From Planctomycetota bacterium (GTDB lineage: Bacteria; Planctomycetota; UBA8108; SXIK01), in contig OZ244999.1 in assembly GCA_965223265.1 (NCBI GenBank), forward strand, positions 5,312,001 through 5,376,000: a stretch of 64,000 bases of DNA, written 5' to 3'. The position numbers and the translations under genes are program-made. The notes under the pieces are model-generated. The model had not been told where the DNA came from. It saw only the letters and a program-made list of their open reading frames with translations, and did not search any database. Of the stretch, positions 1 to 64,000 are shown piece by piece (position 1 is the stretch's first letter; every line of letters begins with the position of its first letter).

Positions 1-63
1 CCCGACTGGAAACTGGAACGTGGCGCAGACGCTGCGACGGAAAGGGCGAATGAGGAGAAGTGA
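1..63 (+). CDS. 3' end of an upstream gene (truncated by window), unknown product
   Basis: Frame 1 is open from base 1 (PDWKLERGADAATERANEEK) to TGA at 61-63, followed by a small GC hairpin; too short to identify. Confidence 0.35.
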   Translation, partial: PDWKLERGADAATERANEEK

Positions 64-310
64 GAAGCGGGGCCCTTGCCGCTCGGGTCGCTGCGAGTGA
101 CCAGCACTCAACAGCGTCGCTGTGTGCCGCTTTTTTGAAACCGCGGTAGGGCCCCGCCTCTGATCCTCGTTTCCTTCGACCCGGTGGGAGGTGGTCGAAC
201 GGGGGGCGGGCGGGAGCGTGGCCAATGCCAGCGCCACGTAAGAGGAAACCACAAACGTGGACCGAGCGTAAAGTCGCCTGACCAAATGTCATTCGTCCGA
301 ATGACAAGGC

Positions 311-553
311 GTGCGAGAGCAGCGCGAGGCGCTTCGAGTGCTTCTCGGCGAGCCGGACGAGATCGGCGAACTGCTCCAGTTTTTGGGTTTGGACCAAGCC
401 TCGATTGCGCGTAAGCTCGGCATTCTAACATTGCCCGAATCTAAGGAATGGTTGCCCCCCAACGGGGAAGGAGTTTCTCATGCATGCGAAACGCCCAATC
501 GACTCGCCGGCTGGCACGAGTGTCGACGAACAACTCCCCGCGAAACACGTTGA
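311..553 (+). CDS. possible small hypothetical protein
   Basis: Protein-like amphipathic N-half (REALRVLLGEPDEIGELLQFLGLDQASIARKLG); GTG start; overlaps the LuxR gene by 74 nt, so doubtful. Confidence 0.25.
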   Translation: MREQREALRVLLGEPDEIGELLQFLGLDQASIARKLGILTLPESKEWLPPNGEGVSHACETPNRLAGWHECRRTTPRETR

Positions 554-923
554 GCTCGTCGACGAAATCAATAGCGCGCTGGCGCGCTTCGTCGGTCAAC
601 TCTCGGGCGCGCTAGCACCCACGGAGGCCACCGAGTCGGCGCCGAGCGATTCCGGCGACAATCCCGAAAGCGTCGCTTTGGCGCAAACGGAGACCGATGA
701 CTTCGTGTATGTGTTGACACGTTTTCCGAAGAGTGCGCGTGGCGCGCTCAGTCCGCGCGAAAAGGAGATCGTCGCCCTCGTGGCGGAAGGCCTACCGAAC
801 AAGATCATCGCGCTGCGACTTGGCATCAAACCTGCCAGTGTCGCGACGTACTTGCGCCGCGCTTATTCTAAGTTGAACACGAATTCGCGTGCCGTTCTCG
901 CACTACGCAGCCTTCTCACCTGA
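480..923 (+). CDS. LuxR/GerE-family HTH transcriptional regulator (no receiver domain)
   Basis: C-terminal LSPREKEIVALVAEGLPNKIIALRLGIKPASVATYLRRAYSKL is a GerE-type HTH; GAAGGAG RBS upstream. Confidence 0.85.
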   Translation: MHAKRPIDSPAGTSVDEQLPAKHVELVDEINSALARFVGQLSGALAPTEATESAPSDSGDNPESVALAQTETDDFVYVLTRFPKSARGALSPREKEIVALVAEGLPNKIIALRLGIKPASVATYLRRAYSKLNTNSRAVLALRSLLT

Positions 924-1523
924 GCTGCCTGCAGCGCGGCCGCGCATGTAGATCGGCTCGAGTCCGGTCGGCTACCCACGCCGACGCGTATCGAGACGTC
1001 ACCGCTGGGTCGACGGCGGTTGATCTCTCCGCTGGCTGTCTAGGTTGCCGTTGAGTCGATTCGGCCGCATGTCCGCACATATTCTCGAGGACTGCGCCCA
1101 GTCGACCGGCCGGCGAGCCCCCCTTCTCCATGACTCTCCGCGCGAGAGAAGGTGAGCCTAGCGCTAGCGCACCTCAAGAAACGGGGCTCACTCAGCACGC
1201 AGTGGTGACGCGCGACGACTGCCGTCGTGGTCTGCCACAACGTCTACTTTTTGGACGGACGGGCACGCTGCGTTTGCACGAATTATCGGAGCATCGTAGC
1301 GTTCTGAAGAGGGAACGTCGAATGCACGCCTGGCGCTCTCAGCCCGCCTGGCATGTACTCAGGCAATGCGCCAGCAGGAGCTGCGCGCGTCGTCTTCTGC
1401 GCTCCTTCGCTCGCTCCCAGGGGACCCTGTTCGCAACTCTGCGACGTCGCATGCAACCGCCTGCGACGCGGTAGAACGAGTCTCTTGGAAGCCGCTTAGA
1501 CTCTCGAGCAACGGAGCCGAATT

Positions 1524-1907
1524 GTGATGAAATTCTTGCCGCTCGTGTTGGCGTTTCTGCTACCATCTATGCCTCTCAGTGCCGTCATCAGCGACGACGA
1601 AGAACTACTTCGGCGCATAGGCATTGGCCGCCGAGGCGACGTCAACGGTGACAGCATCATCGATCTTGCGGACGCGCTCTCCCTGAGCGCCTATCTCTAC
1701 ATTGGCGACGAAGAACCGACCTGCTTGGCTCAAGCCGACATCAACGATGACGGCTCGATCGATGTCAGCGACGTGACGTTTCTTCTCAATTGGCTCTTTG
1801 TCGGCGGACCGCAGCCACCGGCACCAGGCCCCGACAATCTCGATTGTTTTCCCGACCCGACGCCGCCCTATTTCGGCTGTCAAGAACTCAACTGCCCCGA
1901 TGACTAA
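1524..1907 (+). CDS. secreted stand-alone dockerin-like (duplicated Ca-binding) protein
   Basis: Signal peptide; RGDVNGDSIIDLAD and ADINDDGSIDVSD duplicated DxNxDG loops; Cys/Pro tail (GGPQPPAPGP..C.PDPT). Confidence 0.8.
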   Translation: MMKFLPLVLAFLLPSMPLSAVISDDEELLRRIGIGRRGDVNGDSIIDLADALSLSAYLYIGDEEPTCLAQADINDDGSIDVSDVTFLLNWLFVGGPQPPAPGPDNLDCFPDPTPPYFGCQELNCPDD

Positions 1908-1949
1908 GACGCCTCTTCGACGCGAACCACAGCTTGCGCCGGTGTAGAC

Positions 1950-2744
1950 ATGCGACGCCATGGACCACTGCCAGCGGATTGGACCGTCGATTATCTCGAG
2001 CACGTCGACTTCGACAGATCTTTCGCCGCGCTGTCTGGCTGCGATCACTTTCACGCTGCGACGATGCGAGGCAGGATTCGCTCGCTTCAACTTGAAATCG
2101 ATGCGGCGAAGAATCACTTCAAGGAGGCCGTCGCTCTCGCCAGCCAGACCGAAGACGAGAGTTTGACCGATCTAAAGTATCGATTCCTCCTCAACGTTTT
2201 TCGCTTCGACCACCTCCTTCTTGAACAGCCAGTCTCACAAGGCACAGCGCTCCCTGACTCGTTAAAATCGCCGCGCGTTCCGCGCGTGCTGCGAGCTCAG
2301 CACCCCGATCTTCGATTCGCACTGAACCTTCGAGACCATGCCCACGCCGTGCTGCTGCTGCACGTCGGTGACTTCGAGGAAGCTGCCGACATGTGGCGTG
2401 CGTTGCTACGTGATAATCCAGACGTACCAGCGGACAAACACATCTTTTATCACGTCGGTCTGGCGGCGGCTCTCTTCAACCACGGCGACCGAGACAATGC
2501 GCTCCGTAGCGCGGAAAACGCCGGGTTGGCCGTTGCTTCAGCACGGCGCACATTCCATCGCGTCCACGGCGCGTCGCTCCTCCTCGCGCTCTATACCTTC
2601 CTCGGCGAGCCGGACGAGGCGGCAGATTGGCAGGCGTTTTTGGAACACCTTCAGTGCCCTCAACTCACGAAGGATCTTTTCCTTCGCCGCGCCGACGTGA
2701 TGTTGATTCGTTCGGAAGAGGCGTCCTCTCTGCTCCTGATCTAG
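1950..2744 (+). CDS. hypothetical protein, TPR-like helical repeats
   Basis: 264-aa ORF with TPR-like spacing (HAVLLLHVGDFEEAADMW; GLAAALFNHGDRDNAL; LYTFLGEPDEAADW). Confidence 0.6.
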   Translation: MRRHGPLPADWTVDYLEHVDFDRSFAALSGCDHFHAATMRGRIRSLQLEIDAAKNHFKEAVALASQTEDESLTDLKYRFLLNVFRFDHLLLEQPVSQGTALPDSLKSPRVPRVLRAQHPDLRFALNLRDHAHAVLLLHVGDFEEAADMWRALLRDNPDVPADKHIFYHVGLAAALFNHGDRDNALRSAENAGLAVASARRTFHRVHGASLLLALYTFLGEPDEAADWQAFLEHLQCPQLTKDLFLRRADVMLIRSEEASSLLLI

Positions 2745-2897
2745 CCTCGAGTTTGGCCACTTCGCGTCGAGCCTGGGCGGGCGCATCCCAGCGTCGGTGT
2801 AGAAACTCAGGAGAGGTGCGGGTTAAGCTATCGCTTCCTGGGTTTTGACATTTTCGACGACCGCCGCCGGGAAGTGCAGCTGCTGCCGAAAGCGCAA

Positions 2898-2931
2898 CAG
2901 CCTGCTTGAAAAAGTACTTCGAGCCGAGAAC
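2898..2931 (+). mobile_element. left-end remnant of the MITE-like hairpin element
   Basis: CAGCCTGCTTGAAAAAGTACTTCGAGCCGAGAAC matches the left arm of the copies at 17601 and 30788. Confidence 0.6.
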
Positions 2932-2949
2932 AACGGAGTGATTTCGATC

Positions 2950-4926
2950 ATGCAGCACTATCGCCACGCCGCTCCTCGACAACTCTTCGCGTTGGTTTGG
3001 ATGAGTCTTACCGTCTCTCTTGCCACCACCGTGGTGAGTGCCCAAGACGCAGCGACCGACCTCGCTGTTGGCAGCATGGCGCCCGAGTTCGAGGTTCTGG
3101 ATGACTCCGGTCAACCCTGGCGATCGAGCGACTATGTCGGTCGCAAGATCGTCGTCGTTTACTTCTACCCGGCGGACATGACCGGCGGCTGCACGAAACA
3201 GGCCTGTGGCTTCAGAGATCGATCGGCCGATCTTTCGCGTCGCGATGTACTGGTCGTCGGCGTCAGCGGCGACTCGGTTAGGAACCACACACTGTTTAAG
3301 AGCGTCCACAGCCTCAACTTTCCGCTGCTCGCGGACGAGAACGGTGACGTCGCCCGCGCCTTCGGCGTCCCTATCAAAGACGGCGGCTCCATCACCCGGA
3401 CGATCGACGGTCGTGAACACATCCTGACGCGTGGCGTCACGATCGCTCGCTGGACGTTCGTCATCGACTACGACGGACGCATTGCCTACAAGAATGCCAA
3501 GGTGGACGCTGCGAACGACAGCGCCGCGGTGACAGCAGCGATCGACGCACTGCGAACTCGCGGTGCTTCACACTTCCGCTCGGATGGCGGGGTCGCAGTC
3601 GACGACGGTCACCCACTTCCCGCTACGTTCTCGCAGGAGAACACTGTGTGGCGGACGAAACTCGCGTCGGGTCACTCGACGCCTTGCATCTACGGCAGCC
3701 ACATTTTTCTCACCACCTACTCGCGACCCGAGCTCGCTACCGTGGCGCTCGATCGACGCAGCGGCGAGATCCGTTGGAAGCGCGTCGTCCCCAACGTGCG
3801 CCTTGAAGGCGTGCACCGTACCGGCAACCCGGCGTCGTGCACCGTGGCTTGCGATGGTGAACGGGTCTTCGCGTTCTTTGGGAGCTACGGTGTTCTCTGC
3901 TACAGCCTCGACGGTCAGCTCATCTGGTCGCGCCCCATGGGACCGTTCCAGGATGAATTCGGTGCCAACAGCTCGCCCGTGCTCGCTGGCGACAAGGTGA
4001 TCGTCAACCAGGATCACGACATCGGCAGTTTCCTAATGGCGCTGAACAAAGAGACCGGCGAGACCGCTTGGAAGACGCCGCGCGAAGGATTCACACGAAG
4101 CTACGCGACGCCCCTGGTTTGGGACAGCGGGGAAGGGACTCAGCTGATCGTCGGTGGCGCCCTGCAGCTGACGAGCTACGACCTCGAAACTGGCCGCCCG
4201 CTATGGTGGTGCGACGGCATGGCCCGCATCTACAGTACGACCCCGACGCTCGTCGACGGAGTCATTTACTCGGCGAGTTGGACGCCCGGTGGCGATCCCA
4301 CGGGTAGGATCTCGATGGAGCCGTGGTCCGAAGCGGCGAAGCAGTGGGATGCCGACAAAAGCGGCAAAATCGCGCGCGCAGAACTTTCGCCAGGTCCTGT
4401 CCTGCAGCGCTTCTATCGTATGGACCTCGATCAAGACGGCGCGCTCGACGAATCAGAGTGGAAGAAGTACGCCCAGGTCTTCGAGCGGGCGCAAAATGCG
4501 GTGCTCGCCATTCGAGCTGACGCCAGCGCCCGCGGCAATATCACGGACAGTCACGTTCTATGGAAGTACGAGCGCAACGTTCCGTTCGTTCCGAGTCCGC
4601 TCTTCTATCGTGGGGTTCTCTACGCGGTGAAAGATAGCGCGATCGTCACGAGCTTTGATGCTGGCAGCGGCGACGTCCTCAAACAAGGACGCGCCAAGGG
4701 TCTCGGCAACTACTACGCCTCCCCAGTGGCTGGCGACGGAAAAGTCTATGTCAGCAGCATGAATGGCGTCATCACGGTACTCAAGGCAGCGCCGCAGTGG
4801 GAAATCCTCGGCTCTCACGACTTTGGTGCCACGATCATGGCAACCCCGGCGATTCACGAGGGCAGGATTTACGTACGCACCGAGAACGAACTTGCTTGTT
4901 TTGCAGCGCAGGCGACTAGCGGATAG
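2950..4926 (+). CDS. exported BCP-type peroxiredoxin fused to PQQ-like (BamB-like) beta-propeller with EF-hand insert
   Basis: Signal peptide from ATG 2950 (ORF track starts 2845); YFYPADMTGGCTKQACGFRD peroxiredoxin motif; repeated A.D..TG...W propeller blades; DADKSGKI and DLDQDGALDESE EF-hand loops. Confidence 0.8.
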   Translation: MQHYRHAAPRQLFALVWMSLTVSLATTVVSAQDAATDLAVGSMAPEFEVLDDSGQPWRSSDYVGRKIVVVYFYPADMTGGCTKQACGFRDRSADLSRRDVLVVGVSGDSVRNHTLFKSVHSLNFPLLADENGDVARAFGVPIKDGGSITRTIDGREHILTRGVTIARWTFVIDYDGRIAYKNAKVDAANDSAAVTAAIDALRTRGASHFRSDGGVAVDDGHPLPATFSQENTVWRTKLASGHSTPCIYGSHIFLTTYSRPELATVALDRRSGEIRWKRVVPNVRLEGVHRTGNPASCTVACDGERVFAFFGSYGVLCYSLDGQLIWSRPMGPFQDEFGANSSPVLAGDKVIVNQDHDIGSFLMALNKETGETAWKTPREGFTRSYATPLVWDSGEGTQLIVGGALQLTSYDLETGRPLWWCDGMARIYSTTPTLVDGVIYSASWTPGGDPTGRISMEPWSEAAKQWDADKSGKIARAELSPGPVLQRFYRMDLDQDGALDESEWKKYAQVFERAQNAVLAIRADASARGNITDSHVLWKYERNVPFVPSPLFYRGVLYAVKDSAIVTSFDAGSGDVLKQGRAKGLGNYYASPVAGDGKVYVSSMNGVITVLKAAPQWEILGSHDFGATIMATPAIHEGRIYVRTENELACFAAQATSG

Positions 4927-5061
4927 TCGCTCGAACGCTCGCATCGCACATAGTGACCAACCGAACAGCTGACTTCCTTTCAGTGGCCGCGGTCGGTACA
5001 TTGAACTCGAAGCTTCCGACGCCAGACGCACGCCATCAGGAAGTGAGGAGTTCGCCCCAAA

Positions 5062-6273
5062 ATGGCAAGTCGAATCCATCCACGCGCCGAGGAGCTCTCC
5101 CGCCACACGGTCATGCAACTGCGGGCGATGGCGCGCGAGCTCCAGATCAAGGGTCGCAGCCGCATGCGGAAGAAGGAGCTCGTCGCGGCACTGGCGCGGC
5201 ACGAGCGCGCGGAACTGGAGACAACAACGCCCCCTGGGTCGAAGCAAGCGCACCAACCAACCGAACCCGCTGCAGCTGTTCGCACTGCAGCGAACCGTGA
5301 ACGCGCGGGGCGCAGCGCGGCGCCTGGTCAGTCAAAGAAAGCTTCAAGACCCCGGGCAGAGCCGTCTCGACGACGAACGACCTCACCCAAGCCGTCGCCC
5401 ACCGGAGCTCGCCCTGCACCGTCGCCACCGCCGGCGTCGTCTCTGAGTCCATCACTGGATCCAAGTGCCTCGACCGAAGTCTCTGGCACGCCCCGCGGCG
5501 CGCGACGCGCCCGCAGCGAGCGCTCCGCGAGCGATCGTCTCGAGAACGCTGTCGCTTTCGCCCCGCTGAAAGATCACCTTTGCCTCGTCGCCGTCAACCC
5601 GCGGCGCGCTTACGTTTTTTGGGACGTTGACACGAAGACCGCGTCAGACTTTTGCTCGCGCCTTGGGTCCGACTGCGCACGCCTCCAGCTGCGGGTCTAC
5701 GGCGCCGCGAGCGGCGATCCAACATCCCATACCGAAAGCGCACCGCCACCGGCGAGCCATCCGGTCGAAGAGTTCGATGTCGACTCTCCTGCCGGTGCCC
5801 TCTACCTCGAGCTCGCCGCACCGGGCAGCTCGATCTTTTGCGAGCTTGGGCTACGCGCCAACGACGGCGGTTTTCACTCCCTCGCCGCATCGAACCGTAT
5901 CGTGCTTCCAGGTCTCGGCTACGAGCATAAAGAAGTTCAACGCGCCGTGAACACCAGCGACTCGCATCTCTGGAAGCCGCGCTGCGCGCCGTCGTCGACA
6001 CCGAGTGATCACGTCACCCTGGCGTCGACGGCCAATGCGGATGCCAGGAGCAGTGGGACGCCGGCTACGCCGCCGGCCAATTCCGTCGCCGAAGAACCTC
6101 TCGGGTGGCGCGCCGCGAGCAGAAGTTCCGTACCCGACGCCGAGGGGGCACCGCCCCGCAAGCCGCCGGACCGCCTCGTCGTAGGCATCAGCTCGGGCGA
6201 GCTCACCGCGGGGCATGAGATCGCAGCACAGCGCCAGGGTGAAAGCTCTTCGGATCTGGTCAATCGCAGCTAA
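5062..6273 (+). CDS. Rho N-terminal domain + DUF4912 protein
   Basis: ELSRHTVMQLRAMARELQIKGRSRMRKKELVAAL (Rho_N); KDHLCLVAVNPRRAYVFWDV...CELGLR..GGFHSLAASN (DUF4912-like); P/S-rich linker. Confidence 0.75.
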   Translation: MASRIHPRAEELSRHTVMQLRAMARELQIKGRSRMRKKELVAALARHERAELETTTPPGSKQAHQPTEPAAAVRTAANRERAGRSAAPGQSKKASRPRAEPSRRRTTSPKPSPTGARPAPSPPPASSLSPSLDPSASTEVSGTPRGARRARSERSASDRLENAVAFAPLKDHLCLVAVNPRRAYVFWDVDTKTASDFCSRLGSDCARLQLRVYGAASGDPTSHTESAPPPASHPVEEFDVDSPAGALYLELAAPGSSIFCELGLRANDGGFHSLAASNRIVLPGLGYEHKEVQRAVNTSDSHLWKPRCAPSSTPSDHVTLASTANADARSSGTPATPPANSVAEEPLGWRAASRSSVPDAEGAPPRKPPDRLVVGISSGELTAGHEIAAQRQGESSSDLVNRS

Positions 6274-6398
6274 CTCGTTCGCTCTGCTTGCGATAGGATA
6301 ACGGATCGGCGATAATCCGACGAGGATCTGAAAGTTGGCGCGACCGCGATCCTCGTCGTGGTCTCGCGGCAGATCTGATCGCGGCTTGAGCGAACCGA

Positions 6399-9131
6399 GT
6401 GCCGCGAGAAAACGGCTCGATCCATCTCTCCAGGAAAATCATGGGCCTACCAACTCGTCACCGCCGGCACTTTGTCGCCCGCCTCTTCACCTTCACCGCG
6501 CTTTGGTGGCTGCAGACCGGCGCGAGCATGGCGCGCGACTTAACGTTCGAGCGCGACATCCGACCGCTTCTCAAGGTCCATTGTCTCGACTGTCACGGCG
6601 CGGGCGAATTGAGCGGCGAACTCGATCTACGCCTGCGACGCTTCATGGTTGCCGGTGGTGAGTCCGGGGCGGCCATCGTCGCCGGCGATCCACAAGCGAG
6701 CTTGATCGTCGAGCGACTGCGGCGTGGCGAGATGCCGCCGGGTGAAGTCAAAATGCCGGCTGCCGACATCGAGACGATCGAAAGCTGGATTGCCAGTGGC
6801 GCGAAAACGCTTCGACCCGAGCCCGAGTCCATCGCTCCGGGCATCGGCATCACTGCCGAAGAGCGTGAGTTTTGGTCGTTTCAGCCCATCCGGCGTCCAC
6901 CCATTCCCGACGTGGATGATGCCAGTCGAGTGCGCACCCCGATCGACGCGTTTCTCCTCCACCGCATGGCACCTCTCGGTCTCTCGTTCGCCCCCGACGC
7001 CGACCGCTTGACGCTGATTCGACGCGCGTATCTGGATTTACTGGGCCTGCCACCGCCCCGCGAGTCGGTCGAAACCTTTCTTGGCGACCGAGCGCCTGGC
7101 GCCTGGGAACGACTCGTCGATCGGCTGCTGCAGTCGCCGCATTATGGCGAGCGCTGGGCTCGACACTGGCTCGACGTTGCCGGCTACGCCGACTCCGAAG
7201 GCGACGCGCACAACGACACCGTCCGCGCCTTCGCGTACAAATACCGCGACTACGTTATCCGCGCCTTCAACGCCGACAAGCCGTTCGACCGCTTCCTCCA
7301 AGAACAGCTCGCGGGCGACGAGTTGGTCACGCCGCCGTACAAAGATCTTTCGGCACAGTCTCTGGAGCTGCTGACCGCGACAGGGTTTCTGCGCATGGCC
7401 GCCGACCCTACCGCGAGCGGCGGTGGCGATGCGGAGAAAAACCAGGTCGTGGCCGACACTCTGAAAATCGTCTCGACGTCGGTTCTCGGGCTCTCTGTCG
7501 GTTGCGCCCAGTGCCACGACCACCGCTACGATCCGATTCCGCAGCGTGACTACTACGCGCTGCGAGCCCTGCTCGAACCAGCGCTCGATTGGAAGAGCTG
7601 GCGCCACTCGACGTGGCGGATCTCGCTCTACACCGACGAGGAGCGCGCCCAGGCCGCGGCGATCGAAGCCCAGGTCGCCAAAGTTGCTCAGGAGAGAGCG
7701 GCTAAACAAGCGGATTACATCAAGGCGGCGCTCGACAAAGAACTCACCCACTTCCCCGAGGCAGTCCGCGAACCACTTCGAGCAGCCTACTACACAGCGG
7801 CAGACAAGCGAACAGAAGAGCAGATAGGACTTCTGAACGCGTACCCGAGCTCCAAGATCACCGGCGGCAACCTGTACCAGTACAATGCTAAGGCTGCAGA
7901 GGATCTGAAGAAGTACAACGCCAAGATGAACAAGCTGCGAGAAAAGAAGCCGTTCGAGGATTTTCTCCGCGTGCTCACCGAGATTCCTGGTCAGGTGCCG
8001 AAGACGTATCTCTTTCACCGCGGCGATCACAACCAGCCAAAGCAGGAGGTGGGTCCAGGTGTGCTAACCATTGCGGCAGGCGAGACACTCCCGGACATTC
8101 CAGCAGACGCGCCGGACATGCTGACGACGGGACGACGGCTGCACTACGCACGCTGGCTGACGAGCGGCGATCACCCCCTCGTCACACGTGTTTTCGTCAA
8201 TCGCGTCTGGATGCACCACTTCGGCTACGGAATCGTGTCGACGCCCTCCGACTTTGGCAGACTCGGCACGAAACCAACGCATCCGGACCTGCTCGACTGG
8301 TTGGCACGCGAATTCGTCGCTCGAGGCTGGAGCCTCAAGGCTCTGCATCGACTCATCATGACGTCGACCGCCTACCGACAGTCGTCCAGGCGCAATCCCA
8401 ACAGCCGCGACCTTGATCCGGACGGTCGTCTTTATTCTCGAAAGCCGGTGATTCGCCTCGAGGCGGAGGTGCTCCGTGACCGCATGCTGGTGGCGACGGG
8501 AGAGTTGAACACCGAGATGTTCGGTCCCGCGCTCGCGATTCAGGATCACTTCACGGGCCAAGTGGTCGCCAGCTCGACGCGCCGCAGTCTCTACATTCAA
8601 GTTCGGCGGACGAAACCGGTCGCCATGCTCAAGGTGTTTGATGCGCCGGTCATGGAAACCAACTGTGACAGGAGGTCCTCGTCGACGGTGGCACCGCAGG
8701 CTCTCCTACTCATGAATAGCGACTTTATCCTCGAGCGCGCCCGGGCGTTTGCGCAGCGAGTTCAAGCGGACGCGGCTCCTGCCACCGAGAATCTGGCTAC
8801 GGCGACTTCGACAGCGCTTGCCGCCGGCCAGACAAACGGGTCCGACTCAGACGCCCTACGTCGACAGCTGAAGCTGGCGTGGGAACTGGCTTACTGCAGA
8901 GAAGCTACGGACGACGAACTCGACCTAGCGGCGGCGTTCGTGTCGAGGCAGCGACGGGAGCTGCGCGCGAGAGAGAGGGCACTCAGCGCCCAGGACAAAG
9001 AGAAATCAGCGACAGCCAAGTCAGGAAAGAAGAAGAAAGAAACCCAACCGCGACTCGACCCCGAGACTCAAGCACTAGCGAATCTGTGCCAAGTGCTTTT
9101 GGGCTCGAACGAGTTTCTGTACGTGGACTAG
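6399..9131 (+). CDS. planctomycete cytochrome c / DUF1549 / DUF1553 (PSD1) protein
   Basis: FERDIRPLLKVHCLDCHG; YGERWARHWLDVAGYADS; GCAQCHDHRYDPI; RVFVNRVWMHHFG; true start may be downstream (about 6440). Confidence 0.92.
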   Translation: MPRENGSIHLSRKIMGLPTRHRRHFVARLFTFTALWWLQTGASMARDLTFERDIRPLLKVHCLDCHGAGELSGELDLRLRRFMVAGGESGAAIVAGDPQASLIVERLRRGEMPPGEVKMPAADIETIESWIASGAKTLRPEPESIAPGIGITAEEREFWSFQPIRRPPIPDVDDASRVRTPIDAFLLHRMAPLGLSFAPDADRLTLIRRAYLDLLGLPPPRESVETFLGDRAPGAWERLVDRLLQSPHYGERWARHWLDVAGYADSEGDAHNDTVRAFAYKYRDYVIRAFNADKPFDRFLQEQLAGDELVTPPYKDLSAQSLELLTATGFLRMAADPTASGGGDAEKNQVVADTLKIVSTSVLGLSVGCAQCHDHRYDPIPQRDYYALRALLEPALDWKSWRHSTWRISLYTDEERAQAAAIEAQVAKVAQERAAKQADYIKAALDKELTHFPEAVREPLRAAYYTAADKRTEEQIGLLNAYPSSKITGGNLYQYNAKAAEDLKKYNAKMNKLREKKPFEDFLRVLTEIPGQVPKTYLFHRGDHNQPKQEVGPGVLTIAAGETLPDIPADAPDMLTTGRRLHYARWLTSGDHPLVTRVFVNRVWMHHFGYGIVSTPSDFGRLGTKPTHPDLLDWLAREFVARGWSLKALHRLIMTSTAYRQSSRRNPNSRDLDPDGRLYSRKPVIRLEAEVLRDRMLVATGELNTEMFGPALAIQDHFTGQVVASSTRRSLYIQVRRTKPVAMLKVFDAPVMETNCDRRSSSTVAPQALLLMNSDFILERARAFAQRVQADAAPATENLATATSTALAAGQTNGSDSDALRRQLKLAWELAYCREATDDELDLAAAFVSRQRRELRARERALSAQDKEKSATAKSGKKKKETQPRLDPETQALANLCQVLLGSNEFLYVD

Positions 9132-9211
9132 CCTCAGTGCCGAAGTCGCGCCAATGCGCTAGCGAGTCCGAATGGTTACTGAGCGGAAAAAGAGAGCAGC
9201 GAGGCGACTCG

Positions 9212-10669
9212 ATGTACGAAACAGGAACACGACCGCAAACACGCCGGCATTTCTTGGCCGGAAACGCCATGGGCATCGGCAGTATCGCCCTTGCCTGGAT
9301 GCTCAGCCGCGAGGGTCTTCTCGCTAAGCAAGAGAATCTGACAAAAGCGCGTCCAAAGCTCGATCTCAAGCCGAAGCCGACCCACTTTCCACCGCAGGCG
9401 AAGGCGATGATCTCGCTCTTCATGCACGGCGGGCCGTCACACATGGATCTCATGGATCCAAAACCGCACCTTTCAAAATACAGCGGCACGCAGTACTCGG
9501 ATGAAATCGGCTATAGCTTCTTCAACGCCGCGAGCAAGACGCTTTTCGGCAGTCCGTTCGCCTTCAAGAGGCATGGCAAGTGTGACACCGAGCTCTCTGA
9601 GTTGCTGCCCCATCTCGGTGACGTGGTCGACGACATCTGCGTCATTCGTTCAATGCACACCGGGTTCAATGGCCACGAAGTCTCGATTCGCTTCATGCAC
9701 TCAGGAATCGCGGGAGTTCTTGGGCGGCCGACGCTAGGGTCATGGCTCAGCTACGGACTTGGCTCTGAGAGCCAAGATCTCCCATCGTATATGGTTCTTA
9801 CCGACCCTGGAGGGCATCCGGTCGACGGCGTCCACAACTGGGCAAACGGCTTCATGCCGCCTCTCTTTCAAGGCACGGTGCTGCGGGCTACGGAGCCACG
9901 TATCTTCAATCTCGACACCCCCGAGCACCTCCGTGGGCGCATTCAACAAGATTCGCTGTCGCTCTTGGCCGAGCTCAATCAAAGGCATCTCGCCGCGCAT
10001 CCGGGTGAAGCGGATCTAGAGGCACGCATTGCCAGCTATGAACTGGCGGCGCGGATGCAGGTGGCGGCGAAGGAGGCGCTCGATGTATCCGGCGAGTCGA
10101 CGGCGACAAAGAAGCTCTATGGCCTCGATGACGCGACCACGCGTGAGTACGGCATGCGGTGCCTGATTGCACGCCGTCTCGTGGAGCGCGGCGTGCGCTT
10201 CGTGCAGCTCTTTCTCGGTGGCCAGCCGTGGGATAACCACTCAAACATCCGCAAGAGCCTGCCGGCAATCTGCCGCCGCACCGACAAGCCGTGCGCAGCG
10301 CTCGTCAAAGACCTCAAAGCCCGCGGCCTCCTCGACACAACGCTGGTCCACTGGGGAGGGGAGATCGGACGTCTCCCAGTGATCCAAGGCAAGAACATGA
10401 AGGACTGCGGTCGCGATCACAACGGCCAGGGGTTCAGCACCTGGCTGGCTGGCGGTGGCATCCGCGGCGGCATGACGTACGGCGAGACGGACGAGTTCGG
10501 TCACCGTGCCGTCGTCGACAAGGTGACGCCGAACGACTATCAAGCGACGGTGCTTCACCTCTTCGGCTTAGATCACACGCAGCTGATCTACGAGCACAAC
10601 GGCCGCAAGCAGCGCCTGACTGCGGAGCGGCCGTGTCGCGTCGTGCGCGAGATTCTGCAGCACGGCTGA
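9212..10669 (+). CDS. DUF1501 (sulfatase-like) protein
   Basis: TRRHFL twin-Arg-like N-terminus from ATG 9212; LFMHGGPSHMDLMDPKP; ARRLVERGVRFVQ; GEIGRLP; GRDH; usual partner of PSD1 genes. Confidence 0.92.
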   Translation: MYETGTRPQTRRHFLAGNAMGIGSIALAWMLSREGLLAKQENLTKARPKLDLKPKPTHFPPQAKAMISLFMHGGPSHMDLMDPKPHLSKYSGTQYSDEIGYSFFNAASKTLFGSPFAFKRHGKCDTELSELLPHLGDVVDDICVIRSMHTGFNGHEVSIRFMHSGIAGVLGRPTLGSWLSYGLGSESQDLPSYMVLTDPGGHPVDGVHNWANGFMPPLFQGTVLRATEPRIFNLDTPEHLRGRIQQDSLSLLAELNQRHLAAHPGEADLEARIASYELAARMQVAAKEALDVSGESTATKKLYGLDDATTREYGMRCLIARRLVERGVRFVQLFLGGQPWDNHSNIRKSLPAICRRTDKPCAALVKDLKARGLLDTTLVHWGGEIGRLPVIQGKNMKDCGRDHNGQGFSTWLAGGGIRGGMTYGETDEFGHRAVVDKVTPNDYQATVLHLFGLDHTQLIYEHNGRKQRLTAERPCRVVREILQHG

Positions 10670-10733
10670 CTTCCACCGCCTCACCGATCGGCGGAGAGCG
10701 CAGCTGCGTCTCGCCGACCGCGTAGCGTCCCGG

Positions 10734-12569
10734 TTAGTGCGCCAACATCTCCGCGGAGACTTTCTGTTTTGGCATGCCAGGCCCTTCGATCTGCACCTCG
10801 AGCGCCTTGGCGGCGCCGGCCTGGAAGTACTCGAGGCGGAAGCGATGAAAACCCGCCTCAAGCGCGATCTGGCCGGACCGCACGCGCGCGGGGTGTGGGC
10901 TGTCGTTATCAACGACGACCTCGTCGCCGATGAAAAGCACGCTCCCATCGTTCGAAACAGTGTGAAAGGTGTAGACGCCGCGGCGCGGAACTCTCAAATA
11001 GCCGTCGAAGATCATGCCGAACTGATTCGGCAGCTGGCTGTCAGGAAGCGCCAGCGATTCGGCCACACCTTCTTGGTCTGCCTTCCGGCCTCTGAGGGCC
11101 TTCGTCGTCTCCAGCGACTCCGCGAGGCGGAAGAACTGGTACGCCGCACCGGGCTCGAACTCGCCGGCCGCGACAGCGCTTCGGGGCGTCTCTCGAACAA
11201 ACTTCCCTTCCAAAACGGGTGTGATGCTTTTGCCCTGCGCGAAACCTCGAGCTTTCACCGTGGCATTCCCGCGGATTTTGAACGGGCCGCTGTAAAGCTT
11301 GGACACAGGTGTAGGATCGGTGCCATCGATCGTGTAACGGATCTCCTCGACGTTCATCTCACCTTGGATGTTCACCTCTCGTTCGTCGAGGAACACGTTG
11401 TGCTTCGAGAACCCCTTCAGGGAAAACTCATCGATGATCACCAAGCTCTCTTTGGCGGGGAGCGGAGGAAAAGGGTTGTGGGGCTCAAGCTGATACCAAT
11501 AGGCGACCGAGGCGAGATCGTCCTGGAGCGGCAGGTAACGGCCTTCGCTCTGCCAGCCCAGACTCTGAATGGTGATGCGAAGATCTTTCTCGAAGCGGAC
11601 GGGGTCAGTGATGTGCCAGCGATATTGACCAAAGCGGCGCTGCACACCCGCGTAGCGGACGTGGTAGAAGCCCGTGTAGGGGCTGCTGAAACTATCGTAT
11701 TCTTCACGATCCCCTTCGAGCCGCTCGTTGTAGCCATAGGAGCCGCAGAAATAGTCCTCTTCGCCGGTGCCGCAGATGGTGGGAAACTGCGTGTCGCCGT
11801 CGATGTAGAACTTGATCTCACCCTCGCCCCACCACCCCTCGCTGTTGGCTCCATGCGCCAGATACGTCCCCACGTAGTGACCGCGGCCTCGAATGCCGTC
11901 GACAATGGTGAAGACGTCCTTGTAAGGCAGCGGATTCACGCGGCGAAACTGCGCATGGAAGTAGGGAGTCTTCTCCGTGACGTGCTCGAGCGAGTAGTCG
12001 ATCTGGTAATAGAGCGTCGCACGGCTCGCCCCCATGTTCTCGAGGGTGATCCGAAAGCCCTTGCGAAAGGGCATCTGCCAGTAGGAATTGAATCCGCTGC
12101 GCGGATTGACGCACACAGCTAAGGATGTGATCCGCGGTTCGTTCCCCATGCCCCAGCCGGCCGCAAAGAAGTCGCCCACGGGCACCTCCACCGACGGCTC
12201 CCTTTCGTCGTCCCAATAGACGCGCAGAATCATCAAGCGGTAGTCGCCCACCGGTGTCATCCATACGTGGTTGATGACACCGGAGCCCTCGATGGCACCG
12301 AGCGTCGAGGTCGTTCCCGGCTCGATGTTGAGGTATGGGTTCACTTTCCATCCTTGGCCGAGCTCGCGAGCAGCGCGCGTCGCAGTTCCCTCTCCCAGTT
12401 CGGCCATTCCGCCCCGCCCCTTCTCGCCAGTCAGGTTTTCGGGACTGATCGAGCGCGTCTTCGCGTCCTTGAGCTTGAAGAGTTGGTCCATGCTAGGAAT
12501 CTGCGCATGCGCCATCTGTAGGGATACCCCCATAGGGACGAAAGACAGAATCAGGCTGATGCATCTCAT
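10734..12569 (-). CDS. DUF2961 (GH172-like) glycoside hydrolase with Fn3-associated and PA14 domains
   Basis: TRSISPENLTGEKGRGG, GWWGEGEIKFYIDGD, GTGEEDYF, DLASVAYWYQ; IRYTIDGTDPT (Fn3_assoc); SNDGSVLFI..DND..H (PA14); signal peptide from ATG 12569. Confidence 0.85.
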   Translation of the reverse strand: MRCISLILSFVPMGVSLQMAHAQIPSMDQLFKLKDAKTRSISPENLTGEKGRGGMAELGEGTATRAARELGQGWKVNPYLNIEPGTTSTLGAIEGSGVINHVWMTPVGDYRLMILRVYWDDEREPSVEVPVGDFFAAGWGMGNEPRITSLAVCVNPRSGFNSYWQMPFRKGFRITLENMGASRATLYYQIDYSLEHVTEKTPYFHAQFRRVNPLPYKDVFTIVDGIRGRGHYVGTYLAHGANSEGWWGEGEIKFYIDGDTQFPTICGTGEEDYFCGSYGYNERLEGDREEYDSFSSPYTGFYHVRYAGVQRRFGQYRWHITDPVRFEKDLRITIQSLGWQSEGRYLPLQDDLASVAYWYQLEPHNPFPPLPAKESLVIIDEFSLKGFSKHNVFLDEREVNIQGEMNVEEIRYTIDGTDPTPVSKLYSGPFKIRGNATVKARGFAQGKSITPVLEGKFVRETPRSAVAAGEFEPGAAYQFFRLAESLETTKALRGRKADQEGVAESLALPDSQLPNQFGMIFDGYLRVPRRGVYTFHTVSNDGSVLFIGDEVVVDNDSPHPARVRSGQIALEAGFHRFRLEYFQAGAAKALEVQIEGPGMPKQKVSAEMLAH

Positions 12570-12856
12570 GTTATTCGCCTTTCTTGTCGAGTCTGTTGAA
12601 GCAGAACTCCTGCAGCCGCTGCAGAACTGCTCGAGATCATCGCGGTGGGAAACTCGTCGCTCGACCGTGTTCGATTGAGCGTGCTCGCTCAGTGTCCGGC
12701 GTTGCGACAGGGCTTCGAACGATATGCAATCCCACGAACTCAGCACCGCCAAGGACAAGCATGTTCATGCGTCGAGTCCGTAGACCGACCACGATGCTCT
12801 TCGTCCACACCGACAAACATCTCTACCGCGCCCGACTCTGCAATCTTCGGTTTTCG

Positions 12857-14908
12857 TCATCTTTCTGCTGAAACTCGATAAATCAAACGGCAAGCGTCGC
12901 CACGGGTGATCGACTGCTCTAGTGGTATGTTCCACTCGACCGCGAGCCGCAGAATCGTGTTCTCGTCTCCCGGTAGCGCGTGACCCAGACGCCGGGCAAA
13001 GTCGCGCGCAGTGACAGGTGGCCCACCTTCTTGTTCGGCGGACCAGATCTTCCGAGCAGCCTCGGTCGCGTCTCGCGTCTCACCTCGAGCTAGCCGTTCG
13101 GCGTGCTCGATCCAGGCTGACGCTAGGTGTTCTGTTAACAGAGCGCACGGCTGGGCATCGTAGCTACCAAAGAAACCCTGTGTCCCGAGATATTGGATCG
13201 CCGGAAACCAGTCTGCGTCCTCTTGGCCTTCCACGTCGTTGAAAAAGGAGAGCATGAAACGGCGTTCGGCGAGCAAACGGACGAGCGCGTCGATGTCGAT
13301 CTCCGCCACCGTTGAACCGTCCCGCTTCGCTATCGCCAGCGCGTACGCCGCCGCTTCCGCGAGACTCATCCATGTCGGCTCGAGGCGAATGGTTCCCCAG
13401 CCGACATGTGTGGAGGAGAGGCAGACCGGCACAACGAAATTTTTGAAACCCTCGGGGAGGATCGTGAGGTAGGAGACCTGCCCTGGAAACGTCTGGTTCT
13501 TCAGCATCACCTTTCCTTCCATCTCACTCCCCGGGACCTCGCGCGGAGTGCAGGCATGGGAGTCGAGAAACCATTCGGTGATACTGATGCTATCGGGATG
13601 AACCGGCGCGCGCGCCAGATCGGGGGCGAGCTGCGCGTCATGCTCTGTAAACACCGCGCGACCGCGAATGCGGCGCGTCTCGCGCGCGTAAATCTCGTAC
13701 GGCATGTATCCGTTGTCCGGAAACTCATCTTTGGGTAAACCAAATCGCTTCCACTCCTCGCGAATCGCTGCGGGAACTGAAGGATCGTGCTGGAGAAAGT
13801 AGAGGAGTGCGAGTGTGGCTTCGCGGTGTCGCTCGGTCACCGCGCGGCGTGCATCCCAGTCTCCCTCGACATAAGGATCCTGCTGGCCGACGAGCTTCGG
13901 CCCATTCAGTCCGAACTTCTGGTTCGGCATGCTCAGTCCAGGATGGGCTGGATTCCCGACTCCAAACTGCCGGAGCAACTCGGGATCGTAACTCTTTGGC
14001 TTCTCGATCGCGACGCGGTTGATGGGGTCGCGGGTGATGATTGTCCGCAGGTTGAACCCTTGTACCGATGGGTTCGCCTCCCCAGTGCTGGCGCTCGCGA
14101 TCACCTCGTACCACTCGTCATAGCGAAATAGGTTCAGCCCCCGCGCAGCCGCCCATTTTTGCGCATCGACGTCGGCAGGGGGCCAGTTCTCGCGGCGCAT
14201 ATAAATCACACCGGCATGCTTTTCGTCGAATTCGTCGCGGGCTTCGCGGCCGACGCGATACGGGGCTCCTGCGACCGCTGCGAGGTCTGCTTCGTACGAG
14301 CAGTCCGCAAACGTCTCGGCCTCGAGAGTCAGCGTCCCCGCTCCATCCATCTCCTGAAACGTGACCGAACGGAGTCGCTCAGCTTCTCGGGTCACCGCGA
14401 CCGGATAATAACGTTTGATCACCGAGATTCGAGGCTCGGCGTCCAGGAGCTCATCGATCAGACCCTCGACAACGTGTGCCTCGTAGCGGGTCTTGGGATG
14501 ACCGGGCTGCGTAGCTCGGTAGTGAGGCGAGTCCTCGCCATATTCCTCGAAGTAGTGAGCGTAGATCTTCTGTCGCAGTTCGTCGTAGAGCGGGGCGCGA
14601 CCGCCATTGTAGAGCGTGTCCATGGTACTGAGGCCGTTCGCCAGCATCCCACCGAGATGTTCGGCGTGGCTGACGAGCTGGACGCGAAGACCCTCGCGAG
14701 CAGCGCGAACGGCACAAGCGACACCGCCGGGCGTGGCGCCGTAAACCAACAAGTCGTACCGTTGTGGGGTGTTGCTCGCAGCGCCCCGGGAATCGATGCC
14801 TTCTCCGGCCCAAGTCGAGCACGAGCTCAGACTCATCGCCGAGAGCAGCAGCCCACACACTGCCGCGCGCAGCGCGCCGCGAGCGCACCGATCACTGGCA
14901 CTCTCCAT
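12857..14908 (-). CDS. exported FAD-dependent oxidoreductase (PF12831-like)
   Basis: YDLLVYGATPGGVACAVRAAREG Rossmann motif; DCSYEADLAAVAG; YARETRRIRG; SSTHVGWGTIRLEP; start uncertain (14908 or 14983). Confidence 0.85.
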   Translation of the reverse strand: MESASDRCARGALRAAVCGLLLSAMSLSSCSTWAGEGIDSRGAASNTPQRYDLLVYGATPGGVACAVRAAREGLRVQLVSHAEHLGGMLANGLSTMDTLYNGGRAPLYDELRQKIYAHYFEEYGEDSPHYRATQPGHPKTRYEAHVVEGLIDELLDAEPRISVIKRYYPVAVTREAERLRSVTFQEMDGAGTLTLEAETFADCSYEADLAAVAGAPYRVGREARDEFDEKHAGVIYMRRENWPPADVDAQKWAAARGLNLFRYDEWYEVIASASTGEANPSVQGFNLRTIITRDPINRVAIEKPKSYDPELLRQFGVGNPAHPGLSMPNQKFGLNGPKLVGQQDPYVEGDWDARRAVTERHREATLALLYFLQHDPSVPAAIREEWKRFGLPKDEFPDNGYMPYEIYARETRRIRGRAVFTEHDAQLAPDLARAPVHPDSISITEWFLDSHACTPREVPGSEMEGKVMLKNQTFPGQVSYLTILPEGFKNFVVPVCLSSTHVGWGTIRLEPTWMSLAEAAAYALAIAKRDGSTVAEIDIDALVRLLAERRFMLSFFNDVEGQEDADWFPAIQYLGTQGFFGSYDAQPCALLTEHLASAWIEHAERLARGETRDATEAARKIWSAEQEGGPPVTARDFARRLGHALPGDENTILRLAVEWNIPLEQSITRGDACRLIYRVSAER

Positions 14909-15017
14909 GCAACCGATTGTCGGCGATCTTCGAAGCGGGATCAACGCCCCGAACGTGGCGATCCCGCCAACTGAAGCTCTCATTCAAACCCAAGCTCTGT
15001 CCCCGACCGCGATGCGC

Positions 15018-17072
15018 TCAGCGCGCCAGCATGGCCGCTCGGTCGCCGAGCTCGGAGAGAACCTCGAACGGGGGCTCGAAGGCTTTTGCGTGGAACTCGC
15101 GCGAGGTGAAGAAGTTGAATAAGTAGATGCCGTCAGCTCCATCGCGCCATAAATGCTCGGCGGCGCGGCGGTACTTCTCTGCCGTGAGCCAAGTTTCGAT
15201 CTTGCCGTTCTCGGTGCATTCGATGCCGCCGTAGATCGGCACATCCGTCAGCAGATTTTTCCACGGAGCGATCGGCAAGTCGTAGCGCTGCAGGAAAAAC
15301 TCACTCACCGTCAGAAAGTCGACCCAGCCATTCTTCGCCCAGGCAACCGGGTCGCAGCCGATGCGCAGTGCCGCGTCGTAGGAGGGCGGCGACTTGCCGA
15401 ACTCCGAGGGAACGCGCGCCGCGAGCACCAACTGACGCTGGCGCTTGGCGCCTTCTTCGTCGAGCAGTCCCCGAACGCGTTCGACCAGGGCGTTGAGCTT
15501 GGCGACACGTTCTTCGCTGCTGCCACGACTGAAAAAAGCGGGGAAGCGCTGAAAGTCGAGTTCGATGCCGTCGCAGTCGTAACGGCACACGGCCTCGGTG
15601 ATCAACTGGAAGACGTGTTCGCGCACTGCAGCATGAGAAAAGTCGAGGGCACCCCTCCCCAGGCGATAGCCTGGATGCTCGTACCAAAACCGGGTTCGCA
15701 AGAAGTCGTTGCCATGGTCGTCATTCATGCGAAACGTCAGCAGCGCCTCCATGCCATACTTCTTCGCTTCGGCGAGGATGATGGCGTACGGGTCGACACC
15801 CGCGGCGAAGAATGCGCTCATGTTCTTGTAGCGCTGCCGCTCGTGTGCGGGCCACGCGTCGCGTTCGGCATCCGTCGACTGCGTCCCACGGAGCGTTCCG
15901 ACGCTCGTCGGATAGTACATCACCTGCGCGTTGATGCAGACGAGCATGGTGTCGACGTGGCTGTCGGTCGAAGAGATCTCGTGGACGACGCGTTTGAGAT
16001 CGTCGACGGAAACCGCCACCGGTTCCTTCGCGCCAGCTCGCGTCCACATGCAGGAATCCCCGTCGAGATTGTAGAGGATGCGCCTCTCCTTGAGCGGTGT
16101 GAATCGAATCTTTGCCAAGTAAATGCTCGTCTTCCCTTCGTGCGACGAGTAGTAGCTCATCCACAGAAGACCGTCGTGCCAGACGAGCCCCGGATAGCTG
16201 GTGTCGCCGCCGCTCGGAAGCGTCAACAATGGCGTGTATCGGTTCGGTGCCATTCGCGCCAACACGGTGGTGGCGCCGGAGTCACCGTAACGGCGCGCCG
16301 AAGCCCAAAGGCTGCCGTCAGGAAGGCGAATGAAGTTTGGCCCGCCGAGGCGCAGCTTCATCTTGTGGAAGGACCAATCGCTATAGGGAGGACGGCTGCG
16401 GCCAATCCACCCTGGGCGAATGAGCGCGATCGCCTCGTCGTCGGGCATGAAACGAATCGTCGTCTCGCTGACGCCGTCGATCTTCCACTCGTCGAGCCAC
16501 TGCCAATCGATCCCGTCGGCGGACGCGTAGAGGAAACCACGCCGCGGGTCGCGCCCCTCCGCCATCTTGGAAAGCGAATACGCGCGTCCCTTGTGCCATG
16601 TCGCGCGCCAAAGCCAATGATCCTCAGCCAAGAGCTTTCGGGGCGGCGTCCAGTTCCGACCGTCGGCGGAAAAGGCGACGCGCGGAGCGCGCGTCAGATA
16701 CTCTGTGCCCTGATAGACGCTGCCACCCGCGAGTAGCATCAACCGTCCGTCAGGCATGACCGAGAGCTTAGGGTCGCGAAGGTCGATCCCGTCTTCGTCG
16801 AGGAGTGCAGCGGACTCCCACGTTTCGCCGTCGACTGATCGGATGACGCGCACCTTACCGATGGTGCCCCCGCCATGCCCACCCGCCTCACGAAACGTGC
16901 ACCACCACTGCTCCTTGAAGCGAATCAGGTCGGTAAAGGCGTTGTGCTCGCCAGCGTCCCAAATGCGTCGCACCGACACGAGCTGCGGCGCGTTGGCCCA
17001 CGCGGCCCCGAACGACAACAGAGGGGCCAGTGCCGCGCACAAGACACCGAACGCCGTTCGCGTGAAGTACAT
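15018..17072 (-). CDS. exported sialidase/BNR-like propeller fused to GHL10-like TIM-barrel hydrolase
   Basis: HNAFTDLIRF, Asp-boxes SVDGETW/SADGRNW/SADGIDW, SGGDTSYPG; C-half FRMNDDH, LDFSHAAVR, YDCDGIELDF, GADGIYLFN. Confidence 0.75.
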   Translation of the reverse strand: MYFTRTAFGVLCAALAPLLSFGAAWANAPQLVSVRRIWDAGEHNAFTDLIRFKEQWWCTFREAGGHGGGTIGKVRVIRSVDGETWESAALLDEDGIDLRDPKLSVMPDGRLMLLAGGSVYQGTEYLTRAPRVAFSADGRNWTPPRKLLAEDHWLWRATWHKGRAYSLSKMAEGRDPRRGFLYASADGIDWQWLDEWKIDGVSETTIRFMPDDEAIALIRPGWIGRSRPPYSDWSFHKMKLRLGGPNFIRLPDGSLWASARRYGDSGATTVLARMAPNRYTPLLTLPSGGDTSYPGLVWHDGLLWMSYYSSHEGKTSIYLAKIRFTPLKERRILYNLDGDSCMWTRAGAKEPVAVSVDDLKRVVHEISSTDSHVDTMLVCINAQVMYYPTSVGTLRGTQSTDAERDAWPAHERQRYKNMSAFFAAGVDPYAIILAEAKKYGMEALLTFRMNDDHGNDFLRTRFWYEHPGYRLGRGALDFSHAAVREHVFQLITEAVCRYDCDGIELDFQRFPAFFSRGSSEERVAKLNALVERVRGLLDEEGAKRQRQLVLAARVPSEFGKSPPSYDAALRIGCDPVAWAKNGWVDFLTVSEFFLQRYDLPIAPWKNLLTDVPIYGGIECTENGKIETWLTAEKYRRAAEHLWRDGADGIYLFNFFTSREFHAKAFEPPFEVLSELGDRAAMLAR

Positions 17073-17143
17073 GTTCTTCCCCGCGGCGAATTGAGAAAGT
17101 AGGACGCGGAACTCGAAGTGGATCGACGGCCGCCGCGCGCCGG

Positions 17144-17572
17144 TCAGTTGAGGTCAATGCCGACAATGTCGAAGCCGCGCCAGGCGAATTCTGTTGCCAT
17201 GCCCGACGCGGCGGCCCAGGCGACCCGATGCTCGTCACTTCTGGCCCACTTGCGCCGATTCTCCTCAGTGTCGAAGACAAGCTCCATCTGATAGTTGAAC
17301 GGCGTTGTCGCAGCGCCGATTTCGCTGGCGACTTCAGGCTCGAAGAGACGCAGCAAATTCGAGTAGAGATAGCCTTCCTGCTTCCGCAGTGCCGGAACAT
17401 ACGTCTCGGCGTACATCTTTTCAAAGGCCTCGGCGTTTTCTTCGGCGACCGAGAAGTAGATCTGCAGCAGCATCGGGCGACGGCTGGCGTCGAGTGTGGC
17501 GCTGCGCGTCATCGAGCACCCGATAGTCGAGATTGCCAAAAGGGCGAAAACTGTGAAAAGGCGACGCGGCAT
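17144..17572 (-). CDS. lipoprotein with ABM-like dimeric alpha-beta barrel
   Basis: Lipobox-like STIGC; FEKMYAETYVPALRKQEGY...FDTEENRRKWARSDEH pattern. Confidence 0.6.
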   Translation of the reverse strand: MPRRLFTVFALLAISTIGCSMTRSATLDASRRPMLLQIYFSVAEENAEAFEKMYAETYVPALRKQEGYLYSNLLRLFEPEVASEIGAATTPFNYQMELVFDTEENRRKWARSDEHRVAWAAASGMATEFAWRGFDIVGIDLN

Positions 17573-17596
17573 GTGATTGAGCTCCGAATCTTCGTC

Positions 17597-17763
17597 CTAG
17601 CAGCCTGTTGAAAAAGCGCTTCGAGCTGAAAACTGGTCGCTTCGCGTCCAGATCAGCCGCGGCGAACGCAGGTAATCTCCGAGATTTTCGAGGCTCGCCG
17701 CGGCTGATCTGGGCGTGAAGAGGCCGGTTTCTCAGCCGAATGACTTTTTCAACGGGCTGCTAG
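17597..17763 (+). mobile_element. MITE-like hairpin element, full copy (CTAG duplication included)
   Basis: CTAG-CAGCCTGTTGAAAAAG...CTTTTTCAACGGGCTG-CTAG; arms complementary over about 70 nt; non-coding. Confidence 0.85.
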
Positions 17764-17836
17764 GGGAGGCATCCGTCGCTGACTCATTCGACGACGGCTC
17801 GCCGAGAAAATCGGCAAAGCTTATGGAGGATCAAAA

Positions 17837-17926
<90 letters not shown>

Positions 17927-18051
17927 GCTCCGGTCTTGCGCTCACAAGTTACAGTTTCGCCGCGGGCACGTCCACCCAGGAATGTCCACGAATGTGTCGT
18001 CAGCTCCTCGAGTCACAGTCGCCCCCTAACCGCTTGCCGCATGCCTCACGC

Positions 18052-18585
18052 TCAGGCGTTGGTACCGCCGTTCGCACCGCCGCGGCGCTCGGCATGCCGC
18101 CGCTTCTGACGAAAAAACTGTGTCAACAGTGCGCCGCACTCCTCTGCCTGCAGCCCGCCGCCGACGTGCGGAACGTGATTGTTCGCTGAGTTTTCCAGTA
18201 CGTTGTACACTGACACGTGCGCCCCAGCCTTCGGATCTCTGGCGCCGTAGAACACGTAGGGCAGGCGTGCGAGGACAATCGCCCCTGCACACATGAGGCA
18301 CGGCTCGAGCGTCACAAAAAGCGCCGCCTCGGTCAGCCGCCACGTTGAGTAGTGCGCCGTCGCTTGGGTGATCGCCAGCATCTCAGCGTGCGCCGTGGCG
18401 TCCTGGAGAAGCTCGCGCTGGTTGTGCGCTTTCGCGATCAGCCGACCGCTCGCCAGGTCGATCACCACGGCCCCGACCGGCACCTCGTCGACTTCGAGCG
18501 CACTTCGAGCCTCCTTGATCGCGAGTGACATGAACGCGTCCGGAGGGCGCAGCGAGAAAAGCTCAAGCAACTTAGGGTCCGTCAT
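18052..18585 (-). CDS. tadA: tRNA adenosine(34) deaminase
   Basis: EVPVGAV, DATAHAE, VTLEPCLMCAGAI, YGARDPKAG, ECGALLTQFF. Confidence 0.93.
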   Translation of the reverse strand: MTDPKLLELFSLRPPDAFMSLAIKEARSALEVDEVPVGAVVIDLASGRLIAKAHNQRELLQDATAHAEMLAITQATAHYSTWRLTEAALFVTLEPCLMCAGAIVLARLPYVFYGARDPKAGAHVSVYNVLENSANNHVPHVGGGLQAEECGALLTQFFRQKRRHAERRGGANGGTNA

Positions 18586-18888
18586 GAGATCGATTCAGCA
18601 GGCACACGAATTCATCGTGGAACGACGCCACACCGCGTAGCTTCGTGACATCACATCACCGCGAATCACCGCGACGAAGGCCGCCGCACCATTCGGGCAC
18701 ACTTCTTGCAAAAACTCCCTGTGCAAGATGGAAGTTTTCCTCTGCAGAACGCGCCGAAATCTGCAGGGCGAGCGAGCTTCAAGCGATTTTGACCGGCCAC
18801 TGCACGCGACGCTCCACCGTCCACATGCTGGACGAGTGGTGCGAAGTGGGGAAACGCGGCGAAAACGAACGTGTAAGAAAGGGAACAC

Positions 18889-19368
18889 ATGCATCCTACC
18901 GACACGCAGACCAGAGATCGCAAAAAGAAAACGTCGTTCCGGCGCGCTGTACCCTGGGGACGGCTCCTCGGAGCAGCCGCCGTGCTCGCCCTGACCGTCT
19001 ACTATTTAACGCAGACGGCTCCGACCTTAGTGCCGTTGCCCGAAGGAGTCAACGTTCCGTTCCCGGCTGCGACCGAGGCACTCGAGAAAGCGTGCGCTTG
19101 GTGTGGAGAGAACTTTAAGGCGGTCGCCGGAGTCGCCGGCTTCTTACTTCTGTTCGGGCTTTTTTGCGACAAGAGCTACTACACGACATTGATCGTCATC
19201 GCGTGCCTCGGACTTGGCTTCACGTACATCTCGATTTCTGCACCGATCGACCGCCTGCTTCACTCCGTCGACGGGACGCTGAACCAAGAACGCGAGTTCC
19301 CCGACTACATGAAGGAGGATGGCGACAAGTCTCGAAGCTTCGAGCTGTCGGAGCCCGCGGATTCATAG
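18889..19368 (+). CDS. hypothetical membrane protein (about 3 TM)
   Basis: Three hydrophobic segments; AAGGGA upstream; high-GC3 codons. Confidence 0.65.
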   Translation: MHPTDTQTRDRKKKTSFRRAVPWGRLLGAAAVLALTVYYLTQTAPTLVPLPEGVNVPFPAATEALEKACAWCGENFKAVAGVAGFLLLFGLFCDKSYYTTLIVIACLGLGFTYISISAPIDRLLHSVDGTLNQEREFPDYMKEDGDKSRSFELSEPADS

Positions 19369-19475
19369 AGAACGCGCGCCGTGCCACACCGAGGGAGCCC
19401 GCCGCGCGGCTGCAACAGCCGCTGCAGAACGGAGAAAGGACTCACGCAACGCATCGCGTAAGTCCTTACAGATGA

Positions 19476-19552
<77 letters not shown>

Positions 19553-19706
19553 ACGATTTCGCTTTGACCCCGTAGGACGGGCGACTTTAGCCAAGCTCCT
19601 GCGCGAATGCAACAAAAAACGACATCGCCACCAGCGGCCGCGAAAGAACGACGTCAAGAGGCTGTTCGGCTCGGCCAAGACCGGTGAGAACGCGACGACG
19701 ATCGAC

Positions 19707-20504
19707 TCAGCTGTCCCCGCCACTCTCGCGCAAGACGTCCTCCGGCTGCGGCAGATCCTTAATCGAGTCGAGTCCAAAGCTCTCGAGAAACCGTTTCGTG
19801 GTGCCGTAGAGCAGAGCTTTCCCGAGCCCCTCGTCGCGCCCGACGACCTTGATCAGCCCACGATCGAGCAGCGAGCGTAGGATCTGGCTACAATCGACGC
19901 CGCGGATGCCTTCAAGATCCGCCTTCGTTAACGGTTGCTTGTAGGCGATCACGGACAGGGTCTCCAGCGCCGCCGCGGACAACCGTCCCTCGCGCTGCTT
20001 CTTTCCCAGCTGTCGCACCCACGGATCAAACCGACTCTGGGTCAAAATCTGAACGCCACCGGCGACCTCCTCGAGGCGAAACGCTCGCTTGGTATCGGCG
20101 TACTCGTAGCGCAGCTCGTCGACCGCACTACGGATGTCGTGCACTCCGACGCCGAGAAGCTCACCGAGCGCACGAATCCCAATTGGCTCGGCAAGTGAAA
20201 ACAAAAGAGCCTCAACGGCGCCCTTGATCTCGTCGGGGCTACCAGGCGGCTCCACCGCATGGCGATCGGCCTCCTGGCGTGTCTTCTCTGCCTTCTTCCG
20301 TTTGCCGCGATCGTCCGTCGCCGTCTCGGCCGCAGCCTCCAGCCCGACCGCCTCGAGCTCACGCACTTGCTCAACGTCGTCGCGCTCGCCCTCGACGGCG
20401 GCTTCGTCGTCCTGTGGCTTTCTGCTCGGCATCTCGGCTACCTCGGCGCCGCCGTTCGGCGCGCCTGACTCGACAGTAGTGTCGTCGCGTTTGTCCTGAA
20501 TCAT
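19707..20504 (-). CDS. scpB: SMC-Scp complex subunit ScpB
   Basis: AVEALLF, EEVAGGVQ, LSAAALETLSVIAYKQP, IRGVDC, LYGTTKRFLESFGL..LKDLP; acidic N-terminal extension. Confidence 0.93.
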   Translation of the reverse strand: MIQDKRDDTTVESGAPNGGAEVAEMPSRKPQDDEAAVEGERDDVEQVRELEAVGLEAAAETATDDRGKRKKAEKTRQEADRHAVEPPGSPDEIKGAVEALLFSLAEPIGIRALGELLGVGVHDIRSAVDELRYEYADTKRAFRLEEVAGGVQILTQSRFDPWVRQLGKKQREGRLSAAALETLSVIAYKQPLTKADLEGIRGVDCSQILRSLLDRGLIKVVGRDEGLGKALLYGTTKRFLESFGLDSIKDLPQPEDVLRESGGDS

Positions 20505-20571
20505 GGCGCCTCACTCCCTTCCCGATATCCCGCCCCGACGGGCATCCGCACCCGTCGCTGTCTCGGACTCT

Positions 20572-20872
20572 GTCCTCCGTCTCCGTCTCCGTCTCGTCTC
20601 CGTCTCGTCTCCGTCTCGTCTCCGTCTCGTCTCGTCTCGTCTCGTCTCGTCTCGTTTGCGTTTGCGTTTGCGTTTGCGTTTGCGTTTGCGTTTGCGTTTG
20701 CGTTTGCGTTTGCGTTTGCGTTTGCGTGGGCGTTTGCGTGGGCGTGGGCGTCTCTGCCTCTGTCTCTGTCTCCGCCTCTGTCTCTGCCTCTGTCTCCGCC
20801 TCTGCCTCTGTCTCCGCCTCTGTCTCCGCCTCTGTCTCTGTCTCCGCCTCTGTCTCTGTCTCCGCCTCCGCC
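20572..20872. repeat. composite penta/hexanucleotide microsatellite
   Basis: (CGTCT/CGTCTC)n, then (CGTTTG)x12 at 20653-20724, CGTGGG units, then about 20 YGYCTC units at 20749-20868. Confidence 0.95.
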
Positions 20873-20873
20873 C

Positions 20874-22031
20874 TCAATGATTCGCGTCTGCCGCCGCGGC
20901 CGGCACCGCCCCTCCACCGGGAAGCTCCGCGAGCGGCGGATCAGGTGCATCGATGAACGGTGATCCAAGAAGATCGATCGAGGCTCTCTCCTGAAGTATT
21001 CGTAATACGTTCTCACTTTCGCGCGGCGACGGCTCCATATTTTCGAGCTCGCGTCGCATTTTCTCGCGGCAGTCCGCAAAGTTCTCGCTCTCGATCACCT
21101 CGATGACCTGAAAGATGTGGTAGGCACCGGCCAACGGATTCTCGATCGGGTCGCTCACCTCCCCGGCCTTCAGCGCCAAGATCGGCGCCCTGAACTCGGG
21201 GACTTTCATCTTCGTTTCCTTGTGAACGGGTCCGACCATGCCGCCGTTCGGAGCGCTCGCGGGATCATCCGATTCGGTCCGTGCGATCAGTGCAAAGTCG
21301 GCCCCCTGCCTGAGTCTCTCCACCGTTCGCTGCGACCGGCGGAACGTTTCGAGCTTGTCCCCCGCCCCCTCTGCTTCCGGACCAAAGGTGTACACGATCT
21401 GTCGCATGATGTGGCGGCGGTATCGGTACGTTTCTTGGTAGTACGCCTCGAGGCTGAGCTCAGAGATCTGACGCTGCGACTTGGTCACAGCCGCGATCAA
21501 AAGCTGCGTGGAGACCTCGCGCTCAAGGTCGTGGCGAACTGCGCGCATCGAGAGGCCCTCCTGGCGATACTGCTCTTCGAGTGCCCGCTCGCCACCAGCT
21601 TGCTGTGCCATCGCGGCTAGGATTGAATCAACCTTCTGCTTCGCCTCTTCTCGCGACACAGAGATCCCGACCCGTTCCGCCTCCTGAAGAAAGAGCTCCT
21701 CCTTAATCACGCCGGAAAGCAACTTCATCGTCCCGAAGCGGCGCAACACCCGCAGATAAAACTCGCCTCGAGTGATCGGACGCCCGTTGACCCGCGCCAG
21801 CACTTCCTTCGGTTGGCCCCACGGCTCCGATTCAAGACTCTCGGTCAGCTGCTGGCTCCTGGCCGAGCCGCTGTCGGCTCCCTGCCGCGCCGCGTGAAAC
21901 TTGCAGCCGACCAAAACCGGCGACAGAACGACCGGCATGAAGGTCAAGAGCACGGCGTAGCGCCGCGGCGTTCGAATGGGCCATTCTAGACCCGACGATC
22001 GCGTCCGACGCAAAACTCGATTCAACACCAT
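20874..22031 (-). CDS. PpiC-type peptidyl-prolyl isomerase (SurA/PrsA-like lipoprotein)
   Basis: LVGC lipobox; VLARVNGRPIT; GADFALIARTESDDPASAPNGG; LKAGEVSDPI..AYHIFQV; start uncertain. Confidence 0.8.
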   Translation of the reverse strand: MVLNRVLRRTRSSGLEWPIRTPRRYAVLLTFMPVVLSPVLVGCKFHAARQGADSGSARSQQLTESLESEPWGQPKEVLARVNGRPITRGEFYLRVLRRFGTMKLLSGVIKEELFLQEAERVGISVSREEAKQKVDSILAAMAQQAGGERALEEQYRQEGLSMRAVRHDLEREVSTQLLIAAVTKSQRQISELSLEAYYQETYRYRRHIMRQIVYTFGPEAEGAGDKLETFRRSQRTVERLRQGADFALIARTESDDPASAPNGGMVGPVHKETKMKVPEFRAPILALKAGEVSDPIENPLAGAYHIFQVIEVIESENFADCREKMRRELENMEPSPRESENVLRILQERASIDLLGSPFIDAPDPPLAELPGGGAVPAAAADANH

Positions 22032-22167
22032 ACCGGGTATTCTCCTTACTCCTTCTCAACCAATGTACGAGTCGGTTTCACAGCGGGCGCGACGCGACGA
22101 CTGCAATCGTGGCCGAGATTCTAACCGCCAGACCACGCTAGTACTACCGATGAACAGAGGCCGGGAG

Positions 22168-22881
22168 TCACAGCGCCGCGAGAGCTGTCCGCTGCGCTTC
22201 GAAGACGGTATCGATCCCACGGCTCGCCAGCGCAACAAGCTCATCAAGTCGGGCGCGTGACATTGGCTCTTTCTCCGAGGTCCCCTGAATCTCGATGATC
22301 GAACCGTCCTCCAAAAGGACGAGGTTAAGATCGACGTCGGCGCTCGAGTCGGCGGCGTAGTCGAGGTCAAGGCACAGCTTGCCATCGACGATTCCTGCGC
22401 TCATCGCCCCCACGGCCTGTCGCAGCGGCGAGCGTGAGAGCCGACCGGTTGCCTGCGCCTTCTGGCAGGCGATCGCCACCGCCACATAGGCGCCGTTGAT
22501 CGACGCCGTCCGCGTGCCCCCGTCGGCTTGCAGGACATCGCAGTCGATCTGCAGCGTCCAGCCATCGAGCGCAGTCAGGTCCAGTACGCCGCGCAGCGAG
22601 CGACCGATCAGACGCTGGATCTCCTGGGTCCGCCCGGAAACCTGCCCGCTGCGCTCGCGGCGGGCGCGGGGCGTCGTTGATGTCGGCAACAGGGAGTACT
22701 CTGCCGTCGCCCAGCCTTTTCCGCGCCCTTCGAGAAACGCCGGCACCCCTTCGTTCAAGACGGCAGCGCACAGGACCCGTGTCCCACCGCAGGAATAGAG
22801 CACGTTGGCGGGATGCTGCTCGATAAACCCGGCAGCGATCTCGATCCGCCGGGGACGGTCGTAGGGTCGAGTCTCAGGCAT
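22168..22881 (-). CDS. rph: ribonuclease PH
   Basis: GWATAEYSLLP, SGRTQEIQRLIGRSLR, DCDVLQADGGTRTASING, EIQGTSE. Confidence 0.96.
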   Translation of the reverse strand: MPETRPYDRPRRIEIAAGFIEQHPANVLYSCGGTRVLCAAVLNEGVPAFLEGRGKGWATAEYSLLPTSTTPRARRERSGQVSGRTQEIQRLIGRSLRGVLDLTALDGWTLQIDCDVLQADGGTRTASINGAYVAVAIACQKAQATGRLSRSPLRQAVGAMSAGIVDGKLCLDLDYAADSSADVDLNLVLLEDGSIIEIQGTSEKEPMSRARLDELVALASRGIDTVFEAQRTALAAL

Positions 22882-23071
22882 ACGATAGACTCCGATCGGG
22901 CATGGAAGGCAAGGTGACGGACGCGGCAGCTTATCAGCGGAAGCCGCGGCGGATCAAGGCAGCCCGCGGGCGCCGCGCAGTCGAAATGTGGCACCAAGCC
23001 CCCGGCGCGAAACCGATTCGGGGCACTTCCTGCCATGAAACGATCAGCGCGGCTCTCTCACAGGGGTGGCT

Positions 23072-24343
23072 TCACTCCCGCGTCGTCGACGACTGACCCG
23101 GCACCGCGACGTCATGGAAATCGTTCGCGCGTGCCTTCCAGAGCCGCAGCCACGCGGTCGCGTTGTGGGCGTGATCCTCTCCGAGAATGCGCCGCAGTGT
23201 CGAGCGGACTGCTGGGCGCGCAGGGCTGTCCCTCGCGGCGCGACAGAGGTCCGGCATCCACCGTTTGCGCACCGCGGCGAAAAGGACACGCTCAATGCGC
23301 TTGATCCGCGTCGCGTCTGACTCAGACAGCGGCACGGTCAACGCCCACTGAAGACTGTCGCGCGGCTGGAACGATGCGATGGTGCGTTCCAGCTCCGCCC
23401 AAACAGTCTCCTCGGCTTCCACAAGGCACTGGCGATGCAGCGCCTGGACTGCGGTGGCCACGGCACGCTGCAGAGCGGAGTCCGGCTGCGGCGGCGTTGA
23501 CGTATTCAGTTGACGCAGGAGGGCCATCACGGCGACGCGGATCGTGACACGACGGTCGGATACATGCGCCGCCAACACCTCGATAGCGACCGCGCGCCGC
23601 TGACGAACACTTCGGCGCAGCTCAGCGACAGCCCAAGTAACAATCGTCTCGTTGGCAGAGACAAGAAGATCCACTTGATCTTCGAGGTCGCGGCGCGCCG
23701 CCATTTCGTCGCGGCGACGTCGCTCGCGCTCGGTCATCCACTCGCCGTTGTGGCGAACCACGTCACTTCTCTTTCGCAGCTCGGACTTGAGCACCCAGCG
23801 GTTTTCAAACACGGTGTAGCCCATCGCGTCGCGCCCGAGTGGATGGTGAGGATCGATCAGCAACAGACGCTCAGCGACGCGCCGGACGCCTTGGCGAAGG
23901 CGCTGCTCGCGAGCCCACACGAGGAGATCGACAAAGGGCTCGATCTCGCCGTCGCGCAGCTGCGAGAAACGGGCCTCGAAGACGTCTTCTGAATTCCGAG
24001 TGCGCTCGATCCTCTCCACTTCGTCGCGTGCAAAACGGACGGAAAACCGGTCGCCCCGCCTGATTTCCACGCTGTCGCCATCCTCGACGACACTACCCTC
24101 GATCCGCCGCCCGTCCTTCAGGTACACCACGTCGGCCCGAGGCGCGCCAGAGCGCGCCCAGAGCCCGATGAAGCACAGCGCCACGACGAGCACAGAGCGC
24201 CGCCAGCGCCCGCGAATCACGCTAGCACCACCGCCTCGCATCGACGACGCGATCTGCGCGATGAGAAAGCGTCCCTGTTGACGCTTCAACTTGCGCTCCG
24301 TCGACATGGTCAGTCGCCCTGGCCTGGTGAAAAACTCTCGCAC
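23072..24343 (-). CDS. hypothetical exported protein (DxVYLKDG N-domain, HEAT-like C-half)
   Basis: Signal-like segment then ADVVYLKDGRRIEG; IDPHHPLGRDAMGY; helical C-half; start uncertain (24307 possible). Confidence 0.65.
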   Translation of the reverse strand: MREFFTRPGRLTMSTERKLKRQQGRFLIAQIASSMRGGGASVIRGRWRRSVLVVALCFIGLWARSGAPRADVVYLKDGRRIEGSVVEDGDSVEIRRGDRFSVRFARDEVERIERTRNSEDVFEARFSQLRDGEIEPFVDLLVWAREQRLRQGVRRVAERLLLIDPHHPLGRDAMGYTVFENRWVLKSELRKRSDVVRHNGEWMTERERRRRDEMAARRDLEDQVDLLVSANETIVTWAVAELRRSVRQRRAVAIEVLAAHVSDRRVTIRVAVMALLRQLNTSTPPQPDSALQRAVATAVQALHRQCLVEAEETVWAELERTIASFQPRDSLQWALTVPLSESDATRIKRIERVLFAAVRKRWMPDLCRAARDSPARPAVRSTLRRILGEDHAHNATAWLRLWKARANDFHDVAVPGQSSTTRE

Positions 24344-24380
24344 CGCGCAGTTGGCTGAGCCAGCGTGCCGGCGTGCACAA

Positions 24381-24464
24381 CAGCCCGCCTGAAAAAGTCA
24401 TTCGGTCGAGAAACGGGCCTCTTCACGACCAGTTTTCGACTCGAAGCACTTTTTCAACGGACTG
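24381..24464 (-). mobile_element. internally deleted copy of the MITE-like element
   Basis: Both terminal arms kept (CAGCCCGCCTGAAAAAGTCATTCGG...CGAAGCACTTTTTCAACGGACTG), centre missing; no matching flank duplication. Confidence 0.75.
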
Positions 24465-24643
24465 ATAGGGCAGGTCAACCGCACGGCGCAAAAAGAAGGC
24501 TGTCCGGCGCCTCGCCCACCATGTATAATTCGCTGCTTTTAACCGACTTGCAACTTTTGATCGGGGATTCTGCAGCGGTTTCAGCGAGTTTGCGGCGCCA
24601 AACAGCCGCCGCACTACCAGCCGCACGTTAGGCAGCATCAAGC

Positions 24644-25357
24644 ATGAAGGACCACAAGCCGCTCGTCGTCATGATCGCCTCGGGCAACGCACACAAAGTC
24701 GAAGAGATCGCCGCCATCCTTGGCGGCCAAGTCACACCCGACGGTCGCAAGCTGGAGGTGGTGAGCGCGGCGCGGCTACCACCTCATGAGCCGATCGAGG
24801 AACCTGGTGCAACCTTCGCGGCCAATGCCGCTATCAAGGCGCGGGCGTATGCCGCTTTGGCCAGCACACTGGCCGCCTCAGCGCGGCCGGACTTCGTTGT
24901 CGCCGACGATTCAGGGTTATGTGTCGACGCGCTCGACGGTCGGCCCGGTGTTCATTCGGCGCGCTACGCTGCAGCCGATGCTACCGACGCGCAGAATCGC
25001 GCTCTCCTCCTGCGTGAGCTGCATGGCGTCGCGCCTGCACGCCGCGGCGCCGCGTTCGTCTGCTCGGTCGCAGGCTGCCGCATCTCGGAGAGGACGACCA
25101 CGACGCCAACCGACATCGGTGTTTGCTGCACCAGCGAAGGACGCTGCGAAGGAACCATTCTCGAGAGCGAGCAGGGCTCCGGTGGTTTCGGCTACGACCC
25201 CATTTTCTACTATCCGCCACTCGGCAGGAGCTTCGCCGAGCTCAGCCAGTCGGAGAAGAACAGCGTCAGCCATCGCGGTCGCGCGTTCGAGGCGCTCGGG
25301 CGACAGCTGACCAGCGGCGCCGCGTCCCCGAGTACTTCTGGCGGTGTAGCAGGGTGA
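24644..25357 (+). CDS. rdgB: non-canonical purine NTP pyrophosphatase (Ham1 family)
   Basis: ASGNAHKVEE, ADDSGLCVDALDGRPGVHSARYA, GFGYDPIF, KNSVSHRGRA; TATAAT at 24524-24529 upstream. Confidence 0.92.
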   Translation: MKDHKPLVVMIASGNAHKVEEIAAILGGQVTPDGRKLEVVSAARLPPHEPIEEPGATFAANAAIKARAYAALASTLAASARPDFVVADDSGLCVDALDGRPGVHSARYAAADATDAQNRALLLRELHGVAPARRGAAFVCSVAGCRISERTTTTPTDIGVCCTSEGRCEGTILESEQGSGGFGYDPIFYYPPLGRSFAELSQSEKNSVSHRGRAFEALGRQLTSGAASPSTSGGVAG

Positions 25358-25582
25358 AGGCTCGGTGAAACAGACCCGGACGCTTCTCGCTAACGCAGTG
25401 CGTTCGACCAACATCGATCTCGAGAGGGCCGAACAGGAGTTTTTGAACATGCACAGGGTTTCTCAGGACAACGAAAAGCCCCAAGGACCTTTGAATCCCC
25501 GTCCGCTCGTTCGGCCAGCCCGACGCGAAACGGCAAAATTCGAGGGTACGCACGGAGTTAGACGAGAGCACTCGCGATCCGC

Positions 25583-27385
25583 ATGATCACCGCGAACGTT
25601 CGTAACTTCTCGATCATCGCCCACATCGACCACGGCAAGTCGACGCTGGCGGATCGCATGTTACAAATCACCGGCGCCGTTTCCGAACGGGAGCTCAAGG
25701 CCCAGTTGCTAGATGATATGGACCTGGAGCGCGAACGCGGCATCACGATCAAGGCGAAAGCGGTGTCCATCCGCTACAAACGACCTGACGGCGAGTACTT
25801 CCTCAATCTCATCGACACCCCTGGCCACGTCGACTTCAGCTATGAGGTCTCACGTAGCCTGGCGGCGTGCGAAGGCGCAGTTCTTCTCGTCGACGCCTCT
25901 CAAGGCGTCGAGGCGCAAACGATCGCCAATGCCTATCTAGCTCTAGAGCAAGACCTGACGATCATTCCTGTGCTCAACAAAATCGACGTTGGCACGTCTC
26001 GGCCCGACGAAGTGACCGAAGAGGTCGTCAACTCCATCGGCGTCGGCGCCGACGAGATCCTACGCGTCAGCGCTAAGACCGGAGACGGAGTGCGCGAGCT
26101 TCTCGACGCGATCGTCGAGCGTGTGCCGCCGCCCAGCGGCTCGGAGGATGCGGCCCCACGGGCGCTCATCTTCGATTCAGTGTATGATGAGTACCGCGGC
26201 GTCATCGTCTACGTGCGCATCGTCGACGGCACCCTGAAGCGGGGCGACCAAATTCTGATGCTTGGCACCGAGAGACACTACGAAATCGAAGAGATCGGCA
26301 CCTTCACGCCCAAGATGAACAAGCTCGACGCGCTACGTACGGGTGAAGTCGGCTACATCATCGCCGGCATCAAAGAGCTGAGCGACGTCAAAGTTGGCGA
26401 CACGGTGACGCATCGAAAGCACTCGGCCGAAGAAAGTCTGCCGGGCTACAAAGAGCCGTTGCCCATGGTGTTTTGCGGACTCTATCCGACGCACAACAGC
26501 GACTTCGAACGTCTCCGCCAAGCTCTCGACAAGCTCAAGCTCAACGACTCATCGTTCAGCTACTCGCCAGAGACGAGCGGTGCGCTGGGCTTCGGGTTCC
26601 GCTGCGGCTTCCTCGGCCTTCTCCACATGGACGTCGTTCAGGAGCGTCTCGAACGCGAGAGCAAACTCGCGATCGTACAAACCGCACCGAATGTCACCTA
26701 CGAGCTCCTCATGAGCGATGGCGAAGTGCGGCGGATCGAGAGTCCGACGGAATTGCCCGACATGAGCGTGGTCGAGGAAATCCGCGAACCGGTTGCGCGC
26801 GCCACTATCATGCTGCCAGCAGAGTACATCGGCAACGTCATGACTCTGATGGAAGAACGACGCTCGCGCTACGTACGCACGGAGTACGTGACGCAGACGC
26901 GCGTCATTTTGGCGTACGACCTACCTTTGGCGGAGCTGATCAGTGACTTCTACGACAAGCTAAAATCCGCGACGCGCGGTTACGGCACGCTTGACTATGA
27001 AGTGCAGGGCTACCAAGCGGAGAGTCTCGTCAAGCTCAACATTCTCGTCAATGGAAGCCCGGTGGACGCGCTGTCACTCATCTGCCATCGCGACGTCGCC
27101 GAACATCGAGGTCGCAAACTACTGCAGAAGCTCCGCAAGGAGATACCACGTCACCTCTTCGAGGTGCCGCTGCAGGCGGCGATCGGCGGCAAGGTGATCG
27201 CTCGTGAGACGATCAAGGCGCTGCGAAAAAACGTCACCGCCAAATGTTACGGTGGCGACATCACGCGTAAGCGCAAACTGCTCGAGAAACAGAAGGAAGG
27301 CAAGCGGCGCATGAAGTCCGTCGGCAACGTCGAGATCCCCCAGGACGCGTTCATGGCCGTACTGAAGTTAGAAGACGACAAGTAG
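25583..27385 (+). CDS. lepA: elongation factor 4
   Basis: [52 protein letters not shown]. Confidence 0.98.
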
Positions 27386-27429
27386 TCCGCGGCTGCGAGC
27401 AACCAGCACGCCGCGGGCTCGGAGGAAGA

Positions 27430-29184
27430 ATGGCGCATCGACGAAAAAATCGAAAGCCAAGCTACGATGCCGTGAAGGCTTCGCGCAGCAGTGTGGAGGA
27501 TCCAGCGGAAAGCGACTCTCAGGAGTCGACGCGCCCGAAGCCGACGGCGTTCGATGCTGTTCGCGACAACGCAGAGGCGATCATCCTTGCGGTGATCCTG
27601 GCAGTGATCATCCGCCATTTTTCCGTTGAGGCATTTGAGATTCCCACAGGCTCGATGGCGCCGACCCTGTTCGGAATCCACGCCTGGACCGATTGCCCCA
27701 ATTGCGACACCCAGTACAACGTCGCGCTGCAGTCCGACTCGACGACGGGAAAGTTGTCGGTGGACTACGCCCCTGTGACGTTTTACGAAGGCAGCTGCAA
27801 AAACTCTGCATGCGGTATGACGAAACACTTTCGCGGCGTCGGAGGCGTGCCGCTGCGCAGCGGCGCGAACATCGTTTGCACGGCGTGTACGACCGAGTTC
27901 GCACCAGATCCGAGCACGAGCTTGCGGCGGGTGGCAGCTCGGGAATACGAGTCGCAGTGCCCGAGTTGCTGGTTTCGCTTTCGCGACGTTCTTCTGCAGG
28001 ACAACCGCACGGGTGGACACAAAATTCTCGTGTCGAAGTTTCCTTATACCCTGGGTAATCCGGAGCGCTGGGACGTGATCGTCTTCACATTCGACCGTTG
28101 GAAGAACTACATCAAGAGGCTGGTCGGCAAGCCAGGTGAGCGCGTCGACCTGTGGAACGGCGACGTCTACATCGACGGTAAGATCGAAAAGAAGTACCTC
28201 CATCCGTACGTCCAGGATGTCCTGTGGACGAGGATCGCAGACTCCAGCATTCCGGAGCGCAGGCTGCGAGACCACCCCCTGGCGTGGCAGGAAATCAGAG
28301 TCGGACAGGAGCCCGGCGCGCCACCAGCTGGTAAGCTCACCCAGTGGAACCAAGATTCACTCACGTGGAATGTCAATGCCGCGGACGAAGTCGCGGTGCT
28401 CCGGTATGGCCGGCGCTTTGATAACTACTACAACTACAATCTTCTGCGCGACACCCCAAGCAACTCCGAGCGCTATCAGGTAGGAGATAAGCGCGTCGAG
28501 TTTGCGGTCCGCCCGCTCGAAGTACCGTCGTCGATCACGCGTTCAAAGGAGATGGACGTCTCGTGGGTGGGCGCTGAGATCCGTGAGGGTGAGTTCACCT
28601 TTCAGCTGCGCCTGCCGGTCGGCAAGCAAGGAGGGAAGGACGGAGATGTCGCAGTGCTCGAACGCCTGCCGACGATCGTTTCCGGTTCGCCAGCCCCGCT
28701 GCGACGAGCTGCCGCTGACGAGACCTTGCGACAAACCAAACCGATCTCGCTGCCTGTCAACCGCAAGAGCGAAGTCGCACTCGAAATCCTCGACGATCGC
28801 GTCGCGGCCTACGTTGGCGGCGAGCTCATCCTGTCGATCGAATACGACAGTCTTTCCGGCATGAAGCCAAGCGAGCGACCACCTTCACCGACCCGCGACG
28901 TCAGCGCACACTCCCTCGACCTCATCGTCGCCGACAACCAAGTGGAATTCTCCGACGTGAGGGTTTACCGTGACATGTACTATATCGGGCGGGGAGAGAA
29001 CCCCTCGCTCATCAGTTCCGTTCAGCTCGGAGAAGACCAGTATTTCGCTTTGGGTGACAACGGCCCGTCCTCCTCAGACGGTCGCATGTGGCGACATGTC
29101 CCGGCGGACAACATGATGGGGAAGGCCTTCGCCGTCTTTTGGCCAGCATGGCCGACAAACTTTCAGTGCAAGTTCATTCGCTGA
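27430..29184 (+). CDS. lepB: signal peptidase I with Cys-rich and beta-rich insertions
   Basis: EAFEIPTGSMAPTL (Ser), RWDVIVF, NYIKRLVGKPGE (Lys), YFALGDNGPSSSDGRMW; directly after lepA. Confidence 0.92.
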   Translation: MAHRRKNRKPSYDAVKASRSSVEDPAESDSQESTRPKPTAFDAVRDNAEAIILAVILAVIIRHFSVEAFEIPTGSMAPTLFGIHAWTDCPNCDTQYNVALQSDSTTGKLSVDYAPVTFYEGSCKNSACGMTKHFRGVGGVPLRSGANIVCTACTTEFAPDPSTSLRRVAAREYESQCPSCWFRFRDVLLQDNRTGGHKILVSKFPYTLGNPERWDVIVFTFDRWKNYIKRLVGKPGERVDLWNGDVYIDGKIEKKYLHPYVQDVLWTRIADSSIPERRLRDHPLAWQEIRVGQEPGAPPAGKLTQWNQDSLTWNVNAADEVAVLRYGRRFDNYYNYNLLRDTPSNSERYQVGDKRVEFAVRPLEVPSSITRSKEMDVSWVGAEIREGEFTFQLRLPVGKQGGKDGDVAVLERLPTIVSGSPAPLRRAAADETLRQTKPISLPVNRKSEVALEILDDRVAAYVGGELILSIEYDSLSGMKPSERPPSPTRDVSAHSLDLIVADNQVEFSDVRVYRDMYYIGRGENPSLISSVQLGEDQYFALGDNGPSSSDGRMWRHVPADNMMGKAFAVFWPAWPTNFQCKFIR

Positions 29185-29224
29185 CGCAGTGTCGGCGGAA
29201 CGAAGAATTGAAGAGGAAACTGAC

Positions 29225-29998
29225 ATGTCGCAGGCACAAACCGAGACGGATTCGCTGGTCATCGACCCGCTCGAACTGCCGCTTCTCGAGGTCGACGGAC
29301 TCGTGAAAGAATACGGCGCACGGCGCGTCGTCAACGAAGTCAGCTTCACGGTCGGCCGTAGCGAAATCATCGGCCTGCTGGGGAAAAACGGCGCTGGAAA
29401 AACGACGACATTCCGCATGACGATCGGCATGATCGCCCCGGACGAAGGCTCGATCCGTTTCCAAGGCAAAGACGTCACGAAGCTGCCGATGTACAAACGC
29501 GCCCGCCTCGGCATGGGCTACCTGTCGCAGGAGCCCAGCGTCTTTCGTGGCTTGACCGTTGAGCAAAACCTCAATGCGATCTTAGAGACGACGCCACTCA
29601 ACTCGGCCGAGCGTGTTCGCAAACGAGACGAGCTCGTCGAAGAGTTCGGACTGGGAGCACTGCGCCACTCCAAAGCGGCGGTTCTCTCAGGCGGTGAAAA
29701 GCGCCGACTTGAGATCGCGCGCGCTCTCATCACTGACCCGAGTCTCATTCTGCTCGACGAACCCTTCAGCGGCGTCGATCCGATCGCCGTCAGCGACATC
29801 CAAGAGATCATCTTTGCACTGCGGGAACGTGGCATTGGCATCCTGGTGACCGACCACAACGTCCGTGAAACCCTCAATACGACAGACCGCTCGTTCATTA
29901 TCCTCGATGGCAGCATCATTGCGCACGGCGCGCGCGACGAGATCCTGTCCAATAGCAATGCCCGAAAGTACTATCTCGGTGAACGCTTCACGATGTGA
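29225..29998 (+). CDS. lptB: LPS export ABC transporter ATPase
   Basis: GLLGKNGAGKTTTF, LPMYKRARLGMGYLSQEPSVF, LSGGEKRRLEIARAL, DEPFSGVDP, TDHNVRETL; GAGGA RBS before ATG 29225. Confidence 0.93.
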   Translation: MSQAQTETDSLVIDPLELPLLEVDGLVKEYGARRVVNEVSFTVGRSEIIGLLGKNGAGKTTTFRMTIGMIAPDEGSIRFQGKDVTKLPMYKRARLGMGYLSQEPSVFRGLTVEQNLNAILETTPLNSAERVRKRDELVEEFGLGALRHSKAAVLSGGEKRRLEIARALITDPSLILLDEPFSGVDPIAVSDIQEIIFALRERGIGILVTDHNVRETLNTTDRSFIILDGSIIAHGARDEILSNSNARKYYLGERFTM

Positions 29999-30073
29999 GC
30001 AGGGATCGAGTGCCGCGGGCGACTTCTCACCCCCAAGAGACCGCACGAAGCAACGGAGACCTTCGAGTCAGAC

Positions 30074-30592
30074 ATGACCAAAGCGAAACGCCAACTCAGG
30101 GAACGCCAGCACGAGGTCGACCAGAAGCAGTCAAAGAACGTTTTGAGCCTCGAGTATTTCGTCACCGGGATCTCCAGTTGGCTGATCCCGGGTGCGGGGC
30201 ATTTCCTGCTCGGCTACCGTACTCGCGGCACGTTCATCGCGGTGATCGTCCTCGGCATCTTCTGGTACGGCGAAAGCGTGCTGGCCAACAACATGGCGGT
30301 GTGCCGCGCCTCGAGTCCATTCTTCTATGCGTGCCAGCTGGGAAATGGCCTCAGCACCATCGTGGCGGAGAATCTGTGGGGCGAACCGGGCTACCCAAAC
30401 AGCACCACCCAGCCACCGGACCCCAACATCCCGCCCGGATACCATCTTGGGATTCTGTTCACCACAGTCAGCGGCCTACTGAACATGCTAGCGGTTTTGC
30501 ACGTAATCGACCCCAAGACATGGCGCGCGGCGGGCGAGCGGGAAGCCACGCGTGAGACGACTCGGAACGGCCGCACGGAGGCAGATCAGTGA
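30074..30592 (+). CDS. membrane protein, DUF6677-like
   Basis: SWLIPGAGHFLLG...G.LFTTVSGLLNMLAVL signature. Confidence 0.7.
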   Translation: MTKAKRQLRERQHEVDQKQSKNVLSLEYFVTGISSWLIPGAGHFLLGYRTRGTFIAVIVLGIFWYGESVLANNMAVCRASSPFFYACQLGNGLSTIVAENLWGEPGYPNSTTQPPDPNIPPGYHLGILFTTVSGLLNMLAVLHVIDPKTWRAAGEREATRETTRNGRTEADQ

Positions 30593-30783
30593 TGGTCTCG
30601 CTGGTCTCGTTCGTGGCGTATTTTCTCATCTTGACCGCCGCCGTGACGCTCGTAACAGCCCTGATCCGACTCGACCGTCCACAGCATATCGTAAGCGAAG
30701 CGGGACGCTTTCTCGTCAGCATCACGGTAGGGATCCTGCTTCTCTGCTTGATCGTTGCTGCACTCGAGTGGGTCTTCGTGTAG
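30589..30783 (+). CDS. small 2-TM membrane protein
   Basis: GTGA overlap with the upstream stop; two hydrophobic helices. Confidence 0.65.
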   Translation: MMVSLVSFVAYFLILTAAVTLVTALIRLDRPQHIVSEAGRFLVSITVGILLLCLIVAALEWVFV

Positions 30784-30969
30784 TTAGCAGCCTGCCTGAA
30801 AAAGTGCTTCGAGCCGAAAACTGGTCTCTTCGCGTCCAGATCGGCCGCGGCAAACGCAGGTAATCTCCGAGCCCTCTTCTATAAGGTATACGGCGAGTAT
30901 TGACGCGGCCCGTCTGGGCGTGAAGAGGCCGGTTTCTCGGCCGAATGACTTTTTCAGGCGGGCTGTTAG
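30784..30969 (+). mobile_element. MITE-like hairpin element, full copy (TTAG duplication included)
   Basis: TTAG-CAGCCTGCCTGAAAAAG...CTTTTTCAGGCGGGCTG-TTAG. Confidence 0.87.
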
Positions 30970-31085
30970 GCAGCCCATCTTTGTCGCTGGACGCGGAGCG
31001 AGGAAAGGACTCGCAGCGCGTGGGCGGATAGACGCACCCGGGGTGTGGACTCGCAATCAGCTCGACCGCGAGCTAAAATCAGCAG

Positions 31086-31449
31086 GTTCCCCAGTAGAGG
31101 ACATGGTCGTGGCCCATGAGGGTCCTCACCGACTCGGGCCGAGGAAAGTCCGGACTTCGCAGGGTAGCGTGGTGGATAACGTCCACCGGAAGCGATTCTA
31201 GGGAAAGTGCCACAGAAAACATACCGCCAGGCGACTGGTAAGGGTGAAAAGGCGAGGTAAGAGCTCACCGCGAGGATGGTGACATTCTCGGCACGGTAAA
31301 CCCCACGCGAAGCAAGACCAAATAGGGAAGGAGAGGCGACCCGTCTCGCGCGACTTCGGTCACACACTTCCGGGTAGGTCGCTTAGATGAAGGACCATGC
31401 GGCGGCTTCTGCCGTTGAACAGGATCCGGCTTACGATCTGCTGGGGAAC
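31086..31449 (+). ncRNA. rnpB: RNase P RNA, type A, lacking P18
   Basis: GAGGAAAGTCCGG, AGTGCCACAGAAA, GGTAAACCCC, AAGACCAAATAGG, ACAGGATCCGGCTTAC; P1 GTTCCCCAGTAGA/TCTGCTGGGGAAC; TAAAAT -10 at 31074-31079. Confidence 0.96.
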
Positions 31450-31489
31450 GTTTCTCACACCTCGGCGAATACAGCTCGCCACGGGATTC

Positions 31490-32191
31490 TCAGTCAGCCA
31501 GGTAGAGAAAGCGTGTGCACTGCGAGCACTGAACGATCTCGCCGAGCATGAGCTGATTGACGTTTTGAGGCGTCAACCGCATGTGGCAGCCGCGGCAGAT
31601 ACCGTCTTGCACCTCGGCAATTGCGAAGTTCTGATGGCGATCGAGCACACGTTCGTACAGCGCCAAATGTTCGCGATCAATGCCCTCGGTGTGTTGGGCC
31701 CGCTCTGTCTCCAACTGACTCAGCTGCCCGTCGAGCCCCTTCAAGAGCTCGGCCATCTCGGCTTCCTTACGAGCGAGGATTTCTTCAGCTTTGCGCTGGC
31801 TCGTCTCGGCAAGTTCAAGGCGCTCCTGGAGGTCGTCGATCTCTGAAAGTTTCGCGAGCACGTCCTCTTCGGCCTTTCCACGCTCCTCGATCTGTCGCTC
31901 GATCTGGTCAGTCATGACCTGATACTCAGCGTTCGACTTGCACTGGTTGCGTGCCCCCTTGATCTTATTGACCTCAGCGTCGTACTGCCGCACGTCAACC
32001 TCGAGCGAGTCTGCAGCGACGCGAAGATCTTTGATCGCGCCTCGAATGACCTCGACGCCCGCCCTCTCCTGCGCCACCTTTTGACGATCCTCATCGAGCT
32101 CGCGGGGTCTTACCCGCTTCGCTTCACGCAGAAACAGAATCTGCGAATCGAAATCCTGAACCCGCAACAACCGTTCAATCGAGCCATGCAT
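31490..32191 (-). CDS. coiled-coil C4 zinc-ribbon protein (DUF164/CT398-like)
   Basis: Long coiled coil with KSNAEY; CRGCHMRL...IVQCSQCTRFLY. Confidence 0.88.
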   Translation of the reverse strand: MHGSIERLLRVQDFDSQILFLREAKRVRPRELDEDRQKVAQERAGVEVIRGAIKDLRVAADSLEVDVRQYDAEVNKIKGARNQCKSNAEYQVMTDQIERQIEERGKAEEDVLAKLSEIDDLQERLELAETSQRKAEEILARKEAEMAELLKGLDGQLSQLETERAQHTEGIDREHLALYERVLDRHQNFAIAEVQDGICRGCHMRLTPQNVNQLMLGEIVQCSQCTRFLYLAD

Positions 32192-32378
32192 GGCGCTTTC
32201 GCACCCCCTCGTAGCGCTTCATCAGCGAAGACAAGCTTACCGCCCCTGGGAACACCTAACAGCTTTCGTCGAAAGAGTCAATTCCTCCGCCTCCGGCTCT
32301 GCATCTCGTGCTTCACGCGAAACCATCGCGACGGCCCACCACACCGCCGCGTCCTCGCGGGAACAATCGCCGTCAAAG

Positions 32379-32409
32379 AAAAAAGCCGGCCCCAGGAGGA
32401 CCGGCTTTT
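32379..32409 (-). terminator. intrinsic terminator downstream of rpoD (possibly bidirectional)
   Basis: AAAAAAGCCGG-loop-CCGGCTTTT. Confidence 0.65.
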
Positions 32410-32612
32410 GGTTCCAATCGGACGCGTTCGAGGCGTCCGTTGCGTCGGCGCGACACTGCCGCGCCGTGAGCAAGCCACGTCGATAGGCGGCTTCGCACAG
32501 ATTCGCGCGCGACTGCCTTCGACGACGATGTCATCTCGGAAGGCATCTTGCCGCGCCGGTCGCGGGACGACCCCGCGAGTCAGCCTGCTCTCAACATGGC
32601 GCGCGCGTTTCA

Positions 32613-34235
32613 CTAACTCATGGACTCCAGAAAACCCTCCAACAGCCGACTGCGAATCGGATGCTGCAACTTGCGCACGGCCTTCGCCTCGATTTGACGG
32701 ACGCGCTCGCGCGTGACGCGGAAGATTTTGCCAACCTCTTCGAGCGTGTACGTGTAACCGTCGCCCAGTCCGTAGCGCAGCTTGATGATCTCACGTTCAC
32801 GGTAGGTCAACGTGTTGAGCACGTCCTCAAGCTTCTCTTTGAGCATCTCATGCGCCGCTGCGTTCACCGGCGATTGAGCCGTACGGTCTTCGATGAAGTC
32901 CCCGAAAAATCCATCATCCGAGTCGCCGATCGGTCGATCGAGCGAGATCGGATGTTTGGAGATCTTGATGACTTTTCGGGTCTCTTCTTCGGAGATTCCC
33001 AGCTCGTGCGAGATCTCTTTGATCGTGGGTTCACGCCCGTTCTTTTGGATGAGCTTCTTCGTCGCATTGCGGACCTTGCTCATCGTCTCGATCATGTGCA
33101 CCGGAATACGGATCGTGCGAGCTTGATCCGCAATCGACCGCGTGATCGCTTGGCGGATCCACCAGGTGGCATAAGTCGAAAACTTGTATCCGCGCCGATA
33201 CTCGTATTTCTCGACAGCCTTCATGAGACCTGTGTTTCCCTCCTGGATCAGATCCAAGAAGGTGAGTCCACGATTGCGGTATCGCTTTGCGATGCTGACA
33301 ACGAGACGCAAGTTGCCGCCCGACAGCTTTCGCTTCGCCTCTTCGTAATCGTTGTACCACTTGCGAATAGTCTCGATACGACTGCGCAGCTCTTCCCGTG
33401 ACTCGAGCGCTTCCTGCTCGTACTCACATTGCCGAACCTTCGTCTCTTCGATCCGCTCCTTCTCCGCCTTGCGGAGACGGCGACGGCTGCGCTTCCGATT
33501 GAGCTCGATCTTGTCGACCTCATCCTGCAGCGAGTTCATTTTGCGGAAAAGCTGATGCAGCTCCTGACGCAACTGATTGACGACGGGCTTCTTCAGCGTT
33601 AATTCGCTCGTCAGTACGCCCCCCTTGTTGTTGCGACTACGAATCTTTTGTTCGATTTTTTCATCCGGCTTCTTGGCTGTCGCGACAACTCGGAAGTCCG
33701 CGTGATTCGCCTGGTTCAGCTTACGCAACGTCTCGAGGTTGCTCTGGATGAGGTTGAACGCATCTTCTTTGCTGAAGTCCTCGTTGCCTGAGGGCGTCAC
33801 CTTGACCGTTTTGTCAAGCGCCAGCTCACCCCTGAGGACATCGTCGAGAACCTTGATGACCGTAGTCTGCGCGAGTCCGCTGCTATACAGCTGCTTTTGG
33901 TAGCGCTGCCGAGACATCTCGATCTTTTTGGCGAGGAGGAGCTCCTCAGCGCGCGTGAGCAGCGGAATTTCACCCATCTGAGTCAGATACATCCGAACTG
34001 GATCGTCGATCTTTTCCGAGAGAGATTCCCCATCGATGTTCGGATCATCGGAACCGGTCAGCGGATCATCGCGCAGCTCGATACTGTGAGCCTCGAGCGC
34101 GGCGAAAACCTCGTCGATACGCTCCGGAGAGTTACAATCCTCGGGGAAAATCTCGTTGAAACGATCATACGTGATATAGCCATCACGCTTCCCCTCCTCG
34201 ATCAAAACCTTCAGACGGTCTTCCATCTTCTGCAT
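32613..34235 (-). CDS. rpoD: primary RNA polymerase sigma factor
   Basis: Region 1.1; [12 protein letters not shown]; [54 protein letters not shown]; [12 protein letters not shown]. Confidence 0.97.
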
Positions 34236-34269
34236 TTTGGCGAAAACCTTTCGTCAGCCAGCCTTTGGT

Positions 34270-36144
34270 TTACCTCGGGCTTGCCGTCTTTTTTTGCTCT
34301 CGTAGTCTTTGAAACCGGCGCTGGACGAGCTCGACAAGACGTTGTTGGTCGCCGCTCGAGCGCGCGCTTTCGATATCCCGATTGAGGACCTCGATCTCCC
34401 GACTCGCCGTGTAGCGTTGAATGTCCTTGAGGACACAATCCCAGCGCTCGCTGTAGTCAACTTCCGCGGCCACGCTTGGGGATGTGTCGTCTCGGTCCAG
34501 TCGGCTCAGAATCTGAATCAAAACAGATTGAGTTGGAGCACTCTGAACGCTTCGCAACAAGTCGTCAGGGTCGATGCCACCGTCTGCAAGTTGTCCCTCT
34601 ATCGCCGGGACCAACTCCGCGTAGGCTTCCCCTTGAAGAATCTCCTTTGGCACGTTGTCCCACATCGAGACCGCATTTTGCGGCATTGCCAGAAGACATT
34701 CGAGGACGACTTGCGCGAGCTCGTGCGCTCCCGCTTGCGGTGAATCCTGAGAATCTACAGGTTGATTCGTCACTGCCCGCTGCGCTGCAGCTTGAGTCTG
34801 ACGCGGCGCGTTCATTCTGACCAGGCGGCGAAACCTCTCCGCCACGGTACGCTCGTCGACACCGATCCGCTCAGCGAAATCTCGCAAGAGAAGCTGTCGA
34901 GTGACCTGATTGGGAACCTTGTTCAGGAGTGTCAGACACTCGTCGAGCGCCCTGCCGCGTGCGTTTGCACCCGAACCGCCCTCCCCGTCCGCAGACGCCT
35001 GCTCGAATGACGCCCGCCACTTGAATTCGAAGGCATCGAGCGCCCCGTCAGTCATGCGCGCAGCGAAGCGGGCGCCGCCGCCCGCCGCAATCGCTTCGCA
35101 GGGATCTTCGCCGGACGGTAGAGAAAAAACTTTGAGCTCGAGCTCGTGCGGCACGAGGAGTTCCAGTGAACGAACAGCAGCCTTGGAGCCGGCCGCGTCG
35201 CCGTCGAACACGAGCGTGACGCGTGAGGCGAAGCGACTGAGTTGTTGAGCGTTCTCACTTGTCAGGGCAGTCCCCAGCGTGGCGACGACGTCTGTGAGTC
35301 CGGCCTGATGCGCCATGATGACGTCGGTATACCCTTCAACAAGCGTCAGCCCCTGCCGCTTCTGAATCGTCGCACGCGCCTGCTCTAGGCCGTAGAGGAG
35401 CCTCGACTTGTCGAACAGCCGCGATGCCGGCGAGTTGAGGTACTTGGGCTCGTCACTACCAAGCGTGCGCGCTCCGAATCCAACGGTCCGGCGCTGAGCG
35501 TTGGAGATCGGAAACATCAGACGGCCGCGAAAGTAGTCATAGTGACTGTCGCGGTCCTGGCGACTCCGAATGAGTCCAGCGTGTTCGAGAATCTTCGGAG
35601 CTAACCCGTGACGTTTCGCGGCGCTCACGAAACCCCTTCCATCAGCAGGGGAAAAGCCGAGGTAGAAAGTCTTCCAACTCTCGGGCTCGATCTTGCGTCG
35701 CTCCAGATACTCTCGCGCCGCCGAAGCAACTGGCGACTCGAGAAGTACGCGGTGATAGAAATCGCGAGCGAACTCGAGGGCCTGGTAGAGGTCGACGGTG
35801 CGCACTTCGTCAGCGACCGAACGCGATGCCGGCCGCCGCCTCACGAGCTCGATACCAGCGCGCTCCGCTAAGAGCTCCAGGGCCTGAACAAAATCCACCC
35901 CTTCCATTTTCTGCACAAAGGTGAAGAGGTCTCCGGTCTCTTGGCAGCCGAAGCAGTGATAAAACTGCCGCTCGACGTTGACGTGAAACGAAGGAGTCTT
36001 TTCACCATGAAACGGGCAGAGAGCTTTGAAGTTTCGCCCCGCGGCAATCAAGTGCACGTTGTATTCGCGCAGCACGTCCTCGAGGGGCAAGCGCTCCCGA
36101 ACCTGCTCCTTCTGGTTGTCGAATCCGATGGCAGAACCCATCAT
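34270..36144 (-). CDS. dnaG: DNA primase
   Basis: CPFHGEKTPSF...CFGC; FRGRLMFPI; PKYLNSP; VEGYTDV; FDGDAAG; directly upstream of rpoD. Confidence 0.97.
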   Translation of the reverse strand: MMGSAIGFDNQKEQVRERLPLEDVLREYNVHLIAAGRNFKALCPFHGEKTPSFHVNVERQFYHCFGCQETGDLFTFVQKMEGVDFVQALELLAERAGIELVRRRPASRSVADEVRTVDLYQALEFARDFYHRVLLESPVASAAREYLERRKIEPESWKTFYLGFSPADGRGFVSAAKRHGLAPKILEHAGLIRSRQDRDSHYDYFRGRLMFPISNAQRRTVGFGARTLGSDEPKYLNSPASRLFDKSRLLYGLEQARATIQKRQGLTLVEGYTDVIMAHQAGLTDVVATLGTALTSENAQQLSRFASRVTLVFDGDAAGSKAAVRSLELLVPHELELKVFSLPSGEDPCEAIAAGGGARFAARMTDGALDAFEFKWRASFEQASADGEGGSGANARGRALDECLTLLNKVPNQVTRQLLLRDFAERIGVDERTVAERFRRLVRMNAPRQTQAAAQRAVTNQPVDSQDSPQAGAHELAQVVLECLLAMPQNAVSMWDNVPKEILQGEAYAELVPAIEGQLADGGIDPDDLLRSVQSAPTQSVLIQILSRLDRDDTSPSVAAEVDYSERWDCVLKDIQRYTASREIEVLNRDIESARSSGDQQRLVELVQRRFQRLREQKKTASPR

Positions 36145-36728
36145 GCTAACTAACGCCCGCGTTCAGTTCAGTCGATTTTCTCTCTTACGTCTCGACCCAC
36201 GAACATTCGCCCAGCCAGGCCGTTTGTTGTGTCACCCTGCCGCCGTGAGCTCGGCTGCTCAAAGCTCCGGCATTCACACTCGATCGCTGCTGCAACCCAG
36301 ATGTGGCCATGAGGTCTCGGCCCGTCGTTCGACCCCGACAGATCTTCACTCTCTTCACGCTCCCGTCATGATCTGACACGCTTGCCCCGCAACTGCAATC
36401 GCGGCACGCACCGGCCGGATCGTCCGGTCGTTTCGAACTCGAGAATCTCTTCCCTAACAGTTCGCTCGAAACCTTGCCTCAGACAGCAACAATCCAGCTG
36501 ACAAAACTTCTCAGATGCTCTTCTCAGAACCAGCTCAGACTTCTCAGGTGGTCGTCGGCAGTGATGGCGAACAATTTGACGAAACGACTTGGCATCGATT
36601 CCGACGCACACGACAGCTTTCCGCAGCACGTCGCCCCCCGACAAGAAAACGTGCTCGTGAGCTCGATTCGCGGCTGATGCAAAAGGCGTAAGATCAAACC
36701 ATTATTAAAAATGGAGCGACAGGGGTTG

Positions 36729-37655
36729 TCAAATTCCATCCACAGGAAATTCCTCGGCGAGGCGAGCGAAAGCAGCCGACGAAAGCTCCTCGGGACGCTG
36801 CTGGGCGGAGACACCCACGAGCTCGAGTGCTCGCAGAGCGCGGACGTCCCCGAGTTGACGTCGCAGGAGGCCGCCAAGCTGTTTGCGCCGCTGACCAAAG
36901 AGCGTCTTCACCCACCAGGCATAACTGCCATAATCAGTGAGCTTTGTGGCATCGCCTCGGGGCTCGAGGAGAATCGACGCGGAGTCGACCTGAGGCGGCG
37001 GCCAAAACGCCCTCCGGGAGACCGTCCGCACCCGGCGCGCGCTGGCCCAAAAGGCTCGGAGCGCCGTCAAGGGGCCATACTGCCGGGTTCCCGGCTCGGC
37101 GCAGAGTCGGTCTGCCACCTCTGCTTGCACCAAAAGGAGAGCGCGGCGCCACGAAAACCCCCCAGCCAAAACGGCAACAATCAGTGGCGAGGCGATGCTG
37201 TAGGGCAGATTTGAGACCCAGAGAAATCCCTCGGCGCGCCTCAGTAGCGCAGCCACGTCGGGTGCCAGTTCGTCGCGACTCTCCAAGACGTTGGCGCGGA
37301 TCAGACGGACGTTTTTGTGAGCGGCAAGCTCGCCCCGCGCGAACTCATGCGTTCGCTCGTCAACTTCCACGGAGATCACTTCCGCCGCGGTCTCGGCCAA
37401 CACCCTCGTCAGCGTCCCCGCTCCGGTGCCGACCTCAAAGACAACGTCGCTTGCCGTCGTGCCGGCATCGCGAACCATCGCCTCCAGCAGCTGAGGATCG
37501 TGGAGAAAATGCTGATCGCGGCCGGTCTTTGGTTTGAGCCCGGCGTCCAAAAAACGGCGTACAATCCCGGCGGGCACGCCGCGAACATCTGAGCTCGCCG
37601 CAGACCGCCGCCGGTCGGAATGCGCCGGATTCGTTGGCTCACGCCTGGGGGACAT
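36729..37655 (-). CDS. rsmA: 16S rRNA m6,2A dimethyltransferase
   Basis: QHFL, EVGTGAGTLT, VEVD, SNLPYSIAS, QAEVADRL, FWPPPQVDS, FGQRRKQL. Confidence 0.9.
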   Translation of the reverse strand: MSPRREPTNPAHSDRRRSAASSDVRGVPAGIVRRFLDAGLKPKTGRDQHFLHDPQLLEAMVRDAGTTASDVVFEVGTGAGTLTRVLAETAAEVISVEVDERTHEFARGELAAHKNVRLIRANVLESRDELAPDVAALLRRAEGFLWVSNLPYSIASPLIVAVLAGGFSWRRALLLVQAEVADRLCAEPGTRQYGPLTALRAFWASARRVRTVSRRAFWPPPQVDSASILLEPRGDATKLTDYGSYAWWVKTLFGQRRKQLGGLLRRQLGDVRALRALELVGVSAQQRPEELSSAAFARLAEEFPVDGI

Positions 37656-37709
37656 TGCACACCTGAGTCGGAGAAGAATCGCCCGTCGCCCATTCGTCGC
37701 GCCGGTTGT

Positions 37710-37895
37710 CTATCAGCCCGGTGAAAAAGTCATTCGGCCGAAGAAACGGACCTCTTCCCGCCCAGCTCGACCGCATCAATAGTCGCTATCAGAATCGAAA
37801 GAAGAGGGCCCGAAGATTGCCTGCGTTTGCCGCGGCCGATCTACACACGAAGAAACCAGTTTTCGGCTCGAAGCACTTTTCAGGCAGGCTGCTAT
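37710..37895 (-). mobile_element. MITE-like hairpin element, full copy in reverse orientation (CTAT = ATAG duplication)
   Basis: CTAT-CAGCCCGGTGAAAAAGTCATTCGG...CGAAGCACTTTTCAGGCAGGCTG-CTAT. Confidence 0.85.
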
Positions 37896-38044
37896 GCGCG
37901 CCAGCGGCTCGAGTCGATGGCGTTCGCTCGTAGCAATGGAGCCAAGCGGAAAGAGCCGGGGAGGAAGAGCCAACCGCCTCCGTTTCTACAACCCTATTCG
38001 CAGGATTTCCAGCCGTCGATTGGCGCAATGTTGCGCGGGCCATC

Positions 38045-38079
38045 AAAAAAACCCCTGACGGCCATGACCGTCAGGGGTT
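38045..38079 (-). terminator. intrinsic terminator of the OmpA-family gene
   Basis: A7 then CCCCTGACGG-ccatga-CCGTCAGGGG perfect stem; U-tract on the minus strand. Confidence 0.85.
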
Positions 38080-38211
38080 CTCGTTCATCTGCAAGTCGAG
38101 TGTTGACCACTCAGCACCCCACAGTCAACGCGTGCGACCGGGGGCTACGCGCACGGTCTTGGCGAACCACATGCCCCAGATCGTGAACTTCAGGATGGTC
38201 AACTCGGTCGG

Positions 38212-38964
38212 TCAGTACTTGGTCGGAATGGAGGCGGCCGCCACCGGCGTAGAGATCACCGGAGCCTGTCCGGTCCGCCGCACCACCACGCGGCGATTCG
38301 CCCGCATGCCATCGACGGTGTGCGCCGTTTCCGCCTGCACGGGCTTGTTGTAGGAAAACGCCGTGATGATCATGCGGTTCTCGCGAATCCCGTGGTTGAG
38401 AAAGTACCTAAAGACAGCTCGCGCGCGGTTATAGGCAAGGTTCATATTGTCCTGCCAGATCTTGCGCGTGCGGTTGAGCTGCTGCGTGTCGGTGTGCCCC
38501 TCGATGAGCACCGTCTCGTTCGGGTACTGCGATTGAAGGAGCGCCACGACGTCGTCGAGGACCCGTGACGCACCCGGTTTCAGGTCGGCACTACCGGGAC
38601 TAAAGAGCAGCGACTCGCCAAGCGCGAGCCCGCCGCCCTCGATCGATGCGTTGTGCGGAATTTCGCTCGGCGTAAAGGATGGACCACCCGCACGCGCCTC
38701 CTCGAGCTGACGCTGCAAGTCCCTGATCTTCGCCAGATACGCGTCGCTGTCGCCAGCTTCGCCGCCGCCGCGGGTCACCAGCATCTGATTGTACTTCTTG
38801 ATCAGATCCTCGTTCGCCTCGCGGGTGCGCTCGAGCTGTTGGGTGAGATCTTTGTACTTCTCGTACGAAACACAACCGACGGCGAACGAACCTGCGAGAA
38901 AAAGGAGCGCAACCCTGGAACACCCGTGCCACCATGCCCTTGAAATGACCAGCTGAGCCGTCAT
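38212..38964 (-). CDS. OmpA/MotB-family peptidoglycan-binding lipoprotein with coiled coil
   Basis: FAVGC lipobox; LLFSPGSADL; IEGHTD; NLAYNRARAV; ANRRVVV; start taken as ATG 38964. Confidence 0.88.
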   Translation of the reverse strand: MTAQLVISRAWWHGCSRVALLFLAGSFAVGCVSYEKYKDLTQQLERTREANEDLIKKYNQMLVTRGGGEAGDSDAYLAKIRDLQRQLEEARAGGPSFTPSEIPHNASIEGGGLALGESLLFSPGSADLKPGASRVLDDVVALLQSQYPNETVLIEGHTDTQQLNRTRKIWQDNMNLAYNRARAVFRYFLNHGIRENRMIITAFSYNKPVQAETAHTVDGMRANRRVVVRRTGQAPVISTPVAAASIPTKY

Positions 38965-39298
38965 GTAGACTTCCCTCCGTAAACTTCTTCTCTTCCGCCG
39001 GCTGAATCGCCCAACGAAGAAGACCTGCCGACCCATAGACTCCGTGGAACACACGCGCCGACGGCGACTCTCAGCCAGCGGCACTTCCGACGGAATCCCC
39101 GAGGAGACAAAAGTCTCTTCGATCACGCTCCTCTGCTCAGCGGTGCACGTGACTCGACGGTGGTCCGTCCACAACACTCGAGCCTCTACTCACGTGCTTC
39201 TAAACTTCACTTCTGGGAGCAAACGCCTGATGGATCTGCCGTTCCACCGCAGAAAGCCGCGGAAGCTAGATCATCAGCCCGTTCGCAACAGTGACGGA

Positions 39299-39327
39299 AC
39301 TATAGCGACAGATCAGGTTCCTGTAAA
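39299..39327 (-). promoter_or_regulatory. sigma70-type promoter for the OmpA-family gene
   Basis: TTTACA-N17-TATAGT on the minus strand. Confidence 0.55.
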
Positions 39328-39419
39328 GTGGATTCTTCTCGCCCATGAGACCCCTCAGTCGCGAAGCTGCGCGCGGGCAACCCCGGCCACAGTGACACGC
39401 GCTCAGACGGATCGCGCGG

Positions 39420-39466
39420 AAAAAAACCAAGAGCCGGCGACCCCTTCGGTCCGCCGGCTCCTGGTT
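39420..39466 (-). terminator. intrinsic terminator after the HTH/acidic gene
   Basis: A-tract then AACCAAGAGCCGGCG...CGCCGGCTCCTGGTT stem. Confidence 0.75.
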
Positions 39467-39499
39467 CGAAAACAAATCAGACCATCGATGCCGTCCGTC

Positions 39500-40348
39500 T
39501 CAGAGGAGGTTACGCAGAAAACCCCCGAGGACGTTGACTTTCTCGACCCATGGCGCGTAGTAGCCTCCTTCGACGCTTTCGGAGCCGAAGAAAATAGAGT
39601 ACGCGACGACTGCCAAAGGAACGAGCAAGACGGCGGCGGTGAGAGCCGACAGAACCGTCATGAGCGCCTGGCTCTCCTTACGCTTCATTTGCATCACGCG
39701 GGCGCCACCGCCGCGAAGAAGAGCGCTCTGATCCGAGACGTCCGCCGTCAAATCGTCGATCGAATCCATCTCGAACGTGTCAGTGTCCTCGGCAAACCCG
39801 AGGTCGGTATCGAGCATCGTGTCGTCGGAAAGAAAGTCTTCGGCGCTACTAGCCACCGGCGTCGTCGCCTCGGAGTCCTCCTCGAGCAATCCATCGATGT
39901 TGAGCAGGGTCTCATCGTCGCCCGCCGCCGAAGCGCCGACTGCACTCGTATCCTCTTCGACGATCAGATCATCGCTACTGAGATCGATTTCGGGCAACTC
40001 GTCATCAAAAGAAAGCTCCACCGAATCCGTCTCACCCGCTGGCGCCACTGCTGCGGTCTCCTCAGCGGCCTCGTCGTCACCCGCCAGCGACAGCTCGCCG
40101 TCGTCATCAAGCGCCAGGAGGTCGATCTGGTCGACATCGTCCTCGAGCAGTGAGAGGTCATCATCGGCGAGCAGCATATTCATGCCGCTGGCGTCACGAT
40201 AGTTGTCAATCACATCTTTGGTGAAGTAGAGCTCGCCACCCTCCTTCAGCGCCAGAATGTCGCCATCCTCAACGAGTTTCTTCAACTCGTCCTCCGAGAT
40301 CCCTAGGGCGCGACTGGCGTCGCCCACGCTCATGCGTTCATCACTCAC
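39500..40348 (-). CDS. excisionase/MerR-like HTH + acidic low-complexity linker + C-terminal TM protein
   Basis: MSVGDASRALGISEDELKKLVEDGDILALKEGGELYF HTH; D/E-rich middle; ALTAAVLLVPLAVVAYSIFF TM; GAGGA RBS. Confidence 0.8.
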   Translation of the reverse strand: MSDERMSVGDASRALGISEDELKKLVEDGDILALKEGGELYFTKDVIDNYRDASGMNMLLADDDLSLLEDDVDQIDLLALDDDGELSLAGDDEAAEETAAVAPAGETDSVELSFDDELPEIDLSSDDLIVEEDTSAVGASAAGDDETLLNIDGLLEEDSEATTPVASSAEDFLSDDTMLDTDLGFAEDTDTFEMDSIDDLTADVSDQSALLRGGGARVMQMKRKESQALMTVLSALTAAVLLVPLAVVAYSIFFGSESVEGGYYAPWVEKVNVLGGFLRNLL

Positions 40349-40408
40349 GGTGCAGTCCTCATTTCAAGTAGATCTGTGAACACGTTCAGGTGGTGCGCTC
40401 CGCCAGCG

Positions 40409-40735
40409 CTACTTCCTCTTGCCGCCCTTCTTCGACTGGGCCACGGACTGATGCTTCTTGAGTTCCTCGTACTTGAAATCATGTCCGATGAGACGCACCC
40501 CAGCCACCTTGACGCCGCCATTTCCCGTCGTCGAGTACGCTGCCAAGTGCTTGGTGCCCGGGCTCAAGATGAAGGCAATCGCTTGGTTCTGCGTCGCAGC
40601 GGTGTCCATAATGAACTCACCACTGGCGACCTGCCCGTGCGCGGTTTGTGTGGGCGCCGACCAAAGGGCGATCACGTTGACGACGAGAAGAGTGCAGCAG
40701 ACGGAAAGCAGTGCGACGATGAACTTTTCGCGCAT
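40409..40735 (-). CDS. small exported/membrane-anchored hypothetical protein
   Basis: AGAAAGGA RBS; MREKFIVALLSVCCTLLVVNVIALWS hydrophobic N-terminus; basic tail. Confidence 0.7.
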   Translation of the reverse strand: MREKFIVALLSVCCTLLVVNVIALWSAPTQTAHGQVASGEFIMDTAATQNQAIAFILSPGTKHLAAYSTTGNGGVKVAGVRLIGHDFKYEELKKHQSVAQSKKGGKRK

Positions 40736-41161
40736 CGGAAGTCCTTTCTTGCCGGCGCTCACGACGACGCTGTTAAAAGAAGCGGCAGTCGCCGAAAACG
40801 CCTCTTGCTATTGTTCCCACGTGGGACCGAATTCTCTAATTTCTCGGATTTCTCACGTCACAAGACGGCGAGGTCCGGACAGCCGAGACCGTTTCCGCTT
40901 GAGCTTAAATCTTAGCATAGGGCTATGCCGAACAAAAGAAAACCTCCCGACTGCGGCGGCCGCGACGACGGCCCACGACGACGGGGCCAGCGCCTCGCCC
41001 GCCCCCACGGATGATCACAAAGCATTGGCAGGAACCAAGTTTCGATCTCGACTCGGGAGCGTGTTCGCAGGCGAGCGAAGATTCGGTTCCTGTTCACCCG
41101 GCCACCCCCGAGTCAAAGCCATGCCCGACGCGGCAGCCCCATCCCCTAGCCGCAGCCGCTC

Positions 41162-42820
41162 TCAGTCCTCAAGACGCTCGCAGAGTGATTCCACTGTGCG
41201 CGCGAAGTGCGGGTCGGGCAGGCGCTCGGCGACGAATCGCTCTGCATCGCGGACGGCGGAGTGGCTCCGACGACAGAAGAAGGCTGCCACCTCCTTCGCT
41301 GTATGCGACGTGTAGCGACGTCCTAAGTACATGGCAACGCGGCGGGCGAACGCAATTCTCTGCGTGCGCGCAGAAGACTGCAGCACAGCAACTGTGAGGT
41401 TGTAATAACCGGAGACGACTTTCCCGATCCGCTCGAGAGTGATCGCACAGCGCTGGTCGCACAAATGCTCGGCGACCACTTCCTTGACGGCGGCGAGATC
41501 AAGCCCTCGGCGCGTCACCCCGCAGTGGTGTTTCAGTTGACTCAGCACTCCGTTGAGCTCGTGGCCGTTACCGCAGAGCGTGTCGGCGACGAATTTGAGC
41601 GCTTCGCCGGCAACGGGAATGCTGAGACGCTTCGCGCCTTGCTCGAGGAGGCAAAGACGGGCCTGCGCATCAAAGGCGCCCAACCGCACCGGCAGCCCCC
41701 CTAGAAAACGACTCGCGAGCGCAGGCGCCACACCCGAAAGCTGGCCCGGCGAGACACTGCTCGCCAACACCACCTGATGCGAACTCTCGACCAGAGCCTT
41801 GTACGTGTGCAACAGCTCTTCTTGGGTTTTCTTCTTTCCAGCAAGCGCATCAACGTCGTCCACGATCAGAACGTCGACGGCACGAAACCGACGGCGAAAG
41901 CTTGAAAGCGTATGCTCACGCAGGCTGGCGACGAATTGGTTGCAGAAATCTTCGGCCGTCACGTAGCGCACAAGCGGCTCCTCGCGCCGGCCGCGCTGCG
42001 CGAGCCGCTTGAGCACCATGTCGCCAGCACGCGCGCGCTGCCGGATCGTTCGCTGCAGCCCCTTCAGGAGGTGCGTCTTGCCAACACCGGTTGGGCCGTG
42101 GACGAAGAGCGGATTGTAGAGGTCGCCTGGATGGGCGAGGACCTCGCGTACCGCGTCGAGGGCAAAGCGGTTGACCGGCGAGACAACAAAAGTCTCCAGC
42201 GACGGCTCACCGTCCACCGGCCTGGGCGCCGTCGCCTCGCGGTCCTGGCCAAGAGGCGCGACGTCGTCGACCTGTGCAGCACCGCCGCCGCTCGCCGCTC
42301 GCGAGCTTCGCTTCGACGCTGGCGCGCTGTCACCGTCGCTCTCGCGGCGGCCGAATAGCATCCTTTGTTCCCGTGCGCTGGCGTGGCAGGGCGAGGCATC
42401 GTTCACTGATAAGACGACGCGCATCGGCTGCCCCGCAACCTTCTCCAAGACCCGTTTGAGGATCAGCAGATACCGTTCCTCAAGCCAGTCTTTGACGAAG
42501 GTGTTCGGAACGCCGAATCGCACCAGGTCTCCGCTCGTCGACAGGACTTGCAGACTCGCAAGCCACCGGGTGTAGCGATCCTGGCCGCACTCGTCGACCA
42601 AAAGGGACTCCACTTTGGCCCACAGAGCGCCGTGCGCTCCAGCGCCAGTGACTCCACCAAGTCTCTCTTCGGTCACCGGGAGCGAAAGCTCCCGGTGGTT
42701 GTCCACCACCACGTGAATACTCTCTCCACTCTGACTTCGACGCAGACCAGGCGCCGCCCGCTTCACTGGAGCGGCTGTCTGGACACGCTGAATCGACTCC
42801 GCAGTTCCTTTGCCGCGCAA
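41162..42820 (-). CDS. dnaA: divergent DnaA paralogue
   Basis: Domain I (VPNTFVKDWLEERY), YNPLFVHGPTGVGKTHLL, DVLIVDDV, TQEELLHT, SRF, domain IV ARRVAMYL; start uncertain (42820/42712/42676). Confidence 0.85.
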   Translation of the reverse strand: MRGKGTAESIQRVQTAAPVKRAAPGLRRSQSGESIHVVVDNHRELSLPVTEERLGGVTGAGAHGALWAKVESLLVDECGQDRYTRWLASLQVLSTSGDLVRFGVPNTFVKDWLEERYLLILKRVLEKVAGQPMRVVLSVNDASPCHASAREQRMLFGRRESDGDSAPASKRSSRAASGGGAAQVDDVAPLGQDREATAPRPVDGEPSLETFVVSPVNRFALDAVREVLAHPGDLYNPLFVHGPTGVGKTHLLKGLQRTIRQRARAGDMVLKRLAQRGRREEPLVRYVTAEDFCNQFVASLREHTLSSFRRRFRAVDVLIVDDVDALAGKKKTQEELLHTYKALVESSHQVVLASSVSPGQLSGVAPALASRFLGGLPVRLGAFDAQARLCLLEQGAKRLSIPVAGEALKFVADTLCGNGHELNGVLSQLKHHCGVTRRGLDLAAVKEVVAEHLCDQRCAITLERIGKVVSGYYNLTVAVLQSSARTQRIAFARRVAMYLGRRYTSHTAKEVAAFFCRRSHSAVRDAERFVAERLPDPHFARTVESLCERLED

Positions 42821-43277
42821 CGCCAGGCTCCACCACCCGGGCTCACAGCGTCACAGAACACCAGCGACGATCGGCTGACCTCTCACCCGTCGCGATCTGC
42901 GTCGGTGTCCGCGACGTCCTCGGATCGAGACCAAGAACGCAGGTCATCGCCGGCAGACAGCGCCAGGAGACTCGTGGCCGGGACACAACTCAACGGTCCC
43001 TGCGGGCGCGAAAGTCTCGAGCCTCGAGCCGGCCGCGGCGTCTTGGGCTCGGCAACCCCTGCGTTGCGGCGCAGCGCCGCGGTTGGCGAGGCTGCGCCAG
43101 CTTCACTGCGATGCAGAAAGCGACCGGAGCGGCAGATGGTAGACTCCCGCCGAACTCGATCGCACGCGCGAGTGCGATCGAGTCGTCGGCACTCATGGCC
43201 CCCGAACGCAGGGCGCGAGAGACACGGCTGCTGTGTGATTTTGGCCACCATAAAATCCCCAAGCAACACTGTACGGA

Positions 43278-43313
43278 TCAACTGACTGCAAGAATTCAAC
43301 TGACTGCAAGAAT
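43278..43313. repeat. perfect 18-bp tandem duplication
   Basis: TCAACTGACTGCAAGAAT x2. Confidence 0.9.
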
Positions 43314-43902
43314 CGGCGAATCGGGAGACTGCTCTCCGAGTGATCCTCCGTCGTCGCCGCTGCACGGCGATGTTACGCTGCAATAAACGTGACGCTGCGA
43401 TGCTTGACTGCGATGTCTGCACGCGATTCCGTTGCGACACCTCGGGAAGTGAGCCCTACGCTTGCGCTCGGAATCAAGTCATCCGAACGCAAGTGCGCCG
43501 ACAACACACATTCTCTCTGTCGCGCACGCCTTCACTCGAAGAAAACCGCTGCATGCCATCGGCGAAGCGGGAAACGAACTGACGCCACCTATGCGGCAGC
43601 GATCGCATGCGACACAAATGCATCACGACGCTCGCACGGCGGAAAGATCGTCTTCAAGCGTTGACTTGTTTTGGATGGAGCAGAAATGTGCGCTGCTGCG
43701 AGACTCCCATCTCCTCCGCATGTCTTGCGATTGTTCTTGCCGCGCGCGCGTGGATCGTTGTCGCGACCCGACGTCGCCCGTTGAACGACCCTTTGGGAAT
43801 CGTTTGAGAGCTGAGACAACTCAACCCGCGACGAGACGACACCCAACGAGTCTTCGCAGCAAAAACGCGCTTAACAAGCAGCGTTCACAGCGAACGACGC
43901 GG

Positions 43903-43931
43903 ATCCTAACAAGCTCCCAAAGAGCTGTCAA
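43903..43931 (-). promoter_or_regulatory. sigma70-type promoter facing the dnaA paralogue
   Basis: TTGACA-N17-TAGGAT on the minus strand. Confidence 0.55.
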
Positions 43932-43997
43932 CGGGCTAGCTAAAAAGCGCCGAACGTGTTCGATACAGATGTAGAAACGCGGCAAGAATCGTCGCGT

Positions 43998-44918
43998 TCA
44001 GCTCGTGGTCTCAGAGTCCGTTTTGGACTTGACAGCGTCCGTCTCGACAGCGTTTGACGCCGAGCTTTTCTTGCTCGCGCCGTCGTCGCTACGGCTAGCT
44101 TCTTTCTCGCGCTTCTCTTTCTCCTTCGACCACCACGCATGCCATAGGTCGCGCGCGTGTTGACGCAAAGCAGGAACTGCTTCGGGCCGGAAGCCGAGAT
44201 TTTTCTTAGCGAACTTGCGAAGAGCCTGAACGGCGTAGTCGCGCACGTAAACGGTTTCGTCGTCGAGCGCGGCAAGACAAACTTCCACCACTTCGTCGTT
44301 CTCACCGCTGGCATGTTCGGCAAAGAAGCGATACACGATGGTGCGCGTTAGGTCCGCGCCGTTCTTCGCCACCGGGATGAGAAAGGGGATCGCAGGCTCG
44401 CCGATTTCGCGCAGCTGGCGCTCAGCCCGCCATCGATGCTTGGCCTTCTGACGCTGCAGATCGTGAACCGCAGCCTCGATCTGCTTCTTGAGTTCGGGAT
44501 CGATTGCCTCGTCTTCGCTCTGGCTCTGCTGTTTTGCGTCGCCGGGCTGACGATCGACTGGGTCCGCCTCATCCTGAGCGCTATCGTCTGAACTCGCGGC
44601 GGCTTCCTTCGCGGAGGACTCGTCCTCGGCGCTGTCGGGCTTCTCTTTGACACCGGGCAAGTCGAGCTTCCGGTTCACCACAGGAGCTTGCCCAGTCGTG
44701 CCCGTGCGGCTGTTCTTCTCGACGTGGCTGATCTTCTCGACTTCGATCTCCAGCTTGCCGATTCTGCCGATCGAAACCTGGATCACCCGCTCACTACGCG
44801 CCGTGACGACCCCATCAATGTAGGAGCCGTTCTTCAGGTAGACCGTGTCGGCTTGAAGCGGCGCGGCTGCGCCGATCACGCACGCGGCACCGATGAAGAT
44901 TCTCAAGATGCGCAACAT
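43998..44918 (-). CDS. exported HEAT-repeat protein with DTVYLKNG N-domain
   Basis: Signal peptide from ATG 44918; ADTVYLKNGSYIDG; LREIGEPAIPFL; ALDDETVYVRDYAVQALRK HEAT-like. Confidence 0.75.
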   Translation of the reverse strand: MLRILRIFIGAACVIGAAAPLQADTVYLKNGSYIDGVVTARSERVIQVSIGRIGKLEIEVEKISHVEKNSRTGTTGQAPVVNRKLDLPGVKEKPDSAEDESSAKEAAASSDDSAQDEADPVDRQPGDAKQQSQSEDEAIDPELKKQIEAAVHDLQRQKAKHRWRAERQLREIGEPAIPFLIPVAKNGADLTRTIVYRFFAEHASGENDEVVEVCLAALDDETVYVRDYAVQALRKFAKKNLGFRPEAVPALRQHARDLWHAWWSKEKEKREKEASRSDDGASKKSSASNAVETDAVKSKTDSETTS

Positions 44919-45296
44919 ACTCAGACACTCCTGTCGAGACGATGGGATTGGCGAAGTTGTATGTTTCTTCGACCGCCGAGCCACTCACCTTTGCTCGAAT
45001 CTGAGCTCGAGCGGCCATTTGCAAGCGCTCAGGGCCGGGTCTTCGGAGCGAAGTACTCGGAGCGTCACGTCCGACCAGCCGCCACCAACGTTCACGTGGC
45101 TTCGCGTCTATCGGAAGACTACCCTGCAGCCGCCAATTCTGTCCACGACGATCAAAAACCGCGCCAATGGGCCGAAAAAGGAGCCCCGGCAGACGTAGCG
45201 GTGGACGTCATCGTAAGTCGTGCTGTGCAAACGAACCGTCTCCGACGCAGACACACGAGCGCTGGCACCTGACGGGTTCGAGACCGCGCGCCAACT

Positions 45297-46358
45297 TCAG
45301 ACCGAGAAGCGGAACTCAACAACATCGCCGTCAGCAACGACGTAGTCCTTGCCTTCGACCCGATACGTCCCTTTCTCCTTCGCCGCCTTGACACTTCCTG
45401 CCTTCTCATAGTCGGCGTAGGAAACCACCTCCGCACGGATGAAGCCGCGCTCGAAGTCCGAGTGGATGGCGCCCGCCGCCTGCGGCGCGGTGTCCCCCTG
45501 GCGGATCGTCCACGCTCGCACCTCTTTTTCCCCAGCCGTAAAAAAGCTGATCGCTCCTGCGGCGCGGTAGGAAGCCTCGATGATCGCCTGTTGGTGAAAC
45601 TCTTCGACCCCGTATTCGGCCAGAAACACGTCACGCTCCTCGACCGGCAGCTGCAAGATCTCCAGCTCGTTGCGTGCTGGGACGACGATCATACCGTGCG
45701 TCGCCCGCGTCCTCAGATCCTCGACCACTTCGGGCACGACCCCACTCTCGTCGCAGCTGACGACGACGACGGCAGGCTTGGCACTCAAGAACCCGAAGCC
45801 GCCCAATTTCTTCTCCTCCTCCTGCGAGAGCTCGCAACTGGCGAGCGCTTTGTCGCTCTCAAGATGCTCCTTGAGCCGTGTGAGGATTTGGATTTCCTTG
45901 GCCTCTTCCTCTTGGAACGCCGGTTTGCGGCGCTTCGCCTCCAGCTTTTCGAGCCGCCGCTCGACGAGCTCGAGGTCCGACAGGATCAGCTCTCCTTCGA
46001 CTTCATCCAAATCCTCAGCGGGCCGGGCACTCGGTAGCCCCGGGGACGAGAACGCGCGTACAACGATGAGCAGCGCGTGCGCCTCGCGCGCCGGCGCCAG
46101 CAAATCTGCCAGCCCCGCTCGGTCCTGACCTTCGCGCTTCACTGGAGGAAAGTCTAGCAAGTCAACGGCAGCGGGCGTGAACTTCTTCGGCTGAAAGTCA
46201 TCGCGCAGTCGCTCCAGTCGTTGGTCGTGAACCAGGACGCGCTTGAGTTGCGGCTTGTTCGCGGCTCCGGTGTAACCGGGTGTCTCAGATTCGCCCGTGA
46301 GCAGCTGAAAAAGGGTCGTTTTACCGCTTCCCGGAAGCCCTATGATCCCGACCTTCAT
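45297..46358 (-). CDS. ychF: YchF/Obg-like NTPase (divergent)
   Basis: GIIGLPGSGKTTLF; VHDQRLERL; SFFTAGEKEVRAWTI; AAGAIHSDFERGFIRAEVV; EGKDYVVADGDVVEFRFSV. Confidence 0.88.
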   Translation of the reverse strand: MKVGIIGLPGSGKTTLFQLLTGESETPGYTGAANKPQLKRVLVHDQRLERLRDDFQPKKFTPAAVDLLDFPPVKREGQDRAGLADLLAPAREAHALLIVVRAFSSPGLPSARPAEDLDEVEGELILSDLELVERRLEKLEAKRRKPAFQEEEAKEIQILTRLKEHLESDKALASCELSQEEEKKLGGFGFLSAKPAVVVVSCDESGVVPEVVEDLRTRATHGMIVVPARNELEILQLPVEERDVFLAEYGVEEFHQQAIIEASYRAAGAISFFTAGEKEVRAWTIRQGDTAPQAAGAIHSDFERGFIRAEVVSYADYEKAGSVKAAKEKGTYRVEGKDYVVADGDVVEFRFSV

Positions 46359-47713
46359 GATGCTGCGTCCCGTTCCTCCTTCTTTGCCATCAAATCGCTC
46401 GCCAGGATTCCGGCCTCATAGAGAAGAATGAGCGGACCGGCCATCAGAAGCAACGTGATCGGATCAGGTGGCGTCAACATCGCGGCAGCACAGAAACCAA
46501 AAAAGATCGCTGGTTTGCGATGCCGCCGAAATCCTGCCGCGTCGATGATGCCGATCTTCGAGAGAAAGATCATAAGGAGCGGTACCTGGAAGACAAGCCC
46601 CATCAAGATCGTAAGCGTGAGGAAAAGACCGATGTAGTTGCCCAGCGTGATGCTGAGGCTAACCTCTTGGACGCCCCAACTAGCTAGGAACTGAAGGCCG
46701 AGCGGTATCATGATGAAATAACCAAACAGCACGCCGGCGACGAAGAGTCCGAGTGAGATTGGGAGAAAGATCACGACGTACTTCTGTTCGTGATCGTAGA
46801 GGCCGGCTCCCACGAACTTCCAGAGCTCGTAGAGCACGAACGGCAGCGACAACCCGAGACCAAAAATCCCTGCCACCTTGAGATACGTGATGAAACTCTC
46901 GAGGTAGTGGATCATGATCAAATTCACGGAGGGCTTGAGAATCGCTTCGATGTCTCGCTTGGTTTCGCCCAGGCGTCGCTGCAAGTAGGCGGGTAGCTGA
47001 GACTCCAGCACGCGCGCGCGAAGCTCTTCGAGCGCGACGCCGCTCTTCGCGGCCTCGTCTCGACGCTCCTCAAGAAAAGCCGTGAACTCGCGGTACTGCC
47101 CCACGACCTCACCGAGGTCCTCTCCGAGCCCGAGGGCGACTTGCGCTGAGTTCGGCCCGTAGAGCTCATGCGCCGACACCAACAACCTCTCGACCTCAGC
47201 GACGAGGGCACTCACGTCCCGAATCTGTGCCGTCTCCAGGTCCGAAACGAAGTGGGTCGACACCGATTCGGCAAATCGCGTCGCCAACGACTTCAAAAGA
47301 CGATCGAGCACCTGTCGCTGGCTCGGCACGAAGGCGTCGACCGCCTCGAGATCGCGCGATGTCGCCGCGGCAGCGTCTTCGAGCAGCTCAGCCAATCCGG
47401 GCACGGCGAGATCCTTGGCGAAGAGAACCTCCCACTGCACAGCCTCGGCTTCGAGTGTGACGATGTCGTCGCCGACCTGGTCGCCGGCACGCAGCCGCGC
47501 CAAATCGTCCATTGCGGCGCTCAGCCGACGCGTTGCTTGGTCACGAAGCGCCGCCTCGATCGCGGCCTCGTGAGGCCGGAGCGCCGCTCGCATCAACTCC
47601 TCGCCAAAAATGAGACAAACCGTGACCGCGACGAGCAGGAAGATGATCGCGCGAATCAGGCAAGAACGCAGCTCTTCGAGGTGCTCTCCGAAGGTCATAC
47701 GAACTTCGCGCAT
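46355..47713 (-). CDS. tatC: Tat translocase subunit TatC with large insertion
   Basis: MTFGEHLEELRSCL; ESFITYLKV; YELWKFVGAGLY; GLVFQVP; AAMLTPPDP; LYEAGI. Confidence 0.92.
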   Translation of the reverse strand: MREVRMTFGEHLEELRSCLIRAIIFLLVAVTVCLIFGEELMRAALRPHEAAIEAALRDQATRRLSAAMDDLARLRAGDQVGDDIVTLEAEAVQWEVLFAKDLAVPGLAELLEDAAAATSRDLEAVDAFVPSQRQVLDRLLKSLATRFAESVSTHFVSDLETAQIRDVSALVAEVERLLVSAHELYGPNSAQVALGLGEDLGEVVGQYREFTAFLEERRDEAAKSGVALEELRARVLESQLPAYLQRRLGETKRDIEAILKPSVNLIMIHYLESFITYLKVAGIFGLGLSLPFVLYELWKFVGAGLYDHEQKYVVIFLPISLGLFVAGVLFGYFIMIPLGLQFLASWGVQEVSLSITLGNYIGLFLTLTILMGLVFQVPLLMIFLSKIGIIDAAGFRRHRKPAIFFGFCAAAMLTPPDPITLLLMAGPLILLYEAGILASDLMAKKEERDAAS

Positions 47714-48295
47714 TCGACACTCCTTACGAATTCAGCAGGAAACGGGAGCACCATCACCCCGGCACTTTCCGACGGAAAATCGCCGGTTGCAGGGTGCGCG
47801 GCTGATCGCGACCGCGTCCGCACGCGGTGATCGCCCCGGACTGCGCACACGCCGAGGGCGCGGGCGCAAAAAAAGCAGCCTTCACGGGACGACCGCCAAG
47901 CGGCCAGGCTCCTGATCCATGCATCCAGTCCAGGGCTGGACGACTTCGCGCCGGCAAGTTTTGGTGCCGGCAGGTGTTGTCCAAGCCGCGAGGGAGCGCC
48001 CGGTGAAACGTCCGCTCAACGCGAGTTTCTACGCCCTGCGAGGCGAGCTGTTAGCTCACGCGTCGCCGCGAACTCGCGCAGGCGCGCTTCGCGTGACGGC
48101 TCGCTCAACGAGCGGACCAGACGCAGGCGCGCCATGCCTTCGGCCTTCCGATTGTTAACATCCCACAGCAGCAGGTGCACCGCACCCCCTTGAGGGATCA
48201 TTTGTTACTGTAGGCGACTCGAAAAGTCAACGCCCCACGGGAGCCGTCGTGCAGTCGCCGGTGGGTGATCTGAGAACTCCGCTCGGCGCTGCCGG

Positions 48296-49537
48296 TCAAA
48301 TACCGAGCAGGCTCAACAGGTCGCGCTCACGAATGACGACAACACCGTATTCACGCGCCGTGCGATATTCCTGCGACGTCTCATAACCGTCAATCAAGAT
48401 CACGAAGTCAGTGTTGAGATCGACACGCGGTTCGACGATTCCACCATTCGATCCGATCATGTTCTTGACGAAATCAAGACTGAACTGATCGCTCGAAAGA
48501 GATCTCCCTGCAAAAACGAACACCGGTTTCTTCTCCGGGTCGAAGAGAGGGCTCGAGACGAAGTCGCCTGCGGTGATCGGATTCAGACTGTCCACTTCCT
48601 CGTAGCTCACCTCAGCTTGATTCTCCTGCACCGCGCGCACTTCCGCCTGCCCCTTATGGATGGGTCGCCCACCCTTGCCGAGCTGATAGACGCGGAAGAT
48701 CAGTCCCTTGCGGAGAAAATCGGACCGCCCTAGGTCAATCCACCCCTTGCGGGCGTCGGAGTCGACAACCAACAGTAGGCCGTCAGGATCGACGTCCTCA
48801 AGTGTCTGCTCTTTGTACTGCTGCTCTTCCAGGCTCTGGAGTCGACGCCCCATGTTGGAAAGCAGCGTCGCTTGATAGGCGGTCAGTCGCCGCGAACGTG
48901 TCAAGTCTTCGCCGTACGTATCGTTCAGTTGCTCGATCCGCAGCAGGTACTCCTCTTCCTTCTGCTTTGAGCTGCTGTCGAGTTCTTCTAGGCGCACCTC
49001 AAGATCGCTGACTTGGTCTGCCAGCTCCTTGTTCTTCGTCTGGATGGCCGCAACGGTGTTGTCGCGGTCCGTCTCCGCTACCTGTACGGCCTTCTGCGCT
49101 TCGTCGGTCCGTGTCGCCATCTCAGCGAACAGCTTGCGATACTCAGCCAGCAAACTCTGCAAATGGTCGTACGGTTCAACGAGGTACTGGAAGTCGGATT
49201 CGGGAATCTGAACGCGATCTCCGAGCTCTTTGACAGCCTCGTTGTATGACGCCTCGATCGATTCGAGTCGCGTTTGGGTGAAGTGAAGGTCTCCGGGCCA
49301 ACTGGCTTCGTCTTCGTAGGTCGGTCCGCCGACGGCGACGCGCAAATCCGACAGCGTATCGCTGAGCGACTGGACGTTCGTCGCTTCGGCCTCGAGGCGA
49401 CTACGGAGCGCGGAAAGCTGGTTGTTGGCTTCGGTGCGCTTCGCGTTTGTCGTGATAAAAAAGACCGCCATCACTCCGAACAGTAGCAGCATGATGATGA
49501 AGAGGGTTAGGTAAACCGATCCTTCCCGCTGTGCCAT
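48296..49537 (-). CDS. membrane-anchored coiled-coil protein with beta domain and C-terminal BRCT-like domain
   Basis: N-terminal TM; long coiled coil; WIDLGRSDFLRKGLIFRVY...ITAGDFV; FVFAG...IGSNGGIV..VDLNTDFVIL...AREYGVVVI BRCT pattern; GGAGG RBS. Confidence 0.75.
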   Translation of the reverse strand: MAQREGSVYLTLFIIMLLLFGVMAVFFITTNAKRTEANNQLSALRSRLEAEATNVQSLSDTLSDLRVAVGGPTYEDEASWPGDLHFTQTRLESIEASYNEAVKELGDRVQIPESDFQYLVEPYDHLQSLLAEYRKLFAEMATRTDEAQKAVQVAETDRDNTVAAIQTKNKELADQVSDLEVRLEELDSSSKQKEEEYLLRIEQLNDTYGEDLTRSRRLTAYQATLLSNMGRRLQSLEEQQYKEQTLEDVDPDGLLLVVDSDARKGWIDLGRSDFLRKGLIFRVYQLGKGGRPIHKGQAEVRAVQENQAEVSYEEVDSLNPITAGDFVSSPLFDPEKKPVFVFAGRSLSSDQFSLDFVKNMIGSNGGIVEPRVDLNTDFVILIDGYETSQEYRTAREYGVVVIRERDLLSLLGI

Positions 49538-49746
49538 TTCAGTCCTCCGCCACGCGGCGTTTCAAAACCATAGACGACATGGGTGAACAAGCGAAAGAAG
49601 GCAGGAAAGGACTCCTTCCGCCGGCGGCGCGCGTCGACGATCCAGTCCGCTTCATTTCTTACGTAGATGTAGTGGAGATACCGAGTTCGCTACGGATCGT
49701 TCCGCGAACTCTGAGGCGGGCGACACACCCATACGCCCAGCCCTCG

Positions 49747-49776
49747 ATTGTAAAGACCCATGCGTAACGGAGTCAA
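49747..49776 (-). promoter_or_regulatory. sigma70-type promoter for the BRCT gene
   Basis: TTGACT-N18-TACAAT on the minus strand. Confidence 0.5.
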
Positions 49777-49813
49777 GTTCCCAGCCGTACGGTCGATTCT
49801 CAGGGGTTATTCC

Positions 49814-49842
49814 TTGACAAAGAAAACGGCGGAATCGATGAT
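49814..49842 (+). promoter_or_regulatory. sigma70-type promoter for coaE-rho
   Basis: TTGACA-N17-GATGAT. Confidence 0.45.
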
Positions 49843-50270
49843 CCCGTAAAGGCAAAGTGAGTGAGAAACGCCTGGAGTTCGTCGTAACACCCGCCTGAGA
49901 ATCCGCCGCGACGACAACGAGGAGCTTAGAAAACAGAGACTCGCTGTTTTCGTTTCCCTGACGTGTTGTGTCAGGCAAGTGTTTGGCAGGCACTCCTCAC
50001 GACGCTTTCCGAATTCTTAGAATCTCTCTTCTCAGTCATCGTTCGGTCATCGCCACGTCGAATTTCAGCACTCGCTGTGAGCGTCCTGGCCGAATGGCTT
50101 CGACAAGATTCGAAATTCGAAGAACAATCAATCGCGAAAAGAAGTGACCGCTCAGCCGGACGACTGAGCCCTCAAGCCCTCATCCCAACATTCCCCTTTT
50201 CCAATCCCGTTTCTCGCGCCCCTGTGCGGGGTCGAGCACCCGAGTCCCCCAAAAGGAAGGCTCTTTCCCG

Positions 50271-50963
50271 ATGATCGTTGCCGTTGTCGGTGGCATCGCC
50301 GCAGGCAAGTCGACCGTCGTTGACTTGCTACTGGAACTGGCGCGCACTCGCGACCTGCCGCCTGGTCAGGCTGCGCCGCGCGCCGAGTCGATCAACGCCG
50401 ACGCGATCGCCCACGAAGTTCTCAACAGCCCCAGCGTCCGCTCACAGGTGGTTGAATGGCTCGGGCCCGGCGCGCTCGAGGCCGACGGGTCTGTCGATCG
50501 ACGCCAAGTCGCCGAGCGTGTGTTTTCCGACCGCGGCGCGCTCGCCCACTTGGAGAGCCTCGTCCACCCCGAGGTGCGCCGGCGCATCGCAGCGCGCATC
50601 GAGTCTTTTCGTCAAGCGGCATCGAGTAGTGACCTTCTCGTTCTCGACATTCCTTTGCTCGCCCGCACACCGTTTCCTCGCGACTGCGACTCGATTGTGT
50701 TTGTGGAAACCTCGAGCGCGGAACGCGTCCGCCGGGCGAAGGAATCCCGCGGCTGGGATGAGGCAGAGCTGAAGCGACGAGAGACAATGCAAGCGCCCAT
50801 CGCGGAGACGCGCCGACTGGCGGACTTCGTGATCGACAATTCAGGAGATCGAGAAACGACGCGGGAACAAGCGAAGCGATACATGGCGCACCTCGCAAGC
50901 GCTGCAGCCCCGGGGCCTAAAAGCCGGTTGAAAGAGTCCGAAGCACCTTCGACAGGCTGCTAA
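50271..50963 (+). CDS. coaE: dephospho-CoA kinase
   Basis: [42 protein letters not shown]. Confidence 0.92.
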
Positions 50964-51009
50964 ATCAACGACCAATCGAAAACATCACGCTGAACGGAGG
51001 CGGAGCACG

Positions 51010-52440
51010 ATGGCAACAGCGAAGGCCAAAAACAACTCGCGAAAGAAACGCGGCGACGGCGGCAAGGCAGCGCCGCGCGGTGGGCGCTCCAGCAGCGGGC
51101 TGCCGAGCGACGAAGAGCTCGAGGCAGAAGCGAAACAATTGGAAGCCTCGGGGACGAGCGGCGGCGAAAAGGAAGGTCTCCACATCAGCCAACTGCAGCG
51201 AATGACCGTGCCGGAGCTCCACGAGCTCGCCAAGGCGGAAGATGTGACGGAATACACCGGCCTAAAAAAGCAGGACCTGATCTTCAAGCTCCTCAAAGGC
51301 AGCGCGTCGAAAAACGGACTCATGTACGGTGAAGGCGTGCTTGAGGTTCTCCCGGACGGCTTTGGATTCTTGCGTTCGCCACGCTACAGCTATTACCCAT
51401 GTCCGGATGACATCTACGTGTCGCCGTCGCAAATCCGCCGCTTTGGTATGCACACCGGTGCGGTGATTTCGGGGCAGATTCGCCCGCCAAAGGAAAACGA
51501 GCGGTACTTCGCCTTGCTTCGCGTCGAAGCCATCAACTACGAGGAGCCAGAGAAACTCCACAGTAAGGCGAACTTTGACGACCTCACCCCGCTCTATCCG
51601 GAAGAGCGTCTCGTTCTGGAATGTGATGCGGCCAACTTCGAGACGAGAATCATCGATCTCGTCACCCCGATTGGCAAAGGGCAGCGCGGCTTGATCGTCG
51701 CACCACCGCGAACCGGCAAGACGATCTTGCTGCAAAAGATTGCTAATAGCATCACTCGCAACAATCCTGAGGTCGACTTGATCGTACTATTGATCGACGA
51801 GCGACCAGAAGAAGTGACCGACATGGAACGCTCGGTGAAGGGCGAAGTCATCAGCTCGACGTTCGACGAGCCGGCCGCCCGTCACGTCCAAGTCGCTGAA
51901 ATGGTGATCGAGAAGGCGAAGCGCATGATCGAGTATGGTCGTGACGTCGTCATCCTTCTTGATTCGATCACGCGTCTCGCACGCGCCTACAACACCGAAG
52001 TGCCGCACTCAGGCAGGATTCTCTCCGGTGGTGTGGACGCGAGCGCCCTTCAGAAACCAAAGCGCTTCTTTGGATCGGCTAGAAACATCGAAGAGGGCGG
52101 CAGCTTGACGATCATCGCAACGGCGCTTGTTGACACCGGCAGCCGCATGGACGAGGTGATCTTCGAGGAGTTCAAAGGAACCGGCAACATGGAGCTTCAT
52201 CTCGATCGTCGGCTCGCCGACAAACGCGTCTGGCCGGCCATCGATATCACCCGCTCCGGCACACGCAAAGAGGAGCTGCTACTCGACAGTGATGAGCAGC
52301 GTCGCATCTGGGTGCTCCGCAAGGTGCTGCACGACATGAACCCAGTGGAGGCGATGGAGCTGCTGACCACGAAGCTGAAGCAGCACCCAACGAATCCGGA
52401 GTTCTTGCTGTCGATGAACGCCGATCGCATCGTTTCCTAG
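51010..52440 (+). CDS. rho: transcription termination factor Rho
   Basis: [63 protein letters not shown]. Confidence 0.98.
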
Positions 52441-52612
52441 GGCATCGTTTGCGAAGGGCATCGTTTGCGAAGGGCATCGTTTGCGAAGGGCATCGTTTGC
52501 GAAGGGCATCGTTTGCGAAGGGCATCGTTTGCGAAGGGCATCGTTGCGAAGGGCATCGTTGCGAAGGGCATCGTTGCGAAGAGCACCGTTGCGTAAGGAC
52601 ACCGCGTCGTAG
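52426..52612. repeat. 15/16-bp tandem repeat array
   Basis: GGCATCGTTTGCGAAG x6 (52441-52536), GGCATCGTTGCGAAG x3 (52537-52581), two decayed units after and one overlapping the rho stop. Confidence 0.95.
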
Positions 52613-52807
52613 GCACAGTGTCGGCTGGACCTGCTGTCTGCCCGATCGCGACCCGGGGCAGTGCCGCCCGCTCCCGCGGGATACGATTCGCCTCGCATCA
52701 GACTTCGCGAGCCGATGGCGACGTCGATTCGCTAGCTATTTCGGGCAGTCAATCGTCGGCGTTAACTTAACAGCCCGCTCAAGCCGCTGGTTCTCGTCAG
52801 ACGTGAA

Positions 52808-53767
52808 TTACGGTTGCGAAGGTGGCCAACATGGCGGCTGTGGAAACAATCGTCGGCGCGACTCGAAGAGCCTCTGCAGTTCCGATGACGTATTGTCCAG
52901 CCCGTATTCGATGGCATAGACCAGAAATCCGCGGAGTAGTTTTGTTTTCGCGAAAACTGGAATCTGGGCCAGCATCGCATCGCTTAGAGAACAGGATTCC
53001 GCGTACCCTTCCAAGAGATTGCCGAAGACGATCCGTCGTTGATCTAGCGGGCGCCAGCTGAAAAAGTGCAGAAAGCACGCCAAGTCATACGCATACCAAT
53101 GATCGCAGCAGCCATCGAAATCGAACAGCGAGACGGAATCATTCGTGTAGTGGAGGTTTCTTACGGTGAAATCGCCGTGAACAAGGCCAAAGTCGGCAGG
53201 TTCTTCGAGAGCGGCCCAGGATCGACGTAGTTCAGTGTAGAGTGCCCACGCGGCTGTCTCGGATTCTGGGATGACACGGTCAAATTGATCCCAGCGCTCC
53301 TCGATCCATGCCAATCGAGTGAATTCACTCGGCCTCTTGTACGCCCGCAGAACGGCGTGGAGCCGCCCCAGAGTTCTGCCAGTGTTCCGACAGAACCCAC
53401 CTAAATCCGTAGGCGGCAGCTGCTCGAACGAGACGCCCGGGCACTCCGAAAAAACGCATGCCGTGAAGCTTCGCCCATCCAGCTCAATCTCCCTGGACAA
53501 TTGCCCATCGCGCGCAGGCACAGGGACGTTCGCCGGAAACGACTCGTCGTGTAAGTAGCAGAGCAGATGGAGTTCAGACTCAATTTGCTGGTTCGTGCGC
53601 CGGCTTTCCGGAGAGAACCTGAGGTAGCACACTGAGCCGTTGAGTAACACCCGATAGACAACATTGTCGAACCGCTGCACGAACCGCGCACTCTCGAACG
53701 GCCACACGGCAGCAGCAGCCGTGCACAAGTCACTTGCGAACGTCGGCGCATTAGTGCTCTCTGCCAT
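52808..53767 (-). CDS. APH/choline-kinase-like phosphotransferase
   Basis: NVVYRV, IESELHLL, GRTLGRLH, FGLVHGDF, LFDFDG, WYAYDLA. Confidence 0.88.
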   Translation of the reverse strand: MAESTNAPTFASDLCTAAAAVWPFESARFVQRFDNVVYRVLLNGSVCYLRFSPESRRTNQQIESELHLLCYLHDESFPANVPVPARDGQLSREIELDGRSFTACVFSECPGVSFEQLPPTDLGGFCRNTGRTLGRLHAVLRAYKRPSEFTRLAWIEERWDQFDRVIPESETAAWALYTELRRSWAALEEPADFGLVHGDFTVRNLHYTNDSVSLFDFDGCCDHWYAYDLACFLHFFSWRPLDQRRIVFGNLLEGYAESCSLSDAMLAQIPVFAKTKLLRGFLVYAIEYGLDNTSSELQRLFESRRRLFPQPPCWPPSQP

Positions 53768-53905
53768 CCTCGTGCGTCGTCCACGTTCAATTCAGCGGGC
53801 GAGAGACCGGTCGTGGTACGCACGGCGATTTCGCCGCGGCCTGACCGCACAAGTTTTCCGTGATTCGAAGCCAGTTGTGCGGCGCTTCAGAACGACAGGA
53901 GCAAG

Positions 53906-54028
53906 CAGCCCGCCTGAAAAAGTCATTCGGCTGAGACCGGCCTCTTCACGCCGAAGTCAGCCGCGGCGAGCCTCGCCGTGTAGATCTTATAGAAGAGGCC
54001 CGGAGATTACCTGCGTTCGCCGCGGCTG
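53906..54028 (-). mobile_element. truncated copy of the MITE-like element, reverse orientation
   Basis: CAGCCCGCCTGAAAAAGTCATTCGGCTGAG...CTTATAGAAGAGG...GGAGATTACCTGCGTTCGCCGCGGCTG; outer part of the other arm missing. Confidence 0.8.
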
Positions 54029-54038
54029 CTCAACGCTG

Positions 54039-55445
54039 TCAACGCGAACGACGACGGATGGAGACGACGCGCTGTAGGGTCTTAGGGTTGCGGCCGTCGT
54101 CGTCGACGATGCGCAGCGTGATCCGCACTGCGGCCGGCAGAAACGCCGCTTTATACAGGATCCCGGTCTGATTCTGGTTGTTCCAATCTGTTGAGTCGAT
54201 GATTTCGTTGAACTCAAGCAAACCGCCGAAATTCGCCTTCACCGTGTAGTCGCCGGAGGGGAACCGCGCCAACTGAGAGACGCTGCCGCCGGATCCCGGG
54301 GTTCGACCCGCGCGGTTCGACTCCGTGAAGACGAACATTTTGTCGCCCGGCACGAGCTGGGCAAACTGAATCGAACGATCTCCCTGGAATCCGAACATCG
54401 TCGACTTGTGCTGCCCCTGATTGAAACCAACATTGCGATCTCCGCGCGCGCCCGAGTACGCACTCGCTTTCGGAAACCCAGCATCGAGCTTCATACTGCC
54501 GTAGCCGAAGTGCTTTCTGTACGAGTTCGCGCGACGATCGAACACCGGGCGCACGGCGAGCTCGGGTGAGTCCTCATACTCTTCCTTCGGCGTATAGTAC
54601 CGAAGACTGGCCTTGCCGCCGATGTTGAGAAGCCGAGGCTCGCTGGTGTACTCGACGCGAAAATCAGTGACGTTCGTTGCAAGATCGATCACGCGACGCT
54701 CAACTGGAGTCGTCGCCTGCTTGAGAATTATGTCCGGGGTGATGTTGTAGTAGCGCACGACTTTCGTCAACGTCAGGTCGCGGGCATGCAAACGATCGGT
54801 GATCCTAGTCGGAGGATCGTGGATCTTGTCGTCATCGCCGTCGAGCCGGCGTGGATCTGCGAGGAAGTACTCGACGTTCGCGAGGCGCATTGCCTTATCG
54901 ACGTAGGTGATCGTCTGGAAGTACAGGCGGTACGCGTCGTGCACGTACTCATCCGCCTGATCGAATGACGTCTTCTCCGGCTCGTTACTGATGTAGCTAC
55001 CCTGCTGGATGAACGCGAATTCATCGAAATCCCCGATAGCCCCGCCGTCGAGCACCCCCTTGCCCCACTCGTCGCTTCGGTCCGGGGCTTCTTCGCCTGG
55101 ATCCCAGTGGTCGTTGAGCGATCCACCGCGACCGCGGCCATCCTGATAGAACTCGAGTTCGGACGTCGGCACCCATCCCTTCAAGTCCTCTTCCAGAGAG
55201 CGCAGCGCGTAGCGAAAACGGTTGTAGACTTCTACTTTGTTAACAGTCTCCTCGTACGTCACTCGCGCTTGCGAAGAGATCGACATGATCGACATGGAGA
55301 TGATCGCCGCCAGTCCGAGCGCGACCATCAGCTCGATCAGCGTGAATCCGCGCGTTCGTGGAGACGACGACACGCCGCAATCGCCCGTCGTGTCGAGACG
55401 TTTCGCGTGCAAGTGAAGCCGCCCTCTCGTATGGAGCCGGTTCAT
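54039..55445 (-). CDS. type IV prepilin-like protein (GspJ/PilW-like)
   Basis: RG-FTLIELMVALGLAAII; C-terminal LPAAVRITL; ATGA overlap with the upstream gene. Confidence 0.8.
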   Translation of the reverse strand: MNRLHTRGRLHLHAKRLDTTGDCGVSSSPRTRGFTLIELMVALGLAAIISMSIMSISSQARVTYEETVNKVEVYNRFRYALRSLEEDLKGWVPTSELEFYQDGRGRGGSLNDHWDPGEEAPDRSDEWGKGVLDGGAIGDFDEFAFIQQGSYISNEPEKTSFDQADEYVHDAYRLYFQTITYVDKAMRLANVEYFLADPRRLDGDDDKIHDPPTRITDRLHARDLTLTKVVRYYNITPDIILKQATTPVERRVIDLATNVTDFRVEYTSEPRLLNIGGKASLRYYTPKEEYEDSPELAVRPVFDRRANSYRKHFGYGSMKLDAGFPKASAYSGARGDRNVGFNQGQHKSTMFGFQGDRSIQFAQLVPGDKMFVFTESNRAGRTPGSGGSVSQLARFPSGDYTVKANFGGLLEFNEIIDSTDWNNQNQTGILYKAAFLPAAVRITLRIVDDDGRNPKTLQRVVSIRRRSR

Positions 55446-56386
55446 ATCGCCACCTCGAAATCAAGCTCGTAGATCGGCGGCTCCACCAACGATGCGTCGT
55501 CATCGCTTTCGGGCGAATAATGGAACGACCGAAAAACCATAACGCGCACGTGGAAGAGACGCAGCGCCGGGATGAATGTGCTCACGTTCGGACTCAGGTT
55601 CGAGTCCTCAAGACTCGGTGAAATCGCAAAAGCATACGAAAACTGCCGCAACGTATCGATTTGCTGATCCGGAAGCGCGTCGGGTGTCCCCTCCTCCGGC
55701 AACAGATTGCCGAGCGAATAGGTCTTCTTGACCAAGATGTCTTCGAACTCGCGGCCATCTGCCGCCGTGCGCATGATGACGTCGTTATTTGCCCGCAGGC
55801 GTCGACCACCACCGTTCGCCGGTGAATCAGATTCCGGATAGCAGAAAGTCTGCATGCGCGCGAGCGCATTCCTGCGCCGACTCCGCCCGGAGAAACCAGA
55901 GCCGCCGCGTCGATACCCAGGCAGCAGGATATAGTAGTCCTTCCTATGGTCTTCCTGTGCGCGCACGGCCGGAATCCTATCCATGACGCCGTCGTGCTTG
56001 AAGACGAAGTATTCATCGCCGACTCGATTGAAGCGGCGTTGATTGCGCAGGCCCTCGCGAATCGCATCGGCGACCGACTCGGCGATCACAATCGCCGTCG
56101 AGTTGTCCATGACTTTCTTGCTATTGAAGATCGCCACGGGAAAGAGCGCCAGGATGCCGACGAGCCCCAAAGTCAGGATCGCTGTAGCGATCATGATCTC
56201 CATGATCGTGAAGCCATGCTGCCGTCGTTGACGCGCGTACCGGCGGACCGATGCCCACTCCTGCGAGCCACTTCCTGAGCGCCCTCCTGAACGACGTCGC
56301 GCCCCTTCAACTCTCGCGAGCAGCGGGTTCCTCATCATTGGTGCCATCCGTTCTGTCGTCGTCTCCAATCGCTCAATCGTCGACAC
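55442..56386 (-). CDS. type IV prepilin-like protein (PilV/GspI-like)
   Basis: HG-FTIMEIMIATAILTLGLVGILALFP; start uncertain. Confidence 0.8.
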   Translation of the reverse strand: MSTIERLETTTERMAPMMRNPLLARVEGARRRSGGRSGSGSQEWASVRRYARQRRQHGFTIMEIMIATAILTLGLVGILALFPVAIFNSKKVMDNSTAIVIAESVADAIREGLRNQRRFNRVGDEYFVFKHDGVMDRIPAVRAQEDHRKDYYILLPGYRRGGSGFSGRSRRRNALARMQTFCYPESDSPANGGGRRLRANNDVIMRTAADGREFEDILVKKTYSLGNLLPEEGTPDALPDQQIDTLRQFSYAFAISPSLEDSNLSPNVSTFIPALRLFHVRVMVFRSFHYSPESDDDASLVEPPIYELDFEVAI

Positions 56387-56413
56387 CGTCCATCAACAGA
56401 AAACATCACGTCC

Positions 56414-57208
56414 TCACGACCTCTTGCGCCTTCGACGTTTTTTCTTCTTCTTGGAATCTTCTGCTTCCAAGGAAGGACGCCGCGGCTCCTCAGCGAGAGA
56501 CACCGTCCGTGAACGATTCTGTCCCGTACGCTGGATATCTATGAAACACCCTGTCGGGTTCCCAACATTGTAAACAATAATGTCAGCGCCCTTGGGTGGG
56601 TCTTCCTGCAGGGCTATGGAGGAAACATCCGACCCCACATCGAAGCGAACGGACCCATCACGTAAGAAGGTCAGCGTCGGAATGTCTCTGAGATTCAGCT
56701 GCTTCTCCTCCTGTTGTTGACGACGACGGCGAGCGCGACGTGAGCGACGCGAGCTCTTCGACGAATCGTCATCGATGACGGGGACGTTCTTTTCCTCCCA
56801 CTCGGCGTAACTCTGGAGTCGAAGATTCGGGCGCTCGTTCAAAAACCCGAGCACGTACCAGATGCTTCCGTCGGCGATCGGGGTGCCTTTGACGGCGAAG
56901 TTCTCGTCGACGAACTTATTCTCACGCGCGCTAAAAACGCGTATGCCTTCTCGAAAGAAAACGAGTTGCACCTCACTACGCTCGTTCACAGCCCGAAGCC
57001 GGGCAGCGCTGATCGCCCCCCGAATGAGCGAGACCGACTGGTCGAGCTGACGCTGCTTGAAGTACTCAGTGATGCTTGGCGTCATCATCCCAGCCGCCAG
57101 CACAATGATGCCGATTACGACCATGAGCTCGATCATGGTGAAGCCGCTGCGAGGGTGCGTCGAGCAGCGGTGAAACTTCAACATCGACATTGGCGCAAGC
57201 TCCTTCAT
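56414..57208 (-). CDS. type IV prepilin-like protein (GspH/FimT-like)
   Basis: SG-FTMIELMVVIGII...P; AARLRAV; LTFLRDGS; ATGA overlap at 57205-57208. Confidence 0.8.
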   Translation of the reverse strand: MKELAPMSMLKFHRCSTHPRSGFTMIELMVVIGIIVLAAGMMTPSITEYFKQRQLDQSVSLIRGAISAARLRAVNERSEVQLVFFREGIRVFSARENKFVDENFAVKGTPIADGSIWYVLGFLNERPNLRLQSYAEWEEKNVPVIDDDSSKSSRRSRRARRRRQQQEEKQLNLRDIPTLTFLRDGSVRFDVGSDVSSIALQEDPPKGADIIVYNVGNPTGCFIDIQRTGQNRSRTVSLAEEPRRPSLEAEDSKKKKKRRRRKRS

Positions 57209-57969
57209 GACTCGAATTGAGTCAGATTCCATGTTCCCATCGGCAGACACTCGGGTTCTTCTTCGTCGTGCCCACGCGGTCCGTGCGACCAAATGTCGAA
57301 CCGACCTCGATTCTGAATCCCACGCCGGCGAACGACCTCCTTACCGTCGATCGTGTTCTTCGCAGCGCGCGGATCGTCGGGATGCCAATCGGTCACTGGC
57401 GGAAAGTGGACACTTCCGTCCTGAGGCACAAAGCGGTCATTCGCGACGTTGTCGTAGTGCATCGGCTCCCCAAAGCCGTCGATGATCTCGAATACACCGT
57501 CGTAATCATCCGAAAGCTCCGCACTCTTGATGGAAGCGACCGGTGGCAGCTCGCGGAGGCGCACTCGACTGCCCACGATATCATCTGCGATCACCGAACG
57601 ACTCAGTTGGTAGTGCAGCGCACCGACACCGCGAAGGCGCGTGCCGGTGTCACTCTCATACGGCTCGTCGAGTCCGTCCTTCGGATAACTCCCCTTCAGG
57701 CTGCGATACTCCTCCGCCCACGACTCGAGCCGGCGGATAATCGACACGGTCGCTTTCACTTGAGCCCTTTCCAAGAAGGGCCCAACGGTGACGACGACAA
57801 GACTGAAGAGCGTCGCGAGAATCGCCACCACGACGAGGAGCTCGATGAGAGTGAACCCGGTCCGTCGTCCCATCCAAACCCGTCCCCTCGGAATGCTGCA
57901 CCGGCGACGTGCAGTCCGACGCGCGCCGCTGGCGACACTCTGGCTCAAGTTGGCAGGTTGAATGCGCAT
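57205..57969 (-). CDS. type IV prepilin-like protein (GspG-like)
   Basis: TG-FTLIELLVVVAILATL; DGFGEPMHY; FDIWSHGP; start uncertain. Confidence 0.8.
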   Translation of the reverse strand: MRIQPANLSQSVASGARRTARRRCSIPRGRVWMGRRTGFTLIELLVVVAILATLFSLVVVTVGPFLERAQVKATVSIIRRLESWAEEYRSLKGSYPKDGLDEPYESDTGTRLRGVGALHYQLSRSVIADDIVGSRVRLRELPPVASIKSAELSDDYDGVFEIIDGFGEPMHYDNVANDRFVPQDGSVHFPPVTDWHPDDPRAAKNTIDGKEVVRRRGIQNRGRFDIWSHGPRGHDEEEPECLPMGTWNLTQFES

Positions 57970-57995
57970 CTGCAATGATTCACCAATGAGGAGGC

Positions 57996-58613
57996 CTACC
58001 AATTACCGATGTCATCGTTCTCGTCATCGCTACCGGTCTTGGTCTGGTCGGTAGCGTCCGGCCCTAGGCTGTAGAGATCCGCGCCCCTTCGCTTGTGCAT
58101 GTAGGGACGAGGCCTGCGCCCCTTGTTGCTGCGGTAGACAAGCGGTGTCCCCCAGGCATCGACCATGTACTTTTTCACCCGCGGCTCGAAGAGCTCGCTG
58201 CGTGTGGCCGGGCGGTAGGCGTCTTCGGCTTCATCCCAAACGCGGACCTTATCCTCCTTCAACTCAATGTAGGGAGCGCCGCGTCCACCCGGACCGTTGG
58301 GCTTGGGATCACCGAAAATCGCGTTGAACAAAAGCGGAAACTGATTGTCGTCGGCACCGATCTTTTTCGCATCCTGACCCGGAAACACACCTTCATCAAG
58401 AACGTAGCGCTGCAGCGCCTGATCGAGCGACGAAATATCGCTTGTGGTCACCGACTTGTTCGATCGTTCGCGCACCGTGGAAATACCCGTCATGGCGAGA
58501 CCGGCGAGGATACCGATGATCGCAATAACGATGAGAAGCTCGATCAATGTGAAACCAGAGGCTCCTCTCGCGCGCGGCGAACGACAATCGCTTTGGTTGA
58601 CTTGCGTGACCAT
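57996..58613 (-). CDS. major pseudopilin GspG-like
   Basis: SG-FTLIELLIVIAIIGILAGL; ALQRYVLDEGVFP; APYI; DAWGTPLVY; DLYSLGPD...DDIGNW GspG terminus. Confidence 0.85.
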   Translation of the reverse strand: MVTQVNQSDCRSPRARGASGFTLIELLIVIAIIGILAGLAMTGISTVRERSNKSVTTSDISSLDQALQRYVLDEGVFPGQDAKKIGADDNQFPLLFNAIFGDPKPNGPGGRGAPYIELKEDKVRVWDEAEDAYRPATRSELFEPRVKKYMVDAWGTPLVYRSNKGRRPRPYMHKRRGADLYSLGPDATDQTKTGSDDENDDIGNW

Positions 58614-59150
58614 AAAACAGAACTCCACTTGCTAAAGGCGAATAAACACGAAGACGATTCCGGCAGTTCTTCACCACCGCAGCCCGAAAGTCGATGACGC
58701 ACCGCATACGGTCTACGATCGTCGTCGTTTCGATACAGTCTCTCGATGTCTGTTCGGCCGACTACTGACGACACCAAACGACGAACGCGCCACCCACGTG
58801 AGCTACTTCTCTGAAGTCACCCGAAGCCAACGCGGCTAGCTAACCCGCTTAACCCATTCCACGACAGGCGCTTCAGGCGAATCTCAAGGATAGCGTGTCG
58901 CCGGTTTGGGCGCAACAGGGCCGCCGCGCGGCTCTCCGTAGGATCTCCAGGAAAAGCGGAGCCGCTCTCTTGGCTGAGGCGTCCGAATTCGTCTCCGTTC
59001 TCCGGCAGAAGACGTGGCCAACGGCACGCCTGTTGCGCAGAATCCGCGGCGGCGGGAGGAATTCTCGCCATAACCGGAGGGCGAGGATGGCCCCAACAAG
59101 GTGCGAATCTCCGCCGTCGGAGCTGCGAGAGAGCCGCACGAGAGCCGCAG

Positions 59151-60500
59151 TCACGGCATGAAATATTCCTCGAGAAAGCCGGTGTCGACTTTCCCTTTGA
59201 CGAAATGGAAGTGCTGGAAGATCTCTTTGTGGAGCGGAATCGTCGTGGCGACGCCCTCGATGCGCAGCTCATCGAGCGCCCGCCGCATCCCCGCCAGGGC
59301 GGCGGCTCGGTCCTCCCCCCAAAAAACCAGCTTGGCGATCATGGAATCGTAAAACGGCGGCACCGCATATCCGGTGTAAACGTGCGTGTCGACGCGGACA
59401 CCCCGTCCGCCCGGCACCTCGAAGCGCGTCACGGTGCCCGGCGACGGCTTGAAGTCGTTGGCGGGATCTTCGGCGTTGATGCGGCACTCGAACGCCCAGC
59501 CGCGCAGCTCGATGTCGTCCTGCGTCATCGACAGGGGCTCTCCCGAGGCGATGCGAATCTGCTCCTTAATGATGTCGACACCGGTGATCATCTCCGTGAC
59601 CGGATGCTCCACCTGAACGCGAGTGTTGACTTCGATGAAGTAGAAATTCTCGTCGCGGTCGACAAGGAACTCGACCGTCCCGGCATTGGCATAGCCCGCC
59701 GCGCGCGCCAGTGAGGTGGCCGCCTCGCCCATAGCGCGCCGCATGTCTTCAGTGATGCTGGGAGACGGCGCTTCTTCGACGAGCTTTTGATGGCGGCGCT
59801 GGAGACTGCAATCTCGTTCGCCGAGGTGGACGACGTTGCCGTGCTCGTCCGCCAAGATCTGGATCTCGACGTGGCGCGGCTTCTCGACGAGCTTTTCGAT
59901 GTAGACGTCAGGGTTATTGAACGCCCCTTCCGCCTCGACGCGCGCCGCCATGAAGCCGCTCATCAGACTGATATCGTTGTGTGCAACGCGCATGCCGCGG
60001 CCACCGCCACCGGCGACCGCCTTGATCATGACGGGATAGCCGATACCGCGCGCAACCTCGAGTGCCTGCTGTTCGTTCTTGATCACCCCGTCGCTTCCAG
60101 GGACACACGGCACGCCGCTCTTGGCGGCGAGTTCACGCGCCTGGCCCTTGTCACCAAGGAAGCGGATAGCATGAACGCTTGGGCCGATGAACTTGATGTG
60201 GCACGACTCACAAACCTCAGCAAAATGAGGATTCTCTGCCAAAAAACCATACCCCGGGTGGATGGCGTCGACGTCCGCGATCTCGGCAGCGCTGATGATC
60301 TTCGAGATATCCAAATAGCTCTGCAGACTCGGCCCCGGACCTATGCAGATCGTCTCGTCAGCAAACTCCAGGTGGAGCCCGTTCTTGTCCGCCTCCGAGT
60401 AGACGGCGACGGTCTCGATATCGAGTTCCTTGCAGGCGCGGAGAATGCGCAGCGCAATCTCGCCACGGTTGGCGATGAGAATCCGCGAGAGCTTCTTCAC
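59151..60500 (-). CDS. accC: acetyl-CoA carboxylase biotin carboxylase
   Basis: [60 protein letters not shown]. Confidence 0.97.
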
Positions 60501-60985
60501 TCGGTGTCGATTCTAAAAAGTGGTTGACCGAACTCGACCGCGTCGGTGTTCTTGACGAGAATCTCGCGGACGACGCCCGAGACTCCAGCGCGAATCTCGT
60601 TCATCACCTTCATCGCTTCGATGATGCAGAGGACCGTCTCAGCGTCGACCTTGTCGCCCTCGCGCACGAATGGCTCCGCCTCTGGACTCGGCGAGCGGTA
60701 GAAGCTGCCGACCAACGGCGACGTCACTTCGTGGCCCGATGGAGCTTCGGGCGTCGCGGCGGTCTCTGCGGCGCCCGCCGGCGCCATCTCTGCAGGCATC
60801 GGCGCGGCGGCCGAAGCTGCCGGCGCGGCATAGCTGATGATCTCTCGCGGCGCCTGCGGCTCGCTGCGGCGCAAGCGAATCCGCTGTCCTTCGCCTTCGA
60901 GCTCGAGCTCGCTCAATTCGTATCGCCCCATGAGCTCGAGAAGGGACTCGAGGTCCTTGAGGTCCCGGAACTTGGTCAGATCCAT
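60497..60985 (-). CDS. accB: biotin carboxyl carrier protein
   Basis: A/P-rich linker; [13 protein letters not shown]; [11 protein letters not shown]; VEFGQPLF; start taken as ATG 60985. Confidence 0.96.
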
Positions 60986-61131
60986 GCGCCCTTCTACCAA
61001 TCCGAAGTCAGCAGCTTGCGATTCACCACCGGTGCGCCTCTCGAAGCAGCAGTCCGAAAGAGCAGGCGGAAACAACAAACCGCAACATAAATGTCGAATC
61101 TAAAAGAAGTTATATCGATCGAGGCGGCCAG

Positions 61132-61161
61132 ATTCTAGGTGCAGATCAGGGCAATTGTCAA
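61132..61161 (-). promoter_or_regulatory. sigma70-type promoter of accB-accC
   Basis: TTGACA-N18-TAGAAT on the minus strand. Confidence 0.6.
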
Positions 61162-61463
61162 GCGAAAATCGCTCAAGAGGGCGCGCTCGGGCGGAACCCA
61201 TGCTTGGCTGTCGCGCACGTCGCAGGGCGCAGCCGGAGTCGGATCATTCCCGCTCGGATGCCTGAGCGGGGACTCGGAGCGCAGTCACGGAGCCGATGGG
61301 AGATTTTGCGTTTTTTCTGCATTCTGCGTATACGGTGTGAAAATAGATGAGCAGCGGCTCGCGCGCAGGAGCCTCTGTGCGCTCGCCCGGCCCTGCCGCG
61401 CTCCGCGCCTCGATGCAACCGTCGAAACTACGGTGAAGAGTGAGAAGAAGGAGATCTAAACCG

Positions 61464-62630
61464 ATGCTAGCGATGATCACACAATCCTCTCGTCGCGCCC
61501 TTTGTATCGCTGCCTCGATCGGCCTGATCGGGGTCGCCTGTTACGTCGGACCCTCTGGCGGCACGCCCCCACCGCTGGCCGCCGACGATCAACCCGTGCC
61601 ACCACCAGATCTGCAGCCACGCGAGCAGGTCATCGTCGACATCTTCCGCCGCGCTGCCGATTCCGTTGTGTTCGTCACCCAAAGGACTAGGGTCCGGCGG
61701 CAAGTCGGCCTTTTCGCCTTCGCCGATCGTGACGTTGAGAGCGGTACGGGCTCCGGGTTCATCTGGGACGCCGAGGGCCACGTCGTCACCAACGAGCACG
61801 TCGTCACCAACGACCTCGTTGACGAGGAGCAGACGAGCTTCAAGGTCACGCTAGCCGACCAAAGCGTCTACGAGGCGACGCTGGTAGGAAAATACAAAGA
61901 CAAAGACGTCGCAGTTCTCAAGATCGATGCACCGAAAGAGAAGCTGAAGCCACTGGCGCTCGGCACTTCCCGCAATCTGCTGCGCGGGATGACGGCACTC
62001 GCCATCGGCAACCCGTTCGGGCTTGATCAAACCTTGACAGTCGGCGTCGTGAGCGCACTCGGTCGCGATATCAAATCGCGCAACGGCCGTACGATCCGTG
62101 GTGTGGTCCAGACCGACGCAGCGATCAACCCCGGCAACTCGGGGGGGCCTCTACTCAACTCCAAGGGAGAGCTCATTGGCGTCAACACAGCCATCCTGAG
62201 TCCGAGCGGCGCGAATTCGGGAATCGGCTTCGCGGTCCCAGTCGACGTCGTGAAGCGAGTGGCGAACGATATCATACAAAAAGGCAGCATCACTCGTCCG
62301 GGATTGGGCGTCCACCTCATCGAAGACTGGATCCAGCGAAAGCTGCAGCGCTACGGACTTCCGCCTGGCGTCTTGATCGGCGACGTCCCGGCTGCATCGG
62401 CGCTCTCAGATGCGGACTTGAAAACCACCGTCATCTACAATGACGGCTCCGTCGACGTCGGCGACCTGATCATCGGCCTCGGCGGGCGGAGAATCGGTGA
62501 CAGCATCGCACTGCTGGATGCAATTGACCGCTACTCCGTCGGCGACGAGGTGGAGCTGGTCGTTCTGCGTGGCAAGAAGGAACGACGCATCAAGACTCGA
62601 CTCGTGCAGATCGAAGTCCTGCCGGACTGA
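61464..62630 (+). CDS. HtrA/DegP-family serine protease with one PDZ domain
   Basis: GTGSGFIWD, VTNEHV, DVAVLKI, IGNPFGL, QTDAAINPGNSGGPL; AAGGAG RBS. Confidence 0.93.
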   Translation: MLAMITQSSRRALCIAASIGLIGVACYVGPSGGTPPPLAADDQPVPPPDLQPREQVIVDIFRRAADSVVFVTQRTRVRRQVGLFAFADRDVESGTGSGFIWDAEGHVVTNEHVVTNDLVDEEQTSFKVTLADQSVYEATLVGKYKDKDVAVLKIDAPKEKLKPLALGTSRNLLRGMTALAIGNPFGLDQTLTVGVVSALGRDIKSRNGRTIRGVVQTDAAINPGNSGGPLLNSKGELIGVNTAILSPSGANSGIGFAVPVDVVKRVANDIIQKGSITRPGLGVHLIEDWIQRKLQRYGLPPGVLIGDVPAASALSDADLKTTVIYNDGSVDVGDLIIGLGGRRIGDSIALLDAIDRYSVGDEVELVVLRGKKERRIKTRLVQIEVLPD

Positions 62631-62866
62631 ACCGTTTGCGGACGGGCTATCAAGGAACCGGACAACCACGCCGACGCTGAACGTGGCGTCGCACGTACCA
62701 GAATTCTGCAACCACGCTCGGCGTCGCGCACACAACTACAAAGGGCGAACACCTTAGCGGCCGGCCAAACAACGCCTCAGGGTGCTGACAGTCGGTCTTT
62801 CACAACTCGGCACGATTCTTTCAAGGATCCCCTGCGTCGCGTTTTTGCAATCGGGAGTGTCGAGCT

Positions 62867-63124
62867 ATGAGAATGATCATCCTGCTGGCTATGGCCGGCG
62901 TATTCGGCCTGTCAGCACCGCAGCCGCTGGCCACCACCGCCTCAGCCCCTACGGCGCTCGCCGTTCAGCGTGGAAAGCTCGACGTCTGCCGCAGGAGGAC
63001 GTTTCGCCGCCGGAGTCGTGCCGTCCGGCTCGGACGCCCCAGAGTCCGCAAGCTCGACCGGCGCAGCGTTTGTTCAACGGTGGTATTCCCGCACCGCACC
63101 GTCGCCAAAGCGGCGGTAGTGTAG
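62867..63124 (+). CDS. small secreted Arg-rich peptide (hypothetical)
   Basis: GGGAG RBS; signal peptide MRMIILLAMAGVFGLSA; cationic C-half with two Cys. Confidence 0.5.
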   Translation: MRMIILLAMAGVFGLSAPQPLATTASAPTALAVQRGKLDVCRRRTFRRRSRAVRLGRPRVRKLDRRSVCSTVVFPHRTVAKAAVV

Positions 63125-63184
63125 CGGCGATACTTTCATGCGGCGCAGTTGATCGCGCTGCGCATCTCTCCTAATCTTTGGGGC

Positions 63185-64000
63185 ATGAACCCATACCTCA
63201 TCGATTTGCTTCCGGAGCGGGCCGCGGCGGCGCGACCTGCCTCCCGTTGTTGGATGCCCTGGGCCATACTCGTGTGTCTCACTGCGGCGACGCCGGATTC
63301 TTCGGCCGCGGACGCGCTGAACGACGTTGCTGCCATCCCGCGCCGTCTGCCGCCTGCGGGTGTCTCGCTGTCGCCCGCCACGCTCGCCGCGCTCGAAACC
63401 GAGGCGACAGCGATGGCGACCCGTCTGGAGATGCTGCGCACGGCGTTTGAGCAAGATGCCACGAAAACGCATCTACAGGGCGCCATTGCGGACGTGGAGA
63501 TTTACACCAAAGCGGTCCGCTACGCCGCTGCGCATGGCGAGTTCTGGGACGAAGGCGAGCTCAAGATAGCACGCCAGCACGTCGAGCGAGCCGCCGCACG
63601 CCTGGCCAGTCTTGAGCAGGGCGAGACGCCGTGGACCACGCAGCGCGGGCTCGTCTTCCGAGGTTTCCGATCGCACCTCGATGGCTCCGTGCAGCCCTAC
63701 GGCGTCGTTATTCCCGAGCAGCTCGACCTCGCGGCGAAAACACCGTTATACGTCTACCTTCACGGCCGACGCGAAAAGATGGTCGAACTTCAGTTTCTTG
63801 ATCAGCGTCATGAGGTCGGACGCATTCACGCCGACGACGCCATCGTCTTGCACCCGTTCGGCCGTTACTGCAACGCGTACAAATCCGCTGGTGAAATCGA
63901 TGTCCTCGAAGCGATTGCTCATGCCACAGAGGCCTATGGAATCGATCCGGACCGTATCGCACTCACCGGCTTCTCGATGGGAGGGGCCGGAGTTTGGCAC
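63185..64000 (+). CDS. alpha/beta hydrolase (S9 prolyl-oligopeptidase-like), truncated by window end
   Basis: Not in the ORF track (no stop in window); my translation gives FRSHLDGSVQPYG, YLHGR, HPFGRYCN, GEIDVLEA, IDPDRIALTGFSMGGAGVWH (GxSxG). Confidence 0.85.
   Translation, partial: MNPYLIDLLPERAAAARPASRCWMPWAILVCLTAATPDSSAADALNDVAAIPRRLPPAGVSLSPATLAALETEATAMATRLEMLRTAFEQDATKTHLQGAIADVEIYTKAVRYAAAHGEFWDEGELKIARQHVERAAARLASLEQGETPWTTQRGLVFRGFRSHLDGSVQPYGVVIPEQLDLAAKTPLYVYLHGRREKMVELQFLDQRHEVGRIHADDAIVLHPFGRYCNAYKSAGEIDVLEAIAHATEAYGIDPDRIALTGFSMGGAGVWH

Follow-up and report, generated by a model that had tools for sequence, protein, structure and literature searches.

A type-A RNase P RNA without helix P18 in an order of Planctomycetota

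The RNase P RNA gene (rnpB) found in the window, by which we mean the whole 64-kb stretch of DNA analyzed, encodes a bacterial type-A RNA that lacks helix P18. In RNase P, a model ribozyme, the contact between L18 and P8 is one of three braces invoked to explain how the two domains hold together. Without P18 there is no L18 to reach P8, and the catalytic and specificity domains lose this brace. We consider it very probable that rnpB is a single functional type-A gene whose P18 was lost in an ancestor of the order, and that the remaining contacts and the protein hold the domains, the loss being tolerated and not repaired. The RNA adds an order-level case from the Planctomycetota to the known P18-less variants of type A, and it is one of many such losses.

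When the whole window was compared with Rfam 15 using cmscan, the sole ribozyme match was to RF00010 (RNaseP_bact_a) at 31091-31448 on the plus strand. The match scored 252.2 bits (E value 5.5e-81; the gathering score of the family is 100 bits) and spans model positions 1-367. In the genome, a single contig of 9,179,496 bases, RF00010 matches once, and no match to the type-B RNase P RNA (RF00011) was found. P1-P5, P7-P11, P13, P14, P15, P16/P17 and J18/2 were all aligned to the model. Both hairpins that distinguish type A from type B, P13 and P14, were aligned in the S-domain, and the strands of P4 and J3/4 are conserved (GAGGAAAGUCCGG ... ACAGnAnCCGGCUUA, 31141-31153 and 31419-31433). The GGU motif of L15, which serves the CCA end of the tRNA (PMC9945441), is present and aligned to the model in CCGGGUAGG at 31370-31378. 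The P18 hairpin with the GNRA loop that makes the L18-P8 contact is absent; rnpB is still a member of type A, since some type-A RNAs are known to do without this helix. The elements of the RNA are the following.

31091-31448 (+): rnpB, bacterial type-A RNase P RNA; CM boundaries, with P1 pairing reaching 31086/31449
31086-31101 (+): P1 5' strand, including 5 extra pairs past the model; complementary to 31435-31449
31141-31153 (+): J3/4 and P4 5' strand, GAGGAAAGUCCGG, universal core; high posterior against the model consensus
31172-31186 (+): P8/L8, from cmscan and the multi-sequence alignment
31188-31199 (+): P9 with L9 (31192-31195), a GCGA tetraloop and candidate partner of P1; cmscan
31227-31238 (+): minimal P12 of 4 bp with a GCGA loop; 8 model positions deleted (cmscan)
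31333-31347 (+): P17 hairpin; 5/5 pairs kept in 11/11 sequences of the order (columns 54-68)
31352-31361 (+): additional P16.1-like hairpin with a UUCG cap, lying after P17 and before the P16 3' strand; an insert relative to the model
31371-31393 (+): 3' side of L15 (GGGUA), P15 3' strand, then J18/2; the P18 site is 31382/31383
31394-31399 (+): P2 3' strand, pairing with 31102-31108; cmscan
31400-31417 (+): P19 hairpin; 9 predicted pairs (columns 140-167)
31419-31433 (+): P4 3' strand, ACAGGAUCCGGCUUA; cmscan
31435-31449 (+): P1 3' strand; from the sequence and cmscan

In the P18 block, 24 model positions were matched by 0 bases, which confirmed the central observation of the initial annotation that P18 is absent from this RNA. 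The junction at 31370-31393 reads CCGGGUAGGUCGC, then UU, then AGAUGAAGG, and J18/2 therefore directly follows the 3' strand of P15. The side features reported with it were likewise borne out, namely the minimal P12, the hairpin at 31352-31361, P19, the long P1 and the AAG in J18/2. The five extra P1 pairs beyond the ends of the model, read from the sequence, join 31086-31090 with 31445-31449; the extended P1 is also found in a relative (G001), where the letters differ and the pairing is kept. The length of P12 is variable within the order. At 31385-31393, J18/2 reads AGAUGAAGG, with AAGG instead of the usual AAUG (AGAUGAAUG). AAGG also occurs in G001 (G001:C4:275889-275954), the family's only other intact rnpB, and in these two alone of all sequences inspected. 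On the sequences compared, this linker, otherwise highly conserved, has changed at the level of the family.

The RNA bears the marks of a maintained structure. In the 3' half of rnpB, 32 pairs are predicted, and 14 of them show changes on both sides among 11 sequences of the order; each of the 9 predicted pairs of P19 has at least one such change. These compensatory changes are indicative of selection on the structure of rnpB. A promoter scan near the gene returned 0 sigma-70-like sites, the sigma-70 consensus being uninformative for this phylum, and each RNA sequencing run covered 10% or less of the words sampled. Together with RnpA, the RNA would remove 5' leaders from pre-tRNAs.

The absence of P18 is shared throughout the order, which comprises 21 genomes, 18 of them with an RF00010 match; in the other three (G002, G009 and G020; 96, 80 and 55% complete) such a match was not found. 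The P18-less junction is seen in 17 of the 18 RNAs, one is aberrant, and none carries P18. Fifteen genomes fit a pattern in which the P15 3' strand and J18/2 are no more than 8 bases apart. G014 falls outside this pattern solely through GGGUUGG and its junction is likewise P18-less, and G010 has the same P18-less junction on a contig that ends a few bases beyond it. The aberrant copy, in G003 of the same family as the window (L153, G003:C19:5250-5664; 112 bits), jumps from the P13/P14 region to J18/2 without P15-P17. Misassembly or decay of this copy could account for it, the assembly being fragmented and 80% complete.

The class contains 59 genomes, of which 38 belong to the other families f4-f7. 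All 34 rnpB sequences from these sister families that were readable by the combined pattern have a P18 of 24-25 nt with a GCAA, GCGA or GUAA loop, so the loss is specific to the order within the class. A MAFFT alignment of 30 full-length rnpB sequences has a clean gap at this place, with 11 sequences lacking P18 and 19 carrying it. An ancestor of the order very probably lost P18 through a clean deletion of about 24 nt.

The phylum was sampled by a pattern search of 301 Planctomycetota genomes and by 80 further rnpB sequences from 57 other families located with RF00010. The pattern search matched 65 genomes, 57 with P18 and 8 without; six of the eight are from the order and the other two are G139 and G183 of family f57. 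Among the 80 further sequences, P18 was present in 78 (71 by automatic detection and 7 by eye) and missing from two, G115 and G139, both of family f57. When G139 is counted once, 135 of the 144 readable Planctomycetota RNAs in the combined sample carry P18, and the nine that do not come from the order (n=6) and from family f57 (n=3). Since the sister families and most sampled Planctomycetota keep P18, the loss is independent of the textbook P18-less cases, as the initial annotation had proposed for a planctomycete. Judged from these sequence comparisons, the loss of P18 in the order is real, order-level and independent. Family f57 forms a second P18-less lineage in the phylum (L212/G115, L229/G139 and G183; 3/3 sampled members), with genomes of about 2.1-2.2 Mb.

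Bacterial P18 loss has been ascribed to Aquificales and Chlorobium (PMC8457005 (2021), PMC5066622 (2016), PMC4227106 (2014)), and the natural P18-less type-A RNAs of these groups are described as active in the same sources. In the literature searched, no paper describes planctomycetes, or any further PVC bacteria, as lacking P18, and an earlier account may exist. The order resembles Aquificales (Hydrogenothermaceae, Desulfurobacteriaceae) and Chlorobium, as these are described, in the lineage-wide loss of P18 and of the L18-P8 contact with the core intact. It differs from them in belonging to the Planctomycetota, in an L9 that is GCGA instead of 5'-GYAA, in carrying PVC-type extras (the P16.1-like hairpin and P19), and in showing no sign of thermophily. 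P16.1-type inserts and P19 are given as features of PVC P RNAs in PMC9945441, which cites Butler and Fuerst 2004; the RNA shares both with the cultured PVC P RNAs treated there, and the passage on them makes no mention of P18 loss. Compared with canonical type-A RNAs (RF00010; E. coli, T. maritima), P1-P5, the P4 pseudoknot strands, P7-P14, P15-P17 and J18/2 are alike, whereas P18 is missing, P12 is a 4-bp stub, and J18/2 has AAGG and not AAUG. Archaeal type-A RNase P RNA is also without P18 (PMC5839562); in contrast to the archaeal RNAs, rnpB has a bacterial type-A score, P13/P14 and a bacterial RnpA.

Some compensation would be expected, because deletion of P18 from the full-size E. coli RNA made the RNA-alone rate almost 700-fold lower (PMC5839562). 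For Aquificales and Chlorobium, a strong L9-P1 contact has been proposed to compensate, with a GYAA loop docking on tandem G-C pairs (PMC5066622). The L9 of rnpB is GCGA, that is, GYGA and not GYAA. In a comparison confined to the class (L9 was unreadable in 61 of 108 scan matches and in 34 of 78 other planctomycetes), the loop conforms to GNRA in 15 of 16 P18-less sequences of the order (GCGA in 12, GCAA in 2, GUGA in 1) and in 19 of 19 P18-bearing sisters. As the P18-bearing sisters likewise have GNRA loops at L9, the L9-P1 contact is not marked as strengthened in the order. A comparison of L9, P19, the extra hairpin, P3 and the RnpA frames yielded no clade-specific substitute for P18.

We also weighed whether another part of the RNA has taken the place of L18, with the extra hairpin at 31352-31361, P19, a lengthened P3 or the long P1 either docking on P8 or bracing the domains in another way. 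Such extra elements are present in rnpB, and P8, the usual docking site of L18 (PMC8457005), has changed, its loop-closing pair being A-U in rnpB and in families f1 and f2 and G-C in the sister families. However, family f3 of the same order retains the G-C pair. The extra hairpin occurs in most of the order and also, like P19, in the P18-bearing families f4 and f6, but it is absent from the closest relative, G001. The loops of the extra hairpin and of P19 are non-GNRA and variable in sequence, and the P3 extension is missing in L020, L021, L024 and G014 of the same order. A replacement of L18 from within the RNA is therefore improbable. The closing pair of P8 is the only change that tracks the loss of P18, and it does so in part; it could reflect a relaxed docking site.

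Even less probable is a shift of the holoenzyme towards protein, in which a reading frame made of RnpA, an Arg-rich linker and YidD would offset the lost brace in the manner of the extra proteins of archaea. A takeover of the role of P18 by Pop5/Rpp30 has been discussed for archaea (PMC5839562), which offers a parallel. The genome contains rnpA (PF00825, 80.3 bits), as do 56 of the 59 genomes of the class. It lies outside the window, in the region G000:C1:6594998-6597288 (ORF L238:1039-1818, minus strand). Its open frame of 259 aa has PF00825 at 10-106, an Arg/Pro-rich stretch, and YidD (PF01809) at 193-258, and stop-to-stop rnpA frames of at least 190 aa were found in 6 of 18 matches in the order versus 6 of the 38 sister-family genomes with a match. 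Long frames thus occur in both groups, most members of the P18-less family f2 have frames of 153-179 aa, and open-frame lengths of RnpA do not separate the P18-less from the P18-bearing groups. The long frames are open reading frames that may or may not be made as single proteins, and rnpA and yidD commonly lie side by side. As to other RNase P proteins, a search for HARP through PF08745 (PIN_5), of which we take HARP to be a member, gave no match in the genome, nor did the PRORP profile PF16953, for which the control was likewise silent everywhere.

The reading that we prefer is that the loss was tolerated. The two domains would be held by L8-P4, by L9-P1 (with the GCGA L9 and the long P1) and by the protein, and because those contacts already exist in P18-bearing relatives, a repair by a new element need not be invoked.

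That P18 is in fact present in the organism and was dropped by the assembly or by a consensus artefact is extremely improbable. Seventeen genomes of the order, each assembled on its own, have the P18-less junction, and no insertion is listed at 31382/31383 in contigs of a second sample, of a marine sediment metagenome and of a run labelled as another organism; this reading is effectively refuted. The comparison over 30950-31600 used Logan contigs, not raw reads, from 4 runs. A contig of run X1 covers the whole interval with 0 differences, but because X1 may be the source of the window itself, this run alone is not independent evidence. The contig from the second sample covers 31256-31600 with 0 differences and no insertion at 31382/31383. 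A contig of 5408 bases from a relative (19 differences) and one of 215 bases from the marine sediment metagenome (15 differences) both span 31382/31383 with no insertion listed. The initial annotation's view of a natural loss, as opposed to an assembly drop-out, thus stands.

Its statement that P18 is near-universal in bacteria, in contrast, was too strong in this form. The junction was sought in one genome per species from 185,579 species, labels being taken as deposited, with the pattern CGGGUAG-NNN-G, 1-14 bases, AGANGAA, 10-40 bases, ACANNANNNGGCUUA. The scan gave at least 120 matches, and among the matches listed 4 are false and 116 P18-less. In the four rejected loci (L038, L047, L080 and L104), AGAGGAA belongs to a real P18, of which it forms the 5' arm; the remaining 116 have a linker of 2-4 bases and then the J18/2 motif. 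True and false matches were sorted by the length of the linker, by the presence of a long hairpin containing the motif, and by cmscan alignments, a P2-complementarity score and an RNAfold flag for a paired motif being too noisy for this use. Among the matches listed, at least 108 P18-less junctions are bacterial and at least 8 archaeal, and the bacterial ones carry about a dozen phylum labels. The matches listed are neither exhaustive nor random, the labels of bins are fallible, and relatives are not independent of each other. The bacterial junctions among the matches listed are distributed over the deposited labels as follows.

Acidobacteria-type: at least 22 of 108
Kiritimatiellae: at least 14 of 108
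Unlabelled: at least 12 of 108
Ca. Multivorans/Multivoraceae: at least 10 of 108
Verrucomicrobia, two Akkermansia included: at least 10 of 108
Lentisphaerae: at least 9 of 108
Planctomycetota: at least 7 of 108
Bipolaricaulota: at least 5 of 108
Elusimicrobia: at least 4 of 108
Bacteroidia-type: at least 4 of 108
Chlamydiota: at least 2 of 108
Ignavibacteriota: at least 2 of 108
Thermotogae-labelled: at least 2 of 108
Fischerbacteria, Xenobia, Neomarinimicrobiota, Caldithrix and Methylohalobius: at least 1 each of 108

Among the titled loci listed, the seven that match the rnpB of the window best by blastn all carry the title Planctomycetota or Planctomycetia, and the phylum assignment follows these relatives. 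All 18 scan loci that were submitted to cmscan matched RF00010 above its gathering score. Ten loci were inspected by alignment, and the P18 block is deleted in nine of them (L135, L031, L033, L036, L039, L059, L090, L097 and L123), the tenth being the false match L038. Neither Chlorobium nor Aquificales appears among the 120 matches listed, and the pattern may not fit their RNAs. As these junctions and alignments read, the loss of P18 is clearly not confined to two lineages.

A broader proposal would be that natural loss of P18 has recurred over a dozen or more bacterial phyla and that living cells can in general do without the L18-P8 brace. We hold this to be possible but, on balance, doubtful. 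If it were true, the loss would not be a curiosity of two lineages, and the P18-less phyla would be mostly uncultured and mostly not known thermophiles, with gut genomes labelled Akkermansia among them. The P18-less order beside its P18-bearing sister families would then be a clean natural pair for finding any compensation, a shift to dependence on an extended RnpA being one possible form of it. The P18-less order by itself leaves the understanding of the RNase P mechanism unchanged. It matters for the annotation of rnpB, for the choice of natural minimal variants for structural work and for judging how essential the brace is, and the wider spread of P18-less RNAs is a more useful lead than the single order.

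Several individual loci stand out. Two loci with Akkermansia labels, L036:6420-6792 (Akkermansia muciniphila) and L131 (Akkermansia sp.), have a P18-less rnpB, that of L036 being confirmed by alignment. L059:1149-1473, labelled Elusimicrobiota (130.8 bits), is without P18 and also without P13/P14, where 43 model positions are matched by 0 bases in cmscan; by this alignment it is a strongly reduced type-A RNA. Elsewhere in the window are two tRNA genes on the minus strand, one at 17840-17926 (RF00005, 51.8 bits) with a long variable arm and one at 19479-19552 (RF00005, 59.4 bits).
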